Assembly (NCBI GenBank): GCA_965238175.1
Contig: CBDEGZ010000003.1
Location: 2,912,001 to 2,976,000 of the forward strand
Reading direction: 5' to 3'
DNA: 64,000 nucleotides
From: Gammaproteobacteria bacterium
GTDB taxonomy: Bacteria > Pseudomonadota > Gammaproteobacteria > CAJXQU01
The translations under genes were made by a program, and so were the position numbers. This document shows, piece by piece, positions 1 through 64,000 of the stretch (positions within the stretch are counted from its first letter, which is position 1; every line of letters starts with the position of its first letter). A model generated the notes under the pieces. It was given only the letters and a program-made list of their open reading frames with translations. It searched no databases and had not been told where the DNA came from.

Positions 1-2
1 GA

Positions 3-155
3 CATAGATTGACGAAAAACATTTTTAAACGTTTTTTGAGAGCAGCTATCAACTACATTTTTAAAGAACGATGCATTTTAGAAAAATATGCACAACAAGA
101 TTTTAAAATTGCCTTTGGTGCTAAATATTTCAATAGCCTGTTTGTTATTAGATGA
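3..155 (+). CDS. possible 3' end of a gene truncated by the window edge
   Basis: 50 open codons in frame 3 ending in TGA (HRLTKNIF...LFVIR*); no recognisable motif. Confidence 0.3.
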   Translation, partial: HRLTKNIFKRFLRAAINYIFKERCILEKYAQQDFKIAFGAKYFNSLFVIR

Positions 156-327
156 TTTTTTAGTCAAGGTTGGAAGAAAAGAATGCTAGCCAATTATATA
201 TATTGAAAACTTTTCTGAAAAAATCTGAATTATTTACTAACCTGATGTGATGGTCTCCTCCCCCTAACGGCATCTAGGTGCCATGATTGAACTGACATAC
301 ACACAATCAAAAGAGGAGAAGACCAAA

Positions 328-1341
328 ATGAAGACTACAACAATCGGGTTAGACATAGCAAAAAACGTATTTCATGCTGTCTGCTGTAATCAACAAGGGC
401 GTATAATCAAAAAGAAAATGTTAAAGCGAGCGCAGGTACTCTCCTTTTTTCAATCTCAACCTCCTTGTTTAGTCGCAATAGAATCTTGTGCAACGTCACA
501 GTATTGGGCCCGAGCGATACAACAACAGGGACATCAGGTGAAATTACTACCACCTCAGCATGTTAACGCATTTCTAATCGGCAATAAGAATGATTATAAC
601 GATGCCTTGGCCATCGCCGTTGCTGCGAAACAACCTCATTTAAAAAGTGTGGGCATTAAATCAGTTGAGCAACAAGACAACCAGGCACAACATAAAGCAA
701 GAGACTTAGCGGTCAGACAAAGAACCGCATTATGTAACCAAATGAGAGCGCTTGTTGCAGAATATGGCATTAGCCTTCGTCCCGGCCTAAATACCCTACG
801 TCAATCTATCCCGTTGCTATTAAGTGATGAGAACGAACGGTTGTCCGTTACTTTCAAAAGGATACTGCGCCAGCTAAAGGAACAATGGCAATCACTTGAT
901 GCCTGTATTGCGACATTTGACCAATTGATCATTCAATCGGCAAAAAACAATGCGATTTGCCAACGCTTACAAACTATTCCAGGGTTTGGGCCGATGGTCT
1001 CGAGCGCGTATTTTAATGAAGTGGGAAACGGCGCTCATTATCACAAAGGGCGCGATGTGTCCGCCTCATTAGGACTTGTTCCACGACAGTACAGTAGTGG
1101 TGGTAAAGAGGTGCTACTGGGGATCAGTAAACGCGGCAATAAATACCTTCGTTGTTTGTTAATTCTAGGCGCGAAGGCCGTGGTATCAAGAGCCAAAACG
1201 AAAGGCGATAAACTGAGTCAATGGATTAATCGTTTAGTTGAGACGCGGGGGCATAATCGAGCGTGTGTGGCGTATGCCAACAAAATGGCAAGAATGGCCT
1301 GGGCTATAACGGTTTCTGGTGATGACTACTCACCGGCCTAA
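328..1341 (+). CDS. IS110-family (DEDD RuvC-like) transposase/recombinase
   Basis: GLDIAK, IESC and KNDYNDA (DEDD residues); C-terminal GLVPRQYSSGG...ISKRGNKYLR; start moved to ATG 328 downstream of GAGGAG. Confidence 0.95.
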   Translation: MKTTTIGLDIAKNVFHAVCCNQQGRIIKKKMLKRAQVLSFFQSQPPCLVAIESCATSQYWARAIQQQGHQVKLLPPQHVNAFLIGNKNDYNDALAIAVAAKQPHLKSVGIKSVEQQDNQAQHKARDLAVRQRTALCNQMRALVAEYGISLRPGLNTLRQSIPLLLSDENERLSVTFKRILRQLKEQWQSLDACIATFDQLIIQSAKNNAICQRLQTIPGFGPMVSSAYFNEVGNGAHYHKGRDVSASLGLVPRQYSSGGKEVLLGISKRGNKYLRCLLILGAKAVVSRAKTKGDKLSQWINRLVETRGHNRACVAYANKMARMAWAITVSGDDYSPA

Positions 1342-1393
1342 ATAGAGAGAACAAATCATTTCAACGAATTGCGAAGGTAAAACTAAAGATGGC

Positions 1394-1548
1394 ATAACAG
1401 GTCAAACCAGCCTATTGAAAACCTGTCGAGCTCAGGGGTAACTAATACCGATAACCTGATAAGGAAAATAGGCGCGTAATACATCCAGGTCAGAAGTTGA
1501 AAACTTCATTGAAGGCCGTATATATGACAGCAATCCTGTCCCTGTTAT
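1394..1548 (+). ncRNA. putative bridge RNA / seekRNA of the IS1111-type element
   Basis: Closing stem ATAACAGG/CCTGTTAT; target loop within stem GCCTATT/AATAGGC containing TAACCTGA (equals the insertion-site flank); donor segment ATATATGA (equals the element right end); exact transcript ends unknown. Confidence 0.8.
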
Positions 1549-1562
1549 CTGAATGTTTTATC

Positions 1563-1590
1563 TTGCAATACGGGAGGAGACCATATATGA
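1563..1590 (+). promoter_or_regulatory. half of the circle-junction sigma-70 promoter
   Basis: TTGCAA (1563-1568) + 17 bp + TAT; joining to the left end through the TGA core gives TATGAT as the -10. Confidence 0.75.
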
Positions 1591-1795
1591 ACCCAGGATA
1601 AGAATATCCCATAAAAACATTAATAAAAACAATTAGTTATATGAAAAAATGGTGATTGTTTTGCCTTGTGGACTTCTTTTAGCGACTATGTAAGGCAGAG
1701 TTGCGTAGCAATAGTGGGCTATTGGAAACAACTCCAACGCACAGAGGCACTAAAAGAAATTTGCTGAAGGGGTATTTCCTATCCGAGTTCAGGTT
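1588..1795. repeat. MITE-like palindromic repeat (~212 bp when rejoined to 239-245), interrupted by the IS
   Basis: Reconstructed left end AACCTGAACCCAGGATAAGAATATCCC versus right end (reverse complement) AACCTGAACTCGGATAGGAAATACCCC; nested internal inverted repeats TTCTTTTAG/CTAAAAGAA, GAGTTG/CAACTC, CAATAG/CTATTG. Confidence 0.75.
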
Positions 1796-1802
1796 TACTA
1801 GC

Positions 1803-1833
1803 AAAAAAGCCGAAGATGAACTTCGGCTTTTTT
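1803..1833. terminator. bidirectional rho-independent terminator
   Basis: AAAAAAGCCGAAG-ATGAA-CTTCGGCTTTTTT, downstream of the PEP-CTERM gene. Confidence 0.85.
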
Positions 1834-1876
1834 GTAAACCTAAATAAAAAAGCTTATGCTAATTATGACCTTCACA

Positions 1877-2530
1877 TCACTTTTTAGCGAATTTTCTACG
1901 ACCTACCATCCCTAAGAGTCCTAAGCCCATTAATGCTAACGTGCCTGGTTCAGATACGCTCGCTGGTTCCGGTAGCGGTTGAAACGGATACGGTTCTACT
2001 ACTAGTCTGTCTACATTGGTTCTAACATTACCCTTATCAATTTGATCTATCCTTTGACCGTTGCTGTGGACATTATGCCAAATACCCAGTTTATCTCCGA
2101 AACCAACGCTATACTTTTTGTCAAAATTAGTATGATCAAGTCTCAATGAAAAACCACCTTCTCCAATATTGATAATATTATCAAAAGACGCGATTTCTGT
2201 TCCGCCATTCCAATAATCTCTAACACTAACTTTGTTATTTACTAAATCTAAGTTGTATGAAAAGTACTGCTTGGCTCTATTTGGCGAACCGCCACTAGTT
2301 AACGTGAATTGGGCTTTGTCCACTTTTCCAGCATTATTATTAAAACTAGAAAATAGACTAAGTACATTGTTGTAGGTATTCCAAGATGTGGAAAAACTTT
2401 CTATTGGACGATTTTTTAATTTGTCGGAATAACTATAATGATAAACATTAAACGCTTGTGCTGAAAATGCGATGGTTGATGCTATGGTTAAAATAATGGT
2501 AGGAACTAATTTTCTAGCTGTGAATTTCAT
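1877..2530 (-). CDS. PEP-CTERM sorting domain-containing secreted protein
   Basis: Signal peptide (MKFTARK...AFSAQA); C-terminal VSEPGTLALMGLGLLGMVGRRKFAKK; start moved to ATG 2530 behind AAGGAG. Confidence 0.88.
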   Translation of the reverse strand: MKFTARKLVPTIILTIASTIAFSAQAFNVYHYSYSDKLKNRPIESFSTSWNTYNNVLSLFSSFNNNAGKVDKAQFTLTSGGSPNRAKQYFSYNLDLVNNKVSVRDYWNGGTEIASFDNIINIGEGGFSLRLDHTNFDKKYSVGFGDKLGIWHNVHSNGQRIDQIDKGNVRTNVDRLVVEPYPFQPLPEPASVSEPGTLALMGLGLLGMVGRRKFAKK

Positions 2531-2898
2531 GCTGTATCTCCTTATAAGTAAAAATTGATAATCCTTTATCAATGAACGTGCTAGTTCAATAACCAATTAC
2601 AATGGCTTTCAGGAGTGTGTACTTGATAAAAGTAAATAGCAAGGTTATTTAGCTTATAATTAGAGCAAGAGTATTTTAAATCCCCTCTCTAATCTCGATC
2701 AGTAACTTTTCATTCCTCAATGCTATTTACATTTTCGTTTCATGCTTGCATTACTTGTTGTATTTTTCCTTAATAAATTGAGCGTTAGTCGAAGAAAGGT
2801 ACGCACGATTGCCTCGCCATATTCTAACCTCAGATCTGCATAAGGATCCGTTCTTCATTCCAAGAGATGTTGATACTGGGTTTCTTAGGTTGAAAGGT

Positions 2899-3061
2899 AT
2901 ATACCCGTGGCACCTGGAAATGCAGGTTTCAGTGGCTCTGTCGTTCTTGCTGGCAAGGCGTGCTTCGCCGGAAAGGGGGCTTGTTAATTGCTTGGCCCTT
3001 TCCAAGAAACACAACGATGCCCAGCGAGAATGATAGAGTCACCCAAAAGGCACGGGTATAT
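2899..3061. repeat. ERIC-like / MITE-like palindromic element
   Basis: 11-bp terminal inverted repeat ATATACCCGTG/CACGGGTATAT; 22-bp internal stem; 8-bp GGAAAGGG/CCCTTTCC stem. Confidence 0.75.
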
Positions 3062-3155
3062 GCGATCAACCCGCAAGCAGATGTACCATAAAACTTACAG
3101 TGGGACATTACTCAATAATACTAAGAACTTCTGGTCTAGAGCCTTACAAATTCAG

Positions 3156-4784
3156 TCAAAAGAATTTTGAACGTCTTGATAGCACATCAATAACAGTCAG
3201 GTTTTTTGCATGTGCAATTGTATGCGTTCCTAATAAACTTGACTCCCAGTGAGGTTCGATAAAATCAACCTCTTGTTCTTCATACTTAGTTTCCGTTAAT
3301 GTGATAATTTCATTTAGCCGGAAACCATATCCATAACGTACAGATGAATCTTGAGCAGGCCTGATCAATTTACCTTCATGTTCATATATTCGCCCGGCTG
3401 AACGTGCTCGCCTGACATCTGCAACAACGGGGCTTTGTGGATGCAAAGTCCAATCTTGGCTCAGTGGAGAATCCGCATAATAGATAGACAATTCAGCATC
3501 AACGCTCACGTCTTGATCGTGTCTACAACTTGTAAACATCCACCATTTTTCGTTATGGTATAAGAGCGTTGTATCGACCGCCCGAATATCTTCCATCAAA
3601 TTACTATGAAACTCCCATTGATCAGGAAAACGAGAAGCTTTGTATACTTCGATAGTTCTATTACTTCCAGTTTCCGGAACCATGTAGCACTCTCCGTCCC
3701 AGAAAAATACGTATGGATAAGATAAATGATATGGTTTGATTAAACAGGGTTTTATCTCTCCTATGTTGCCATCTTCTTCAATTCTAACCACTGAAATATC
3801 AGCGTTTTTATGATCATAAACCGCGTCTTCAAAAAACAGGAAATAACTATCGTCCTTATAGATAATAAATGGATCCGCCCACAAACCACCAAGCTCAGGC
3901 TCTAATTTCTGGAATTGATCAAAATCCATTGATAGACCATCAGCAAGTTTGTAACGCAAACTCCATTCTTCTGCGTATAACCAATTGATCGCCCGCATTT
4001 TTAACGACCTAATGAATTTCTTTACAAAGAAAATAAACATTCTTATATTGCCGGGTTTATCAGAACGAAAACCTTCAGACTCTTGAAGATGTTTTTCTGT
4101 CAAATCGCTATGTGTACTCAAAAAATCATCTGTGCCTAAACTATGCAGTTGTTTGAGTTTTCTCAAAATAGTTGTATCGCCAATTCGATAGGATTTTTTC
4201 TGAGTCGAGCGTGCCGAAGAATCCTCATTAGCCGCATATACAACTTGGTGTAACAATTTGCCAGTGGAATTAGTTAACAAACATTCCATCGTTGGTGAAG
4301 TATCATAAGTTTCCCAAAAACCAACAGGAAACGTTTTCTTATTTACTTTCCCATTTTTAAAGTGGAGTGACCAGATACCCGCTTTAATTTTTGGAAAAAG
4401 TTGATCAGGAAAATTCTTTTGAGTCAGGTTTAATAAAACATCTAAGTTCGCATCGCTAGTTGCTGCTAAACATTCTTTAGACGGGTTACTTATATTTAAC
4501 ACAGGTCCTTCAAGTGTTTCTTTAGAAAGGTCATTTTTATCGATCCATAAACGATCTTCCTCAGTATCAGGCCACCGATAACGTTCCAAATCACAATAGA
4601 CAGAATAGAGTTTATGCTTCCGCATATCAGTAGGTTCCATTACATCTGTAATAAGGGTAATTTCAACTGCAGCAAATGAACTCGCATCGATATCTTTGAT
4701 CAAACGCGATATCCACATCGACTCTTTACTCGTTTTATCTAGTATCAACCCAATCTTGAGTTTATGTTTGGATTTAGCCATCAA
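3156..4784 (-). CDS. EPS-associated protein with C-terminal five-bladed beta-propeller (GINT1/GH32-43-like)
   Basis: WADPF, HLSYPYVF, YMVPET, ARSAGRI, RPAQD...YGYG motifs. Confidence 0.7.
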   Translation of the reverse strand: MMAKSKHKLKIGLILDKTSKESMWISRLIKDIDASSFAAVEITLITDVMEPTDMRKHKLYSVYCDLERYRWPDTEEDRLWIDKNDLSKETLEGPVLNISNPSKECLAATSDANLDVLLNLTQKNFPDQLFPKIKAGIWSLHFKNGKVNKKTFPVGFWETYDTSPTMECLLTNSTGKLLHQVVYAANEDSSARSTQKKSYRIGDTTILRKLKQLHSLGTDDFLSTHSDLTEKHLQESEGFRSDKPGNIRMFIFFVKKFIRSLKMRAINWLYAEEWSLRYKLADGLSMDFDQFQKLEPELGGLWADPFIIYKDDSYFLFFEDAVYDHKNADISVVRIEEDGNIGEIKPCLIKPYHLSYPYVFFWDGECYMVPETGSNRTIEVYKASRFPDQWEFHSNLMEDIRAVDTTLLYHNEKWWMFTSCRHDQDVSVDAELSIYYADSPLSQDWTLHPQSPVVADVRRARSAGRIYEHEGKLIRPAQDSSVRYGYGFRLNEIITLTETKYEEQEVDFIEPHWESSLLGTHTIAHAKNLTVIDVLSRRSKFF

Positions 4785-4830
4785 GTAATATATAGAAAAT
4801 TCTTCTTAGCTTCATAATTAGCTAACCTGC

Positions 4831-5847
4831 TTAAATCAACGTAGCCACTTTTGCCCAAAAAAGATCAGGTAGAAAGACACCTTTGTCATTGGTACACATA
4901 TTCGGATCAATATTAATTCTCTTCAATTGATGAGGATCCTGACCTTTGTAATTAATTCCCGGTATGGTTGTACAAGAATGCTGATACGTGGCTGAAGTAA
5001 ATTCCAAAACCGTATCATTGTAATCATCAATTGTTCCATTAGGGTAAGCAAAACCTGTCACTTCATCGCTTAACTTCTCTTCAAGTATTCTCTTTGACTC
5101 GACAACTTCTTTTTCAATCGATGCTCTATTTTCTCTTGAGAGTATCGGATGCGAAAGTGTATGTGAACCAAAATCGATCAAATCCTGTTTCATTTCACCT
5201 ATCATATCCCACGTCAACATAGGACTAACATCTATTTGCTCAGGTCTGACTTCAAGACGTTTTATTATGGCTTCACACTTATCCAACCTTTCCTTGTCAG
5301 TATAATTCTTTAACCATAGAATTATTTCATCAATGGCGAATTCTTGCTCTTTTTGAGTTTCAAGACCGAAATTTTCAAAACCCATATCATCCAACTCAAT
5401 ACTTTGTTTTTGTGAATTCTGTAATGCCGACATAACTCTTTCGTACCAGAAAGAATAATCACCCACTACATGTCCATAGCTTAAATAAATAGTGGCTTGG
5501 GCGTTATAATTCTTTAGTATTGGATAAGCTTTTTCGTAATTATCTCTATATCCATCATCAAAAGTTATAACAAATTTAACATTATCATCAACGATCAAAT
5601 TCCCTTCGCTATCAAGTAGCGTTCCTAAAGAGACTATATTATATTTTTTTGAAACTTCTGAAATAATCTGCCCAAAAACAGTCGGTGAAATTGTAAGTAA
5701 TTGTGGGTCATGTCCATCATTTATTTTATGAAACACTAAAATGATCACACCACCTTTTTCCAAGTGCTTTTCAACCGCTCCCATTTTATTTAAGGCTATT
5801 GCGACAAAACGTTTGCTGTACTTTCGAAGTAGACTTTTTATGTTCAT
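4831..5847 (-). CDS. polysaccharide deacetylase (NodB/CE4)
   Basis: ITFDDGY, GSHTLSHPIL, FAYPNG motifs. Confidence 0.9.
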   Translation of the reverse strand: MNIKSLLRKYSKRFVAIALNKMGAVEKHLEKGGVIILVFHKINDGHDPQLLTISPTVFGQIISEVSKKYNIVSLGTLLDSEGNLIVDDNVKFVITFDDGYRDNYEKAYPILKNYNAQATIYLSYGHVVGDYSFWYERVMSALQNSQKQSIELDDMGFENFGLETQKEQEFAIDEIILWLKNYTDKERLDKCEAIIKRLEVRPEQIDVSPMLTWDMIGEMKQDLIDFGSHTLSHPILSRENRASIEKEVVESKRILEEKLSDEVTGFAYPNGTIDDYNDTVLEFTSATYQHSCTTIPGINYKGQDPHQLKRINIDPNMCTNDKGVFLPDLFWAKVATLI

Positions 5848-5867
5848 TTTTTTAGTTTTTAGGAAGA

Positions 5868-6983
5868 TTAATTTGTAATACAAATAGATCGATAAATTTT
5901 CCCATATTCAAAACTTTGTATATCTGCGCTGAATTCTTTTTCCACTCTGCTCCTGCAATTTACTCCAATTTCCTTAGCATACTCTCTATTTTCAACAATA
6001 GAATCCATCTGTTTCGCAAGACCATTTACATCACCTGCAGCCACCAATTTTCCATAATCACCCCTTAATAGATATCCAACTGAACCAACATCCGTCGCAA
6101 CAACAGGCAGCGCACAAGCCATTGCTTCAAGTATGCTCATCGGCATAGCTTCTGTGTGAGAAGGAGAAACATAACAATCCAGATCATTTAGAATACGCTC
6201 AACTTCAGTTTGAGAACCTGCAAATTTAATCTTTTCTTGTAAGCTTAGTGATTCAACCATCTCGGTCAATTCTTCAAGAAGCAGCCCATCTCCAACTAAT
6301 AGTAACCTTACATCTTCATGCTTCTCTGTAAGCTGTGAGAAAGCTTCAATCAAAACACGATGGCCTTTCTCTTCACTCATTCTTGCTATGGTTCCGAAAA
6401 CAAAATCAGATTGGGCAAACCCCCAGTTTTTTTTATGAAAACCTTCAGTGTCGGGGTTGAAGGTTTTATCGTCAACCCCATTGGAAATTTGAGATAACTT
6501 TTCAACCAAACCCGTTTTCGACAACTCTTTATAAAGTGGATCAGAAACGACGGTTATATAGTTCACCATACGTAAAAATAAGTTCTCTGCCAATTCATAG
6601 GTACGGTTTTTTATACTTCCTGACGTTTTGCCGTGCAATGTAACAATTTGACGACAACCCGAAATTTTTGATGCAATAATTCCATAAAAATGACTTTTGT
6701 AATCGTGAGTGTGGATTATGTCAATTTTATTTTCTTTACAGAAACTGACGAGATGAGAAATGGTTTTTTTATCTATTCTCGATTTACATGGAATTTCAAT
6801 CGCCCGTAAATCAGATGCTTGCGCACACTTTAACAATGATTGATCATGAGTAAGATAATTTTCAATACAGGCTAATGTTGTGTCCAGATTGTCTCCAGGC
6901 GCGCACTTCATTAAGGTCATAATAACGCGTTCAGCCCCATAAAATCCTGCGCTTGAGCGCAAATGCAATACTCTAACTCGCAT
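5868..6983 (-). CDS. glycosyltransferase family 4
   Basis: GAERVI, ARMSEEKG, EAMPMSILEAMA. Confidence 0.9.
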   Translation of the reverse strand: MRVRVLHLRSSAGFYGAERVIMTLMKCAPGDNLDTTLACIENYLTHDQSLLKCAQASDLRAIEIPCKSRIDKKTISHLVSFCKENKIDIIHTHDYKSHFYGIIASKISGCRQIVTLHGKTSGSIKNRTYELAENLFLRMVNYITVVSDPLYKELSKTGLVEKLSQISNGVDDKTFNPDTEGFHKKNWGFAQSDFVFGTIARMSEEKGHRVLIEAFSQLTEKHEDVRLLLVGDGLLLEELTEMVESLSLQEKIKFAGSQTEVERILNDLDCYVSPSHTEAMPMSILEAMACALPVVATDVGSVGYLLRGDYGKLVAAGDVNGLAKQMDSIVENREYAKEIGVNCRSRVEKEFSADIQSFEYGKIYRSICITN

Positions 6984-8281
6984 TAAAAACTACGCAATAT
7001 TACGCCAGAAGCAGGGCTATTTTCTCTTGTCAATATTAAAGCTCTCAAAACAATGGCTAAGTAAACATAAAAATATGCGGCAAGTGGATAATGAGTAAAT
7101 CTATCACCAAAAATGTTGCCTGCAGCTAAACTGACAACCACACCAAAAAAACCTATGCCAAGTGCCCGATATAGCGGGTCTTCTGATTCATCATATAAAT
7201 TCTTACCAGCCTTCGCTGCTCGCCAGAGAATAATGACAAAAATAATAAATCCGATAATCCCCTGTTCAGCAAGTAATTTCAAATAGTAGTTGTGTGTATC
7301 CAACCTGGCTGGATTACGTTCTATAAACGTCAAATAGCCTTGACCTATAACAGGACTTTCCCAAAACTGTTCCATGGCCAATGCCCAGAAAACAAATCTT
7401 GATTGAGCTGATTTGTCACGATCCGATTCACTCTCAAAGGTGCTTTCAAACCTCTCTTGCACCGATTCAGGCAAGAAATTTAGCATTACACCGCCAAAGA
7501 TAAGCATTGTCGGAATAAGCATAAAAACAAACTTCTTTCGCGTGTGCCACAAAATTGCAAATATCGCCAATAAAAATCCGAGATAAGCACCTCGAGAATA
7601 ACTATATACAAGACTGTACATATTTAAGAAGATCAAAAAAACAAGAATGCACCGTACTTTGGTCGTTTTGATAAAAAAGAATAATGCAATTAACATAAAT
7701 GTGTAGGCAGAATAGAATGTGGCCATTTCATTACTACCAAGCAAGGTGAATGTTCCGCTAATTCTAAGATCATGATCATAGTGATGACTGCTTACAGATC
7801 TATGTTGCGAAAAGAAAACTCGAAACATATAGAGAAGAGGAAGAATGGTCGCCCCTAAAGCAAGGACAATCCCTCTCCTGTCACGGACACAATTCAATGT
7901 AATAAAGAACAAAAACGGAGCAAGAAAAATATCTTTCACTTTTATCAGGAGCTCCGATGGAAGCTCGCCTAGTGTCACTTTATGCATGAGTAAAGCAAGC
8001 AGCAGTGAAAGCATGAAAAAAATAATCGGTTTATTGAATGGTGTTGGTGTTTTTATATTCAGTTCAGAACGCGTTTTCCAAATAATAAATGACAGTAGAA
8101 AACATATGTTGAGCAAGTTTACTCCACCACCAAAACTCGGCAATTTCACTATATATATATTTTGTAGAGGGATTAAAAAGATCAAAAATAGTAATACAAA
8201 ATTCGCCTTGATATTTCCATCATTTCCAACCTGAGAAGATGTATGAGAACGTGATTTTTTAATGATTACTGAATCTGACAT
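6983..8281 (-). CDS. O-antigen ligase / Wzy-like polymerase family membrane protein
   Basis: Multiple TM helices; YSRGAYL, THNYYLKLLAEQGIIG. Confidence 0.85.
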   Translation of the reverse strand: MSDSVIIKKSRSHTSSQVGNDGNIKANFVLLFLIFLIPLQNIYIVKLPSFGGGVNLLNICFLLSFIIWKTRSELNIKTPTPFNKPIIFFMLSLLLALLMHKVTLGELPSELLIKVKDIFLAPFLFFITLNCVRDRRGIVLALGATILPLLYMFRVFFSQHRSVSSHHYDHDLRISGTFTLLGSNEMATFYSAYTFMLIALFFFIKTTKVRCILVFLIFLNMYSLVYSYSRGAYLGFLLAIFAILWHTRKKFVFMLIPTMLIFGGVMLNFLPESVQERFESTFESESDRDKSAQSRFVFWALAMEQFWESPVIGQGYLTFIERNPARLDTHNYYLKLLAEQGIIGFIIFVIILWRAAKAGKNLYDESEDPLYRALGIGFFGVVVSLAAGNIFGDRFTHYPLAAYFYVYLAIVLRALILTRENSPASGVILRSF

Positions 8282-8296
8282 GATAAGCAGGCAGGA

Positions 8297-9487
8297 TCAG
8301 ATTACTGATGAGGCTTGTTGTTCCAACTTATTAGCGGATACTTTTTTATTAATAATTCCGATATAACTAGCGATCATTTCCTCATAAGAAAATTGTTGTT
8401 TGACATGCTCAAATGCCTTTAAGCCCATTTTGGTACGTAGCGCCTTTGAATCAAATAATTTTTCCATAGCGACAAGGATTGAATTAGCCTCAGTAGATAC
8501 TAAAAATCCATCAACACCATCTTCTATAACCTCGACATTTCCACCAACACAAGATGCTATCGCAGGCTTTTTTGCAGCCATAGCTTCTAATAATGCATTT
8601 GACAGCCCTTCTGTATGGCTCGCTAGTACAAATATATCAATAGCATCATAAACATGTTCAATATCATCTCGTGATCCTAAAAAGTGTACATATGACTCGA
8701 GATTTAAACTAGAAACCAGTTGCTCTAATTGCGCACGTAAATGGCCTATACCGGCGAGTATCAGGTGTGCGTTTTTACCTTTTTCATGCATTGTTTTCAG
8801 CGCACTTATAACAGAAGAATGGTTTTTAACCGGGAATAAATTTGCAACCATTCCAAAGATTTGTTCATTCGAATTTACACCTATCTGCGTTCTAATTTCG
8901 TTTCCATTTAAATTCTCAAAACGTTTAAGATCAACCGCATTGTAGATAACTTTTATTTTTTCAGCAGTAACACCTTGATCAATAATTGAATCTTTCACTG
9001 CATTCGAAACAGCAATGAAATGTGTAAAAAGCCTATTTACGACTCGGTATACCAATGCCAATTTCTTACTATTTCTAAAACCTGTATCTCTCCGATTAGA
9101 AATTCTCATTTCAATACCAGCAAAATACCCTAAAGTTCCAACTACTACGTCTGACGTTTCAAAAAATGACATAGCACAATCATAATCACCAGCCTTCATA
9201 ATCTTATAGATTTTGATCAAGTGTTTTAGCGCAGAGGGTGCGTACACTCTTCTAATTGGTATTCTATGAAAGTTTATATTAGATAATTCGGACAAATAAC
9301 GAGCGTCAAATACATTGTCAACAGGGTTATCCATATCAAAATAGATAACATCCACAGAGCAACTTTCAGGATCCAAGCCTAATAATAAATTCCAAAGATG
9401 ACACTCTGCACCTCCTGTCCGACCACCGACTACCGTGTCAGTTAAAATTAATAATTTCCGCACAATTAATATTTCCCTGTTTTGCAC
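8297..9487 (-). CDS. glycosyltransferase family 4
   Basis: GGAECH, VANLFPVKNH, EGLSNALLEAMA. Confidence 0.9.
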   Translation of the reverse strand: MQNREILIVRKLLILTDTVVGGRTGGAECHLWNLLLGLDPESCSVDVIYFDMDNPVDNVFDARYLSELSNINFHRIPIRRVYAPSALKHLIKIYKIMKAGDYDCAMSFFETSDVVVGTLGYFAGIEMRISNRRDTGFRNSKKLALVYRVVNRLFTHFIAVSNAVKDSIIDQGVTAEKIKVIYNAVDLKRFENLNGNEIRTQIGVNSNEQIFGMVANLFPVKNHSSVISALKTMHEKGKNAHLILAGIGHLRAQLEQLVSSLNLESYVHFLGSRDDIEHVYDAIDIFVLASHTEGLSNALLEAMAAKKPAIASCVGGNVEVIEDGVDGFLVSTEANSILVAMEKLFDSKALRTKMGLKAFEHVKQQFSYEEMIASYIGIINKKVSANKLEQQASSVI

Positions 9488-9535
9488 AACGCATAATCTA
9501 AATTACGTTTGTATGTGCGTACAACAATTGATTTA

Positions 9536-10648
9536 CTATCCAGGTTCACCAGGAGGAATAAACCCTTGTATGACACCACTCGACTCACTATTTTTTTGAA
9601 TAACAGCCGCTCCTTTTTTCTCAATCGAAACGAGTTTCGCAGTTAGCTCATTACTCTCGACTTGCTGCTGTTTTTTCTTAAACTCTTCAAGTTTATTATC
9701 CATCATGCTACCAATCGCATTGATTAATTGTTCCTGTTGAAGTAGCGCATTAGCAGAACTATTAACGTTAGATACATCGGGGCTAATAGGGTTTACTTGA
9801 CCAGGCCCTGCTGCAGGATCTAGCTCATCTGTTCCCCAAGACTCTTCTACAAGATCTCCTCTCACCATTTCAAGAATTGCTTCGCCAATTTCGCTACTTT
9901 CTTCAAGACCAGCACAAAGTAACAGGCGATCACAAAATACATTTATCTTTCTTGGGATTCCTTTTGCGTGTTCATATATCGCATCAAAAGCCTGCTCAGT
10001 AAATATAGGATTTCCAACCCAACCAACCATCTGCAAACGATGAGTAACATAACCTTCCGTTTCATCTCGGCTCATTGGTTTTAAATGGTAGGCTGCAATT
10101 ACACGCTGTCTTAGCTGCTCAAATTGAGGTAACCGCATGGTTGCCCTAAATTCTCTTTGCCCTAACAAGAAGCTCTGTAGTAATGCTCTACTATCCATCT
10201 GGAAATTTGATAGCATTCGCAACTCTTCTATTGATCTCGGAGGTAAATTTTGAGCTTCATCGACCAGTAATAATGCCCTTTTACCTTCATGAGCAAGCTG
10301 TCTAAAAAAAGTTTCAAGATTTTTAAGCAGAACCGCTTTAGAAACTCCGTCATAGGCAAGCCCAAACTCGGCTGCAACAACCCTCAATAAATCATCTTCT
10401 TGAATCTGTGTAGTCACTACCTTAGCAGCAACGATGTGCTTATTTTCCAGCTCATCTGATAAAGCATTTACTAAAGTTGTTTTCCCTGTCCCAACATCGC
10501 CAGTAATGACGATAAACCCTTCCATCGACTTTATTCCATATAGTAGATACGAAAGGGCTCTTTTATGACCGTTACTTTCATAAAAAAATCGATGATCAGG
10601 CGTTATTTGAAATGGCTTACCCGTAAAATTGTAATATTCTCGATACAT
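9536..10648 (-). CDS. XrtA/PEP-CTERM system-associated ExeA-like AAA ATPase
   Basis: MYREYYNF..KPFQITPD; Walker A GDVGTGKTT; DEAQNL; EELRMLSN. Confidence 0.88.
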   Translation of the reverse strand: MYREYYNFTGKPFQITPDHRFFYESNGHKRALSYLLYGIKSMEGFIVITGDVGTGKTTLVNALSDELENKHIVAAKVVTTQIQEDDLLRVVAAEFGLAYDGVSKAVLLKNLETFFRQLAHEGKRALLLVDEAQNLPPRSIEELRMLSNFQMDSRALLQSFLLGQREFRATMRLPQFEQLRQRVIAAYHLKPMSRDETEGYVTHRLQMVGWVGNPIFTEQAFDAIYEHAKGIPRKINVFCDRLLLCAGLEESSEIGEAILEMVRGDLVEESWGTDELDPAAGPGQVNPISPDVSNVNSSANALLQQEQLINAIGSMMDNKLEEFKKKQQQVESNELTAKLVSIEKKGAAVIQKNSESSGVIQGFIPPGEPG

Positions 10649-10700
10649 AAGTCTAGTTCACACTGCTAATTTATTTTCATTCTGTAGCTAAAATCAATAC

Positions 10701-11624
10701 TCAGGGACTGTTATAATAACCATAGTAGCCTGAGTCACTTTCATCATCACTTTGATTTAAAATCAAACCAACATATTTAGAATGATCAAGGCGCTCGACC
10801 GCACTAATAAATTCTTTTTCTGTAGTCTTACCTGCGTGTATAACAAAAGCTACCTGCCCTACCAAGCTAGCCAAAACTGGAGCCTCACTTGTTGCTAATA
10901 TCGGTGGACAATCGAATAAGATAACCCGATCCTTGTAACGCTTGGATAGCTCATTAACCAAAGCTTCCATACGACTACTGGACATTAGCTCAGTTACGTT
11001 ATTAACTTTCTTGCCGGTAGGCAAAATCGTCAGGCCATCGATATCTGTCCTAATCAATACCTCATTAAGACTAGCATTTCCAATCAAAACCTCCGTCAGT
11101 CCAGCTTTACCAGACAAACCAAAGTTTTTCGTCGTATCTGATTTAGCAACATCTGCATCGATAAGAAGGACTCTTCTATCAATCTCACGGGCAATACTTA
11201 AAGCGAGATTTGTAGTGATAAAAGTTTTACCTTCATCTGGAAGCGAACTCGTCACCATGATTAGATTACCCTTTTCTATTGAGGTACCATCACCTAACCC
11301 TGCAGAATTCAATAACAACCTACGCTTGATCATTCTCAACTCTTCATTAAGGCGTGGGTTATCCTCATTAATCAGCTCAACGTGTTCTTTACGTAAGCGT
11401 CTTAAATCTACTTTAATCGTTTCAGTAGTACTTTCTTCTACGGCACGGTTTTCTACACTAGGCTCTCTACTGTTGGAAAAACGCTGACCACTCACACGAT
11501 CAGCTTCGGCAACGACAGCCCCAAAGACTTCAGCGACACTTTCAGAATCTTTTTTCTGGACAATTCTGTTTGGTTCTATAGGGTCAACCATCAGCTTGTT
11601 TACTGCTTTTTCTATGATACTCAT
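10701..11624 (-). CDS. XrtA-associated tyrosine autokinase (BY-kinase)
   Basis: MSIIEKA start; TSSLPDEGKT; DAD; FDCPP; Tyr-rich tail GYYGYY. Confidence 0.9.
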   Translation of the reverse strand: MSIIEKAVNKLMVDPIEPNRIVQKKDSESVAEVFGAVVAEADRVSGQRFSNSREPSVENRAVEESTTETIKVDLRRLRKEHVELINEDNPRLNEELRMIKRRLLLNSAGLGDGTSIEKGNLIMVTSSLPDEGKTFITTNLALSIAREIDRRVLLIDADVAKSDTTKNFGLSGKAGLTEVLIGNASLNEVLIRTDIDGLTILPTGKKVNNVTELMSSSRMEALVNELSKRYKDRVILFDCPPILATSEAPVLASLVGQVAFVIHAGKTTEKEFISAVERLDHSKYVGLILNQSDDESDSGYYGYYNSP

Positions 11625-11647
11625 AATATTATTCTCAATACTTTTCC

Positions 11648-13309
11648 TTATTCCAACATATCCTTAATAGAACCACCAACACCATCATCTATTTGTTCTT
11701 CTACTTGTTCGACACCAAACCCGGCATAGTCCCGAACGTAATCAACATCAAACAAATATGCCAACATCAAAGTTGCATATACTAGAAGTAACATACCTGA
11801 TGCCAGCGAATAAGAGATATTACCAGCCCCTTTTACCAAGTGGCTGCCAACACTATTTAATTGTGAAATATTACCCAAAATAGGCAAGGTCGTTAATTGT
11901 TTTATAGACTGCTTGCTATATATTTTAGGTTGCATCATTGACAAACAGATACCGCCTCCCACACCACCAGCAAGTGCTAACAAAAACACCACTGTTAGCA
12001 ACTTAAATCGGTTCGGTCCAATAGGTGTAAGTGGCACACGTGGTGGATCAATTATTTCAAATTGAAGCTTATCAGTATTATTCACATCCTCTGTGATACT
12101 TGCAGCTTCTCTTCTCTTTAATAATTCAGCATGCTCTACCCTATTTACCGAATAATCACGATCCAATCTGGCTAACTTAGCTTCAATATCGGGCAAAGTA
12201 TCAACTGAAGCTTCCATTTCGATTAATCTTTTCTTATATTCGGCCACTCTCGTCTTGAGTGCAGCTACCATAGCATCCGCCTCACCATAAGCTAACTTTA
12301 AGGTTTGATAAGCGGGGTTTGCAACAGAAATTGGAGCTGTGCGAATTGCATTACCATCGCCTGCATCAGTCACTACGCCCGTTACACCAGCACTTTTTTG
12401 TGCTTGTAGTTGCTCCAGTTTCCTTTTAGCAGATGCAACATCAGGGTGTGCACCTGAGTACTTTAATAATAACCCATCAAGTTCAGCCTGAGCTGTCATG
12501 ATGTTGATATCAATCGGTAAACCTCCGCTCTGCCTAACACCACCAACAACCCCACCTCCAGTTGCTGTATAGGCTGGAGTTGTCTTTAACTGTTTTGCAA
12601 GAGCAGCACGTCGATGCTCGAGCTCTTGCAAATCTAATTTTGCAGTTTGAAACTGCAGTTTCATTGCCTCTAAGCGTGTGAAATAAGTTCTTTCATCATT
12701 AGCAATAACACCTGGATGTTCTTTTTTAAATGCAACCAGTCGTTGTTCTGCACCCTGTAACTTTACTTCGTACTCAGCAATTTTCTCATCTAGAAACCTT
12801 TTTGAGACATCCGTATCTAACCTGTTTGCACTAACGACTTTTTCAATGAATAAATCTAATAATGTTTGAACCACCTTTTTTGCCACAAGGGGATCACTAC
12901 TCGTGTAAACCAGGCTATACACATTATTTTCTTCCCTACCCCCACCAATTAAGATCTGCTCTGAAAGTCTTTTTAGCATTTTCTCATAACCTCTGGAAGT
13001 GCTAACTTTCTTATCTAGCTCAGCTCTACTAGCAACGATCTCTAAGTTAGGACGGGAAAGTAATGTTCGTTTCATTATTTCTGCTGTCGACTCGGTTACC
13101 GTACTTTCAACAGTAATATTTTTTAATAAAGGTTTTAGCATTGAACGGGTGTCGACATAAACACGGCTCGTAACTTCATAACTGTCTGGCGTAACAATCA
13201 CTGCCACCCAGCCAATAACCGAAATTAAAATAGCCACGATCAAACCCAGCCATCGGTTTTCCCAAAAGTTCCTAAAAAGATGTTTTATCTGTTCTACTGT
13301 TTCTTCCAT
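11648..13309 (-). CDS. XrtA-system polysaccharide chain length determinant (Wzz/Wzc-N)
   Basis: N-terminal TM; YVDTRSMLKPLL; HPDV coiled coil; FEIIDPPRVP; C-terminal TMs. Confidence 0.88.
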   Translation of the reverse strand: MEETVEQIKHLFRNFWENRWLGLIVAILISVIGWVAVIVTPDSYEVTSRVYVDTRSMLKPLLKNITVESTVTESTAEIMKRTLLSRPNLEIVASRAELDKKVSTSRGYEKMLKRLSEQILIGGGREENNVYSLVYTSSDPLVAKKVVQTLLDLFIEKVVSANRLDTDVSKRFLDEKIAEYEVKLQGAEQRLVAFKKEHPGVIANDERTYFTRLEAMKLQFQTAKLDLQELEHRRAALAKQLKTTPAYTATGGGVVGGVRQSGGLPIDINIMTAQAELDGLLLKYSGAHPDVASAKRKLEQLQAQKSAGVTGVVTDAGDGNAIRTAPISVANPAYQTLKLAYGEADAMVAALKTRVAEYKKRLIEMEASVDTLPDIEAKLARLDRDYSVNRVEHAELLKRREAASITEDVNNTDKLQFEIIDPPRVPLTPIGPNRFKLLTVVFLLALAGGVGGGICLSMMQPKIYSKQSIKQLTTLPILGNISQLNSVGSHLVKGAGNISYSLASGMLLLVYATLMLAYLFDVDYVRDYAGFGVEQVEEQIDDGVGGSIKDMLE

Positions 13310-13613
13310 AACTATAAGAATTCTTCAATTAATGTAAAAATTTATAATTTGCATTATCCCTTCTTAAGCGAAACGCATCATCCTTTGCTAAATCAATCCT
13401 TTAACTCTAGTTAGAGTATTAATTTTCTCCTAGATCCACCAGTCAGAGTCAGACAAAACCTCTATTATATCACCTTAATGCTAACAGAGTTTTACATAAG
13501 TGCCGAGGATCATTAATAACTAGCTAATGCTTCCCAGGCCTCATACTTCCGATAATCGATTACTGCTATTCTTTAAAATTAACTTTGCCTTTAAACTGAT
13601 CAAAAAAATTGTC

Positions 13614-15029
13614 CTAACGCCCTCCTTTACCCCAGAGTACCACTTGAACAGTCTGTAGCAGTATTGTGATATCTAAAAACAGACTATAATTTTTCAGGTA
13701 ATACAAATCGTACTGAAGTTTTTCGCGTGAATCTTCTTCTGAGGCACCATACGGATAACAAATTTGAGCCCAACCTGTGATACCTGGTTTCACATGATGA
13801 CGCATTTCGTAATATTTAATCGTTTTTGCCAGTTCTGAAACAAACTGAGGTCTCTCCGGTCTTGGACCTACAAAGCTCATGTCCCCGCGAAGCACATTAT
13901 AAAGTTGCGGCAATTCGTCCAGACGTGTTTTACGTATAAATGCACCAACCCCGGTAACACGACTATCATTAGATTGCGCCCACTGTGCCACACCATTCTT
14001 CTCAGCATCAACACGCATACTTCTAAATTTCAATATTTCAAAATGCTTCCCATTTAAGCCTACACGTACTTGCCTATAAATAACCGGATCTCGAAACCCG
14101 GATTCTATAAAAATCGCCAGAGCAGTAAGCCCAATAAATGGTAAAAATAGAATTGCAAGAATCGTACTGACAACAACATCAAAAACCCGTTTACCTGAAG
14201 ACTTTAGTACAGCCTGTGTAAAACCATCTGCAAAAATAAAATTACTTGGATGTAAAGAATCCAGCTTCATTTTTCCAAGCTGGCGTTCATAAAAGGTAGA
14301 CACATCGATAATTTGGACGCCTTGCATTTTACATTGCAAAATATCATCGACAGGAATACTGTTTCGCCTATCATCTACCGCAACCACGATTTCATCGATG
14401 TCACTGGATACGACATAGTCTATGAGGTGTATATTCTCAAGAGAAATGATTCGTTCATCAGCTACAACCTGTTTATCATTACCTACCGGAGCAAACCCAA
14501 CTAAATTAATACCTCGATGATCTGTTTTTCGTCTGAGTTGGCCAATAAGTTGGGCTGTATGACCTACACCCAGGATCAATAAGTTCCTTTGCCATGCAGT
14601 ATCTGTTCGATGAAAACAAAGAAACCGACTGGAAATAATCCCAATGAAAGCACAAAAGAAGGCCATGCCAAATGCACCCCGACCAAGTATCAAGTCCGGA
14701 GTCATGTAAAAAACCAAAGCCATCAACAACAATCCTATAAAGAAACTGCCGACAATTCTTACAAAAGTCGTTTTTGATCCTTCACGATAATCCCGTTGAT
14801 AGAGCCCCATTGTTGTCATCACACCAAACATGACAAGCATAAAAACCATTGCACGAGGGAAAATAGTTTGGAGTGGACCTTCAATTTCAATACTGTATAT
14901 CTGGTATGAGTGCCAATCGTAGAAACGTAAAATCACACCCAAATAAACAGATACAAAAAAAATGGCGAGTTCAACCATTATTAGCATCATTATTGTCTTT
15001 GGCACGTAATGTCTGAAGATTCTGTACAT
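13614..15029 (-). CDS. PEP-CTERM/XrtA-system priming sugar (phosphoglycosyl) transferase
   Basis: RIFRHY start; KFRSM, RLDELPQL, GPRPERP, KPGITGWAQ, KLQYDLYY. Confidence 0.92.
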   Translation of the reverse strand: MYRIFRHYVPKTIMMLIMVELAIFFVSVYLGVILRFYDWHSYQIYSIEIEGPLQTIFPRAMVFMLVMFGVMTTMGLYQRDYREGSKTTFVRIVGSFFIGLLLMALVFYMTPDLILGRGAFGMAFFCAFIGIISSRFLCFHRTDTAWQRNLLILGVGHTAQLIGQLRRKTDHRGINLVGFAPVGNDKQVVADERIISLENIHLIDYVVSSDIDEIVVAVDDRRNSIPVDDILQCKMQGVQIIDVSTFYERQLGKMKLDSLHPSNFIFADGFTQAVLKSSGKRVFDVVVSTILAILFLPFIGLTALAIFIESGFRDPVIYRQVRVGLNGKHFEILKFRSMRVDAEKNGVAQWAQSNDSRVTGVGAFIRKTRLDELPQLYNVLRGDMSFVGPRPERPQFVSELAKTIKYYEMRHHVKPGITGWAQICYPYGASEEDSREKLQYDLYYLKNYSLFLDITILLQTVQVVLWGKGGR

Positions 15030-15070
15030 ATATTATATTACTTTTGGCCTTATTTGGTTTCTTCTTAGTT

Positions 15071-15097
15071 TTATCGGCAGCCTGACTAGGATCTTTA
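15071..15097 (-). promoter_or_regulatory. sigma-28 (FliA)-type promoter
   Basis: Minus strand TAAA-N15-GCCGATAA, a perfect consensus match, ~40 bp upstream of the ATG at 15029. Confidence 0.7.
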
Positions 15098-15288
15098 AAG
15101 TTAGAACCAATAATAGAACGACTGTGTCTGTAAAACAGGTACGATACTTTTCAATAGCTAAATATTACAGAGATAGTGCAGATTCATCTTACGAAAGACA
15201 AGGAAACAATCCTTTTAATAACAACATGTTACATTTTACATTGTTATAACAATTACTAGATAACTCAGTTATTTAAAAGCAGGAATTC

Positions 15289-15308
15289 TGTCGTTATCTA
15301 ACGACAAT
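15289..15308. promoter_or_regulatory. GlrR-type enhancer box TGTC-N10-GACA
   Basis: TGTCGTTATCTAACGACAAT; near-identical box at 21824. Confidence 0.65.
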
Positions 15309-15408
15309 TAGAATTGGTACAATAGAATAAATGTTAGTTCTACTTTAAATAGATAATTTTTTATAATTCGAATATAAAACTATCATCTTAAAGAGTATCG
15401 AAGATCAG

Positions 15409-17973
15409 TCACTTCATAAATCGATCAAGTGTTTGTAACAAGGTCGCCTTTTTAATCGGTTTTGTCAGATGAGAATCACAGCCAGCCTCCAGGCTTTTTT
15501 CCATATCTTCTTTAACAGCATGAGCAGTTAAGGCGATGATAGGAGTTGATTCTAAATGATTTTCTTTCTCCCAACGTCTAATCTCACGGGTTGCAGTATG
15601 TCCATCCATAACGGGCATCTGAATATCCATTAATACCAAACTATAATGCCCTTTTGTGAATTTTTCGACCGCAATCTGGCCATTCTCTGCTTCTTCAATC
15701 TTAAATGTTGTTCTCTTCAAATAAGCATTGATCAATAACCGGTTATCTTCGTTATCTTCAACCAGCAAAATAGGTGCGCAATTAATAAACGACTTTTGTT
15801 CAATTGTATTTAGGTGTTGATTGTCGCTGGGTAACGACACCGATAATGTTCCGGCAACAGCCCTCAATAGCTCTTCAGATTTGATCGGTTTTACCAAGTA
15901 ATTGCTTACACCACATGACTTAGCTTTTTCCAAATCACTATTTAAGTTGGAAGAAGATAACATGAGTACAGTCCTGACACTGCCACCGATTTTATGGACC
16001 CTATTTATGACATCAAAACCATCTATATCTGGCATATGAAAATCAGAAATAACCAAATCATATGGAGATCCTTTTTCTATCGCATCTTTGTAGGCAATAA
16101 CTCCAGAATGACCATCTTTTGCCTCTGTGATAATCATCTCTTTTTGCGATAATATTTCTCTGAGAACGAGCCTATTAGTATCATTATCATCAATGATCAA
16201 AACTCGTTGACCTGACGTATCAGGGATAGCAATGGGTAATAGATCTCCCATAGGTTCGCCCTTCTGCATCCTTATCGTAAAATGGAAAACACTGCCTCTT
16301 CCTTGCTGACTTTCCACCCACATCTGACCACCCATTATTTCTGAAAGACGTCTTGATATGGTCAAGCCCAAACCTGTTCCTCCATATTTGCGTGTGGTAG
16401 ATGAATCGACTTGATTGAAACTACCAAATATAGTGTCAAGTTTTGCTACAGGAATACCAATTCCTGTATCCGCTACGGAACACTGCAACAGAAAAGGATC
16501 ATCCTGATCAGGAGCTTGTCTAACTCTTAGAAAGATCTCACCACTTTCAGTAAATTTAACCGCATTTCCAAGCAAATTGAGAATAATCTGCCTTAACCTT
16601 CCTGGATCACCTTTCACCCAAACTGGAACATCCGCAACAACCTGACAAATCAATTCAATCCCTTTTTCATCAGTTTTTAAAGAATAAATATCGGTTGCTT
16701 CTTCAATTAATCGCGGCAAATCAAAATCAATCTCTTCTATGACGAGTTGTCCTGCCTCAATTTTAGACAAATCAAGAATATCGTTTACCAAACTTAGTAA
16801 CGCTTCGCCAGATTTACGAAAAATATCAACATAGCGGTTTTGTTCTCCAGAAAGCCTTGTTTCAGACAATAATTCAGCCATCCCAATAATCGCGTTTAAC
16901 GGCGTGCGAATTTCATGACTCATGCTGGCAAGGAATTCAGATTTTACTCTAGAAGCTTCTAACGCCTGATCGCGAGCCGTTGCTAATTCTCGTGTTTGTC
17001 GCTCAACTTGTCGTTCAATCTCTCTATTTCTTTCACGTAACTCTCGCGCTTGTATCTCTTTAGCTCTTGCAAGTGCGATCAATAATAAGGTAACCCCTGC
17101 ACCAAGAAACAAAGCTGTCAAGATTAACTTTTGATCAAGATCCGCCCAATACACAGGTCGCTGTATAGTTAATTTAGTCGAATAGTAGGGAAATTGAACC
17201 AGTGCTTCTTCGCTTAAATTCGTTATATTCCAACCTTTTGAAGAAAGATCTTCTTTGATCTTTTTCCGGAAGAGTAACTGTCTTCCTGCAATTCCCTCAG
17301 ATTCACTTTGTAACCTTATTGACAATGCATCAGAAAGTGAATTACCTAATAATGCCTCCGGTGTAATAGCCACAATGACCAGATTGTGTTTAGTTATACC
17401 TCCTGAAGCTTCATCACTCGAAACTCCTTGGACTGATTTTATCAACATATAATTAGGTTGATCGTCTCCTTCTTGATTCATTGGAGTAGGAACAACATGT
17501 TCTGTGTTCATTGCAGAATCTACTGCAATTCTCATTTGCTCTGGTATCTCTAGCATATTGTTAATACTACATACTCTATCACCACTTTTTCCTACATGAA
17601 AAATACACCTCAGTTCTGCATGTTGCTTATTGGAATAGCGTTGCGAATTTTGTGATCCAACTTCGTAATGAGAAATAGAGCGAATAAAAGAATGTCTTTC
17701 TATAAATGATTTTGCGAATGAGTGAAAAGTGTTTTCGCTCATCTCAGGGAGGGATTCAAAAAGATCTGCCATTGTTATGGTCACATCATCAGCAGCAGAA
17801 ACGCCTCGGTTAACCAAAGAACTTATCGAAACTGTCTCAAAGGCAAACTCTTTTTTCTCATCATCTATCGAATTAAACCAGGCCAATAAGAAAAGTATTA
17901 ATGTAAATGACAAACCGAGAATGGTCGTCACTAAATAGATAAATCGTCTGGAAGGCAATCGATTGTGTTTCAA
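15409..17973 (-). CDS. hybrid sensor histidine kinase with two receiver domains
   Basis: Two TMs flanking a periplasmic domain; [14 protein letters not shown]; [10 protein letters not shown]; GGTGLGL; two REC domains. Confidence 0.93.
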
Positions 17974-18009
17974 ACCTGACCCCGGTTTTGGAAACGTAGA
18001 AATAAGCGC

Positions 18010-18309
18010 TTAAGAATAAACTACTTCTACTCGATTAACATAATCTTCTAATATTTGGACAGCTTGAACAATTTCATCTTTGCTAGATGCAAGTGCTGCA
18101 ACCTCGATTCTACTGCCTAACTCTGTAATGGCGTCAAACCCATATCCACCACCAGATCCCTTCATGCTGTGTCCTAAAGTATGAATTTGATCAAAGTTTT
18201 TAGTCTGAAGACATTCTCTAATAAGTACGATGTCCTTACGACGATTATCCATATATCCGGGAATCAAATCCTCAAGATCAGGGTCGCACTGCACGGTTAT
18301 ATTTTCCAA
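18010..18309 (-). CDS. Hpt phosphotransfer protein
   Basis: LGHSMKGSGGGYGF. Confidence 0.9.
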   Translation of the reverse strand: MENITVQCDPDLEDLIPGYMDNRRKDIVLIRECLQTKNFDQIHTLGHSMKGSGGGYGFDAITELGSRIEVAALASSKDEIVQAVQILEDYVNRVEVVYS

Positions 18310-18341
18310 TTTGATTCTCCCTTCCTTTTTATTATCTATCT

Positions 18342-19709
18342 CTATAAGGCTTTCGCCGTATCTCGAAAATCTGCTGGATCAAGATTATGTGTGCTTAACA
18401 ATTTATAAAATTCCGTACGGTTCCTGCCCGCTATACGTGCCGAATTAGCAACCTGACCTCTGGTTAATTGTAAAACGCTGATCAAATAATCTTTTTCAAA
18501 CGAATGCTTCGCATCTTTAAGCGTTAAAAGATCTCTTGCCTTATTGCCTAACGCCTTTTGCACCATACTCAAAGGAATAATATTAGCTTTGTTCAATGTT
18601 GCACACAAATCAACAACATTTATCAACTGCCTGACATTTCCAGGCCAAGATGAGGCGATCAAATAGTTAATCGCATCAGGGGAAAAACCTTTCTTCTTCT
18701 CGCCTTTTTTCTTGGCAAACTTTTCTAAATAGTGCTCTAACAATAGTTCGATATCTTCGGGTCTTTCGGCCAAACTAGGAATCGCCAATGGCACAACATT
18801 CAACCGATAATATAGATCAGCCCGGAACGCACCGTCTGAGACCGCCTGTTCTAAATCGGTATGAGTAGCAGAAATAATGCGAACGTTTATTGAAACACTA
18901 CGTACTGAACCAACAGGTCTTACTTGAAAATCTTGTAGTACACGAAGCAATTTGACTTGCAAATCTAGAGGCATATCACCTATTTCATCAAGAAATAATG
19001 TTCCACCATCAGCCGCTTTGAACAAACCCTCATGTTGAGCCATCGCACCTGTAAAAGCACCTTTCTCATGACCAAATAACTCAGACTCTAATAGTTGTTC
19101 TGGAATTGCACCACAGTTCACACCAATAAAAGGTTTGTCTTTTCTAGGACTAGCATCGTGTATTGCTTTAGCCAATATTTCCTTACCAGTACCCGTTTCA
19201 CCACTGATAAATACGGTGATATCTCCATCAGCAACCGCCTTACCTTGGGCAATCAATTCAGCCATGGACGAACTGCGGTAGATAATATTTCGACCAAAAT
19301 CGCGATCTTTCTTAGCCTTACCTTTATTAAGGTGTAGATTTTTTCTAATTTGTGAAACAAGTTCTTCCTTATCAACTGGCTTAGTTAAAAATGCAGAAGA
19401 ACCTAAATGAGTCGCCTTTACAGCATCAGGAATATTCGCCTGTCCGCTTAGCATAATCACAGGAAGCAAAGGATTAAGACGATGAATTTCTGCCAACAAA
19501 GCCATACCATCCATTTCATCCATTATAAGATCTGTGATCACAATGTCTGGTCTTGTAATACTAATCTGAGCAAGTGCGTTTCTTCCAGAATTAACAGCTA
19601 CAACATCAAAATTTTCGGCTTTAAGCCATTTCGAAAATAATGCAAGAATATCGCTATCGTCGTCGACAACTAATATTCTAGAAGTTAGTTCTTTTGTTTT
19701 TTTACTCAC
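18342..19709 (-). CDS. glrR: sigma-54-dependent response regulator, GlrR/QseF-like
   Basis: REC domain + AAA+ ([14 protein letters not shown]) + C-terminal [10 protein letters not shown] typical of GlrR. Confidence 0.75.
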
Positions 19710-19841
19710 AATGTTCCGCTATCTCATAATTTCTAACTGACGATTGTATTGACTTGGTTAAAAACTAACCATATCCAACTGTGAAAAAACATAAACAGGA
19801 AGAAAACTTACGTTTCATATTGATAGGATTACCTACTCACC

Positions 19842-21674
19842 TTACTCAACTGTCACCGATTTTGCCAGATTCCTCGGCTGATCAACATCAGCCCCTTTGA
19901 TTACTGCTACATGATAAGAAAATAATTGTAATGGGATGGTATAAATAATAGGTGCTATTGCATCTTCAACGGATGCAACATTCAAAACAGTCACTCCCTC
20001 AGAATCTGACATATTTGCATTCACATCTGCAAAAACGATTAATTCACCACCACGTGCACGCACTTCTTCTAAGTTCGATTTTAACTTTTCGATCAAACTA
20101 TTATTCGGTGCAACGGCAATAATAGGCATATCTTCATCAACTAGTGCTAATGGGCCATGCTTCAATTCACCCGCAGGATAAGCTTCCGCATGAATGTAAG
20201 AAATTTCTTTGATCTTTAAAGCGCCTTCCATTGCAATCGGGTACATCGTTCCACGCCCCAAATACAAGGCATGATGTTTCTGTGAAAAACGTTTAGACAA
20301 GGATTCAATTTTATCGTTTAATTCTAGTGCAACATTAACTTTACCGGGCAAACTCTCAAGCTGAGAAATAAGCTCTTCTTCTTGAGCTCTGGTCATGCCA
20401 TTTCTACGACCAAGTGCAATAACCAAAAGCATTAACGCCACTAGTTGCGTAGTAAAAGCCTTAGTTGAAGCGACACCTATTTCAGTTCCAGCTCGAGTCA
20501 ACAAGACTAGATCAGATTCTCTGGTTAACGAGCTCTCAGGCACATTGCAAATTACCATTGAATGATCAAAGCCTGACTTTTTAGCTTCTTTAAGCGCAGC
20601 TAAAGTATCAGCTGTTTCACCAGATTGTGAAATCGTCAAAAACAGAGTATCTGGATTAACAACATGTTCTCTATACCTAAATTCGCTAGCAACTTCGATT
20701 TGACATGGAACACAAGCCAGCGACTCCAGCCAATATTTTGCAACCAGCCCCGCATGGTAGCTCGTACCACAAGCGACGATTTGAACAGCTTTTACCTGAT
20801 CTAAAATAGCATCTCCGTTTAAACCAAAAACATCCTTAGCTAGCTTGTCATTTATAATTCGACCTTCTAGCGTATCCGCAATTGCACGAGGCTGAGTAAA
20901 GATCTCTTTCAACATATAATGTCGATAACCTGCTTTATCCGAAGCATCTGCAGACAATTCAGATGTGCTTATGGGTCGATCAACTTCGTTGCCTGATGCG
21001 TCATAAATAACCAATGAATCTTTACGAATATCAGCGATATCTCCATCTTCAAGAAATATAAAACGTTGCGTTACTGGTAATAATGCAAATACATCCGATG
21101 CAATAAAATATTCCCCAATACCAACACCAATAACAAGTGGGCTGCCTAAACGCGCTGTGACAAGATGATCTGGCTCTTCATTACTAACAACACCTAGAGC
21201 ATAGGCACCTTCTAGTACAGGAATCGTCGCACGTACTGCATCTAGTAAGTTCTTACCCGACTCCATATGATCATAAACTTCGTGAACAATGACTTCCGTA
21301 TCAGTTTGGGAAATAAACTTATGCTTTAGTTCTAATTGTTTTTGTCGAAGAATTTCATGGTTCTCTATAATACCATTATGAACTACCGCAACTTTTCCAC
21401 CACAGATATGTGGATGGGCATTGGCGGTACTCGGTTCACCATGAGTTGCCCAGCGAGTGTGCGCTATCCCCAATGAGCCAAGTAACGGTTCTTTCTCTAA
21501 TGCCTCTTCCAGCCCAACAACCTTACCTAAAACCCTGTGTCGATCTATTACAGAATTTTGATCGATTATTGCCATCCCAGCAGAATCATACCCTCGATAC
21601 TCAAGTCGTTTTAAACCTTCTAATAAGACTGGCGCAATATCACGTTGGCCTACTCCACCCACTATTCCACACAT
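19842..21674 (-). CDS. glmS: glutamine-fructose-6-phosphate transaminase
   Basis: [34 protein letters not shown]. Confidence 0.98.
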
Positions 21675-21823
21675 TGATAAAATCTCTCTTCGTTAAAAAA
21701 CTAAAAACACACTGATGTAAGATAATATCCAAAGACCTTACATTTCTGTGATAAACATTGTCAGAGAAACGCTTACTTGACCTTTTTATACATTGTCTTA
21801 GATAGCCATAGTAACAAAGAGTT

Positions 21824-21843
21824 TGTCGTCAATTAACGACAAT
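21824..21843. promoter_or_regulatory. GlrR-type enhancer box TGTC-N10-GACA upstream of glmS
   Basis: TGTCGTCAATTAACGACAAT; further TGTC half-sites at 21759 and 21794. Confidence 0.65.
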
Positions 21844-21984
21844 ACTTTAATTTTGAGAAGGTTTTAACAGAAACTGAAATATTAATACTTATTTTAAAGA
21901 ATTGACCAGGAAATAAAATGCCCCCTTGATACGTTCCTAGAAAAACAACAGAATAATAAAAATGGAGCTAACTATGTGTTTTTA

Positions 21985-22062
<78 letters not shown>

Positions 22063-22129
22063 ATTATGAATTGTGACTAGCTTGATTGGAATCTAGATGC
22101 TTTAAATTTGTAGAGACTAAATTGAAAAA

Positions 22130-22486
22130 CTAACGTTTAAGGATGTCCAGAACTTCTTCCAGCTCACCTCGAAGTTGTTTTACTATTTGTTTGCTAATAT
22201 CTGAATCTGCTTTTACTTCATCTCCAGACAATCTTTGTCTGGCACCACCGATAGTGAAACCGTGCTCGTATAACAAACTACGTATTTGACGGATCAAGAT
22301 AACATCTTCACGTTGGTAATAACGTCGATTACCACGCCTTTTGATTGGGCTTAATTGTGGGAACTCTTGTTCCCAATATCTCAGAACGTGTGGCTTTACC
22401 GCACATAATTCACTGACTTCACCGATAGTAAAATATCGTTTCCCTGGTATTACAGGTAGTTCGTTATTATTAGCTGCTTCCAGCAT
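22130..22486 (-). CDS. MerR-family transcriptional regulator
   Basis: [26 protein letters not shown]; conserved position downstream of ihfA. Confidence 0.92.
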
Positions 22487-22766
22487 AAACTTCCACCCTA
22501 GCTTTTAATTTTTGTCCTGGTTTAAAGGTTACAACTCTGCGGGCACTAATGGGTATTTCTTCACCTGTTTTAGGATTACGTCCAGGACGCTGACTCTTAT
22601 CGCGCAAATCAAAATTACCAAATCCTGATAACTTAACCTGTACACCCGTACTCAATGCGGTGCGGATCTCCCCAAAAAACATTTCGACCAGTTCCTTTGC
22701 TTCTCGCTTGTTCAATCCAAGCTCATCAAATAGCATTTCTGCCATATCTGCTTTGGTGAGTGCCAT
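22470..22766 (-). CDS. ihfA: integration host factor subunit alpha
   Basis: [21 protein letters not shown]. Confidence 0.97.
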
Positions 22767-22813
22767 ATTTCCCCGTGATTATAATGTCGTTCAATCAATG
22801 CTAATAAGTGATT

Positions 22814-25198
22814 TTATTCTCTAGGTGTCGCCCCTATGTCACTTTTCAATCTTGATAGTATTATTTTTAGTAATTCGTCAATTTCCTGATCTACAAGAGT
22901 GCTCGAAGTTCCTTGAAAGATCAAGCCCAGTGCCACACTTTTTTTCATTGATTCAACGCCTTCACCCTGATATAGGTCAAATAACTGCACATTTTTTAAT
23001 ATTTGTGACTTATTTCCTTTTATACAACTTGAAATTCTTGAAACCTCTACATCTTTATCAACAAGCAAACTTATATCGCGACGCACAAATGGATACTTAG
23101 ATAAGCCAGAAAATTGCGGTAGCGTTCCTTCAAGAATAATCCCAAGATCTAACTGAAAAAAACCAGTTTCTTGTTCCAAGCCCAATTTTGGAGTGACAAC
23201 AGGACTTAACATACCTAAGTAACCTATTTTTTGCCCGTTCTTATAAATATCTGCTGACTGTCCAGGGTGCAAAGCTATGTAACCTCCTTTTTTGAACTCA
23301 TAGTCAGATAAATTACCAGATTGCGACAATAGCGCTTCCACATCGCTTTTTAGATCATAAAAATCTAAGGCCTTAGGAACTAAGCCCCATTGTTCAGGAA
23401 ATGTATTGCCACTGACAATCCCCGCAAGAACATTCTTTTGCACAGTTTTATCACCTTCGTTAAAGAAAACCATGCCGGTTTCGAATAATCTAACACAATC
23501 ATTTTGACGATTAAGGTTATAAATCAATGCTTGGGATAATCCTGTTAATAAGGATGTTCTCATCACTGACATATCATTCGAGATGGGATTCATTAAAGAA
23601 ACGGCGGTTTGATGATCATGCTCGGCTAAACTATCTTGCATGGCAGGCTCAACAAAACTGTAAGTAATTGCTTCCTGATAGCCTTTTACAACTAATACAT
23701 TTCGTAGGCCATTTAGATCAAGCTGAGCTTCAGCACGTGGTTTAATCACCATTGAAACCGCAGGATTGTTAACGGTTAGGTTGTTATAACCTTTGACACG
23801 TGCAATTTCCTCGATCAAATCTGCTTCAATCGCAATATCATAACGATGCGATGGAGAAGTAACAGACCAGTCAGATCCACTTTTCTCTACCGTCATTCCA
23901 AGCCGTTTAAGACTGGTTTCAATGTACTCATCATCAAACTCGATGCCAAGTAGTCGGGTGATTCTAGTCTTACGTAATTGGATTTCTGATCTGACAGGTA
24001 AATTTTGCTCTGAAGCTTGTTGTGAAACAGGGCCAGCATCACCACCACAAATTTCTAAAATAAGTTCAGTTGCTCGCTCTATGGCAATAGTTTGTAGTTG
24101 AAAATCGACACCACGCTCAAAACGGTGTGAAGAATCTGTCTGCACTTTATACTTTCTAGTTTTACCTGCCATTTCTGCGGGTGTGAAAAACGCACTTTCC
24201 AGAAATAACGCTTCTGTACCCTCGGCCACAGATGAATCTAACCCACCCATAATTCCAGCTAAGGCTATAGCATTTTTTTGATCAGCAATTACCAACGTAT
24301 CTTCATCTAACTCAACTTCTTGCTCATCCAATAATGTCAGCTTTTCACCTTGTAGTGCTTTTCTAACAATAATTCCACCTTTTAACTTAGCCAAGTCAAA
24401 AGCATGCATAGGTTGCCCAAGTTCCAACATCACATAATTTGTAATATCAACAACCGGATGAATTGATCGAAGGCTACTGCGACGTAAACGTTCTTGCATC
24501 CAAAGTGGAGTCACCACATTCGTACTAATATTAGTAATCACTCGTCCAATGTAATTTGGACACCCACCAGGCAATTGGACATCAATTGGAAAGGTTTGAT
24601 CAGTAGTTGCGTTAACTACCCTAATATCATTGCTTAGAACTTCGCTATTACTCAAGACACCAACATCTCTGGCAACGCCACGTAAGCTAAAACAATCGCC
24701 ACGATTGGGTGTTAGATCAACTTCAATAATGGAATCGTCTAGATCAAAATAATCACGTAGATCCTGTCCTATTTCAGCATCTGCCGGTAATTCCATAATA
24801 CCGTCAGCTTTATCCGCCAAACCTAACTCAGAGGCTGAACTTAGCATTCCAAATGAAGGTACGCCTCTTAATTTAGCCTTCTTTATCTTCATCCCACCAG
24901 GCAATACGGCACCAACAATAGCAAGTGCTGTGATTAAACCTTCTCGTGCATTTGCAGCACCGCAAACAATATCAACCAGTTCATCACCACCGAAATCAAC
25001 TTTACAGAGCTGTAATTTATCTGCATCAGGATGTTGCTCTGCAGATATGATGCTTGCGACGACTACGCCAGAGAATTCAGGCGCAGCAGGTTCTACACCA
25101 TCGACTTCCATGCCACCCATCGTCAAAAGATCGGACAACTCACTTGTTGAAAGTGTGGGATCCACACTTTCTCGCAACCATTTTTCACTAAATTTCAT
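22814..25198 (-). CDS. pheT: phenylalanine-tRNA ligase beta subunit
   Basis: MKFSEKWLRE, HPDADKL, TPNRGDC, RFERGVD. Confidence 0.98.
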   Translation of the reverse strand: MKFSEKWLRESVDPTLSTSELSDLLTMGGMEVDGVEPAAPEFSGVVVASIISAEQHPDADKLQLCKVDFGGDELVDIVCGAANAREGLITALAIVGAVLPGGMKIKKAKLRGVPSFGMLSSASELGLADKADGIMELPADAEIGQDLRDYFDLDDSIIEVDLTPNRGDCFSLRGVARDVGVLSNSEVLSNDIRVVNATTDQTFPIDVQLPGGCPNYIGRVITNISTNVVTPLWMQERLRRSSLRSIHPVVDITNYVMLELGQPMHAFDLAKLKGGIIVRKALQGEKLTLLDEQEVELDEDTLVIADQKNAIALAGIMGGLDSSVAEGTEALFLESAFFTPAEMAGKTRKYKVQTDSSHRFERGVDFQLQTIAIERATELILEICGGDAGPVSQQASEQNLPVRSEIQLRKTRITRLLGIEFDDEYIETSLKRLGMTVEKSGSDWSVTSPSHRYDIAIEADLIEEIARVKGYNNLTVNNPAVSMVIKPRAEAQLDLNGLRNVLVVKGYQEAITYSFVEPAMQDSLAEHDHQTAVSLMNPISNDMSVMRTSLLTGLSQALIYNLNRQNDCVRLFETGMVFFNEGDKTVQKNVLAGIVSGNTFPEQWGLVPKALDFYDLKSDVEALLSQSGNLSDYEFKKGGYIALHPGQSADIYKNGQKIGYLGMLSPVVTPKLGLEQETGFFQLDLGIILEGTLPQFSGLSKYPFVRRDISLLVDKDVEVSRISSCIKGNKSQILKNVQLFDLYQGEGVESMKKSVALGLIFQGTSSTLVDQEIDELLKIILSRLKSDIGATPRE

Positions 25199-25202
25199 AA
25201 AC

Positions 25203-26237
<1,035 letters not shown>

Positions 26238-26241
26238 TTAT

Positions 26242-26277
26242 AAAACAAAATGGGGAAAGGTTTTTAGCCTTTCCCCA
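26242..26277 (-). terminator. terminator-like hairpin between rplT and pheS
   Basis: TGGGGAAAGG/CCTTTCCCCA stem followed by TTTTGTTTT on the minus strand. Confidence 0.7.
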
Positions 26278-26331
26278 GAATTTGTAATCCATCCGTGCAC
26301 TACCCATTCTGGTAGACACAAAATATATATA

Positions 26332-26691
26332 TTAAGCTGCCAGTGCGTTCTTGGCCTGCTCTGCTAAATGACTGAATGCCGTGGCATCATTAACTGCCAA
26401 CTCTGCCAACATCTTGCGATCTACTTCAATTGAGGCTTTTGACAAACCATTCATGAACCTGCTGTAAGACAAGCCATTTAATCTCGCTGCAGCATTAATT
26501 CGTGCAATCCATAAAGCTCTAAACTGACGTTTACGTTGACGTCGATCTCGATAAGCGTATTGCCCTGCTTTTGTGACTGCTTGTACGGCTACGCGATATA
26601 CATTCTTACGCCGACCTCTATAACCTTTCGCTTGCGCGATGACCTTCTTGTGTCTGGCGTGGGCTGTTACACCTCTTTTTACTCTTGGCAT
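26332..26691 (-). CDS. rplT: 50S ribosomal protein L20
   Basis: [22 protein letters not shown]. Confidence 0.98.
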
Positions 26692-26762
26692 CTCTTAATT
26701 CCTCAATCTCTCTGATCTTTTTGGCTGATCTACTTGTCTGATCTATTCTGCTTACTTTTTAT

Positions 26763-26960
26763 TTACATGTAAGGCAACATTTTATCAACTAACTTTTTAT
26801 CAGGCAGTGATAAAACAATATTCTCTCGTAACTGACGTTTACGCTTCGGACTCTTTTTAGTCAGAATGTGGCTGGTAAACGATTGGCGATGTTTGATCTT
26901 GCCAGAAGCTGTGCGTTTAAAACGCTTAGCCGCACCACGATTTGTTCTGATTTTAGGCAT
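26763..26960 (-). CDS. rpmI: 50S ribosomal protein L35
   Basis: [20 protein letters not shown]. Confidence 0.97.
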
Positions 26961-27021
26961 TACTTGTCTTCTCCAATATTGTCTAGCTGTTCTGATAAAT
27001 TCATCTATAAACTATCAGAAA

Positions 27022-27540
27022 TTAATTCTTTCTCGGTGCTATAACCATCACCATTTGGCGACCTTCCATCTTAGGAAATTGTTCAACACTTCCCAATTCG
27101 TCCAAATCTGCTTCAACACGTTTTAGCATCTGCATGCCAATTTCCTGATGCGCCATTTCTCGACCGCGGAATCGCATGGTCACTTTTACCTTATCGCCAT
27201 TGTTGAGAAATTTTGTTAGATTCCTGAGCTTAATATTGTAATCACCAATATCGGTCGCCGGTCGGAATTTAATTTCCTTAATCTGCACCTGCTTCTGTTT
27301 TTTCTTGGAGGCATTACGCTTTTTACTTTGTTCAAATCTGAACTTACCAAAATCCATGATGCGGCAAACCGGTGGTTCCGCATTTGGTACTATTTCTACC
27401 AGATCTTTTCGGCTATCGGCGGCACTTTGTTTTGCTTCTTCAAGCGTTACTACGCCTACCTGTTCTCCATCCGCACCTATAAGACGAACCTTAGGAGCGG
27501 AGATCGCGTCGTTAACACGATTCTTCTTGTCAGCTGCGAT
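27022..27540 (-). CDS. infC: translation initiation factor IF-3 (non-AUG start)
   Basis: ORF extends in frame to ATC at 27540 ([13 protein letters not shown]...VRLIG) behind GGAGGA; KEIKFRP, FRGRE. Confidence 0.95.
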
Positions 27541-27543
27541 GTT

Positions 27544-29469
27544 TTATTCCTCCAAAACAACATGACCGCGTGTATTAATATCCTGCTGAAGATGGTTAAC
27601 AAACTCTTCAGGAGTCATTGTCCCGAGATCTTTTCCTTCTCGAGTACGCACGGACACGGTACCATTTTCAATTTCCCGATCACCTGTTACCAGCATGTAG
27701 GGGACGCGTTGTAAAGTGTGCTCGCGGATTTTAAGCCCGATCTTCTCATTTCTCAAGTCCGGAATCACACGAAACCCCTGTTTTTTCAAGGATTCTGTTA
27801 CTTTTGATGCATATTCGGCCTGAGAATCTGTAATATTGATAATTACGGCCTGGATCGGTGACAACCATGTCGGAAATGATCCGGCATGTTCTTCTATCAA
27901 TATTCCGATAAATCTTTCCAACGATCCCAATATCGCTCTATGCAGCATTACAGGGGTTTGACGGCTGCCATCTTCAGCAACATATTCTGCTCCTAATCGT
28001 TCTGGCATGGAAAAATCAACCTGTATCGTCCCGCACTGCCAGACTCGACCAATGCAATCTTTCAAAGAGAATTCAATTTTCGGGCCATAAAATGCACCTT
28101 CGCCAGGCTGTAATTCCCAATCGAGCTTTTTGTTATTTAAAGCCTGTTCAAGTGCTTTTTCAGAGTTGTCCCAAACATCATCGCTACCAACACGCTTTTC
28201 TGGCCGAGTCGAGAGTTTGATAATAATCTCTTTAAAACCAAAATCTTTGTAAACTTCATATAAAAGATCAATAAAGTCCGAAACCTCATCTTGAATTTGA
28301 TCTTCTGTACAAAAAATATGCGCATCGTCTTGTACAAAATTTCTCAGGCGCATTAAACCATGCAACGTTCCGGATGCTTCATTTCGATGACAAGATCCAA
28401 ACTCGGCCATTCGCAATGGTAAATCACGATAACTTTTGATCCCACGATTATATATCTGTACATGACATGGACAATTCATTGGTTTCACTGCGTAATCCCG
28501 ATTTTCGGAATTAGTGGTAAACATGTCCTCGCGGAATTTCTCCCAGTGACCAGATTTCTCCCATAAACTACGATCAACTAATTCAGGCGTATGAACCTCT
28601 TCATAGCCATGTAAGCGGATCTTATTACGAATATAATTTTCAACCTCTTTGAAGATTGTCCATCCTTTATCATGCCAAAAGATCATACCCGGCGCTTCAG
28701 GCTGAATATGGAAAAGATCTTGCTGTACAGCCAGCTTACGATGATCACGTTTTTCGGCTTCTTCAAGCCGGTGTAGATAATCTTTTAGATCTTTTTTATC
28801 AGACCAAGCGGTTCCATAAATCCGTTGCAACATTTCATTATCAGAATCACCACGCCAGTACGCGCCAGCCAACTTCATCAATTTAAAGACTTTTATCTTA
28901 CCGGTACTCGGAACATGGGGACCACGACAAAGATCAATAAACTCCCCTTGTTTATAAAGCGATAGATCTTCATCACTTGGAATAGATGCAATGATCTCAG
29001 CTTTATATTCCTCACCCATGTCACGGAAAAAATTCACCGCTTCATCACGTCCCATGACACTGCGTTCTACTTGAAAATCTTGCTTTGACAGCTCCTTCAT
29101 TTTTTTCTCTATGGCGGTCAAATCTTCCGGCGTGAATGTTCGCTCATAGGCAAAGTCGTAGTAAAAACCATTTTCAATAACAGGTCCAATGGTAACCTGT
29201 GCAGTCGGGAACAATTCTTTAACAGCTTGTGCCAACAAATGTGCACAACTATGACGAATAACATCAAGACCTTCTTGATCTCTTGTTGTGATAATCGCAA
29301 GTTCAGCATTCTGATCAATTTGATACGAAGTATCAACAAGTTCACCATCAACTTTACCCGCTAATGCAGCACGAGCAAGCCCTTCGCCGATCGACATTGC
29401 GACATCATGAACGCTTACGGTGTTTTCATATTGACGTTCGCTACCGTCAGGAAGTGTAATAGTGAGCAT
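27544..29469 (-). CDS. thrS: threonine-tRNA ligase
   Basis: ITLPDGS, RHSCAHL, DLCRGPH, KPMNCP, GAFYGPK. Confidence 0.98.
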
Positions 29470-29484
29470 GTCTTAACTCCATGG

Positions 29485-29503
29485 TGATCGATACGAGGGA
29501 TCA
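29485..29503 (-). promoter_or_regulatory. thrS translational operator hairpin (tRNA-Thr anticodon mimic)
   Basis: UGAUC-CCUCGUAUC-GAUCA stem-loop with CGU in the loop, just upstream of the SD. Confidence 0.55.
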
Positions 29504-29568
29504 TCTTCAGGTTGATTTTAATTTAAACAAAAAAGCACCGTAGTTTTAACACAGTACTTCAAAATAAT

Positions 29569-29645
29569 TGGTAGGCACGAGTGGATTCGAACCACCGACC
29601 CCCACCATGTCAAGGTGGTGCTCTAACCAACTGAGCTACGCGCCT
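29569..29645 (-). tRNA. tRNA-Val(GAC)
   Basis: AGGCGCGTAGCTCAG...TTGACAT...GTTCGAATC...CCA. Confidence 0.97.
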
Positions 29646-29721
29646 ATACTCAAGGTCGGGGAGGATACATTAAAACTATTTTTTAGGCTAGCTGACTGTG
29701 ACGCAAGTCTAACGCTTCACA

Positions 29722-31122
29722 TTAATTCCTCGAGTTTGGATCAGTATAGTAGTTCAATGAATCTCCAAAATTCAGATAAGCAAGAACCTCGCTGGCAACC
29801 TCATTTCGACGGATCGTCTTTTTAATCTCCAGATCAGCATGAGCTGCCAAATCAATAATTTTGGCGTCTTCTTTTGGGATATCAGCACTGTAGATGAGTA
29901 AAGTAGGGTTCAATGGATCATTACGATTTATCGCAATAACTCCTGCAATATTATCGTCTGATAATTTGACTATTGTCCCAGGTGGATAAACACCCAACCT
30001 ATTGATAAAGATAGAAAGAATATTTTTATCAAACTTCTTCTGCGAATACATATATGACATTGCTTCATAAGGTGTTAGCAATTTTGAGTTTTGGGTGTTG
30101 TTACAATATCCATCATAAGCATTCGCGACCGCGACAATCTTACTTAACTCACTAATTTGACCGCCTACCAACTGATTCGGATAACCAGATCCATCCTCAC
30201 ATTCACAATGCTGACCAATAATTTCAATAACTGGCTTTGGCAATTTTCCTACTTTTTCAGCTAGTTGCACACCATAGCGTGGGTACAATTGATAGGTTCT
30301 TCGCTCAATATCATTTAAAGGTTTGGTTTTACGCAAAATTGGCGTCGGAATTTTAAGCTGTCCAAAAGTATGCAACATAGCACCCACCCCAAGGTGGTTA
30401 AGTTCCATATCTTTAAGGCCTAATTCCTTACCAACAAGAAGAGACAACATAGTTACGTTGACAATATGAAAGTAACTATTCTCATCCTGGCCTTTCATAT
30501 TCACCAGTTGAATGGCTGCATGAGGATTTTCAACCACTGAGCCAACAATATCACCGACAAGCACTTCAGCTGCCAGCAATGACTCTTTTGGCTGAGCGCG
30601 CATGTTTTTCATGAGATCTTTTACAACTTTTGTCGAATTTGAAAAAGCAGCTTCGCTACGTTTCAGGCTATCTTTACGTGCTTTTTGATCTTTTGCATAA
30701 ACTACTTCTTCAGAAATTTCTTCCTCGAAGATCTCTTCCTCTTCCAATTCTTCCTCGAAGATCTCTTCCTCTTCCAATTCTTCCTCGAAGATCTCTTCCT
30801 CTTTCAATTCGTCCTCAAAATCCAGATCAGGAATATCTTCATCAAAGTCTTCCGTAACTGATGCAACCTCAAGTTCGGGAACCTTAAGATCACTACGAGC
30901 GGTATCGATCGTAATCGTCTTTACACCCATTTCAATAATAATGTTAATTTGTTTCTTATTTTTGATCTTGAACGCGCGGAACATGAACGGATAGTCCGTC
31001 CAGGCACCATCAAGCTTTACGTAATGCCCAACGCATAATTGTTCAATTGATATTTCTTTAAGCGACAAGCTTATTTCATCCGCGAAACTTTCATCATCCC
31101 TCAAATATCGACTCATCCTCAA
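29722..31122 (-). CDS. DUF3391 + HD-GYP domain protein (degenerate active site)
   Basis: N-terminal QLCVGHYV..W..YPF; LHTFG; DGSGYP; IVAVANAYD; GVYPPGT. Confidence 0.85.
   Translation of the reverse strand: MRMSRYLRDDESFADEISLSLKEISIEQLCVGHYVKLDGAWTDYPFMFRAFKIKNKKQINIIIEMGVKTITIDTARSDLKVPELEVASVTEDFDEDIPDLDFEDELKEEEIFEEELEEEEIFEEELEEEEIFEEEISEEVVYAKDQKARKDSLKRSEAAFSNSTKVVKDLMKNMRAQPKESLLAAEVLVGDIVGSVVENPHAAIQLVNMKGQDENSYFHIVNVTMLSLLVGKELGLKDMELNHLGVGAMLHTFGQLKIPTPILRKTKPLNDIERRTYQLYPRYGVQLAEKVGKLPKPVIEIIGQHCECEDGSGYPNQLVGGQISELSKIVAVANAYDGYCNNTQNSKLLTPYEAMSYMYSQKKFDKNILSIFINRLGVYPPGTIVKLSDDNIAGVIAINRNDPLNPTLLIYSADIPKEDAKIIDLAAHADLEIKKTIRRNEVASEVLAYLNFGDSLNYYTDPNSRN
30721..30810. repeat. in-frame 30-bp tandem repeat x3
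   Basis: TTCCTCGAAGATCTCTTCCTCTTCCAATTC x3 with one mismatch, encoding (ELEEEEIFEE)n. Confidence 0.95.
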
Positions 31123-31143
31123 TAATCTTAAATTAAACTGTAT

Positions 31144-33153
31144 TCACATACCTTTTTTCAAGCCTTGTTCACGCATTCGTTCAATTTCGTCGCGCATGCG
31201 TGCAGCATCTTCAAATTCCAAATCACGTGCATGTCGATACATTTGCTCTTCCATCTGTTTGAGTCTTTTCACCAATACTTCTGGAGTCATCGCCATATAG
31301 TCCGCACTATCCTCGGCTACAGCCTTTACACTTCTTTGATCAGACACACTAGTGCGCGCGCCTTCCATAATGTCGGCAACTGCTTTTTTGATCCCTTTGG
31401 GAGTAATACCATGTTCTTGATTAAATTCAGCTTGAACAGTTCTACGCCGTTCAGTTTCATCCATTGCACGTCTCATAGAACCTGTAATGCTATCCGCGTA
31501 AAGAATGGCCTTCCCTTCCAAATGACGAGCAGCACGACCTATCGTCTGAATTAGAGAACGTTCTGATCTCAAGAATCCTTCTTTATCTGCATCCAATATG
31601 GCAACGAGAGAAACTTCGGGTATATCCAATCCTTCTCGTAATAAATTGATCCCAACTAACACATCAAATTTGCCTAAGCGTAAATCACGGATAATTTCTA
31701 CACGTTCAACCGTATCAATATCTGAATGTAGATAACGTACTTTGATCCCATGTTCTCCCATATAATCCGTCAAATCTTCAGACATACGTTTGGTTAAAGT
31801 TGTGACTAATACGCGTTCCTGTTTTTCTACGCGAAGGGTAATTTCAGATAACAGATCATCAACCTGCGAGGCAACCGGCCTTACTTCTACGGGTGGATCT
31901 AACAATCCGGTCGGCCTGACTATCTGTTCAACAACTTGCCCAGACTTTTCATCTTCATAAGCTCCTGGTGTAGCAGAAACAAAAATTGCCTGTGGCGCAA
32001 TACCTTCAAATTCATCAAACCGCATCGGACGATTATCAAGTGCAGAAGGTAACCTGAACCCATATTCGACTAAATTCATCTTTCGTGACCGATCACCTTT
32101 ATACATCGCACCTAACTGAGGAATAGAAACATGACTCTCATCAATAACTAAAAGTGCGTTCTCTGGCAGATAGTCAAATAATGTAGGTGGTGGCTCGCCA
32201 GGTTTTCTACCGGATAAATAGCGAGAATAATTTTCGATACCCTGGCAATAACCAATTTCAAGAATCATTTCGATATCAAACCGCGTACGTTGCTCTAGCC
32301 TTTGTCGTTCCACAAGCTTATTTAGGTCTTGCAGTTCCTGCAGACGCACATCTAACTCAACTCGTATCTTATCTACAGCAGCCAACATAACTTCTCGTGC
32401 GGTCACGTAATGCGTTTTTGGATAAACCGTCAGCCTTGGTACTTTGCGTAACACTTCACCAGTTAAAGGGTCAAAATAGGCAAGTGACTCAATTTCATCA
32501 TCGAACATTTCAATTCTAACCGCTTCACGATCCGATTCTGCTGGGAAGATATCGATCACTTCACCACGAACCCGATAGGTTGCACGGTGTAATTCAATAT
32601 CGTTACGGTTATATTGCAACTCGGCCAGACGGCGAATAATATCTCGCTGATCGGTCTTTTCGCCGCGAACTAAATGCATAACCATCTTGTGGTAAGAATC
32701 CGGATCACCCAAACCATAAATCGCAGAAACCGTTGCAACGATGATCGTATCTGATCGCTCTAATAATGCCTTTGTCGCCGATAGACGCATTTGTTCAATG
32801 TGCTCATTAATCGACGCATCTTTTTCTATATAGGTATCAGAAGCGGGAACATAAGCCTCGGGTTGGTAATAATCGTAATAGGAAACAAAATATTCCACCG
32901 AGTTCTCTGGGAAGAATTCTTTCATTTCGCCGTAGAGCTGGGCAGCCAAAGTTTTATTATGTGCAAGTACAATTGTCGGCCGCTGTTTCTGCTCAATAAC
33001 ATTTGCAATGGTATAGGTCTTGCCAGAACCAGTGACCCCTAACAGAGTTTGCTGGGCCAAGCCATTATCAAGCCCTTCAATGAGTTTTTTGATCGCATCA
33101 GGCTGATCACCGGCCGGAGAATATTCTGATCGTAACTTAAACTGCTGGTTCAT
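31144..33153 (-). CDS. uvrB: excinuclease ABC subunit B
   Basis: [26 protein letters not shown]. Confidence 0.98.
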
Positions 33154-33313
33154 AGGATTTTATAGTCATAATTTAGGGTCAAAAAGAGGGATATTGAGTA
33201 ACATTTGAATAACTGTCGCAAAATTCTAAACTTAGTTGGTGCTCTATAACAAAACTTCAAGTATATTACACGCGATTTCGTTTCTATAACTCAGTCTAAG
33301 GTATGTAAAAATC

Positions 33314-34492
33314 GTGAAAGTTTCGCATAGAGCACAAAGTATTAAACCTTCTCCCACTCTGGCCGTTTCTGCAAAAGCTGCAGAACTAAAAGCTGCTGGG
33401 AAAAATATTATCAGCCTCGCTGCCGGTGAACCTGATTTCGACACCCCTGATTTTGTAAAAGCCGCAGCGATCAAATCGATCGAAGACGGATATACAAAAT
33501 ATACCGCAGTGGATGGTACACCAAGTCTTAAAAAAGCGATTCAAAATAAATTTAAACAGGAAAATAATCTCGATTATGATCTCGATCAAATTCTTGTCTC
33601 TGTCGGTTGTAAACATAGTATCTATAATCTTATGCAAGCGGTACTTGATCCTACTGATGAAGTCATTATTCCTGCTCCCTACTGGGTTTCATACCCTGAC
33701 ATGGTTCAACTGACTGGCGCACAACCCGTTATTCTGAAAACGGGCATAAAAGATGATTTCAAGATCACTCCGAAACAGCTAAAAAGTGCCATCAATGAAA
33801 ATACGCGCATGCTGATCATGAATAGTCCTTCGAATCCGACAGGTAGCTATTACACCGAAGAAGAACTTCGTGCGTTGAGTGAAGTATTGATCGATCATCC
33901 AGAAGTTTTGATCGCTTCAGATGATATATACGAACATATCCTATGGGGAGCGGAAAAATTTTCAAATATCGTCAATGTTTGTCCTGAACTATACAATCAA
34001 ACTGTCGCTCTAAATGGTGTCTCTAAAGCTTATTCGATGACAGGTTGGCGGATCGGCTATGCTGCTGGTCCTGTCGATGTCATCAAAGCAATGAAAAAAA
34101 TCCAGTCGCAAAGTACATCTAATCCCTCTTCTGCAGCTCAGTTTGCAGCTGAGGCGGCCTTAACTGGCGATCAAGGCATTGTTAGTGAATGGTGTGATGT
34201 ATTCAAAACAAGACATGACTTTGTTTGCCAGGAAATGAATAAGATAGAAGGCGTTCGCTGCCGTCCTTCCGAAGGTACGTTCTACAGCTTTCCCGATTTA
34301 AATGGCGTGATCGAAAGGTTACCTTCCGTCAACAACGACATTGAATTAGCAGAGTATTTGTTAGAAGAAGCAGAGGTCGCAATTGTTCCAGGCTCGGCAT
34401 TTGGTGCTCCTGGCTGCATTCGGATCTCTTTTGCAACCAGTATGGAATTATTGGAAGAGTCACTAAGCCGGCTAGCAAAAGCGCTAGCTTAA
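33314..34492 (+). CDS. PLP-dependent class I aminotransferase (aspartate aminotransferase-like)
   Basis: GEPDF, NSPSNPTG, SKAYSMTGWRIG. Confidence 0.92.
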   Translation: MKVSHRAQSIKPSPTLAVSAKAAELKAAGKNIISLAAGEPDFDTPDFVKAAAIKSIEDGYTKYTAVDGTPSLKKAIQNKFKQENNLDYDLDQILVSVGCKHSIYNLMQAVLDPTDEVIIPAPYWVSYPDMVQLTGAQPVILKTGIKDDFKITPKQLKSAINENTRMLIMNSPSNPTGSYYTEEELRALSEVLIDHPEVLIASDDIYEHILWGAEKFSNIVNVCPELYNQTVALNGVSKAYSMTGWRIGYAAGPVDVIKAMKKIQSQSTSNPSSAAQFAAEAALTGDQGIVSEWCDVFKTRHDFVCQEMNKIEGVRCRPSEGTFYSFPDLNGVIERLPSVNNDIELAEYLLEEAEVAIVPGSAFGAPGCIRISFATSMELLEESLSRLAKALA

Positions 34493-34584
34493 GTCCAGGC
34501 TTAGTTAGCTTCTGGCTTAAGTTTTGTTCAAACAGGTCGATGCAAGTTAACAGAAGTAAGGAAAGAAGAAACTGTAAAACTGCA

Positions 34585-34618
34585 TTGACCTGATCGACTC
34601 TGATCAGTACCATACGCG
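34585..34618 (+). promoter_or_regulatory. sigma-70 promoter of tRNA-Asn
   Basis: TTGACC-N17-TACCAT followed by GC-rich discriminator ACGCG. Confidence 0.7.
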
Positions 34619-34630
34619 TTCGATTTTTGA

Positions 34631-34706
34631 TCCTCGGTAGCTCAGTTGGTAGAGCGGGTGACTGTTAATCACTAGGTCGGCGGTTCGAGCCCGTCCCGAG
34701 GAGCCA
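34631..34706 (+). tRNA. tRNA-Asn(GTT)
   Basis: TCCTCGGTAGCTCAG...CTGTTAA...GTTCGAGC...GAGCCA. Confidence 0.97.
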
Positions 34707-34859
34707 TAAATCGAGAAATGTCTGCTTCCCTTATATTCATATTCAAGCAACATAAGTTAGCAACAAAGGCTCTCTGCTTTATTCTACCATTCTAACTACT
34801 TTTATATTTAGAGAGTATGGGAAGCAGGCCTGGCAGGCCTTGATTAAGTATTGAATAAT

Positions 34860-35750
34860 TCACTTTTTGGATTTTGAAAAGCTAGATAAGTAATCTTTAA
34901 AACTATCTTTTAATTCAGGATGTTTAAGCGCAAATTCGACCGTCGCTTGCAAATAGCCTAGCTTTGATCCACAGTCATAGCGAATCCCATCAAACTCCCA
35001 AGCCTGAACTTCTTTTTTCTCAAGTAGTTTTGCAATACCATCCGTTAATTGGATTTCTCCACCAGCACCTTTTCCGGTTTTTTCCAGAACATCCATTATT
35101 GTTGGTGGCAAAATATATCGGCCAACGACAGCAAGATTAGAAGGTGCTTTCGCAGGATCTGGTTTTTCGACAATACTTTTGATCCGACTTAGCTTCTCTT
35201 CAATATTTTGCACCTCAACTATTCCATATTTATCAGTATCTTCTTGAGGAACCCTTTCTACAGCAATTACGCCATTATTATGCCGATCAAAAACTTCGAC
35301 CATTTGGCTGAGACAGCCTTTTTTTCCACCATCGATTAAATCATCTGCTAACAAAATAGCGAATGGTTCGTTACCGATAACGGGCTTTGCACATAGAATT
35401 GCATGCCCTAAGCCTAGCGGTTCCGCTTGTCGAATGTAGACACAAGAAATCTTAGGAGGCAATACGTTCTGGACAACTTCCAACATCCTTTGTTTGTTCT
35501 TTTTTTCAAGTTCGGCTTCGAGTTCATATGCCTTATCAAAATGATCAATAATCGAGTTTTTACTTCTTCCAATTACAAAGATTAGTTCCGTAATACCCGC
35601 AGCTTCAGCCTCTTCTGCCGCATATTGGATCAAGGGTTTATCAACCACTGGTAGCATTTCTTTAGGATTCGCCTTGGTCGCAGGTAAAAATCGCGTACCT
35701 AAGCCCGCAACAGGGAAGATTGCTTTTTTAACAGCAACTGTCATTGTCAA
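34860..35750 (-). CDS. galU: UTP-glucose-1-phosphate uridylyltransferase
   Basis: [26 protein letters not shown]. Confidence 0.96.
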
Positions 35751-35756
35751 ATTTCC

Positions 35757-37673
35757 TTAATTTTTTTCGAATGCGATAATATTTGAATAAGTTTCTGTGC
35801 TAGGTGGTAGAAGCTCTAACTGTTCTTCTTTTTTAACAGATTCATATACCAATTCTGGGACTAATTGCTGTACTACCTTCAATGCTTTTTCCTCATCATA
35901 AACACCACAGGCCGTCTCTATCTGTTCGATCATTTTTTCAAATTGTTGCCAGTCTTCAAATCGTTGTTTAGCAAGCAGAACCTTTTTATGACCTGTTCCG
36001 ACCAAATCTTCATCATGGTGGAATAACTCTTCACTCAGTTTTTCACCTTTTCTTAATCCAGTAAATTTAATTTCGATGTCTTTATCCAACTTTTTTCGTG
36101 AAAGTTTAATCATTTGCTCAGCAAGATAAAGGATGCTAATAGGTTCACCCATGTCGAGAACAAAAATCTCTCCACCTTCTCCCATCGATCCGGATTGGAG
36201 AATAAGTTGGCAGGCTTCTGGGATAGTCATGAAAAATCGTGTCATCTCTTTATGCGTCACCGTCACGGGCCCACCAGCAGTAATTTGTTGTTGGAATAAA
36301 GGAACAACACTACCTGCAGATCCAAGAACATTTCCAAACCTGACCGTAATATATCGTGTTTTCGAAGCGGAGTTTTTTGCTTCACACATCATCTCAGCAA
36401 TGCGCTTACTCGCACCCATAATACTGGTGGGATTGACTGCTTTATCTGTTGAGATCAAAACAAATTTTTCACATTCATATTTATCGGCTGCAGAGGCAAC
36501 CACTCTTGTTCCAATTACGTTATTACGTAAAGCTTCTCTCACTTGCCCTTGTAACATGGGAACATGTTTATAAGCTGCAGTATGGAAAACAACCTCTGGG
36601 TGGAAAGATTTAAACGCAGCATCTACAGCGACCATGTCGTGCACATCACCAAGCCTGGATTCAAGCAACAATTCAGGAAATTCCAGCTTCAAAGTTCTAT
36701 CAATGTCGTAAAGATTAAATTCTCCTTGTTCAAATATCATTATTGTTGCTGGATTAAGTTTAGCAATTTGACGACACAACTCTGATCCGATCGAGCCTCC
36801 ACCACCAGTAACAAGCACCCTTTTATTGGCGATCCCCTTGCGAATGATCGACCAGTCCAATTCAATTTTATCTCTACCAAGAAGATCATCTATAGAAACT
36901 TCTCTAACGTCTCCCAATCCTGGTTCGTCAAAATTTCCAGCAGCATCTGCTGTAATCATTGGCAGCATTTGGAAAGGTCTTTCTGTTTGTTCACAAAGAG
37001 TGATTATTTTTTTTATTTGCGCTTTTGTTGCTGAAGGAACCGCTATTAACAATGAGTCTATAGCAGATTCTTCAACTATCTTTTCCAATGATGCTAAACC
37101 GCCCAAAACTGGCACTCCTTGAATCCTTCGCTTATGCAGACGAGGATTATCATCAACAAAACCGATTGCTATGTAGCGACTATCACGCAGTAAGTCACGA
37201 ACCATTGTCTCTCCAGCTCTTCCCGCACCGATTACGAGTACTCTTTCTGTCCCAGAAATACTCTTCAGAGATATGGTTTGGTCTTTCCAAAAACGATATC
37301 CAAGACGTGGCCCACTTAGAAGAAAAAGTAAACAAACTGGATAAAAAATAAGAATAGATCGAGGGAAGTTATCCAGTCGAACAGTAACAAATGAGATCAG
37401 GACAATCGCGATAACACCCAACACTGCCGCCCGAACAATATTCCACAGATCTGGCAAACTGGCAAAACGCCAAAGTCCCTTGTAGAGGCCGAGTTGCCAA
37501 TTAATAAAACATTGGATGATGATAACGAAAGGTAACGCTTGAAGATCTGCTTCCCAAAAAGCGGCAGGAGGCATTGAAAAGTCAAAGCAGGCAAACCACG
37601 CTATTTCCCACGCCAATATGACCATACACAAGTCGTGAATCATTACTGCTGTTGTCTGTGTACCGAACCGCAT
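35757..37673 (-). CDS. nucleoside-diphosphate sugar 4,6-dehydratase (WbpM/PglF/CapD family)
   Basis: N-terminal TMs; GGGGSIGSE; AAYKHVP; STDKAV; RFGNVLGS. Confidence 0.92.
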   Translation of the reverse strand: MRFGTQTTAVMIHDLCMVILAWEIAWFACFDFSMPPAAFWEADLQALPFVIIIQCFINWQLGLYKGLWRFASLPDLWNIVRAAVLGVIAIVLISFVTVRLDNFPRSILIFYPVCLLFLLSGPRLGYRFWKDQTISLKSISGTERVLVIGAGRAGETMVRDLLRDSRYIAIGFVDDNPRLHKRRIQGVPVLGGLASLEKIVEESAIDSLLIAVPSATKAQIKKIITLCEQTERPFQMLPMITADAAGNFDEPGLGDVREVSIDDLLGRDKIELDWSIIRKGIANKRVLVTGGGGSIGSELCRQIAKLNPATIMIFEQGEFNLYDIDRTLKLEFPELLLESRLGDVHDMVAVDAAFKSFHPEVVFHTAAYKHVPMLQGQVREALRNNVIGTRVVASAADKYECEKFVLISTDKAVNPTSIMGASKRIAEMMCEAKNSASKTRYITVRFGNVLGSAGSVVPLFQQQITAGGPVTVTHKEMTRFFMTIPEACQLILQSGSMGEGGEIFVLDMGEPISILYLAEQMIKLSRKKLDKDIEIKFTGLRKGEKLSEELFHHDEDLVGTGHKKVLLAKQRFEDWQQFEKMIEQIETACGVYDEEKALKVVQQLVPELVYESVKKEEQLELLPPSTETYSNIIAFEKN

Positions 37674-37682
37674 TAATCTCCC

Positions 37683-38690
37683 CTAATTATCACAACTCTT
37701 GACGCGCATTGTATTCCATAAACCAATACTGATGGCGGATACAGTAATCGCTATGACAGTCATTAACAATTGGTGATTCATTGCAAACCAGGCCATAGGC
37801 CATAGAAACGTGATGCTGATCACACACAAATACAATACCAACTTCTGATGACTGAATCCACTTTGCACTATTTTTTGATACGCATGACTACGATGCGCGC
37901 TATACCACTTTTCGCCAGCCAAAATACGCTGTACTAATGTCAGGGTTGTATCCCACAAAAAAAAGGTAAGTAAAACTATCCAGATCAAAATCGGAGCAGC
38001 TTCGGAATTTTCACCTATTATGGCGACTGAAGCGAAAAAATAGCCAAGGAAACTGCTCCCAACATCGCCCATAAAAATTTTTGCCGGCGCCCAGTTCCAG
38101 AACAAAAATCCCATTGTTGCAGCAACCATCGCGAGCATGACAAAAACCAGCCCTGTATTACCGGCACTCAAAAAAAGGAAGACTGTGAAAAGGCCAACAG
38201 TGATTGCCTGTACTGCTGCCAAGCCATCGATACCATCCATAAAATTGTACAAGTTGGTTAACCAAACTATGCTTAAAATAGCAACGAATACACCTAAACT
38301 TCCCAATTCCAGTTTATAAAAACCAAGCTCGAGGCTATTAAATCCACCCAGCCAAAAAACTGTCCAGGTAGCGGCAAGAAAATGCACAACAATCCTTATC
38401 GGTGCAGAAACATCTTTATGATCATCAATCCAACCTATAAGCGCCACCAATCCGCCACCGCCGACTAAAGCAAAAACATGATTTTGATCAAGGTATCCTG
38501 TAATACCGGTGATTAGGACAACACTTAAAACAATAATGACGATGACCAGACCTCCTCCTCGTGGAATAGGAGAATCGTGTAAACTACGTTGGTTTGGGAT
38601 ATCCATCAGCGAATGGCGGATCGCATATCGGTGGAAATAATAGGTGGAAATTACTGCAATTATTAGTACTGTTATGAAAAAACAGATCAT
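37683..38690 (-). CDS. MraY/WecA-family undecaprenyl-phosphate glycosyltransferase (WbpL-like)
   Basis: PRGGG, NFMDGIDG, IFMGDVGS, AHRSHAYQ. Confidence 0.92.
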   Translation of the reverse strand: MICFFITVLIIAVISTYYFHRYAIRHSLMDIPNQRSLHDSPIPRGGGLVIVIIVLSVVLITGITGYLDQNHVFALVGGGGLVALIGWIDDHKDVSAPIRIVVHFLAATWTVFWLGGFNSLELGFYKLELGSLGVFVAILSIVWLTNLYNFMDGIDGLAAVQAITVGLFTVFLFLSAGNTGLVFVMLAMVAATMGFLFWNWAPAKIFMGDVGSSFLGYFFASVAIIGENSEAAPILIWIVLLTFFLWDTTLTLVQRILAGEKWYSAHRSHAYQKIVQSGFSHQKLVLYLCVISITFLWPMAWFAMNHQLLMTVIAITVSAISIGLWNTMRVKSCDN

Positions 38691-38850
38691 TTAATGGTAT
38701 CGCCTGAAAAATGTTCCATTATAGGAATTAAGCATTTGAGAAAAAACTGTGTACTTGTTATGGTTGCAGCCAAACTAAAACCCTCTAAATTCTTTGAATA
38801 ATAATCAAAAGCACCATCATAATCTTTGTAATGCTTCTGGTCACTAATCT

Positions 38851-39915
38851 ATGATCTTAATTACTGGCGGGGCTGGCTTTATCGGCTCAAACTTTGTACT
38901 GGATTGGCTCGGCGAACGAGATGAATCTGTCCTCAACCTGGATATGCTCACGTACGCAGGAAACCTGCAAAACTTATCAAGTCTTGAGAGTAATGATAAT
39001 TACACCTTTGTACAGGGTGATATCGGTGACCGAGACTTAATTCGTTCGTTGTTACTTGAGCATAAACCGCGAGCAATTCTTAACTTCGCAGCGGAGAGCC
39101 ATGTGGATCGATCAATTCATGGTCCTGAAACTTTTATTCTTACCAATGTGAATGGCACATTCCATTTAATTGATGAAGTGAAAAATTATTGGTCAGAATT
39201 ACCCTCAAATGAGAAAACATCTTTTCGTTTTTTACATGTTTCTACAGATGAAGTATACGGTTCATTGGAAAAAGATGACCCAGCTTTTGCAGAAACAAAT
39301 GCTTATGCACCCAATAGTCCATATTCTGCTTCAAAGGCCGCTTCTGATCATTTGGTTCGCGCTTATCATCACACCTATGGATTACCTGTTGTTACAACCA
39401 ATTGCTCCAACAATTACGGACCATTACAATTTCCTGAAAAATTGATCCCCTTGATTATTTTGAATGCGCTTAATCGAAAACCATTGCCTATTTATGGTGA
39501 TGGGCAAAACATTCGTGATTGGTTATATGTTGGTGATCACTGTTCGGCCATACGTTCCGTTTTAGATAAAGGTGGAGTCGGTGAGGTTTATAACATCGGC
39601 GGGAATAGCGAAAAAAACAATCTAGATGTAGTGCATACAGTGTGCTCGATTCTCGATAAATTGAGACCTATAGAACATCCTTATTCTGATTTAATCACCT
39701 ATGTCACCGACCGTCCTGGACATGATCGCCGATACGCCATTAATGCAACTAAAATTGAGGCCGAACTAGGCTGGCAACCTTCAGAAATATTTGAATCGGG
39801 GATTAAAAAAACCGTCGACTGGTATCTGACCAATAATAATTGGGTTGAGAATGTCACCAGTGGTGCCTATAAAAACTGGCTCAATAAAAATTATTCTACG
39901 AGAGAAAATTCATGA
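38851..39915 (+). CDS. rfbB: dTDP-glucose 4,6-dehydratase
   Basis: [35 protein letters not shown]. Confidence 0.96.
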
Positions 39916-40790
39916 AAGGCATCATTTTAGCCGGGGGATCTGGAACCCGTCTTTACCCAATAACACAATCAATCTCGAAACAATTATTGCCTATTTATGA
40001 TAAACCGATGATCTACTATTCGCTAAGCACTTTGATGCTAGCCGGTATACAAGATATTCTGATCATTTCAACCCCTCGCGACACACCGAGTTTTGAAGCA
40101 CTTCTTGGAGATGGATCAAAACTTGGGATCAACCTGTCCTATGCAGTGCAACCCTCACCCGATGGGCTCGCCCAAGCTTTTATTATCGGCGAAGAATTTA
40201 TCGGCAATGATAATTGTGCGTTAATTCTTGGTGACAATATTTTTTATGGCCATGACTTTCAATCCGATCTAAAACAAGCTACTGAGCGCCAGAAAGGCGC
40301 GACAGTTTTCGCCTATCCTGTCCATGATCCAGAACGATATGGGGTCGTCGAATTTGATCAAAATGGTATTGCCATCAGCCTCGAAGAAAAACCTGAAAAA
40401 CCCAAATCTCGTTATGCCGTCACAGGTCTTTATTTCTATGATAATCAAGTTGTCGACATTGCAAAGAACATCACACCTTCTGATCGAGGTGAACTTGAAA
40501 TTACCGATGTCAACAAAGTTTATCTTGAAAGAAATCAGTTAGAGGTTTCAGTTCTAGGTCGTGGTCATGCCTGGCTAGACACAGGCACTCATGAAACACT
40601 ATTAGAGGCATCTACCTTTATCGAAACAGTGGAAAAAAGACAAGGGTTAAAAATAGCTTGTCCGGAAGAAATTGCCTGGCGCTTAGGCTATATCACGACT
40701 ACTCAATTAAAAGCATTGGCTACGCCCTTATCTAAAAACAATTATGGTCAATACCTTTTAAATATTCTCAAAGATAACTTATCAATATGA
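39912..40790 (+). CDS. rfbA: glucose-1-phosphate thymidylyltransferase
   Basis: [23 protein letters not shown]. Confidence 0.96.
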
Positions 40791-41332
40791 ACTTTATCAG
40801 AACTACAATTCCTGATGTGATCATCATAGAGCCTAAAGTGTTCGGTGATGAGCGTGGCTTCTTTTTTGAAAGTTACAATGAACAAAAGTTTCAGGAATTT
40901 ATCAAACAAGAAATTACATTTGTGCAGGATAATCACTCGCGTTCGACTAAACATGTTTTACGTGGTCTTCACTATCAAATTCAACAACCTCAGGGCAAGC
41001 TGGTACGAGTAGTCTCTGGTGAAGTTTATGACGTAGCCGTAGATCTCAGAAAGAACTCTGCCACCTTTGGTAAAACGATAGGAAAAGTACTTTCTGAACA
41101 AAACCAATGCATGTTATGGGTTCCACCCGGCTTTGCGCATGGTTTTGTTGTCATCTCAGAAACAACTGAATTTCTATATAAAACAACAGACTACTATGCA
41201 CCTGAGTATGAACGTACTCTGGCATGGAATGATCCTTGTTTGAATATAGAATGGCCAATCTCTACAGAACCTACCCTCTCCGAAAAAGATCGGGCTGGCA
41301 CCCTCTTGAGCGAATGCGAGGTCTATGAATGA
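40787..41332 (+). CDS. rfbC: dTDP-4-dehydrorhamnose 3,5-epimerase
   Basis: DERGFF, QDNHS, LRGLHYQ, GFAHGF. Confidence 0.96.
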
Positions 41333-42222
41333 CAACCATTTTGCTAACAGGGAAAGATGGTCAGCTTGGATGGGAGATAGAACGGACATTTAATGATCTT
41401 GGCAAAATAGTTGCTTTTGATCGGAACACTCTTGACTTGAGTGATCAAGATAAATTAAGAAAAACTATCCAGGAAGTGAAACCGGATCTCATTATCAATG
41501 CAGCTGCGTATACTGCTGTTGATCAAGCAGAAAAAGAACCTGAGTCAGCAATGGCTGTAAATGCCATCGCACCAGGAATAATGGCTGAAGAAGCGAAAAA
41601 TATTGGTGCAACATTAATTCATTATTCTACTGATTATGTTTTTGACGGATCAAAAAAGACACCCTATCTTGAGGAAGATCCGACCAATCCTATTAACGTT
41701 TATGGCAAAAGTAAGCTATTAGGTGAACAGGCAATACAAGAACAAAAAATACCCTATTTAATTTTCAGGACAAGTTGGGTGTATTCTCATCGTGGAAATA
41801 ATTTTTTATTATCCATGTTAAGACTCATGCAAGAAAGAGAATCACTTAATATTGTCAGCGATCAATTTGGTGCGCCAACATGGAGCCGGACCATTGCCGA
41901 GATCAGTAAACAAGTTTTGTCTAAATATTCTCATAATTTTAATGAATTAAATACGATCAGTGGGGTTTATAACCTTACCAGTTCAGGTGTCACTTCCTGG
42001 TATAATTTTGCAGAAATGATAAAAGAACTTGCTAAAGAAAACTTTCATCTTTCTGAGAAATTGAAGTTAGCTGGAATTCCTACCGAGCAATATCCAACCC
42101 CTGCTAAGCGACCTAAATATTCGCAACTTTCACTAGAAAAAATTTCCAACACGTTTGATATTAAATGCCCCGAATGGGGGAAATCCTTATCTCTTTGTAT
42201 GGAAAATATTCTTTCAAACTAA
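41329..42222 (+). CDS. rfbD: dTDP-4-dehydrorhamnose reductase
   Basis: GKDGQLG, AAYTAVD, STDYVFDG, YGKSK. Confidence 0.96.
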   Translation: MTTILLTGKDGQLGWEIERTFNDLGKIVAFDRNTLDLSDQDKLRKTIQEVKPDLIINAAAYTAVDQAEKEPESAMAVNAIAPGIMAEEAKNIGATLIHYSTDYVFDGSKKTPYLEEDPTNPINVYGKSKLLGEQAIQEQKIPYLIFRTSWVYSHRGNNFLLSMLRLMQERESLNIVSDQFGAPTWSRTIAEISKQVLSKYSHNFNELNTISGVYNLTSSGVTSWYNFAEMIKELAKENFHLSEKLKLAGIPTEQYPTPAKRPKYSQLSLEKISNTFDIKCPEWGKSLSLCMENILSN

Positions 42223-42230
42223 AGAATAAA

Positions 42231-43361
42231 ATGAGTGATTTCGTTCCTTTTAATGACCCCTCACGATTATACGAAACGCATAAGGCTGAACTACAAGCAT
42301 CTCTGATAAAAACTGCAGAAAGTGGCCATTGGCTGCTTGGAAAAGAAACAGAAAAATTTGCCAGATCTTTCGCCGAATATTGTGGCGTCGAGTATTGTTT
42401 ACCGGTTGCAAATGGAACGGATGCGCTTGAAATTGCCTTACGGTCTGTTATTAACAACCCTAGCCCAGTTGATGAAATTATCACCGTCGCAAATGCAGGG
42501 GGCTATTCAACAGCAACATGCAGGACCATCGGCGTGACACCCGTCTATGCTGATATTGATAAACAGAATCACCTTATCAATACTGACTCTTTACTCAGGT
42601 GCTTAAGTCCATCAGTAAAAGCAATCGTAATTACACATTTATATGGCGCAGCTGTAAATGTACTTGAGATTCGAGAAAAATTAGCTGAGATCAATTATCA
42701 ACACATACCAATTATAGAAGATTGTGCCCAAGCTCACGGCGCAAAAGTTAGTAGAGATCGCGTTGGTGGTTTAGGTGATATAGCAACATTTAGTTTTTAT
42801 CCAACCAAAAACCTTGGCGCACTTGGTGATGGTGGGGCAATTACGACCTCTGATCCTGAAATATATAAAAAAGCTCAGCAGCTACATCAATACGGATGGA
42901 ATAATAAATATAATGTCAATATTCCCTATGGCAGAAACTCAAGAATGGATGAGGTTCAAGCAGGGATCTTGAATTGTCTATTACCTCATTTAGATCGTTT
43001 CAATAAGAAAAGAGTACAAATAATTAATCATTACAAAGAAACACAAGGGGAAAACCTGTCTTTTTTAGATTATTCTGATCGAGATTATGTTGGTCATTTA
43101 GCGATAGTTACAGTCAAACATCGCGATGAGTTTATAAAGTTTATGCGCTCAAAAAACATCTCTATTGATGTTCATTATCCGATACCTGATTGTGACCAAA
43201 TAGCATGGCAAGGCTTGCCGCAACGCTGTGATGTAATCTCTAACCTCAGAATTACTCACGAAGTGAAAAATAATATAGTCTCCATCCCCTGCTTTCCTTT
43301 TCTTAAGGAAAAAGAAATAGACCACGTATACAATGCACTTTCAGAATGGCAATCGAACTAG
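42231..43361 (+). CDS. DegT/DnrJ/EryC1/StrS sugar aminotransferase (FdtB-like)
   Basis: ANGTDAL, EDCAQAHG, SFYPTKNLGALGDGG; start moved to ATG 42231. Confidence 0.9.
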   Translation: MSDFVPFNDPSRLYETHKAELQASLIKTAESGHWLLGKETEKFARSFAEYCGVEYCLPVANGTDALEIALRSVINNPSPVDEIITVANAGGYSTATCRTIGVTPVYADIDKQNHLINTDSLLRCLSPSVKAIVITHLYGAAVNVLEIREKLAEINYQHIPIIEDCAQAHGAKVSRDRVGGLGDIATFSFYPTKNLGALGDGGAITTSDPEIYKKAQQLHQYGWNNKYNVNIPYGRNSRMDEVQAGILNCLLPHLDRFNKKRVQIINHYKETQGENLSFLDYSDRDYVGHLAIVTVKHRDEFIKFMRSKNISIDVHYPIPDCDQIAWQGLPQRCDVISNLRITHEVKNNIVSIPCFPFLKEKEIDHVYNALSEWQSN

Positions 43362-43364
43362 ACA

Positions 43365-44315
43365 ATGAAAAATAATAATCCTATCGAATATTCTCTGATT
43401 ATTCCTGTTTATAATAATGAAGAAAACTTGCCGCATTTATTTAGTGCAATTACTGAATTCAGTTCTAAATATAAAGATAATTTTGAAACTGTTTTTGTCG
43501 TAGATGGCTCTCCTGATCATTCTTATCAATTGTTACTTTCTAAGTTAGATGATTTACCTTTTCGTTCACAACTGGTTTTGCATAGCCGTAACTTTGGTGC
43601 ATTTACAGCAATACGCACAGGAATGGAGCATGCTGAAGGCGAATATATTGCGGTCATGGCCGCAGACTTACAGGAACCGATAAACTTGATCGAAACTTTT
43701 TTTGATCATCTTTGCAAAGACAAATCCGATATTGTTTTTGGGAAACGAATTGAACGTGAAGATCCGCCTGTTCGAAAATTTCTGGCTAAATCTTATTGGA
43801 AGCTATATAGAAAATTTGTTTTGCCAGAGATACCTGAAGGAGGGGTTGATGTTTTCGCGTGTAATCGTACTGTATCAGAAACCATACTTTCGATAGAAGA
43901 ACCTAATAGTTCCTTAATCGCACAACTCTTCTGGGTTGGTTATAGACGTGATTTCATCCCATACGAAAGACAGGAGCGTCAACATGGCGAAAGCGCCTGG
44001 GGCCTGAGAAAAAGATTACGATACATGTTGGATAGTATTTTTTCTTATTCTGATCTTCCTATTATGGCGGTACTTTGGTTAGGAGCTTTTAGTTGTCTAA
44101 TTACTTTTTCTCTGGGATTCGTAACGCTGCTAGGAAAATTATTTGGCTTAATTGAAACACCAGGATATACAACCCTGATTTTGATCATATTATTTCTCTT
44201 TTCAATACTGCTTCTAACGCAAGGAATAATAGGCTGCTATCTATGGAGAGCATTTGAAAATACTAAAAAAAGACCTTTGAATATCATCATTAAAAAAATA
44301 ACAAATAATAAATAG
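43365..44315 (+). CDS. glycosyltransferase family 2 (GtrB/ArnC-like)
   Basis: IPVYN, DGSPD, SRNFG, AADLQEP; two C-terminal TMs. Confidence 0.88.
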   Translation: MKNNNPIEYSLIIPVYNNEENLPHLFSAITEFSSKYKDNFETVFVVDGSPDHSYQLLLSKLDDLPFRSQLVLHSRNFGAFTAIRTGMEHAEGEYIAVMAADLQEPINLIETFFDHLCKDKSDIVFGKRIEREDPPVRKFLAKSYWKLYRKFVLPEIPEGGVDVFACNRTVSETILSIEEPNSSLIAQLFWVGYRRDFIPYERQERQHGESAWGLRKRLRYMLDSIFSYSDLPIMAVLWLGAFSCLITFSLGFVTLLGKLFGLIETPGYTTLILIILFLFSILLLTQGIIGCYLWRAFENTKKRPLNIIIKKITNNK

Positions 44316-44320
44316 AATCT

Positions 44321-44770
44321 ATGCTTTTTAATTCAAACATTATTACAAAAACATCACTTAATATCGGTTTTTGTGAATTGTGGCCGCTGCCCAATTTTGA
44401 AGATATTCGCGGTGACTTGATGGTGACAGAATTTTCGAATGATTTACCTTTTCAGCCTCAACGACTATTTATTGTCCATAGTGTTCCAAACAGTAAACTA
44501 AGAGGAGAGCATGCACATAAAGCTTGTCATCAATTTCTAATCGCAATACGTGGAGAAATAAAAGTCATTGTCGATGACGGTGAGAATAAAGCAGAAATCT
44601 GTTTAGACAGACCTTCAATTGGTCTATACATGCCAGCTAATATTTGGGGGGTTCAACATAGTTTTTCGAAAGGTTCTATGCTGTTGGTGTATGCATCACA
44701 TCCGTATGATCCTGATGATTACATTCGTGATTATGGTGAATTCAAAGATTATGTTAGACGATCAAATTAA
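44321..44770 (+). CDS. sugar 3,4-ketoisomerase (FdtA/QdtA cupin)
   Basis: DIRGDL, RGEHAH, HQFL, ASHPYD..DYIRDY. Confidence 0.88.
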   Translation: MLFNSNIITKTSLNIGFCELWPLPNFEDIRGDLMVTEFSNDLPFQPQRLFIVHSVPNSKLRGEHAHKACHQFLIAIRGEIKVIVDDGENKAEICLDRPSIGLYMPANIWGVQHSFSKGSMLLVYASHPYDPDDYIRDYGEFKDYVRRSN

Positions 44771-45302
44771 ATCTGGGATTGAAAAACTCAGAAGTAAAAC
44801 TATTAAGTTAAGACTGGTAGAAGAGCAAGATGCAAAATTCATTCTGTCCTTACGGCTTGATCAACGCTATAACGCCTTTCTTTCTACTGTGGACAATGAT
44901 CTTACAAAACAACAAGCCTGGATAAGAAAATACAAATTATCTGAAAATTCAGGGACGCAATATTACTTCATAATAGAACGTCATGATAACACCGCTTGTG
45001 GAACCGTTAGAATATACGACTTACAAAAGCACTCATTTAGTTGGGGAAGTTGGATCCTGAATGAAAATAAAACACAGTTTTCAGCTATTGAAACAGCGCT
45101 TCTAGTCTATAAGTTTGGGTTTGAAATACTGGCATATACCAAATCGCACTTCGAGGTTTTAAAAGAAAATAAACCTGTGATCTCATTCCATAATAAATTG
45201 GGTTCTAAAAAAATATCCGCAGACGAGAATTACTATTATTTTAGTTTCCATAAGAAAACCTATCAGGAAAAAGTAAAAGAATTTGCTCGGTTTATAACGT
45301 GA
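44751..45302 (+). CDS. GNAT-family N-acetyltransferase
   Basis: LRLVEEQDAKFILSLR, GTVRIYD, WGSWI, N..VISFH; start moved to ATG 44751. Confidence 0.8.
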   Translation: MLDDQIKSGIEKLRSKTIKLRLVEEQDAKFILSLRLDQRYNAFLSTVDNDLTKQQAWIRKYKLSENSGTQYYFIIERHDNTACGTVRIYDLQKHSFSWGSWILNENKTQFSAIETALLVYKFGFEILAYTKSHFEVLKENKPVISFHNKLGSKKISADENYYYFSFHKKTYQEKVKEFARFIT

Positions 45303-45306
45303 CCTA

Positions 45307-45732
45307 ATGACAAACAAAGATCTAAGTAATCAAAGCATTATTTCTGATGCATTAAGGTTTATTGGGGTTGGCGGAATAAATACGCTTTTCACAATCATTC
45401 TGTACCAAATTTTACTCACTTTTCTGACACATCAGTACGCTTATAGCCTTAGTTGGTTATCAGGGTTTATCTTTCTTATGATCGTTTATCCATCAAAAGT
45501 TTTCATTGGTGGAATGACTACCCAAAAAAGAAAATTGTTGATGGCGATATTATATCTATTGATCTTTATTGTTAGCTTGTGGTTTTTAGATTTCTTAGTT
45601 GCATTACAAATTCATAAACGACTAGCGATTTTTATTGTTATTATTTTTTCAAGTCTTCTTAACTTTTTTCTAATACGTCGTATCTTGAGAGATCATTTCG
45701 TCCCTGCATCTATCAAAGATCCCACCAATTAA
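45307..45732 (+). CDS. GtrA-family flippase
   Basis: RFIGVGGINT; four TMs in 141 aa. Confidence 0.85.
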   Translation: MTNKDLSNQSIISDALRFIGVGGINTLFTIILYQILLTFLTHQYAYSLSWLSGFIFLMIVYPSKVFIGGMTTQKRKLLMAILYLLIFIVSLWFLDFLVALQIHKRLAIFIVIIFSSLLNFFLIRRILRDHFVPASIKDPTN

Positions 45733-45772
45733 CTTAAACGCGCGACATAGATTTTATCGGCTTATTATAAGA

Positions 45773-45798
45773 AAAAAGCGGCTAAATAGCCGCTTTTT
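45773..45798. terminator. bidirectional terminator
   Basis: AAAAAGCGGCTA-AA-TAGCCGCTTTTT between convergent gtrA and rplS. Confidence 0.88.
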
Positions 45799-45826
45799 GA
45801 TACATCATTTAACCATGATGGGAGTT

Positions 45827-46480
45827 CTATTCTCGGCCACCGTCCAATTCATCTTGCCATTTCTTCAGCTCATCCCATTTTCCATCACGAGCCATTTCTG
45901 ACTGTGCTGGCCATGTTTCCGGATCGTGTGAAGCAAATTGACCTCCCGCAGCAGAAAGAATCTCTCTAATCGCATCAGGCGATGTACCCGCAAGATCAGC
46001 AAACGTGTTAATGCCATCATCCTGCAACAATTGACTTATTTTTGGACCAATTCCTTCGATCTTAGTTAGATCATCCGACGATACTTCAACTGGGGCTGAT
46101 GCAGCTTTTGCAGTTTTGTTAACTGCTTTTATGCCACCAATTTTTTCTTTGATTCGTGCTGCTTTACCACGTAATGCACGCATGTAATAAAGTTTTGCTC
46201 GTCGAACATCACCACGACGCTTAACCGTAATTTGATCAACAAGTGGGCTGTAAGTTTGAAATACACGTTCAACACCTTCGCCATGTGAAATTTTACGAAC
46301 CGTAAATGCAGAATTAAGACCTCGGTTTTTCTTCGCTATTACGACACCCTCAAAAGCTTGTAAGCGTTCTCGCTCACCTTCTTTTACTTTCACCTGCACA
46401 ATTACAGTATCTCCAGGACCAAACTCTGGAATTTCTTTAGTCATTTGTGCAGCTTCAAGTTCCTGAATTATGTTGCTCAT
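45827..46480 (-). CDS. rplS: 50S ribosomal protein L19 with C-terminal helix-hairpin-helix extension
   Basis: L19 core (FGPGDTV, RLQAFEG, GVERVF, RRAKLYY) followed by [12 protein letters not shown]...WPAQ...GKWDEL; start ATG 46480. Confidence 0.93.
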
Positions 46481-46484
46481 TTTT

Positions 46485-47237
46485 TTACTCCAAATCAGGG
46501 AGGGTTTGCTCCCGTATAAACTCATCTAATAAATTTTGTTCTTCTGCGGTTAAAACCCGATCTGTCAATAAGTCCGGTCGTCTTAACCATGTTCTTCCTA
46601 ACGCCTGTTTCAATCGCCAGGTTTTAATCTCTGCATGATTGCCACCCAATAATACTACCGGCACGTTCTCATCGTCAGGCCGTGTGTAATGCGGATAATC
46701 CAACAAGCCGTCGAAAAACGAATCTTCACTGGCTGAATCTTCATGCCCCAATGTTCCAGGGATCATTCTGATCAAACCATCAATCACGACCATTGCCGCC
46801 AATTCGCCACCACTGATGACATAATCACCAATTGACCATTCTTCATCAATGCTCTGTTGCAGCACTCGTTCGTCTATACCTTCGTAACGCCCCGATACCA
46901 GGATCAAATTTTCATGATCCAACAATTCTTTTAACCCATTTTGATCAAGCTTTCTTCCTTGAGGTGTCAGGCATATTTTGTGAACCTTCTTCCCATTCTG
47001 ATCAAAATTTTGACTTGCGGCAATTATTGCATCCTGCAATGGCTGCATCGCCATTACCATACCAGGACCACCACCATAAGGTCGATCATCCACACTACGG
47101 TGTACGTCTTTCGTATAATCTCTAGGATTATAAAATTCCAGCTCAAGTAGTCTATTACTTATACTGCGCCTGGTGATACCGTGTTCAGTTATGGCATCAA
47201 ACATTTGCGGAAACAAAGTAACAACGCTAATTTTCAC
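46485..47237 (-). CDS. trmD: tRNA (guanine37-N1)-methyltransferase
   Basis: [31 protein letters not shown]. Confidence 0.97.
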
Positions 47238-47257
47238 GATTTAACTTTACGATTTTG

Positions 47258-47773
47258 TTACGTTGAATAATCCTGCTGCCAGTCCACTTCAATTGTACCG
47301 GCTTCTATATCCACCTTCAGTATGTATACCTCAGAGACATATGGAATCAAATGCTGCTGCTGATCATCTTTTACGACCATCACATCATGAGCATTTGTTT
47401 CCAAAAGCTCCGCGACCCTTCCAAAAGACTCACCTGAGGAATTGATCACTTTTAGTCCAATCAAATCAGACCAGTAAAACTCATTGTCTGTTGTCTCTGG
47501 CAGCTGCTCGGGTTTAATCCCTATTTTACAGTTAACTAATAATTCTGCCTGTTCACGATCACTCAGGTTTTCAAACTGAGCTGCAAGACCTTTCCCTTGT
47601 TGTCTTGCAGATACCACTTTGTATTCTCGCCAACCTTCACGCGTTTGAAACCAAAGAGGGCTATAACTAAAAATATTTTCTCTTGGCCGAGTATCTGAAA
47701 AAACTTTTACCCAGCCTTTTACTCCAAATACTCCGTTTATATAGCCAAGATGAATGAACCCATCTTCAGCCAT
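47258..47773 (-). CDS. rimM: ribosome maturation factor RimM
   Basis: GVFGVKGWVKV, EFYWSDLIGL; operon context. Confidence 0.95.
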   Translation of the reverse strand: MAEDGFIHLGYINGVFGVKGWVKVFSDTRPRENIFSYSPLWFQTREGWREYKVVSARQQGKGLAAQFENLSDREQAELLVNCKIGIKPEQLPETTDNEFYWSDLIGLKVINSSGESFGRVAELLETNAHDVMVVKDDQQQHLIPYVSEVYILKVDIEAGTIEVDWQQDYST

Positions 47774-47794
47774 TAATCAGTAAATTCTGTCGAG

Positions 47795-48043
47795 TTATAC
47801 TGCAACTGAATTATTTTTGATCAATTTTGCAACAGTCTCACTCGGCTGCGCACCTTGAGAAATCCAATGCTGTACTCTTTCACTATCCATCCTGAGTGTT
47901 TCTTCTTGCCCAGAAGCACTTGGGTTGAAAAAACCAAGTCGTTCAATATAACGACCATCACGTTTGTTACGGCCATCGGCAACAACAATATGATAGAAAG
48001 GACGTTTTTTTGCACCACCGCGTGCAAGTCGAATTTTGACCAT
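47795..48043 (-). CDS. rpsP: 30S ribosomal protein S16
   Basis: [17 protein letters not shown]. Confidence 0.98.
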
Positions 48044-48153
48044 TGTATTTATATTCTCGTTTGTATAATCTTATAAGGATAGACAGCAGATTGTGCTGTA
48101 ATCACAGTAAAGTCGCGTATTCTAAGGGAAAACCAACCTAAAAGGAAAGACTT

Positions 48154-48732
48154 TTGAACGATCAAAACCTGATTTTTAATCAAAAAATACAACTCAGAGA
48201 AATATTAAAAAAGAAACGGGCTGAAATAAGCAACTCTGAAAAGACATATTTTTCAAAAATCATTACTGATCATCTACTTAGCTTAGAGCAACTAAAAAAA
48301 GCAGAGACTGTATTCGCTTACATTTCATATTCCACTGAGGTTGAAACACATCAATTAATACAAAGCTTATTAGCTAGCGGAAAAAAAGTACTTGTACCAA
48401 AAATAATTGATTCTCAGGTAATGCACTCACAACAGCTAAATAATTGGGCAGAACTCAAGCCCGGAAAATTAGGCATTCTCACACCCGGTAAAGGTGAAAT
48501 TTACACATTACCGATTGACGTCGCCATTACGCCTGGTCTCGGTTTTACGTTAGAAGGACATCGTATTGGTTTTGGAGCAGGTTATTATGATCGCTGGTTC
48601 TCAAGTCATAAAGTTAAATTAAAAATAGCCATCGCATTTGAAAAACAAATCATAGAATCCTTACCTATCGAAGAAACTGACGTAGCCATTGACGTACTAC
48701 TAACTGAAAAGAGATTCATAACAGTAAAGTAA
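48154..48732 (+). CDS. 5-formyltetrahydrofolate cyclo-ligase
   Basis: PGLGF...RIGFGAGYYDR. Confidence 0.92.
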   Translation: MNDQNLIFNQKIQLREILKKKRAEISNSEKTYFSKIITDHLLSLEQLKKAETVFAYISYSTEVETHQLIQSLLASGKKVLVPKIIDSQVMHSQQLNNWAELKPGKLGILTPGKGEIYTLPIDVAITPGLGFTLEGHRIGFGAGYYDRWFSSHKVKLKIAIAFEKQIIESLPIEETDVAIDVLLTEKRFITVK

Positions 48733-48822
48733 GTTTAATTACAATGTGCATATTTGAGTTCCGTGATATGCCCTCGTGTAAACGCGAAAAGTTGATAGAG
48801 TTAGATTTTCTTAGTTACACTG

Positions 48823-49059
48823 AACTCGAACTCGTGGTAAGTATCTAGCCTTGCTGTATATGGAAAACGCGGCATCTACAAAAATTTCGTTTCTGGAATT
48901 CAGCATCCTGAGATCGTCAGGATGACCATTTTACATTGTAATCCTGTGCTTTATGAAAGATCACAATATCGAAGCCATCTATTCAGGCGACAGCGATCAG
49001 GCGATAACGAAGAATTAACTCGAATGGATAAACTATTTTTCTTATTCTGAGTTCGGCTT
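48823..49059. repeat. degenerate MITE-like repeat
   Basis: Ends AACTCGAACTCGTGGTAAG / rc AAGCCGAACTCAGAATAAG; internal CATCCTGA-GATCG-TCAGGATG hairpin; core shared with 52006-52234. Confidence 0.6.
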
Positions 49060-49061
49060 AA

Positions 49062-50048
49062 TCAAATATCTTTGAGTATTTCTTTGCGCTTAAGTTGATA
49101 CTCTTCCTCAGAAATCAATCCTTTATTTTTCAATGCTTTAAGTGTTCCCAACCTTTCTTCCAGAGACTGCTCCTGTCCGTTGTTATTCATTTGGTTCATC
49201 TGTTTTCGCATACGAGCCATCTCTGCTCTCATTTCACGACGCTCTTTACTGATTTTGGCTTTTTCTTTCGTAGATGTTCCAGAGGCAGTGTCTTCACCCA
49301 GAATAGCTCTTAATTCCTTTCTTTTTTCATCAAGCTCATCTTTCTCCTGTGTTTTAGCTATCGTAACGGCTGTTTCAGCAGCCTTTTGAACATCAACTAC
49401 AAACCAGTTATTTCTGACTAAACCTTCATACTTTTTGTTTTCAATTCCTGCAACTTCCTTTAATACCTTTTTATATTTTTTTGACTTCTTAGTTCGATAA
49501 CCATGATTAAAGTGATAAGCAACGATCCCGACGTGGGTTGGATCATATGCAGCTTCATAACCCTCCAGCCGAGGTCTATTATAGTCACCTATAATGATAT
49601 TTAAATTACCCTCTTTATAAAAAACTCTACCCGCAATAAAATATTGATCGGTTTTCAAACCGAAAAAACGACTGGCATTTCTTTTCAATGCAAAAACAAT
49701 ATCTTGCTCAGGGGTGGCTGTTTCCAAACCAGAAGCCAGATGTTTTGCCAGCAAATTCATCTGCAATTGTGTGAAAAGTGTTTCTTGCTCTTCTGCTTGA
49801 TTTTTATCAGAAACTTTAATCAAACTGAGCGCTTTTTCTAGTTCTTCCTTTGCAAAGCTAACTGGTTGATCATTTTCTCCCAGCGAGTCATTATCCAATT
49901 TCGCATATTTGAAATAAACATTTTTACCAGCCTCCCAAATTACTTCTTCTTCGTTTTCCCAAAAAAAGTCTATAGAAAAGGCGCTATTAGGTAACAGTAA
50001 AAGAAAACAAAAAATTAGTTTGACTAGTTGACTATTATACTTTTTCAT
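49062..50048 (-). CDS. secreted SHOCT domain-containing protein
   Basis: Signal peptide; coiled coil; C-terminal LKNKGLISEEEYQLKRKEIL. Confidence 0.8.
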   Translation of the reverse strand: MKKYNSQLVKLIFCFLLLLPNSAFSIDFFWENEEEVIWEAGKNVYFKYAKLDNDSLGENDQPVSFAKEELEKALSLIKVSDKNQAEEQETLFTQLQMNLLAKHLASGLETATPEQDIVFALKRNASRFFGLKTDQYFIAGRVFYKEGNLNIIIGDYNRPRLEGYEAAYDPTHVGIVAYHFNHGYRTKKSKKYKKVLKEVAGIENKKYEGLVRNNWFVVDVQKAAETAVTIAKTQEKDELDEKRKELRAILGEDTASGTSTKEKAKISKERREMRAEMARMRKQMNQMNNNGQEQSLEERLGTLKALKNKGLISEEEYQLKRKEILKDI

Positions 50049-50363
50049 AAATTGTAAGGTTTGATTTGCATTAAAATTTTATTTGTATTATGTGAATATT
50101 ACTCATAATTTGAGGCGAGTTTACTATAAAATAAATTCATCTATTGAAGGCACCTCAATAACTTCAAATTAATCGTTATATCCCAAGTATGACAATAATT
50201 TCGAAGAGAAATTCAAATTAAATGATCAGGATCCTCTGATTAATTCTGTATGAAATAGACTGACAATCACATTATCCAAAATCAAGTCACAAACAATATA
50301 ATAGGTTTAATGATTATAATACACATACTTAGGCCTCGATTGAATACTAAGTTAGATTTTCAT

Positions 50364-50391
50364 AAAAAAAGCCTCCGAAGAGGCTTTTTTT
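50364..50391. terminator. terminator downstream of the porin gene
   Basis: AAAAAAAGCCTC-CGAA-GAGGCTTTTTTT. Confidence 0.88.
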
Positions 50392-50427
50392 GTTCTAAAT
50401 AGAACGACTACTTCATCAAAATAAACT

Positions 50428-51762
50428 TTAGAAGAAATAAGTCAGACCCAAACTAAAGATGTCAAGATCTTCACCATCATCAAACAGGTTCTCTACAGCA
50501 GCATTACTACCATCAACGTCAAGACTCAGATTTTCATATGCACCATAGATGATCAACTTACTACCGAAATATTGATCAACCGAAAAGCCTACACGCTGTA
50601 CTTCTGAACCAGTGACTATACCACCAGAACCATCAATCCTGGGAGTAGGGCCTCTAGCAGTTAAACCTGTAACGGCCGCACTGTCATTTATATTACCATA
50701 TTGATCTTCGTACTGACCATATTGGAATGAAAACGCAGTATCACCAAATCCAGTAAAGTTTCTCTTGATACCAATCTTAGTCCACCATGCATCAGTATCA
50801 TCACCAAAACCAGCAACACCATCTTCAGTTTCTTCTTGTTGGTATGCAAGCGTACCGAATACACCACTGTCAGGATCCATCAAACCAAACTGGATTTGGA
50901 AATTATCAGATCCATCACCTACAACAATACTGTTACCTAACGCATCGGTGGTATTAACACCACCATCGGCATTATAGGCATAGCCACCATGTACATTAGC
51001 AATCAAACCACCGATTTGACCACTATATTTAATAGCGATATCAAATACATCATCATTTGCATAGCCAACAGCAACACTAACCGGACCAAAAGCAGGCAGG
51101 TCATAACGAATACCATTTCTATATATACCGTTACAATCAAGACCAATACCACCAGCACCACTAAGCCCAGGGGCAGTTAAACACTCTAAGAAATCGCCCC
51201 ATACAGCATTATTACTGTCCTCAGGAGGAGTTACAAAACCCGGAGTCTCTGGAAGATCACCAGTATCACGAACAAAGAAACCATTACCACGGAACACAGG
51301 CGATATAGATGACCATAGTGTCAATGAAGGATCCGCCAATACAGCAATATTATCAGTAGGCATACTTTGTAAACCGAATGTCAATTTACCCCAGGCACCA
51401 CCAACATTAAGGCTACTGCCTAATACACCAATGTCTCCACCGTTGAACGTCTCAATAGTATCTTGATTAGAGAAAATCAGAGGTGTATTACTTGACAGTG
51501 GTTCTAAAATAACTTCGAAACCCGCTGTCAAACCTGTACCTGCCAGAGGCGTCGAACCTGAGAGTGTAATACGGCTACCCAATGTTGTACCGTTATCGGA
51601 TACCTGTGAGATATCGCTTTGATCGCCATCATCCCAATAGATTGCGCTTTCATTAATCCAACCCGAGATCCCCCAGGATGCTTCTTCAGCACTTGCTAAA
51701 GGAGAAACCATGCCAGCTGCAGCAAGCATACACGCCCCTTTTATAATTCTGTTTCTGTTCAT
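50428..51762 (-). CDS. outer-membrane porin
   Basis: Signal peptide; SRITLSGS, AGFEVILE, IRYDLPAFG; amphipathic strands; C-terminal Phe. Confidence 0.85.
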   Translation of the reverse strand: MNRNRIIKGACMLAAAGMVSPLASAEEASWGISGWINESAIYWDDGDQSDISQVSDNGTTLGSRITLSGSTPLAGTGLTAGFEVILEPLSSNTPLIFSNQDTIETFNGGDIGVLGSSLNVGGAWGKLTFGLQSMPTDNIAVLADPSLTLWSSISPVFRGNGFFVRDTGDLPETPGFVTPPEDSNNAVWGDFLECLTAPGLSGAGGIGLDCNGIYRNGIRYDLPAFGPVSVAVGYANDDVFDIAIKYSGQIGGLIANVHGGYAYNADGGVNTTDALGNSIVVGDGSDNFQIQFGLMDPDSGVFGTLAYQQEETEDGVAGFGDDTDAWWTKIGIKRNFTGFGDTAFSFQYGQYEDQYGNINDSAAVTGLTARGPTPRIDGSGGIVTGSEVQRVGFSVDQYFGSKLIIYGAYENLSLDVDGSNAAVENLFDDGEDLDIFSLGLTYFF

Positions 51763-52005
51763 TTCATTAGTCTCCTAAATTTTAGAGTTATACTAAGTTG
51801 TTGTACCCCACCCAAACTAACTATTACAGCTACACTACAAAACAGCGGCTCCAGCAACTGACGCTAATATACAACAATCACACTCTTCCCAGCAAGTATT
51901 TATATTAAAAATACAACAAATATATTGGCTTTTAATTATTTTATGCATAAAAACAACAAATTTACCGTGCCTTTGGTACTCAATTCATTGGCTACCCCTC
52001 CAATA

Positions 52006-52234
52006 TACCCAAAATCAGTAATAAAAATTGTGCCTTTAATATTTAAAGATAGTAAAGCTTAGGTAATGCAAGACTTCACTTGTAAGCCATGATCTCTCCA
52101 GAAGAAGTCAGGATGACCGTTTTGTGCTGTAAACCCCAGTTTTATATTGAACGCCAATGTCGAGAGTTCTCAATTGACAGTTAACTTATTGAAGTTAACA
52201 GGTGGAAGATTTTCCTTGATTCTGGGTTCGGTTT
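52006..52234. repeat. degenerate MITE-like repeat
   Basis: Right end rc AAACCGAACCCAGAATCAAG; 57-bp core starting GTCAGGATGACC aligns ungapped with 48916-48972 (38/57 identical by eye). Confidence 0.6.
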
Positions 52235-52523
52235 GATCTTCTGTTATTTTTAAAGACTGATAACCCCTTCTATGGATAAGGCTAAACTTCGCCTTAACCT
52301 AAACAATACCTGTTTTCCAACCTAAGAGTATCATTCTCTAAATATTTCAGATATTTTATGTTGTTTTTCTACAACAGTGTGCTTGTCAAAAATTTTATAG
52401 TTTGTTTTTAGTTTTATTTCTAACTGACTGCTTATAGGAAAATTTCTTAATGCAGTTTATTTTTAGCAAGAATAGAATGGAATCAAATATGCACTACACT
52501 ATCTATTATATGGGGTACCGTAC

Positions 52524-53510
52524 ATGAAAAACTTATTATCCACCATTGCACTATTTACTTTTATTTCTCAGCCTGTCATGGCAGAGCCGACGAATAGAAT
52601 TTTCGTTACTAACGAAAAAGGTGGTTCAGTCAGTGTTATTAATAGTCAAACAAATGTCGTTGAAACTACGATCGAAGTAGGTGCTCAACCACGCGGAATT
52701 GGGTTATCTCCAGATGGTTCTGAGTTATATGTAGCGTTAGGTAAAGAAGACAAAATTATCGTTATTGATCCCGTCTCTTTGAAAGTACTCAAAGATCTTG
52801 ATTCTGGTGACGATCCAGAAGCGTTTGCTGTGCACCCAAATGGCAATCTTTATATTTCAAACGAAGAAGATAATATGGCGACGGTTCTGAACCCTGCTAC
52901 CGGTGAAACGATTACACAAATAAAAGTCGGTATTGAACCAGAAGGGGTTGCAGTCTCACCTGATGGATCACGCGTTATTGTCACTAGCGAATCTACAAAT
53001 ATGTTACATGTGATAAGTGTTCCAGAGCATGAAATCGTCGCAAACATCCTGGTTGGCTCACGTCCCCGCTCTGCGACATTTAATAAAGACGGCAGTTTTG
53101 CCTATACGGCAGCAGAGATCGGTGGTGAAGTTAAAAAGGTTGATATGGCCACAAACGAAGTCGTTAAAGTACTGAGCCTGACCGATGACAAGGCAAAACC
53201 TAAAGATGTATTACTTAGTAAAGACGAGAAGACCTTATACGTCGCGGCAGGCCGAGCCAATGCGGTATTTGCACTTGATGCAGAATCATTAGAGATAAAA
53301 ACTAAAATTCCTGTGGGTAAACGGGTTTGGGGGTTGGCACTTAATGATGATGGCAGTCGGCTATATTCCACAAACGGGGTCAGCGGTACAATTTCAGTCA
53401 TAGACACAACGACCAATACCGTTATTACAAATATAGAAGTCGGCAAATTCCCATGGGGGGTGGTGGTTGATGATGCCCGATCAACATCCGATTGTGAAAA
53501 AACAAAATAA
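52524..53510 (+). CDS. YVTN/YncE-type beta-propeller, PQQ-catabolism-associated-like
   Basis: Signal peptide; FVTNEK, PRGIGLSPDG, VGIEPEGVAVSPDG repeats. Confidence 0.82.
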   Translation: MKNLLSTIALFTFISQPVMAEPTNRIFVTNEKGGSVSVINSQTNVVETTIEVGAQPRGIGLSPDGSELYVALGKEDKIIVIDPVSLKVLKDLDSGDDPEAFAVHPNGNLYISNEEDNMATVLNPATGETITQIKVGIEPEGVAVSPDGSRVIVTSESTNMLHVISVPEHEIVANILVGSRPRSATFNKDGSFAYTAAEIGGEVKKVDMATNEVVKVLSLTDDKAKPKDVLLSKDEKTLYVAAGRANAVFALDAESLEIKTKIPVGKRVWGLALNDDGSRLYSTNGVSGTISVIDTTTNTVITNIEVGKFPWGVVVDDARSTSDCEKTK

Positions 53511-53556
53511 CTGTTTTTTTAATCAACTAATAATCGATCAAAATACTATTCTAGTT

Positions 53557-55470
<1,914 letters not shown>

Positions 55471-55629
55471 TTATTAATATTAATTATGCAGCGATGTTAT
55501 ATCAGAACAATTCTTAATATCCCAGCAAATATTGCATTTAAAGAAAAACCTATCTCACTTAATGTAACTTATTTTCTTCTACGGTATGATGATCTTTCCA
55601 CTAATTATTATAAAAAAAGGGGAACTAAA

Positions 55630-56166
55630 ATGTCATTATTCGGATTCGTTAAAAATATAGGTAAGTCATTATTCGGCCGCGATGCAGAAGCTGCAGAAAG
55701 CATTCAGAAACATATTGAAGAGAATAATCCTGGCGTAAAAGATCTAAAAGTTGAATTTGGTGATGGCATCGTCACACTTTGCGGTGAATGCGAATCAGCC
55801 ACGGCAATGCAAAAAGTCATCCTGATGGCGGGGAATGTTAAAGGTGTTGAAGATGTTCGTATAGGCGAAATGAGTATTACACCTCCAGCCTCAGCTGAAA
55901 CTACCACAGAAGAAACGCCAGCCACAGATCAAACTACCGAAGTAGCTTCCAGTGCGGGAGTCTCACCCATTGAGATTACAGAAATCCTGGAACAGGAAAA
56001 TGTCGAGTATTACATCATAGAAAGTGGTGATTCATTAAGTAAAATCGCGAAGAACTACTATGGCGATGCAATGCAATATCCGCGTTTATTTGAGGCCAAC
56101 CGAGAAGTTATCGAAGATCCAGATCTGATCTATCCGGGCCAGAAAATACGAATCCCATTAGATTAG
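55630..56166 (+). CDS. BON + LysM peptidoglycan-binding protein (Kbp/YgaU-like)
   Basis: MSLFGFVK.IG..LF; GNVKGV; GDSLSKIAK.YYGDAM.YP..FEAN; start moved to 55630. Confidence 0.88.
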   Translation: MSLFGFVKNIGKSLFGRDAEAAESIQKHIEENNPGVKDLKVEFGDGIVTLCGECESATAMQKVILMAGNVKGVEDVRIGEMSITPPASAETTTEETPATDQTTEVASSAGVSPIEITEILEQENVEYYIIESGDSLSKIAKNYYGDAMQYPRLFEANREVIEDPDLIYPGQKIRIPLD

Positions 56167-56303
56167 AGGTTGGAAGATTAACGATTACCTTACTCCGGGA
56201 GGGTTCTTTAGCTTAAGAGCCCTCGCTAAAAGATACATCCAATTATTGACCCTTTGACGCCATCTGCGTTAACGTAGCTCTCTTAACAAAATCGAGTAAA
56301 AAA

Positions 56304-56543
56304 ATGGCCAACAAGCCAACATCGTTCAATTTTGAAAAGTCCCTCGCTGAGCTGGAAGAATTGGTAGAAACCATGGAAGACGGTGACATTAGCCTTGAAA
56401 ATTCGTTAAAGAATTTTGAACGTGGCATTTCACTAACGCGTGCTTGTCAGAAAGCACTCGAAGAAGCTGATCAAAAAGTTAAGATCCTTATGGAAAAAGA
56501 CGGAAAAACCTCGCTAGAAGATTTTGATCAAAACGAAAACTAA
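56304..56543 (+). CDS. xseB: exodeoxyribonuclease VII small subunit
   Basis: FEKSLAELEELV..ME.G..SLE.SL..FERG. Confidence 0.95.
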   Translation: MANKPTSFNFEKSLAELEELVETMEDGDISLENSLKNFERGISLTRACQKALEEADQKVKILMEKDGKTSLEDFDQNEN

Positions 56544-56567
56544 TAACACCTTAAAATCACATTATTA

Positions 56568-57458
56568 ATGTCCCATTCTGAAACAATAAAGGCTTATCAA
56601 TTACAGGTCGATAAGGCACTGGAACACTGGTTGCCAGCCGATAATATTCCACCGCAACATTTACATAGTGCCATGCGTTACTCCGTTTTAGGTGATGGAA
56701 AACGTATTCGCCCAATACTGACTTATGCAACCGGAAATGCCTTTGGGATCCCCTTGTCATCACTAGACGGACCTAGTGTTGCCGTGGAATTAATCCACGC
56801 GTATTCGCTTATCCATGATGATCTTCCCGCGATGGATGACGATGATCTTCGCCGTGGTCGCCCAACCTGTCATAAGGCCTTCGATGAAGCAACTGCGATC
56901 CTCGCTGGCGATGCTCTCCAAGCATTAGCTTTCTACATACTTTCACATGATCAAAAAATCACAACCAGTACTGACAATCGTCTCAAAATGATTGAGACAC
57001 TGTCGTCTGCAAGTGGATCTCGAGGCATGGCAGGCGGTCAGGCAATTGATCTGGCTTCTGTCGGAGAAAAGCTAAGTTTGCCTCAGTTAGAAAATATGCA
57101 TATTCATAAAACCGGTGCTTTAATTCGTGCTGCAGTTAAAATAGGTGCACTCGCAAGCCTTGATGTTTCTAATGATCAAATTGATAAGCTTGATCATTAT
57201 GCGAAATGTATTGGCCTGGCTTTTCAGGTTTGGGACGATGTACTGGATATAGAAGGTGATACTGAAGTCATCGGTAAGCCTCAAGGATCCGACATCGAAC
57301 AAGATAAACCTACTTATCCAAACCTCATTGGAATGGCTGGAGCAAAGCAAACCGCGATAGATCTACACGATCAAGCCATAGAAAGCCTGCAAGGATTTGA
57401 TCAAAAAGCCGATATTTTACGTTGGATTGCGGATTACATCGTTAGTCGAAACAAATAA
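56568..57458 (+). CDS. ispA: farnesyl diphosphate synthase
   Basis: GKRIRP, HDDLPAMDDDDLRRG, FQVWDD. Confidence 0.95.
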   Translation: MSHSETIKAYQLQVDKALEHWLPADNIPPQHLHSAMRYSVLGDGKRIRPILTYATGNAFGIPLSSLDGPSVAVELIHAYSLIHDDLPAMDDDDLRRGRPTCHKAFDEATAILAGDALQALAFYILSHDQKITTSTDNRLKMIETLSSASGSRGMAGGQAIDLASVGEKLSLPQLENMHIHKTGALIRAAVKIGALASLDVSNDQIDKLDHYAKCIGLAFQVWDDVLDIEGDTEVIGKPQGSDIEQDKPTYPNLIGMAGAKQTAIDLHDQAIESLQGFDQKADILRWIADYIVSRNK

Positions 57459-57485
57459 CAAGAAATAACCTGTTAAACTACGCCG

Positions 57486-58268
57486 ATGGATAATACAACT
57501 ATCCCTGACGTTCAAAGCAGTCAGGATACACGAGAAATTGATATTGAGCAGGTCGGTATAAAAGGGATCCGACACCCCGTAGTGATCAGTGCACGTGCCG
57601 GTGATGTTCAACACACGGTCGCAGACTTCTCAATGTACGTTGGTTTACCACATAATTTCAAAGGCACTCACATGTCTCGCTTTGTGGAAATACTCAATGA
57701 TCACGAATACGAAATAACCGTCGATTCTTTTAAGGATATGATTACGGAAACCCTGGAAAAACTTGATGCTGAAACTACTTTCATTGAAATGATATTTCCT
57801 TTTTTCATTTCAAAAAAAGCCCCGGTTTCCGCAGTTACCAGTCTGATGGATTATGAAGTAACTTTTATCGGCGAGGTCTATGAAGGCAAACCTCAAGTCT
57901 CGGTAAAAGTGATCGTTCCAGTAACAAGTTTATGCCCTTGTTCCAAGGGCATCTCAGACTACGGGGCGCATAATCAACGTTCACACGTCACCTTGACCTG
58001 CGCTATAAATCAATTTGTCTGGCTCGAAGAATTGATCGAACTGGTAGAAAAATCCGCTTCAAGCGAACTTTACGGCATGTTAAAAAGACCTGATGAAAAG
58101 TATGTCACGGAAAAGGCCTATGACAATCCTAAGTTTGTTGAAGATTTGGTCAGGGATATTGCCGTTGATCTAAACCAAGACGAACGCATTACAGCCTATA
58201 CAGTGGAAGCTGAAAACTTCGAATCCATCCACAATCATTCGGCTTATGCTAAGGTAAATAGCAAATAG
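57486..58268 (+). CDS. folE2: GTP cyclohydrolase IB
   Basis: [27 protein letters not shown]. Confidence 0.95.
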
Positions 58269-58278
58269 CGTATCTAAC

Positions 58279-58503
58279 CTAACCTAAAGGCACACCCGTT
58301 TGGTTAACCTGGCTATACCAAATTTTCTGGTTATGGAACTTTCCGAGCAGTGTATTTAATTGCTTGATCTTCCTACCAAGCTCTATATCACCAACCCGTT
58401 GATCTTCTGTAACGGTTAATTCCCGAATTTCATTTCTAATAGTACTTTCGATGAGTTCGATATCTGCCTCATCCAGATCAAAATTTGCTTTGTATGCAGC
58501 CAT
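58279..58503 (-). CDS. small conserved hypothetical protein
   Basis: Good SD (GGAGG); F.LD..DIELIE...LLGKFHNQK.WY pattern. Confidence 0.65.
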   Translation of the reverse strand: MAAYKANFDLDEADIELIESTIRNEIRELTVTEDQRVGDIELGRKIKQLNTLLGKFHNQKIWYSQVNQTGVPLG

Positions 58504-58705
58504 TTGAATACCTCCACTTACAATCTAACACGTATTACAAGGTTTTTTTTTATAGTAGTAACTTTAGGATAGACCAGATCATCCTGTTCTAGCAAGCAAT
58601 CGTGAGTAAATAAGTAATGCTAATTTAACTGAAATTTATCAGGTTATTTAAAATCAAGTATTTAAAGGAAATAATGAATGTTAGTTCAAAAGTAATAATT
58701 TTGAT

Positions 58706-59482
58706 CTATATTTTTACCGAAGAGACCATTTCATCTGTTATCCAATGCTGTATAAAACCAGCCATGCGGACGGCCACATTTTCTGGTTCATTCCAATCAC
58801 ACAGACCTTCGCAGAGTTCCGCAAAGGTTGATCCTTCTTGAGATGTGGCAAGTGCCCAAGCTTCATCCTCATCCAGTGATCGAAAATAAATTTCAATTCC
58901 CTTACGCCAGAGTGCCCATGTCACTGCTTGTGAATTTTGGGTTGGCTTCTCTGGATGCTGATCTTCTTTAACACGTTGCCAGAATTTTGGAACATTAGAT
59001 TGCAGTGGAATAGTTCTCAGTGAAGAATGAAGAGTAATCATCATTCTTGGCCACAATTCAGGAGAAATCGCCTGGAGTTCTTGCATAGAAAATACTGGCT
59101 GATCGGCAGCATCAAGTACATCATTCACCGCCCATTCAAACCCGGCAATGTCAGCCAACATTCTATGTTTAGAATATGGCTTGGTAGTTAAGAATTCTTG
59201 CATAAATCGACCGAAATAACGTGCCGAGAAATGATTGGACGGATAGCGTTTAATGTAATCTTGGCAGATCGTATCGAACTGGTCATCACCGACAAGTGTA
59301 TGTAATCCTGGATAGTCTGTTTTCAAGACCTCTACCAAGCGTAATCTGTAGCCGTCGTAATAAATTGCCGCTCTACGGTTTACAAATTGATCGTCGCTAC
59401 TATTAATACATTGTTTGAAGTTTTCATTTCCATTAAGAACAAACGTTTGAAAACTTTCCTGTAACGCGCGCAGCTCACTCAT
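58706..59482 (-). CDS. DUF2063 MNIO partner protein (HvfC/BufC-like)
   Basis: LQESFQ, IYYDGY..RL..VL..DYP, LADIAGFEWA; overlaps the DUF692 stop. Confidence 0.85.
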   Translation of the reverse strand: MSELRALQESFQTFVLNGNENFKQCINSSDDQFVNRRAAIYYDGYRLRLVEVLKTDYPGLHTLVGDDQFDTICQDYIKRYPSNHFSARYFGRFMQEFLTTKPYSKHRMLADIAGFEWAVNDVLDAADQPVFSMQELQAISPELWPRMMITLHSSLRTIPLQSNVPKFWQRVKEDQHPEKPTQNSQAVTWALWRKGIEIYFRSLDEDEAWALATSQEGSTFAELCEGLCDWNEPENVAVRMAGFIQHWITDEMVSSVKI

Positions 59483-60330
59483 GCCGCCTTGCCCTTAGAA
59501 ACGCTCTCAGAAATTTGACGGGCATGATCAAGCTCTTCGAGCAAATCTGACAAAGGAGGAATATTGTCGTCTCGCTCAATCATTGTAGAAATTTGGCCAC
59601 AATGTTGTATCGTCATTTTATAAAGCTCCCATACCGGATCAATAACAGCTTGATCGTGCGTATCGATAATATGAGTTCCAACATTTGAATGGCCCGCCAG
59701 GTGAATTTGCTGAACCCGATCACCAGGCATTGCATTTATATATTCAATGGGATCAAATGAATGGTTGATGCTGCTGACATAAATATTATTAACGTCGAGC
59801 AAGATCAAACAATCGGCTTGGTTAGCCATTTCATGCATGAATTCCCATTCTGTGATAGTTGATTGCTTATATTCAAGATAACTGGAAGGATTCTCGATCA
59901 AAATCTGTCGTCCAAGAAAATCTTGAACTTGCGAAATACGATCAACAACATGATTTAATGATTCGTCTGTGTAAGGTACAGGCATCAAATCATGCAAATT
60001 TGTACCAGATATTCCAGTCCAACAAAGATGATCAGAAATCCATCGAGCCTCGACTCGATCAGCAAGCTGTTTTACTTTTTTAAGATAAGCAGTATCAAGT
60101 GGATCTGTTGAGCCAATAGACAACGACACGCCATGCATAACCATTGGATAATGTTTGCAAATACGATCCAGAAAATGTAAGGGTTTCCCCCCTGGAACAA
60201 GATAATTCTCAGTGAGAATCTCTAACCAATCGATCGCAGGTTTTTCATCTAAAATGGTACGGTAATGCTTCGTCCTTAAACCAAGACCGAAGCCTAAATA
60301 AGAACGATCATTACTAACTTGGGAGATCAT
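59479..60330 (-). CDS. DUF692 multinuclear non-heme iron oxidative enzyme (MNIO, BufB-like)
   Basis: GLGLR, ENY, HGVSLSIG, SDHL, IENPS, DVNNIYV, HLAGH, DTH, IERD. Confidence 0.95.
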   Translation of the reverse strand: MISQVSNDRSYLGFGLGLRTKHYRTILDEKPAIDWLEILTENYLVPGGKPLHFLDRICKHYPMVMHGVSLSIGSTDPLDTAYLKKVKQLADRVEARWISDHLCWTGISGTNLHDLMPVPYTDESLNHVVDRISQVQDFLGRQILIENPSSYLEYKQSTITEWEFMHEMANQADCLILLDVNNIYVSSINHSFDPIEYINAMPGDRVQQIHLAGHSNVGTHIIDTHDQAVIDPVWELYKMTIQHCGQISTMIERDDNIPPLSDLLEELDHARQISESVSKGKAA

Positions 60331-60345
60331 TTTGTTTGTAAGAAT

Positions 60346-60379
60346 TGGAAACGGATCGCAACGGATCGATCCGTTTCCA
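60346..60379. other. intergenic stem-loop between precursor and MNIO genes
   Basis: Perfect 13-bp stem TGGAAACGGATCG/CGATCCGTTTCCA. Confidence 0.8.
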
Positions 60380-60387
60380 CTGTCCCT

Positions 60388-60645
60388 TTAACCTACAGTA
60401 CCACCTTGAGCAGCACATTCTTCCTCAGTAACGGCGATAAAGCCTTGTCCTTTACATGCATTGTGTCCCGCACATTCATTAGTCGATGATTTACAAGCAC
60501 CGGTACCTTTACATTCATTGACACCATTACAGTGGATCTTTGCTGTAGAGGCAGCAGAGCTGCTAGAACCACTGTCTGATGCACAACCTGATGCGAGTAG
60601 AGTTGCGGCCGCAACAGCAAGCATAGAACCAGTTAATTTTTTCAT
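60388..60645 (-). CDS. Cys-rich RiPP precursor, bufferin BufA2-like, with lipobox
   Basis: LLASG-C lipobox; Ser linker; CNGVNECKG.GACK...NECAGHNACKGQGF....EEC; directly upstream of DUF692. Confidence 0.88.
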   Translation of the reverse strand: MKKLTGSMLAVAAATLLASGCASDSGSSSSAASTAKIHCNGVNECKGTGACKSSTNECAGHNACKGQGFIAVTEEECAAQGGTVG

Positions 60646-60772
60646 TATGTATTACCCTCGTGTGTTAAGTTTATTTTTAAGCAGAGCCTGAACTCTATAA
60701 CCAATAATATCAGAGTTTGAGACGAACTACAGGCATTGGGACAAGGGTATAAGAGAAAAGTTCTCAATGTGA

Positions 60773-61408
60773 TCACTCTAAGGCTGTATTCAGTACATCA
60801 ACACCTTCTGGTGGCGTAAAATTGAACAATCGTTGATCTATCGTTTGATTGCGTTTTTGGCCGGTAAATATAATTTTAGTTAATTGACCAAAACTATCTC
60901 GTAATTCCATCATTGCAAGATTCGAATCTCGGAAAGCCAGGCTAATATCAATATACTGTTGATCTGCGGCTTTTGGGCTTAATACAAACCATTCCAGTCC
61001 AGTATTTTTCTCTCTATCTTTAATTCTACTGACATTAAACTCATCACTAATTGACACCTCACTGCTTAGTAATAAAGCGGGAGTATTTGATAAAACATCA
61101 CTCATCTCACGAACAGTGACTTGCTCTAGATCCTGATCATAAATCCAGATTTTTTTACCATCGGCAATAATGGACTGTTCAAAGGGTTGACTATAGTCCC
61201 AACGAAATTTGCCAGGACGAGACAAGTAAAACTTACCTTTTGAAGTCTCCTGGATTCCGTCCGCTTGAGTGATTAATGACTGCGAAAAGTAAGCCTCAAA
61301 ACTTGTAATACTATTCAGATATTTCTCGATTGTAGTTTTCGCTTCTTCTGCAAATACTTGTCCACAAGATAATAGCAATGCAAGAAATACTAATATGTTT
61401 TTTTTCAT
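60773..61408 (-). CDS. lolA: outer-membrane lipoprotein carrier protein
   Basis: RPGKFRW, DGKKIWIYD.DLEQV, FTPPEGVDV; downstream of ftsK. Confidence 0.95.
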   Translation of the reverse strand: MKKNILVFLALLLSCGQVFAEEAKTTIEKYLNSITSFEAYFSQSLITQADGIQETSKGKFYLSRPGKFRWDYSQPFEQSIIADGKKIWIYDQDLEQVTVREMSDVLSNTPALLLSSEVSISDEFNVSRIKDREKNTGLEWFVLSPKAADQQYIDISLAFRDSNLAMMELRDSFGQLTKIIFTGQKRNQTIDQRLFNFTPPEGVDVLNTALE

Positions 61409-61494
61409 GATTTTATATGTAGGCCTATTTAGGAACAGTTCCATCTTAACCGAGAAAATCTAAATGGAAAATTAATAGGTGTTTGGAATAAAAC

Positions 61495-63786
61495 TCAGTC
61501 CTTCGGCGGTGGAGCTGCGATCACTTCACGCGCACCACTTGACGATGATTCGGTAATAACGCCATCCCGTTCCATTTGTTCGATCATTCGAGCCGCTCGA
61601 TTATATCCGACTTTCAATCGACGCTGAACGTAAGAAATTGACGCTTTTCTTGATTCCGTCACAATCGCGACAGCTTCATCATATAAGGCATCGAGTTCCT
61701 CTTCACCGTCTCCAGGCATACCAGGAAAATCACCGCCATCTACAGGACCTTCCAAAATTTCATCAATATATTCAGGTTCGCCGTGTTTCTTCAAATAATC
61801 AACAACTTCGTGAACTTCCTCATCAGAAACAAAAGCGCCGTGCACACGGTTAGGTAAACCCGTCCCCGGTGCAAGATAAAGCATATCGCCATGGCCTAGC
61901 AGATTTTCTGCTCCCATTTGATCAAGAATTGTTCTTGAATCTACTCGTGATGAAACCTGGAATGCTACTCGGGTTGGGATGTTTGCTTTAATCAAACCGG
62001 TTATTACATCAACCGAAGGTCTCTGGGTTGCAAGTATTAAATGAATACCTGCGGCTCGTGCCTTTTGTGCAAGTCTTGCGATCAATTCTTCGACCTTTTT
62101 ACCCGTTGTCATCATCATGTCTGCTAGCTCATCAACAATAACGACAATATTAGGCATTGTTTCTAATAAAACGACCTCTTCGCCTGCGGCGAGTTTGTCA
62201 GCAAAAGGATCAGGGAATGGCAACTTTTTCTTAATCGCATCTTCGATCTTTTTGTTATACCCAGCCAGATTTCGAACTCCCAGATGTGACATTAGTTTGT
62301 ATCGACGTTCCATTTCCGCAACAGACCAACGCAGCGCGTTAGCAGCTTCTTTCATATCAGTCACTACAGGTGCCAACAGATGCGGTATGCCTTCATAAAC
62401 CGATAACTCCAACATTTTTGGATCGATCATTATCAAGCGAACATCTCTAGCCGTTGCTTTGTAGAGCAAACTCAAAATCATAGCGTTGAGAGCAACGGAC
62501 TTGCCCGAACCTGTGGTTCCTGCAACAAGAAGATGTGGCATTTTCATTAGATCTGCCACCACAGGGTGTCCACTAATATCTTTACCCAAACATAGTGTCA
62601 ATGTGGAGGTACTTGCGTCATATTGCTTAGAGTTCAAGATCTCACTCAAAGCGATCAATTCACGCTTTTCATTCGGTATTTCTAAACCAATAACAGATTT
62701 ACCAGGAATTACTTCAACGACACGCACACTGGTTACTGACAATGAACGCGCGAGATCTTTCGTCAACGCAGTAATTTTACTGGCTTTAGTACCTGCGGCC
62801 GGTTCCATTTCAAACCGAGTAATCACCGGCCCTGGAAGGACACCAACCACATGCACTTCAACACCAAAATCTTTCAGCTTTAACTCAACCTGTCGAGACA
62901 TGGCCTCAAGTGTTGCTTTTGAATAGCCACCAACCCTCTCTGGTGGTTCGTCTAACAAATCCAGAGGTGGTAAAACCACATCAGCTGCTGGTCGGAATAA
63001 ACTGGCTTGCTTCTCAACTTCAACCCGCTCGCCCACTTCAAAGCTCGAAATTTTAGGTTCTATTTTTCTTTCGGGACGCGAAATGGCCTTTATTTTGTCT
63101 TCTTTCAAAGCTACTTCACGTACTTTTTTTGCTTTTCTACCCTCTGTAAAGTCATAGAGCAATAAAGATTTATTCTTCACCCACTCATAAAAATTCAAAC
63201 TATAAAAACCGGTTGTATCCATTAACCAAAGCCATGAAAGTCCAGTTAATAATGTGATCCCCGTGAGAAACAAAGCAAACATTAATACAACGGCACCAGA
63301 ATTCCCAAAGGTAGAAACTAAATTTCGGCCGACAACATCCCCTAAAATTCCACCCGCCTCGACACCATTACGTAAACGAAACCAGACCAGGCCACAACCA
63401 AAGGTGAAAATCATCAGTAACCCAGCAAAACGCGTTGCCACATGGAAATAATCAAGTATTTCCTGGTCGCGTTCGCGATACATTAACCCGCCAACGTAAG
63501 CAATAATGACGGGGAATAAATACGCGAGCAAACCAAACAAGTAGAGTAATAAATCTGAAAGCCAAGCACCGACAACACCACCGGCATTGACAATATCAGT
63601 ATGTGACCCAGTAAAAGTCCAACTTGGATCACCGTCATGGTGAGTTGCCAGGCTGAGAATAAAAAATAGTGCGATCGCACCAGAAATGATCAGCATACCT
63701 TCTTGCAACCGATGTAAAAAAGATCCACTGACATCACGATTCAATGTAATGGAGGGACTGGATCTTCTTTTAATTGCTTGCGCCAC
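61495..63786 (-). CDS. ftsK: DNA translocase FtsK
   Basis: N-terminal TMs; GTTGSGKS; IDPKMLEL; RAAGIHL; gamma domain GYNRAAR. Confidence 0.97.
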
Positions 63787-64000
63787 GATAAAACCTATTA
63801 AAATAATAACTCATAACAATGTTAATCCTATTTATTTAAAAATCAAGATAATTTATTGTTTATTAGATATATTTCACAATTATGGATGTACGCTATTAAT
63901 AAAAATATCGATCGACTTTAAAGTTTCAACATCGACTTCTACAGACTCTGCCTCTAGATCACCTCTTGCCGCTATTGCATTACCACTTTTGGAAATCCGG

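Follow-up and report, generated by a model that had tools for sequence, protein, structure and literature searches.

The window analysed here, a stretch of 64,000 nt, contains an insertion sequence of 1345 bp that abuts a small MITE-like repeat and consists of one transposase gene with a long non-coding stretch behind it (246 nt after the stop codon versus 85 nt before the start codon). The features of the locus, from the left genomic flank to the repeat on the right, are as follows.

238..242, plus strand: left target half (LT), TAACC, in the genomic flank; same sequence as RNA positions 1452-1456.
243..1587, plus strand: insertion sequence of 1345 bp, which by IS1111 convention includes the left TG.
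243..244, plus strand: core dinucleotide TG at the left junction, repeated at 1588-1589 and in the RNA arms at 1433-1434 (as complement), 1457-1458 and 1525-1526.
245..249, plus strand: left-end extension ATGTG (right donor half, RD), which would pair with RNA positions 1480-1484, the last pair being G-U.
250..262, plus strand: left subterminal inverted repeat ATGGTCTCCTCCC, 13 bp.
328..1341, plus strand: transposase (recombinase) gene, 337 aa; PF01548, PF02371, NF033542.
1370..1567, plus strand: predicted long seekRNA (bridge RNA) scaffold, from outer helix P1 (1370-1377) through its partner at 1561-1567.
1410..1473, plus strand: predicted target-binding module; stem 1410-1417/1466-1473, inner pairs 1422-1424/1462-1464, tip hairpin 1437-1440/1446-1449.
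1427..1435, plus strand: target arm that would pair with the top strand (1427-1432 with the right half, 1433-1434 with the core, 1435 with the last left-half base).
1452..1458, plus strand: target arm with the top-strand sequence of the left half and core, and so predicted to pair with the bottom strand.
1474..1531, plus strand: predicted donor-binding module; closing pairs 1474-1475/1530-1531, stem 1488-1491/1514-1517, tip hairpin 1493-1497/1503-1507.
1480..1485, plus strand: donor arm that would pair with the top strand of the left end and the core G, placed by comparison with relatives.
1520..1526, plus strand: donor arm with the top-strand sequence of the right end (the final two repeat nucleotides, then ATA) and of the core; it tracks the right end in relatives.
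1563..1568, plus strand: TTGCAA, a -35-like hexamer of a putative promoter whose -10 hexamer would form solely on joining of the ends.
1572..1584, plus strand: right subterminal inverted repeat, 13 bp, an exact inverted repeat of 250-262.
1585..1587, plus strand: right-end extension ATA, read directly from the sequence.
1588..1595, plus strand: target core TG and right target half AACCCA of the window copy, the right half matching the guide at only three of six places.
1588..1797, strand unassigned: MITE-like repeat of about 205 bp with inverted termini, its left tip occupied by the element.
1783..1797, minus strand: unoccupied target site at the opposite tip of the same repeat, where the minus strand reads AAACC, TG, AACTCGG.

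The encoded protein matches PF01548 (3.2e-16) and PF02371 (6e-20) and scores 302.9 bits against the NCBIfam model NF033542, 'IS110 family RNA-guided transposase', for which the cut-off is 140. We favour the start codon at 328 because homologues begin at the residue encoded there; an in-frame ATG further upstream, at 283, is probably not the start codon. In an alignment of 21 sequences, D9, E52, D89 and D92 are invariant (DEDD, RuvC-like N-terminal domain) and, judging from their position, would be the catalytic residues. Also invariant are G249, P252, S256 and G258 of a GL-P----S(T)G motif at residues 249-258; S257, the serine of this motif, is not on the invariant list, yet it is unvaried in the consensus. 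The nearest protein in a large protein collection shares 83% identity. A protein search of a plasmid collection returned 2481 matching records, annotated solely as 'IS110 family transposase', which yields no ISfinder-type name, and all below 60% identity, the nearest at about 45%, and a scan of genome contigs gave relatives of at most 55% identity among the matches listed; a metagenome scan gave closer ones. When solved structures were searched by sequence, only the IS621 and ISCro4 transposases matched and none of the IS1111 group did, and these two matches are distant (E about 2e-4) and confined to the C-terminal part. Siddiquee et al. (2024, PMC11187229) describe the IS1111 group by its subterminal repeats (11-13 bp), its extensions (7 bp on the left, 3 bp on the right) and the GL-P----S(T)G motif. 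The extensions in the window element are asymmetric in the same way, with 7 nt on the left (243-249) and 3 nt on the right (1585-1587). According to the same report, ISEc11, ISPa11, ISKpn4 and ISPst6 likewise encode DEDD transposases of 330-350 aa with a GL-P----SG motif, and likewise combine 11-13 bp subterminal repeats and 7/3-bp extensions with a long non-coding region after the gene. Judged by its sequence, the segment 243-1587 is an IS1111-group element of the IS110 family, an assignment that we make because of the two Pfam domains, the NF033542 match, the 13-bp repeats with their 7/3-nt extensions and the long 3' non-coding region; domains, repeats, extensions and 3' region all agree with the IS1111 type that the original prediction had proposed.

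The host genome carries 25 copies of this element, 24 of them full length over 246-1585. Of these 24, 22 are 100% identical across the 1340 bp compared and two have one change each, and the open reading frames are uninterrupted in all copies. A homologue search at E <= 1e-30 in six congeners found none in five and a single one, at 40% identity, in the sixth. The element marks a recent burst in the host genome, aimed at a small repeat family: the sequence (T/A)AACC followed by TG precedes all 24 full copies, most of them at the tip of the MITE-like repeat, of which the genome holds about nine long copies (83-100% identity) with the target motif on both tips. The left half reads TAACC at 23 sites and AAACC at one (place by place T23/A1, A24, A24, C24, C24). 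Orientation relative to this motif is constant in 24/24 copies, and insertion is thus site-specific and in a single orientation. All 24 left flanks are nevertheless different from one another, and 18 different right flanks occur among the 24 copies. The other copies are therefore not found at unrelated sites, and the 24 sites fit the target that had been predicted, TAACCTGA(G/A)YTCG.

Agreement with the guide in the right half is less complete, amounting to five of six places in 10 copies, four in 7, three in 5, and two and one in a single copy each. The second base of this half is A at 19 of the 24 sites and G at only 3, while the guide, with C1431, calls for G; in relatives, unlike here, this second place pairs in 96%. 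Such a mismatch with the commonest target, together with a site near G000:C3:393940 that matches the guide in the left half, the core and all six right places and stands unoccupied although a copy of the element adjoins it, might suggest a recent but now inactive relic, whose expansion is over and whose guide has drifted away from its target. This is very unlikely in our judgement: near-complete identity among the full copies and frames that are all open speak against it, and since every copy has the same guide, the expansion happened with the present guide. Going by its sequence, we regard the element as a fresh and apparently very active example of a known RNA-guided kind, whose mechanism is not new.

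The region behind the gene has the covariation-supported secondary structure of a seekRNA or bridge RNA. Its nine helices, with 45 pairs, are 97.0% paired across 54 sequences, and 22 of the pairs have changed on both sides; none of 500 shuffles pairs as well and slid controls reach 35-37%, although these figures come from an alignment (A3) that had been fitted to the RNA model. The RNA model (R1) matches at 77 of 80 genome loci, each time behind the gene, and an nhmmer profile of alignment A2 run against the whole host genome gave 25 matches, all within the 25 copies, with no orphan RNA region. Folding of 1342-1590 gives -61.3 kcal/mol, compared with -49.65 +/- 4.34 for shuffled sequences (z = -2.68; 2/200 shuffles as good), and the minimum fold includes the target-loop stem. 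An Rfam scan of positions 1-3000 at E <= 1 returned no covariance-model match within 1342-1590; an HrrF-like match at 1699-1834 scored 24.8 bits against a gathering score of 77 and was discounted.

Read directly from the sequence, the matches listed in the original prediction are all in place. These are the stem GCCTATT/AATAGGC (1410-1416/1467-1473) with its inner hairpin GGTA/TACC (1437-1440/1446-1449), the arm TAACCTGA at 1452-1459 with an identical 8-mer at 238-245, the arm CGAGCTCAGG at 1427-1436, the arm ATATATGA at 1520-1527 with an identical 8-mer at 1583-1590, ACATC (1481-1485) as the complement of GATGT (244-248), and the hairpin GAAGT/ACTTC (1493-1497/1503-1507). The target and donor guide modules had also been placed correctly, and the order of their arms fits that reported for IS1111 seekRNAs, in which the top-strand complement likewise comes first, 5' of the bottom-strand complement, and the two arms match overlapping parts of the target (PMC11187229). 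The closing stem fared less well. ATAACAGG (1394-1401) and CCTGTTAT (1541-1548) are perfectly complementary in the window copy, but they are only 70.5% paired over 54 relatives, with one double-sided change. We have replaced this stem by the helices 1388-1394/1543-1549 and 1397-1401/1535-1539, because these are better paired (89.2% and 99.3%) and show more compensatory change (3 + 3 pairs changed on both sides).

In the target module, helices 4-6 are paired in 99.3%, 100% and 99.1%, with compensatory change in 4/8 and 4/4 pairs, and the two arms match opposite strands of the target, overlapping at the core. As to chance in a single element, the 8-mer TAACCTGA occurs four times in the 64-kb window on both strands, versus 2.15 expected, and from the expected count the chance of a copy within one 249-nt stretch is well under 1 in 100. 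The comparison with relatives is more informative. Our test set comprised 53 elements with 44 distinct guide pairs between them: the window element itself plus 52 relatives of 49-77% identity at the protein level. The guides match their own flanks at 4.55 of 5 and 5.34 of 7 places, versus 1.57 and 2.09 for the flanks of other elements. Summation gives a score of 524, whereas 10,000 permutations average 200 (sd 14.8, maximum 260) and none reaches it; the relatives are kin, so these comparisons are not independent draws. Covariation between guides and flanks, which the original prediction had proposed to look for, is thus present. On a FastTree tree of 56 proteins the two target guides change 35 and 43 times, so that retargeting on a near-constant scaffold has happened naturally many times in this family. 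Together with the 22 identical copies and the open frames, this retargeting suggests that the element may be intact and reprogrammable, as had been supposed.

The same comparison indicates which guide positions would be read. In the right target half, places 1-6 pair in 98, 96, 93, 80, 73 and 64% (55-56 rows) and places 7-8 drop to 31-35%; in the left half, places 1-5 match the guide in 80-98% of relatives and places 6-7 in only 11%. At the inner edge of the first arm, the two G residues at 1435-1436 had both been counted as guide, and here the first G, next to the core, pairs in 80% of relatives but the second in only 18%. The core in the arm 1452-1458 equals the right-junction dinucleotide in 53/56 rows. 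The guides appear to specify TG, and as far as the sequences tell the core is this dinucleotide (YG in relatives). The 'TGA core' originally proposed is right in its TG and over-read in its A, which is constant in the RNA scaffold and the left end.

These data also bear on whether the 3' region acts as RNA at all. It could instead act as DNA, as recombinase sites and a promoter, with the flank matches arising as by-products of repeated insertion into one repeat family, and the -35-like hexamer, which lies in this region and overlaps helix P1, would suit that explanation. Among public sequencing runs, too, none recorded as RNA was listed as carrying the sequence. We find it barely credible, since compensatory change at 22 helix pairs indicates a single strand that folds, the guide changes (35-43 on the family tree) go along with flanks that are unrelated and belong to unrelated organisms, and RNAs of the corresponding region have been found bound to related transposases, as reported in PMC11187229.

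Evidence for the donor module is of a similar kind. Helices 7-9 are paired in 100%, 100% and 95.5%, and all five pairs of the tip hairpin show compensatory change. The donor-loop arms match opposite strands of the joined ends, with one mismatch in the window element, C1486 opposite the core T. In a wider set, limited to the 76 of 97 aligned matches whose ends our rule could assign, the 5-nt left-donor arm is identical to the right end of its own element in every one of the 76 relatives, across seven end types. The right-donor arm matches its own left end at 4.47 of 5 places versus 3.60 for the ends of other elements, and 0 of 10,000 permutations of this wide set reach the observed sum. Left-end places LE1-4 pair with the guide in 93-100% of 56 rows (55 relatives and the window element). 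These comparative data lend sequence-level support to a working donor loop in IS1111-type elements. The original prediction had treated pairing with both target and donor as established, which holds for IS621; for IS1111 elements, the available text of the papers has target pairing shown by experiment (PMC11187229) and donor loops as predictions (PMC11208160), and experimental donor pairing is established there for IS621 and not for IS1111 elements.

The target module might guide alone, the protein reading the ends through the subterminal repeats and the donor module (1474-1531) being retained within a precursor, where it would serve protein binding or folding. In fact, an 82-nt short RNA with the target-recognition regions sufficed for transposition of ISEc11, and the role of the long RNA is left open in the available part of that report (PMC11187229); because the short RNA sufficed, the need for a donor loop is not proven in the IS1111 group. 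For ISEc11, expression of the non-coding region as RNA in trans, driven by a separate promoter, reportedly restored an element that lacked it. The mismatch at C1486 speaks for guidance by the target module alone, and within the close family neither the right end nor the matching arm varies (ATATA in 56/56), so that this set offers no test of donor guiding. Even so, we consider guidance by the target module alone improbable, because the donor arm follows the right end through all seven end types of the wider set, the other donor arm follows the fourth left-end base (46 rows combine A with T and 6 combine T with A, while 4 are discordant), and 7 of the 11 helix pairs in the donor module have changed in a compensatory way. 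The support for a donor loop by sequence bears directly on the point that the experimental paper, in the text available, left open (PMC11187229).

We accept the observation chiefly because of this comparative evidence, the covariation of guides with flanks, the covariation within helices and the tracking of element ends by the donor arms. In our reading, this is very probably an active IS1111-group element whose DEDD recombinase (328-1341) is guided by a 3' RNA (about 1370-1567) with two internal loops. By analogy with ISEc11, ISPa11, ISKpn4 and IS621, from which we infer RNA production and binding, the circle, the promoter and the strand-exchange chemistry, the cycle may run as follows. The element would be excised as a circle with its two ends abutting, and the abutted ends would create a promoter, TTGCAA, a 17-nt spacer and TATGAT. 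In 58 of 59 relatives the spacer of this would-be joint is likewise 17 nt, and the hexamers are conserved. A promoter scan of the integrated copy found none on the plus strand, and three sites in total versus 4.0 expected. ISEc11-type elements are reported to form a promoter on joining of their ends (PMC11187229); in the window element it is predicted from sequence. From this joint promoter the recombinase gene and then the RNA behind it would be transcribed. In the target loop, the arm 1427-1435 would pair with the target's top strand (the last left-half base, the TG core and six bases rightward) and the arm 1452-1458, which carries TAACC plus TG as on the top strand, with the bottom strand. 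In the donor loop, the arm 1480-1485 would pair with the top strand of the left end, while the arm 1520-1526 would contribute the right-end sequence plus TG. The RNA-protein complex would then recombine the joint with genomic TAACC, TG, A(A/G)(C/T)TCG, mostly at the tip of a MITE-like repeat.

Several known systems resemble this arrangement in part. Insertion into repeated, foldable sequences is common to the window element and to ISPa11 (REP) and ISKpn4 (attC), as described in PMC11187229. The target itself, a MITE-like repeat tip with TAACC, TG, AACTCG, differs from those of ISEc11-type elements, and the likeness to them is one of features, not of protein alignment. ISPpu9 with Ssr9 in Pseudomonas putida (PMC12288879) is likewise an IS110-family element in repetitive extragenic sequences, reported with a small-RNA gene after the transposase; here, by contrast, the profile search of the genome placed the RNA region solely inside the 25 copies. 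IS621 (Durrant et al. 2024, PMC11208160; Hiraizumi et al. 2026, PMC13626964) likewise has target and donor loops in one RNA and the same protein domains, and in both elements each loop reads, or here would read, both strands around a dinucleotide core. Unlike the window element, IS621 is reported to carry its RNA in the left end, before the gene, with the order of the arms reversed (PMC11187229). Its subterminal repeats are described as short, and its protein similarity to the window element is the C-terminal one noted above. RNA-guided recombinases of the IS110 family are under development for genome editing, with structural and mechanistic work nearly all on IS621. The window element offers a clean natural specimen of the IS1111 branch, with 25 near-identical copies and a short, readable target. 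Because its scaffold is common to dozens of relatives, the 44 natural guide pairs give a table of the guide positions that count, five bases left of the core and about six to its right. [quoted passage not shown] Their target is a Tn21-family repeat, whereas that of the window element is the tip of a small non-coding repeat, and the two are set apart here by description.

One feature of the core deserves separate consideration. In the 76 relatives, the core written in the guides agrees with the right-junction, target-derived dinucleotide 69 times in the donor arm and 67 times in the target arm, but with the left-junction, element-borne dinucleotide only 30-31 times. Recurrent classes, given as left junction versus right junction and guides, are TA/TG, TA/TT, CA/CG and TG/CG. 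It is conceivable, if rather doubtful, that in this group the donor's own core dinucleotide need not equal the core written in the RNA. A tree-aware test of the core dinucleotide between the two loops had only four independent supported pairs, of which three went the same way and none the opposite (p = 0.25). If the idea is true, strand exchange of the IS1111 type would tolerate or exploit a core mismatch, in a geometry unlike that of IS621, and the window element, with TG at both junctions and in three of its four guide arms and the fourth mismatched to the core T, would be a nearly matched reference case with 25 copies. We also compared the two bases that follow the core in the arm 1520-1529 with the first two bases of the right flank; they agree 48 times versus 37.7 expected (57/5000 permutations as high), a weak signal from which we do not claim a 'handshake'-like pairing. 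As for the element-borne dinucleotide, A at the second core place would give a perfect TATAAT at the joined ends, as in 21/76 relatives.

Direct reading of window 1-2400 recovered every sequence string cited in the original prediction, each at the position assigned to it. The parts of the element are as follows.

243-244 and 1588-1589: TG at the left and right junctions
243-249: sequence outside the inverted repeat on the left, 7 nt
250-262 and 1572-1584: exact inverted repeat of 13 bp
283-1341, + strand: long open frame, the only such frame on this strand
1585-1587: sequence outside the inverted repeat on the right, 3 nt

The recombinase probably starts at the methionine encoded at 328, where its homologues begin, and the 337-residue product matches PF01548 (DEDD_Tnp_IS110, 3.2e-16) and PF02371 (Transposase_20, 6e-20) in Pfam as well as NF033542, 'IS110 family RNA-guided transposase', in NCBIfam (302.9 bits, cut-off 140). 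The structures of IS621 and ISCro4 match it over the C-terminal part only. In a large protein collection, the nearest relatives are metagenome-contig proteins of 83% identity, and the nearest with a name is annotated as an 'IS110 family RNA-guided transposase' in a Shewanella. Plasmid-borne relatives are about 45% identical. A homologue at E <= 1e-30 was not found in five of six other species of the genus, and the sixth carries one that is 40% identical. The asymmetry of 7 nt on the left and 3 nt on the right is typical of the IS1111 family, as described in PMC11187229. All sequence-level criteria place the element in the IS1111 group and class its predicted RNA as a seekRNA, or bridge RNA.

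The region 1342-1590, which no Rfam family matches, folds better than its shuffles (z = -2.68). Recombinase relatives were taken from genome records (80 loci among the matches listed, 40-55% identity) and from metagenome contigs (80 loci, 51-77% identity), and a subterminal repeat core is common to 60 elements, that of the window included. Leaving out one element with a truncated left end, three with a non-coding region longer than 300 nt and two duplicates, we aligned 54 distinct sequences over window 1362-1572 and specified nine helices.

1370-1377 with 1561-1567: outer helix
1388-1394 with 1543-1549: first closing helix
1397-1401 with 1535-1539: second closing helix
1410-1417 with 1466-1473, 1422-1424 with 1462-1464, and tip 1437-1440 with 1446-1449: target module
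1474-1475 with 1530-1531, 1488-1491 with 1514-1517, and tip 1493-1497 with 1503-1507: donor module

These helices are 97.0% paired over 2427 cells, and 22 of their 45 pairs are altered on both sides. None of 500 shuffles reaches any of five measures, and moving the partners by 1-3 columns leaves 35-37% paired. With 70.5% pairing and a single compensated pair, the closing stem originally proposed (1394-1401 with 1541-1548) fares worse and gives way to the two closing helices. A covariance model of 220 positions built from this alignment finds the RNA in 77 of the 80 genome loci among the matches listed, always on the strand of the gene and behind it, except for a second, minus-strand match in one relative's locus (L112). 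Its matches include records of Acidobacteria, Burkholderiales, Pseudomonas, Aeromonas and Xenorhabdus.

In the relatives' alignment the scaffold is nearly constant and the variation is found in four short segments. Guides were compared with flanks in the 53 elements with enough flank (52 relatives plus the window element). At the position of 1452-1456, five bases match the left flank of their own element at 4.55 of 5 places and the flanks of other elements at 1.57. Reverse-complemented, the seven bases at 1426-1432 match the own right flank at 5.34 of 7, compared with 2.09 for the others. The summed score of 524 was reached in none of 10,000 permutations (mean 200, sd 14.8, maximum 260). At successive places, five bases of the left half are read (98, 96, 94, 87 and 80%, with 11% at the next place) and about six of the right half (98, 96, 93, 80, 73 and 64%, with 31-35% beyond). 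The right-half arm also pairs with the core; for the last left-half base, pairing is seen in 80% of rows, and for the next base in only 18%. The guide pairs fall into 44 distinct combinations, and a FastTree tree of 56 proteins implies 35 changes of one guide and 43 of the other; we read these changes as natural retargeting with the scaffold fixed. The arm order is the same as that given for IS1111 seekRNAs in PMC11187229, where the arm complementary to the top strand comes first.

Copies and insertion sites were counted in the window's own genome (G000; 3.35 Mb in 3 contigs). It holds 25 copies with open frames in all, 24 of them full length over 246-1585. The remaining copy (G000:C3:1-1326) is cut by the start of the largest contig, C3, which begins inside the element, and the assembly probably broke at this repeat. 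Twenty-two full copies are 100% identical, and the other two have one base change each, at the equivalents of window positions 966 and 1513. Beyond five bases, all 24 left flanks are different. The five bases before TG are T (23 sites; A in one), A, A, C and C, the last four at all 24 sites, and those after it are as follows.

Bases to the right of TG at the 24 sites
Place 1: A 24
Place 2: A 19, G 3
Place 3: C 16, T 5
Place 4: T 22
Place 5: C 17
Place 6: G 14

Past place 6, many right flanks consist of one common repeat of about 205 bp with inverted tips. The element lands mainly in this repeat, of which the genome has about nine long copies (83-100% identity).

1588-1797: landing repeat in the window
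1783-1797, - strand: unoccupied target site at the other tip of the landing repeat

A sub-threshold HrrF-like Rfam match (E = 0.21) covers 1699-1834 in this region, and a hairpin, with a T-run after it, is present at about 1801-1834, following the HrrF-like stretch. An identical 50-nt right flank is common to three copies (G000:C3 945279, 1054150 and 2865993) and a second one to two copies (G000:C3 116801 and 1170732). Both differ from the 205-bp repeat and probably represent the termini of other repeated elements with a similar site.

The target loop of the element predicts the site TAACC, TG, AGCTCG. Since the commonest site has A rather than the predicted G at the second right-half place, C1431 faces A there. 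The six predicted right-half bases are matched at five places in 10 sites, four in 7, three in 5, two in 1 and one in 1, and the window copy itself matches three. An unoccupied site near G000:C3:393940, adjoining an element copy in inverted orientation, matches the guide over the left half, at the core and at each of the six right-half places read. The donor-loop arm 1480-1485 forms pairs, one of them G-U, with the left end and the core G, and C1486 stands opposite the core T. Because the same guide arms are present in all 25 copies, the burst happened with the present arms, and therefore these target- and donor-loop mismatches are tolerated by the element.

The close family gives no test of the donor guides because its right end is invariant, so a wider set of 97 covariance-model matches was aligned. 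Ends were assigned by the inverted repeat in 76, the others being without a repeat adjoining the match or with too little flank. In all 76 elements, the arm at the position of 1520-1524 is identical to five right-end bases, namely the final two of the right repeat and the three of the extension, across seven right-end types (ATATA 48, ATACA 12, ATGTA 8, ATCTA 3, ATAGA 3, ACACG 1, ACACA 1). The reverse complement of the 1480-1484 arm agrees with the element's own five-base left extension at 4.47 of 5 places, compared with 3.60 for those of other elements, and none of 10,000 permutations reached the observed sum. Together, these results support the suggestion that the donor module reads the element's own ends across the group. 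Donor reading in this group has been predicted from covariance models (PMC11208160); PMC11187229 leaves the donor-loop question open, because a short RNA with the target-recognition regions sufficed for ISEc11.

The core had been given as TGA. Its TG part holds, with YG in relatives, but the trailing A does not belong to it, being constant in the RNA scaffold and the left end; the two RNA bases after the core are AT in 46 of 56 rows. The core is thus best called TG. Across the 76 elements of the wider set, the two guide arms carry the right-junction dinucleotide as their core in 69 and 67 cases, and the left-junction dinucleotide in only 30 and 31. Where the two junctions differ, the recurrent left/right classes among these 76 relatives are TA/TG (19), TA/TT (8), CA/CG (6) and TG/CG (5), and in the relatives L059-L218 the left-junction dinucleotide is often unlike the core of all guide arms, which match the right junction. 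This discrepancy leaves our reading of the window element unaffected, because TG occupies both of its junctions and three of its four guide arms. That the core follows the right junction may bear on strand exchange in the IS1111 group.

No promoter-like site was found on the + strand of the integrated copy. Joining the ends in silico gives TTGCAA (1563-1568), 17 nt and then TATGAT, composed of the last two right-end bases, the core and the first two left-end bases; the 17-nt spacer is kept in 58 of 59 close relatives. Such a joint would create a promoter, and the recombinase transcript starting there would include the guide RNA as its 3' part. The same joined-end arrangement is described for ISEc11 (PMC11187229). 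In relatives with A at the second place of the left junction, the joined ends would read TATAAT.

As far as sequence comparison goes, the overall reading as an RNA-guided recombinase is supported, amended as to the closing stem, the core and the donor precedent. The mechanism has been in print since 2024, and the element is useful as a clean specimen of the IS1111 group.

Two small derivatives in the genome, both flanked by the target motif, are composed of left-end sequence only (G000:C3:1393269-1393344 and C3:1154706-1154810). One consists of two left ends face to face in a perfect palindrome; the other, about 105 bp long, has a left end and, inverted, a second end that resembles it. Two further IS1111-type elements, distinct from this one, have left remnants, one at G000:C3:2357906-2358383 (DNA 79% identical over the first ~390 bp, frame broken) and one at G000:C3:2897426-2898116 (protein 35% identical, three stop codons). 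Among the neighbouring genes of the window, the 542-aa product of 3156-4784 (- strand) has no NCBIfam match, and 1877-2596 (- strand) encodes a 239-aa protein with a C-terminal PEP-CTERM sorting signal (TIGR02595, 20.6 bits, cut-off 16).
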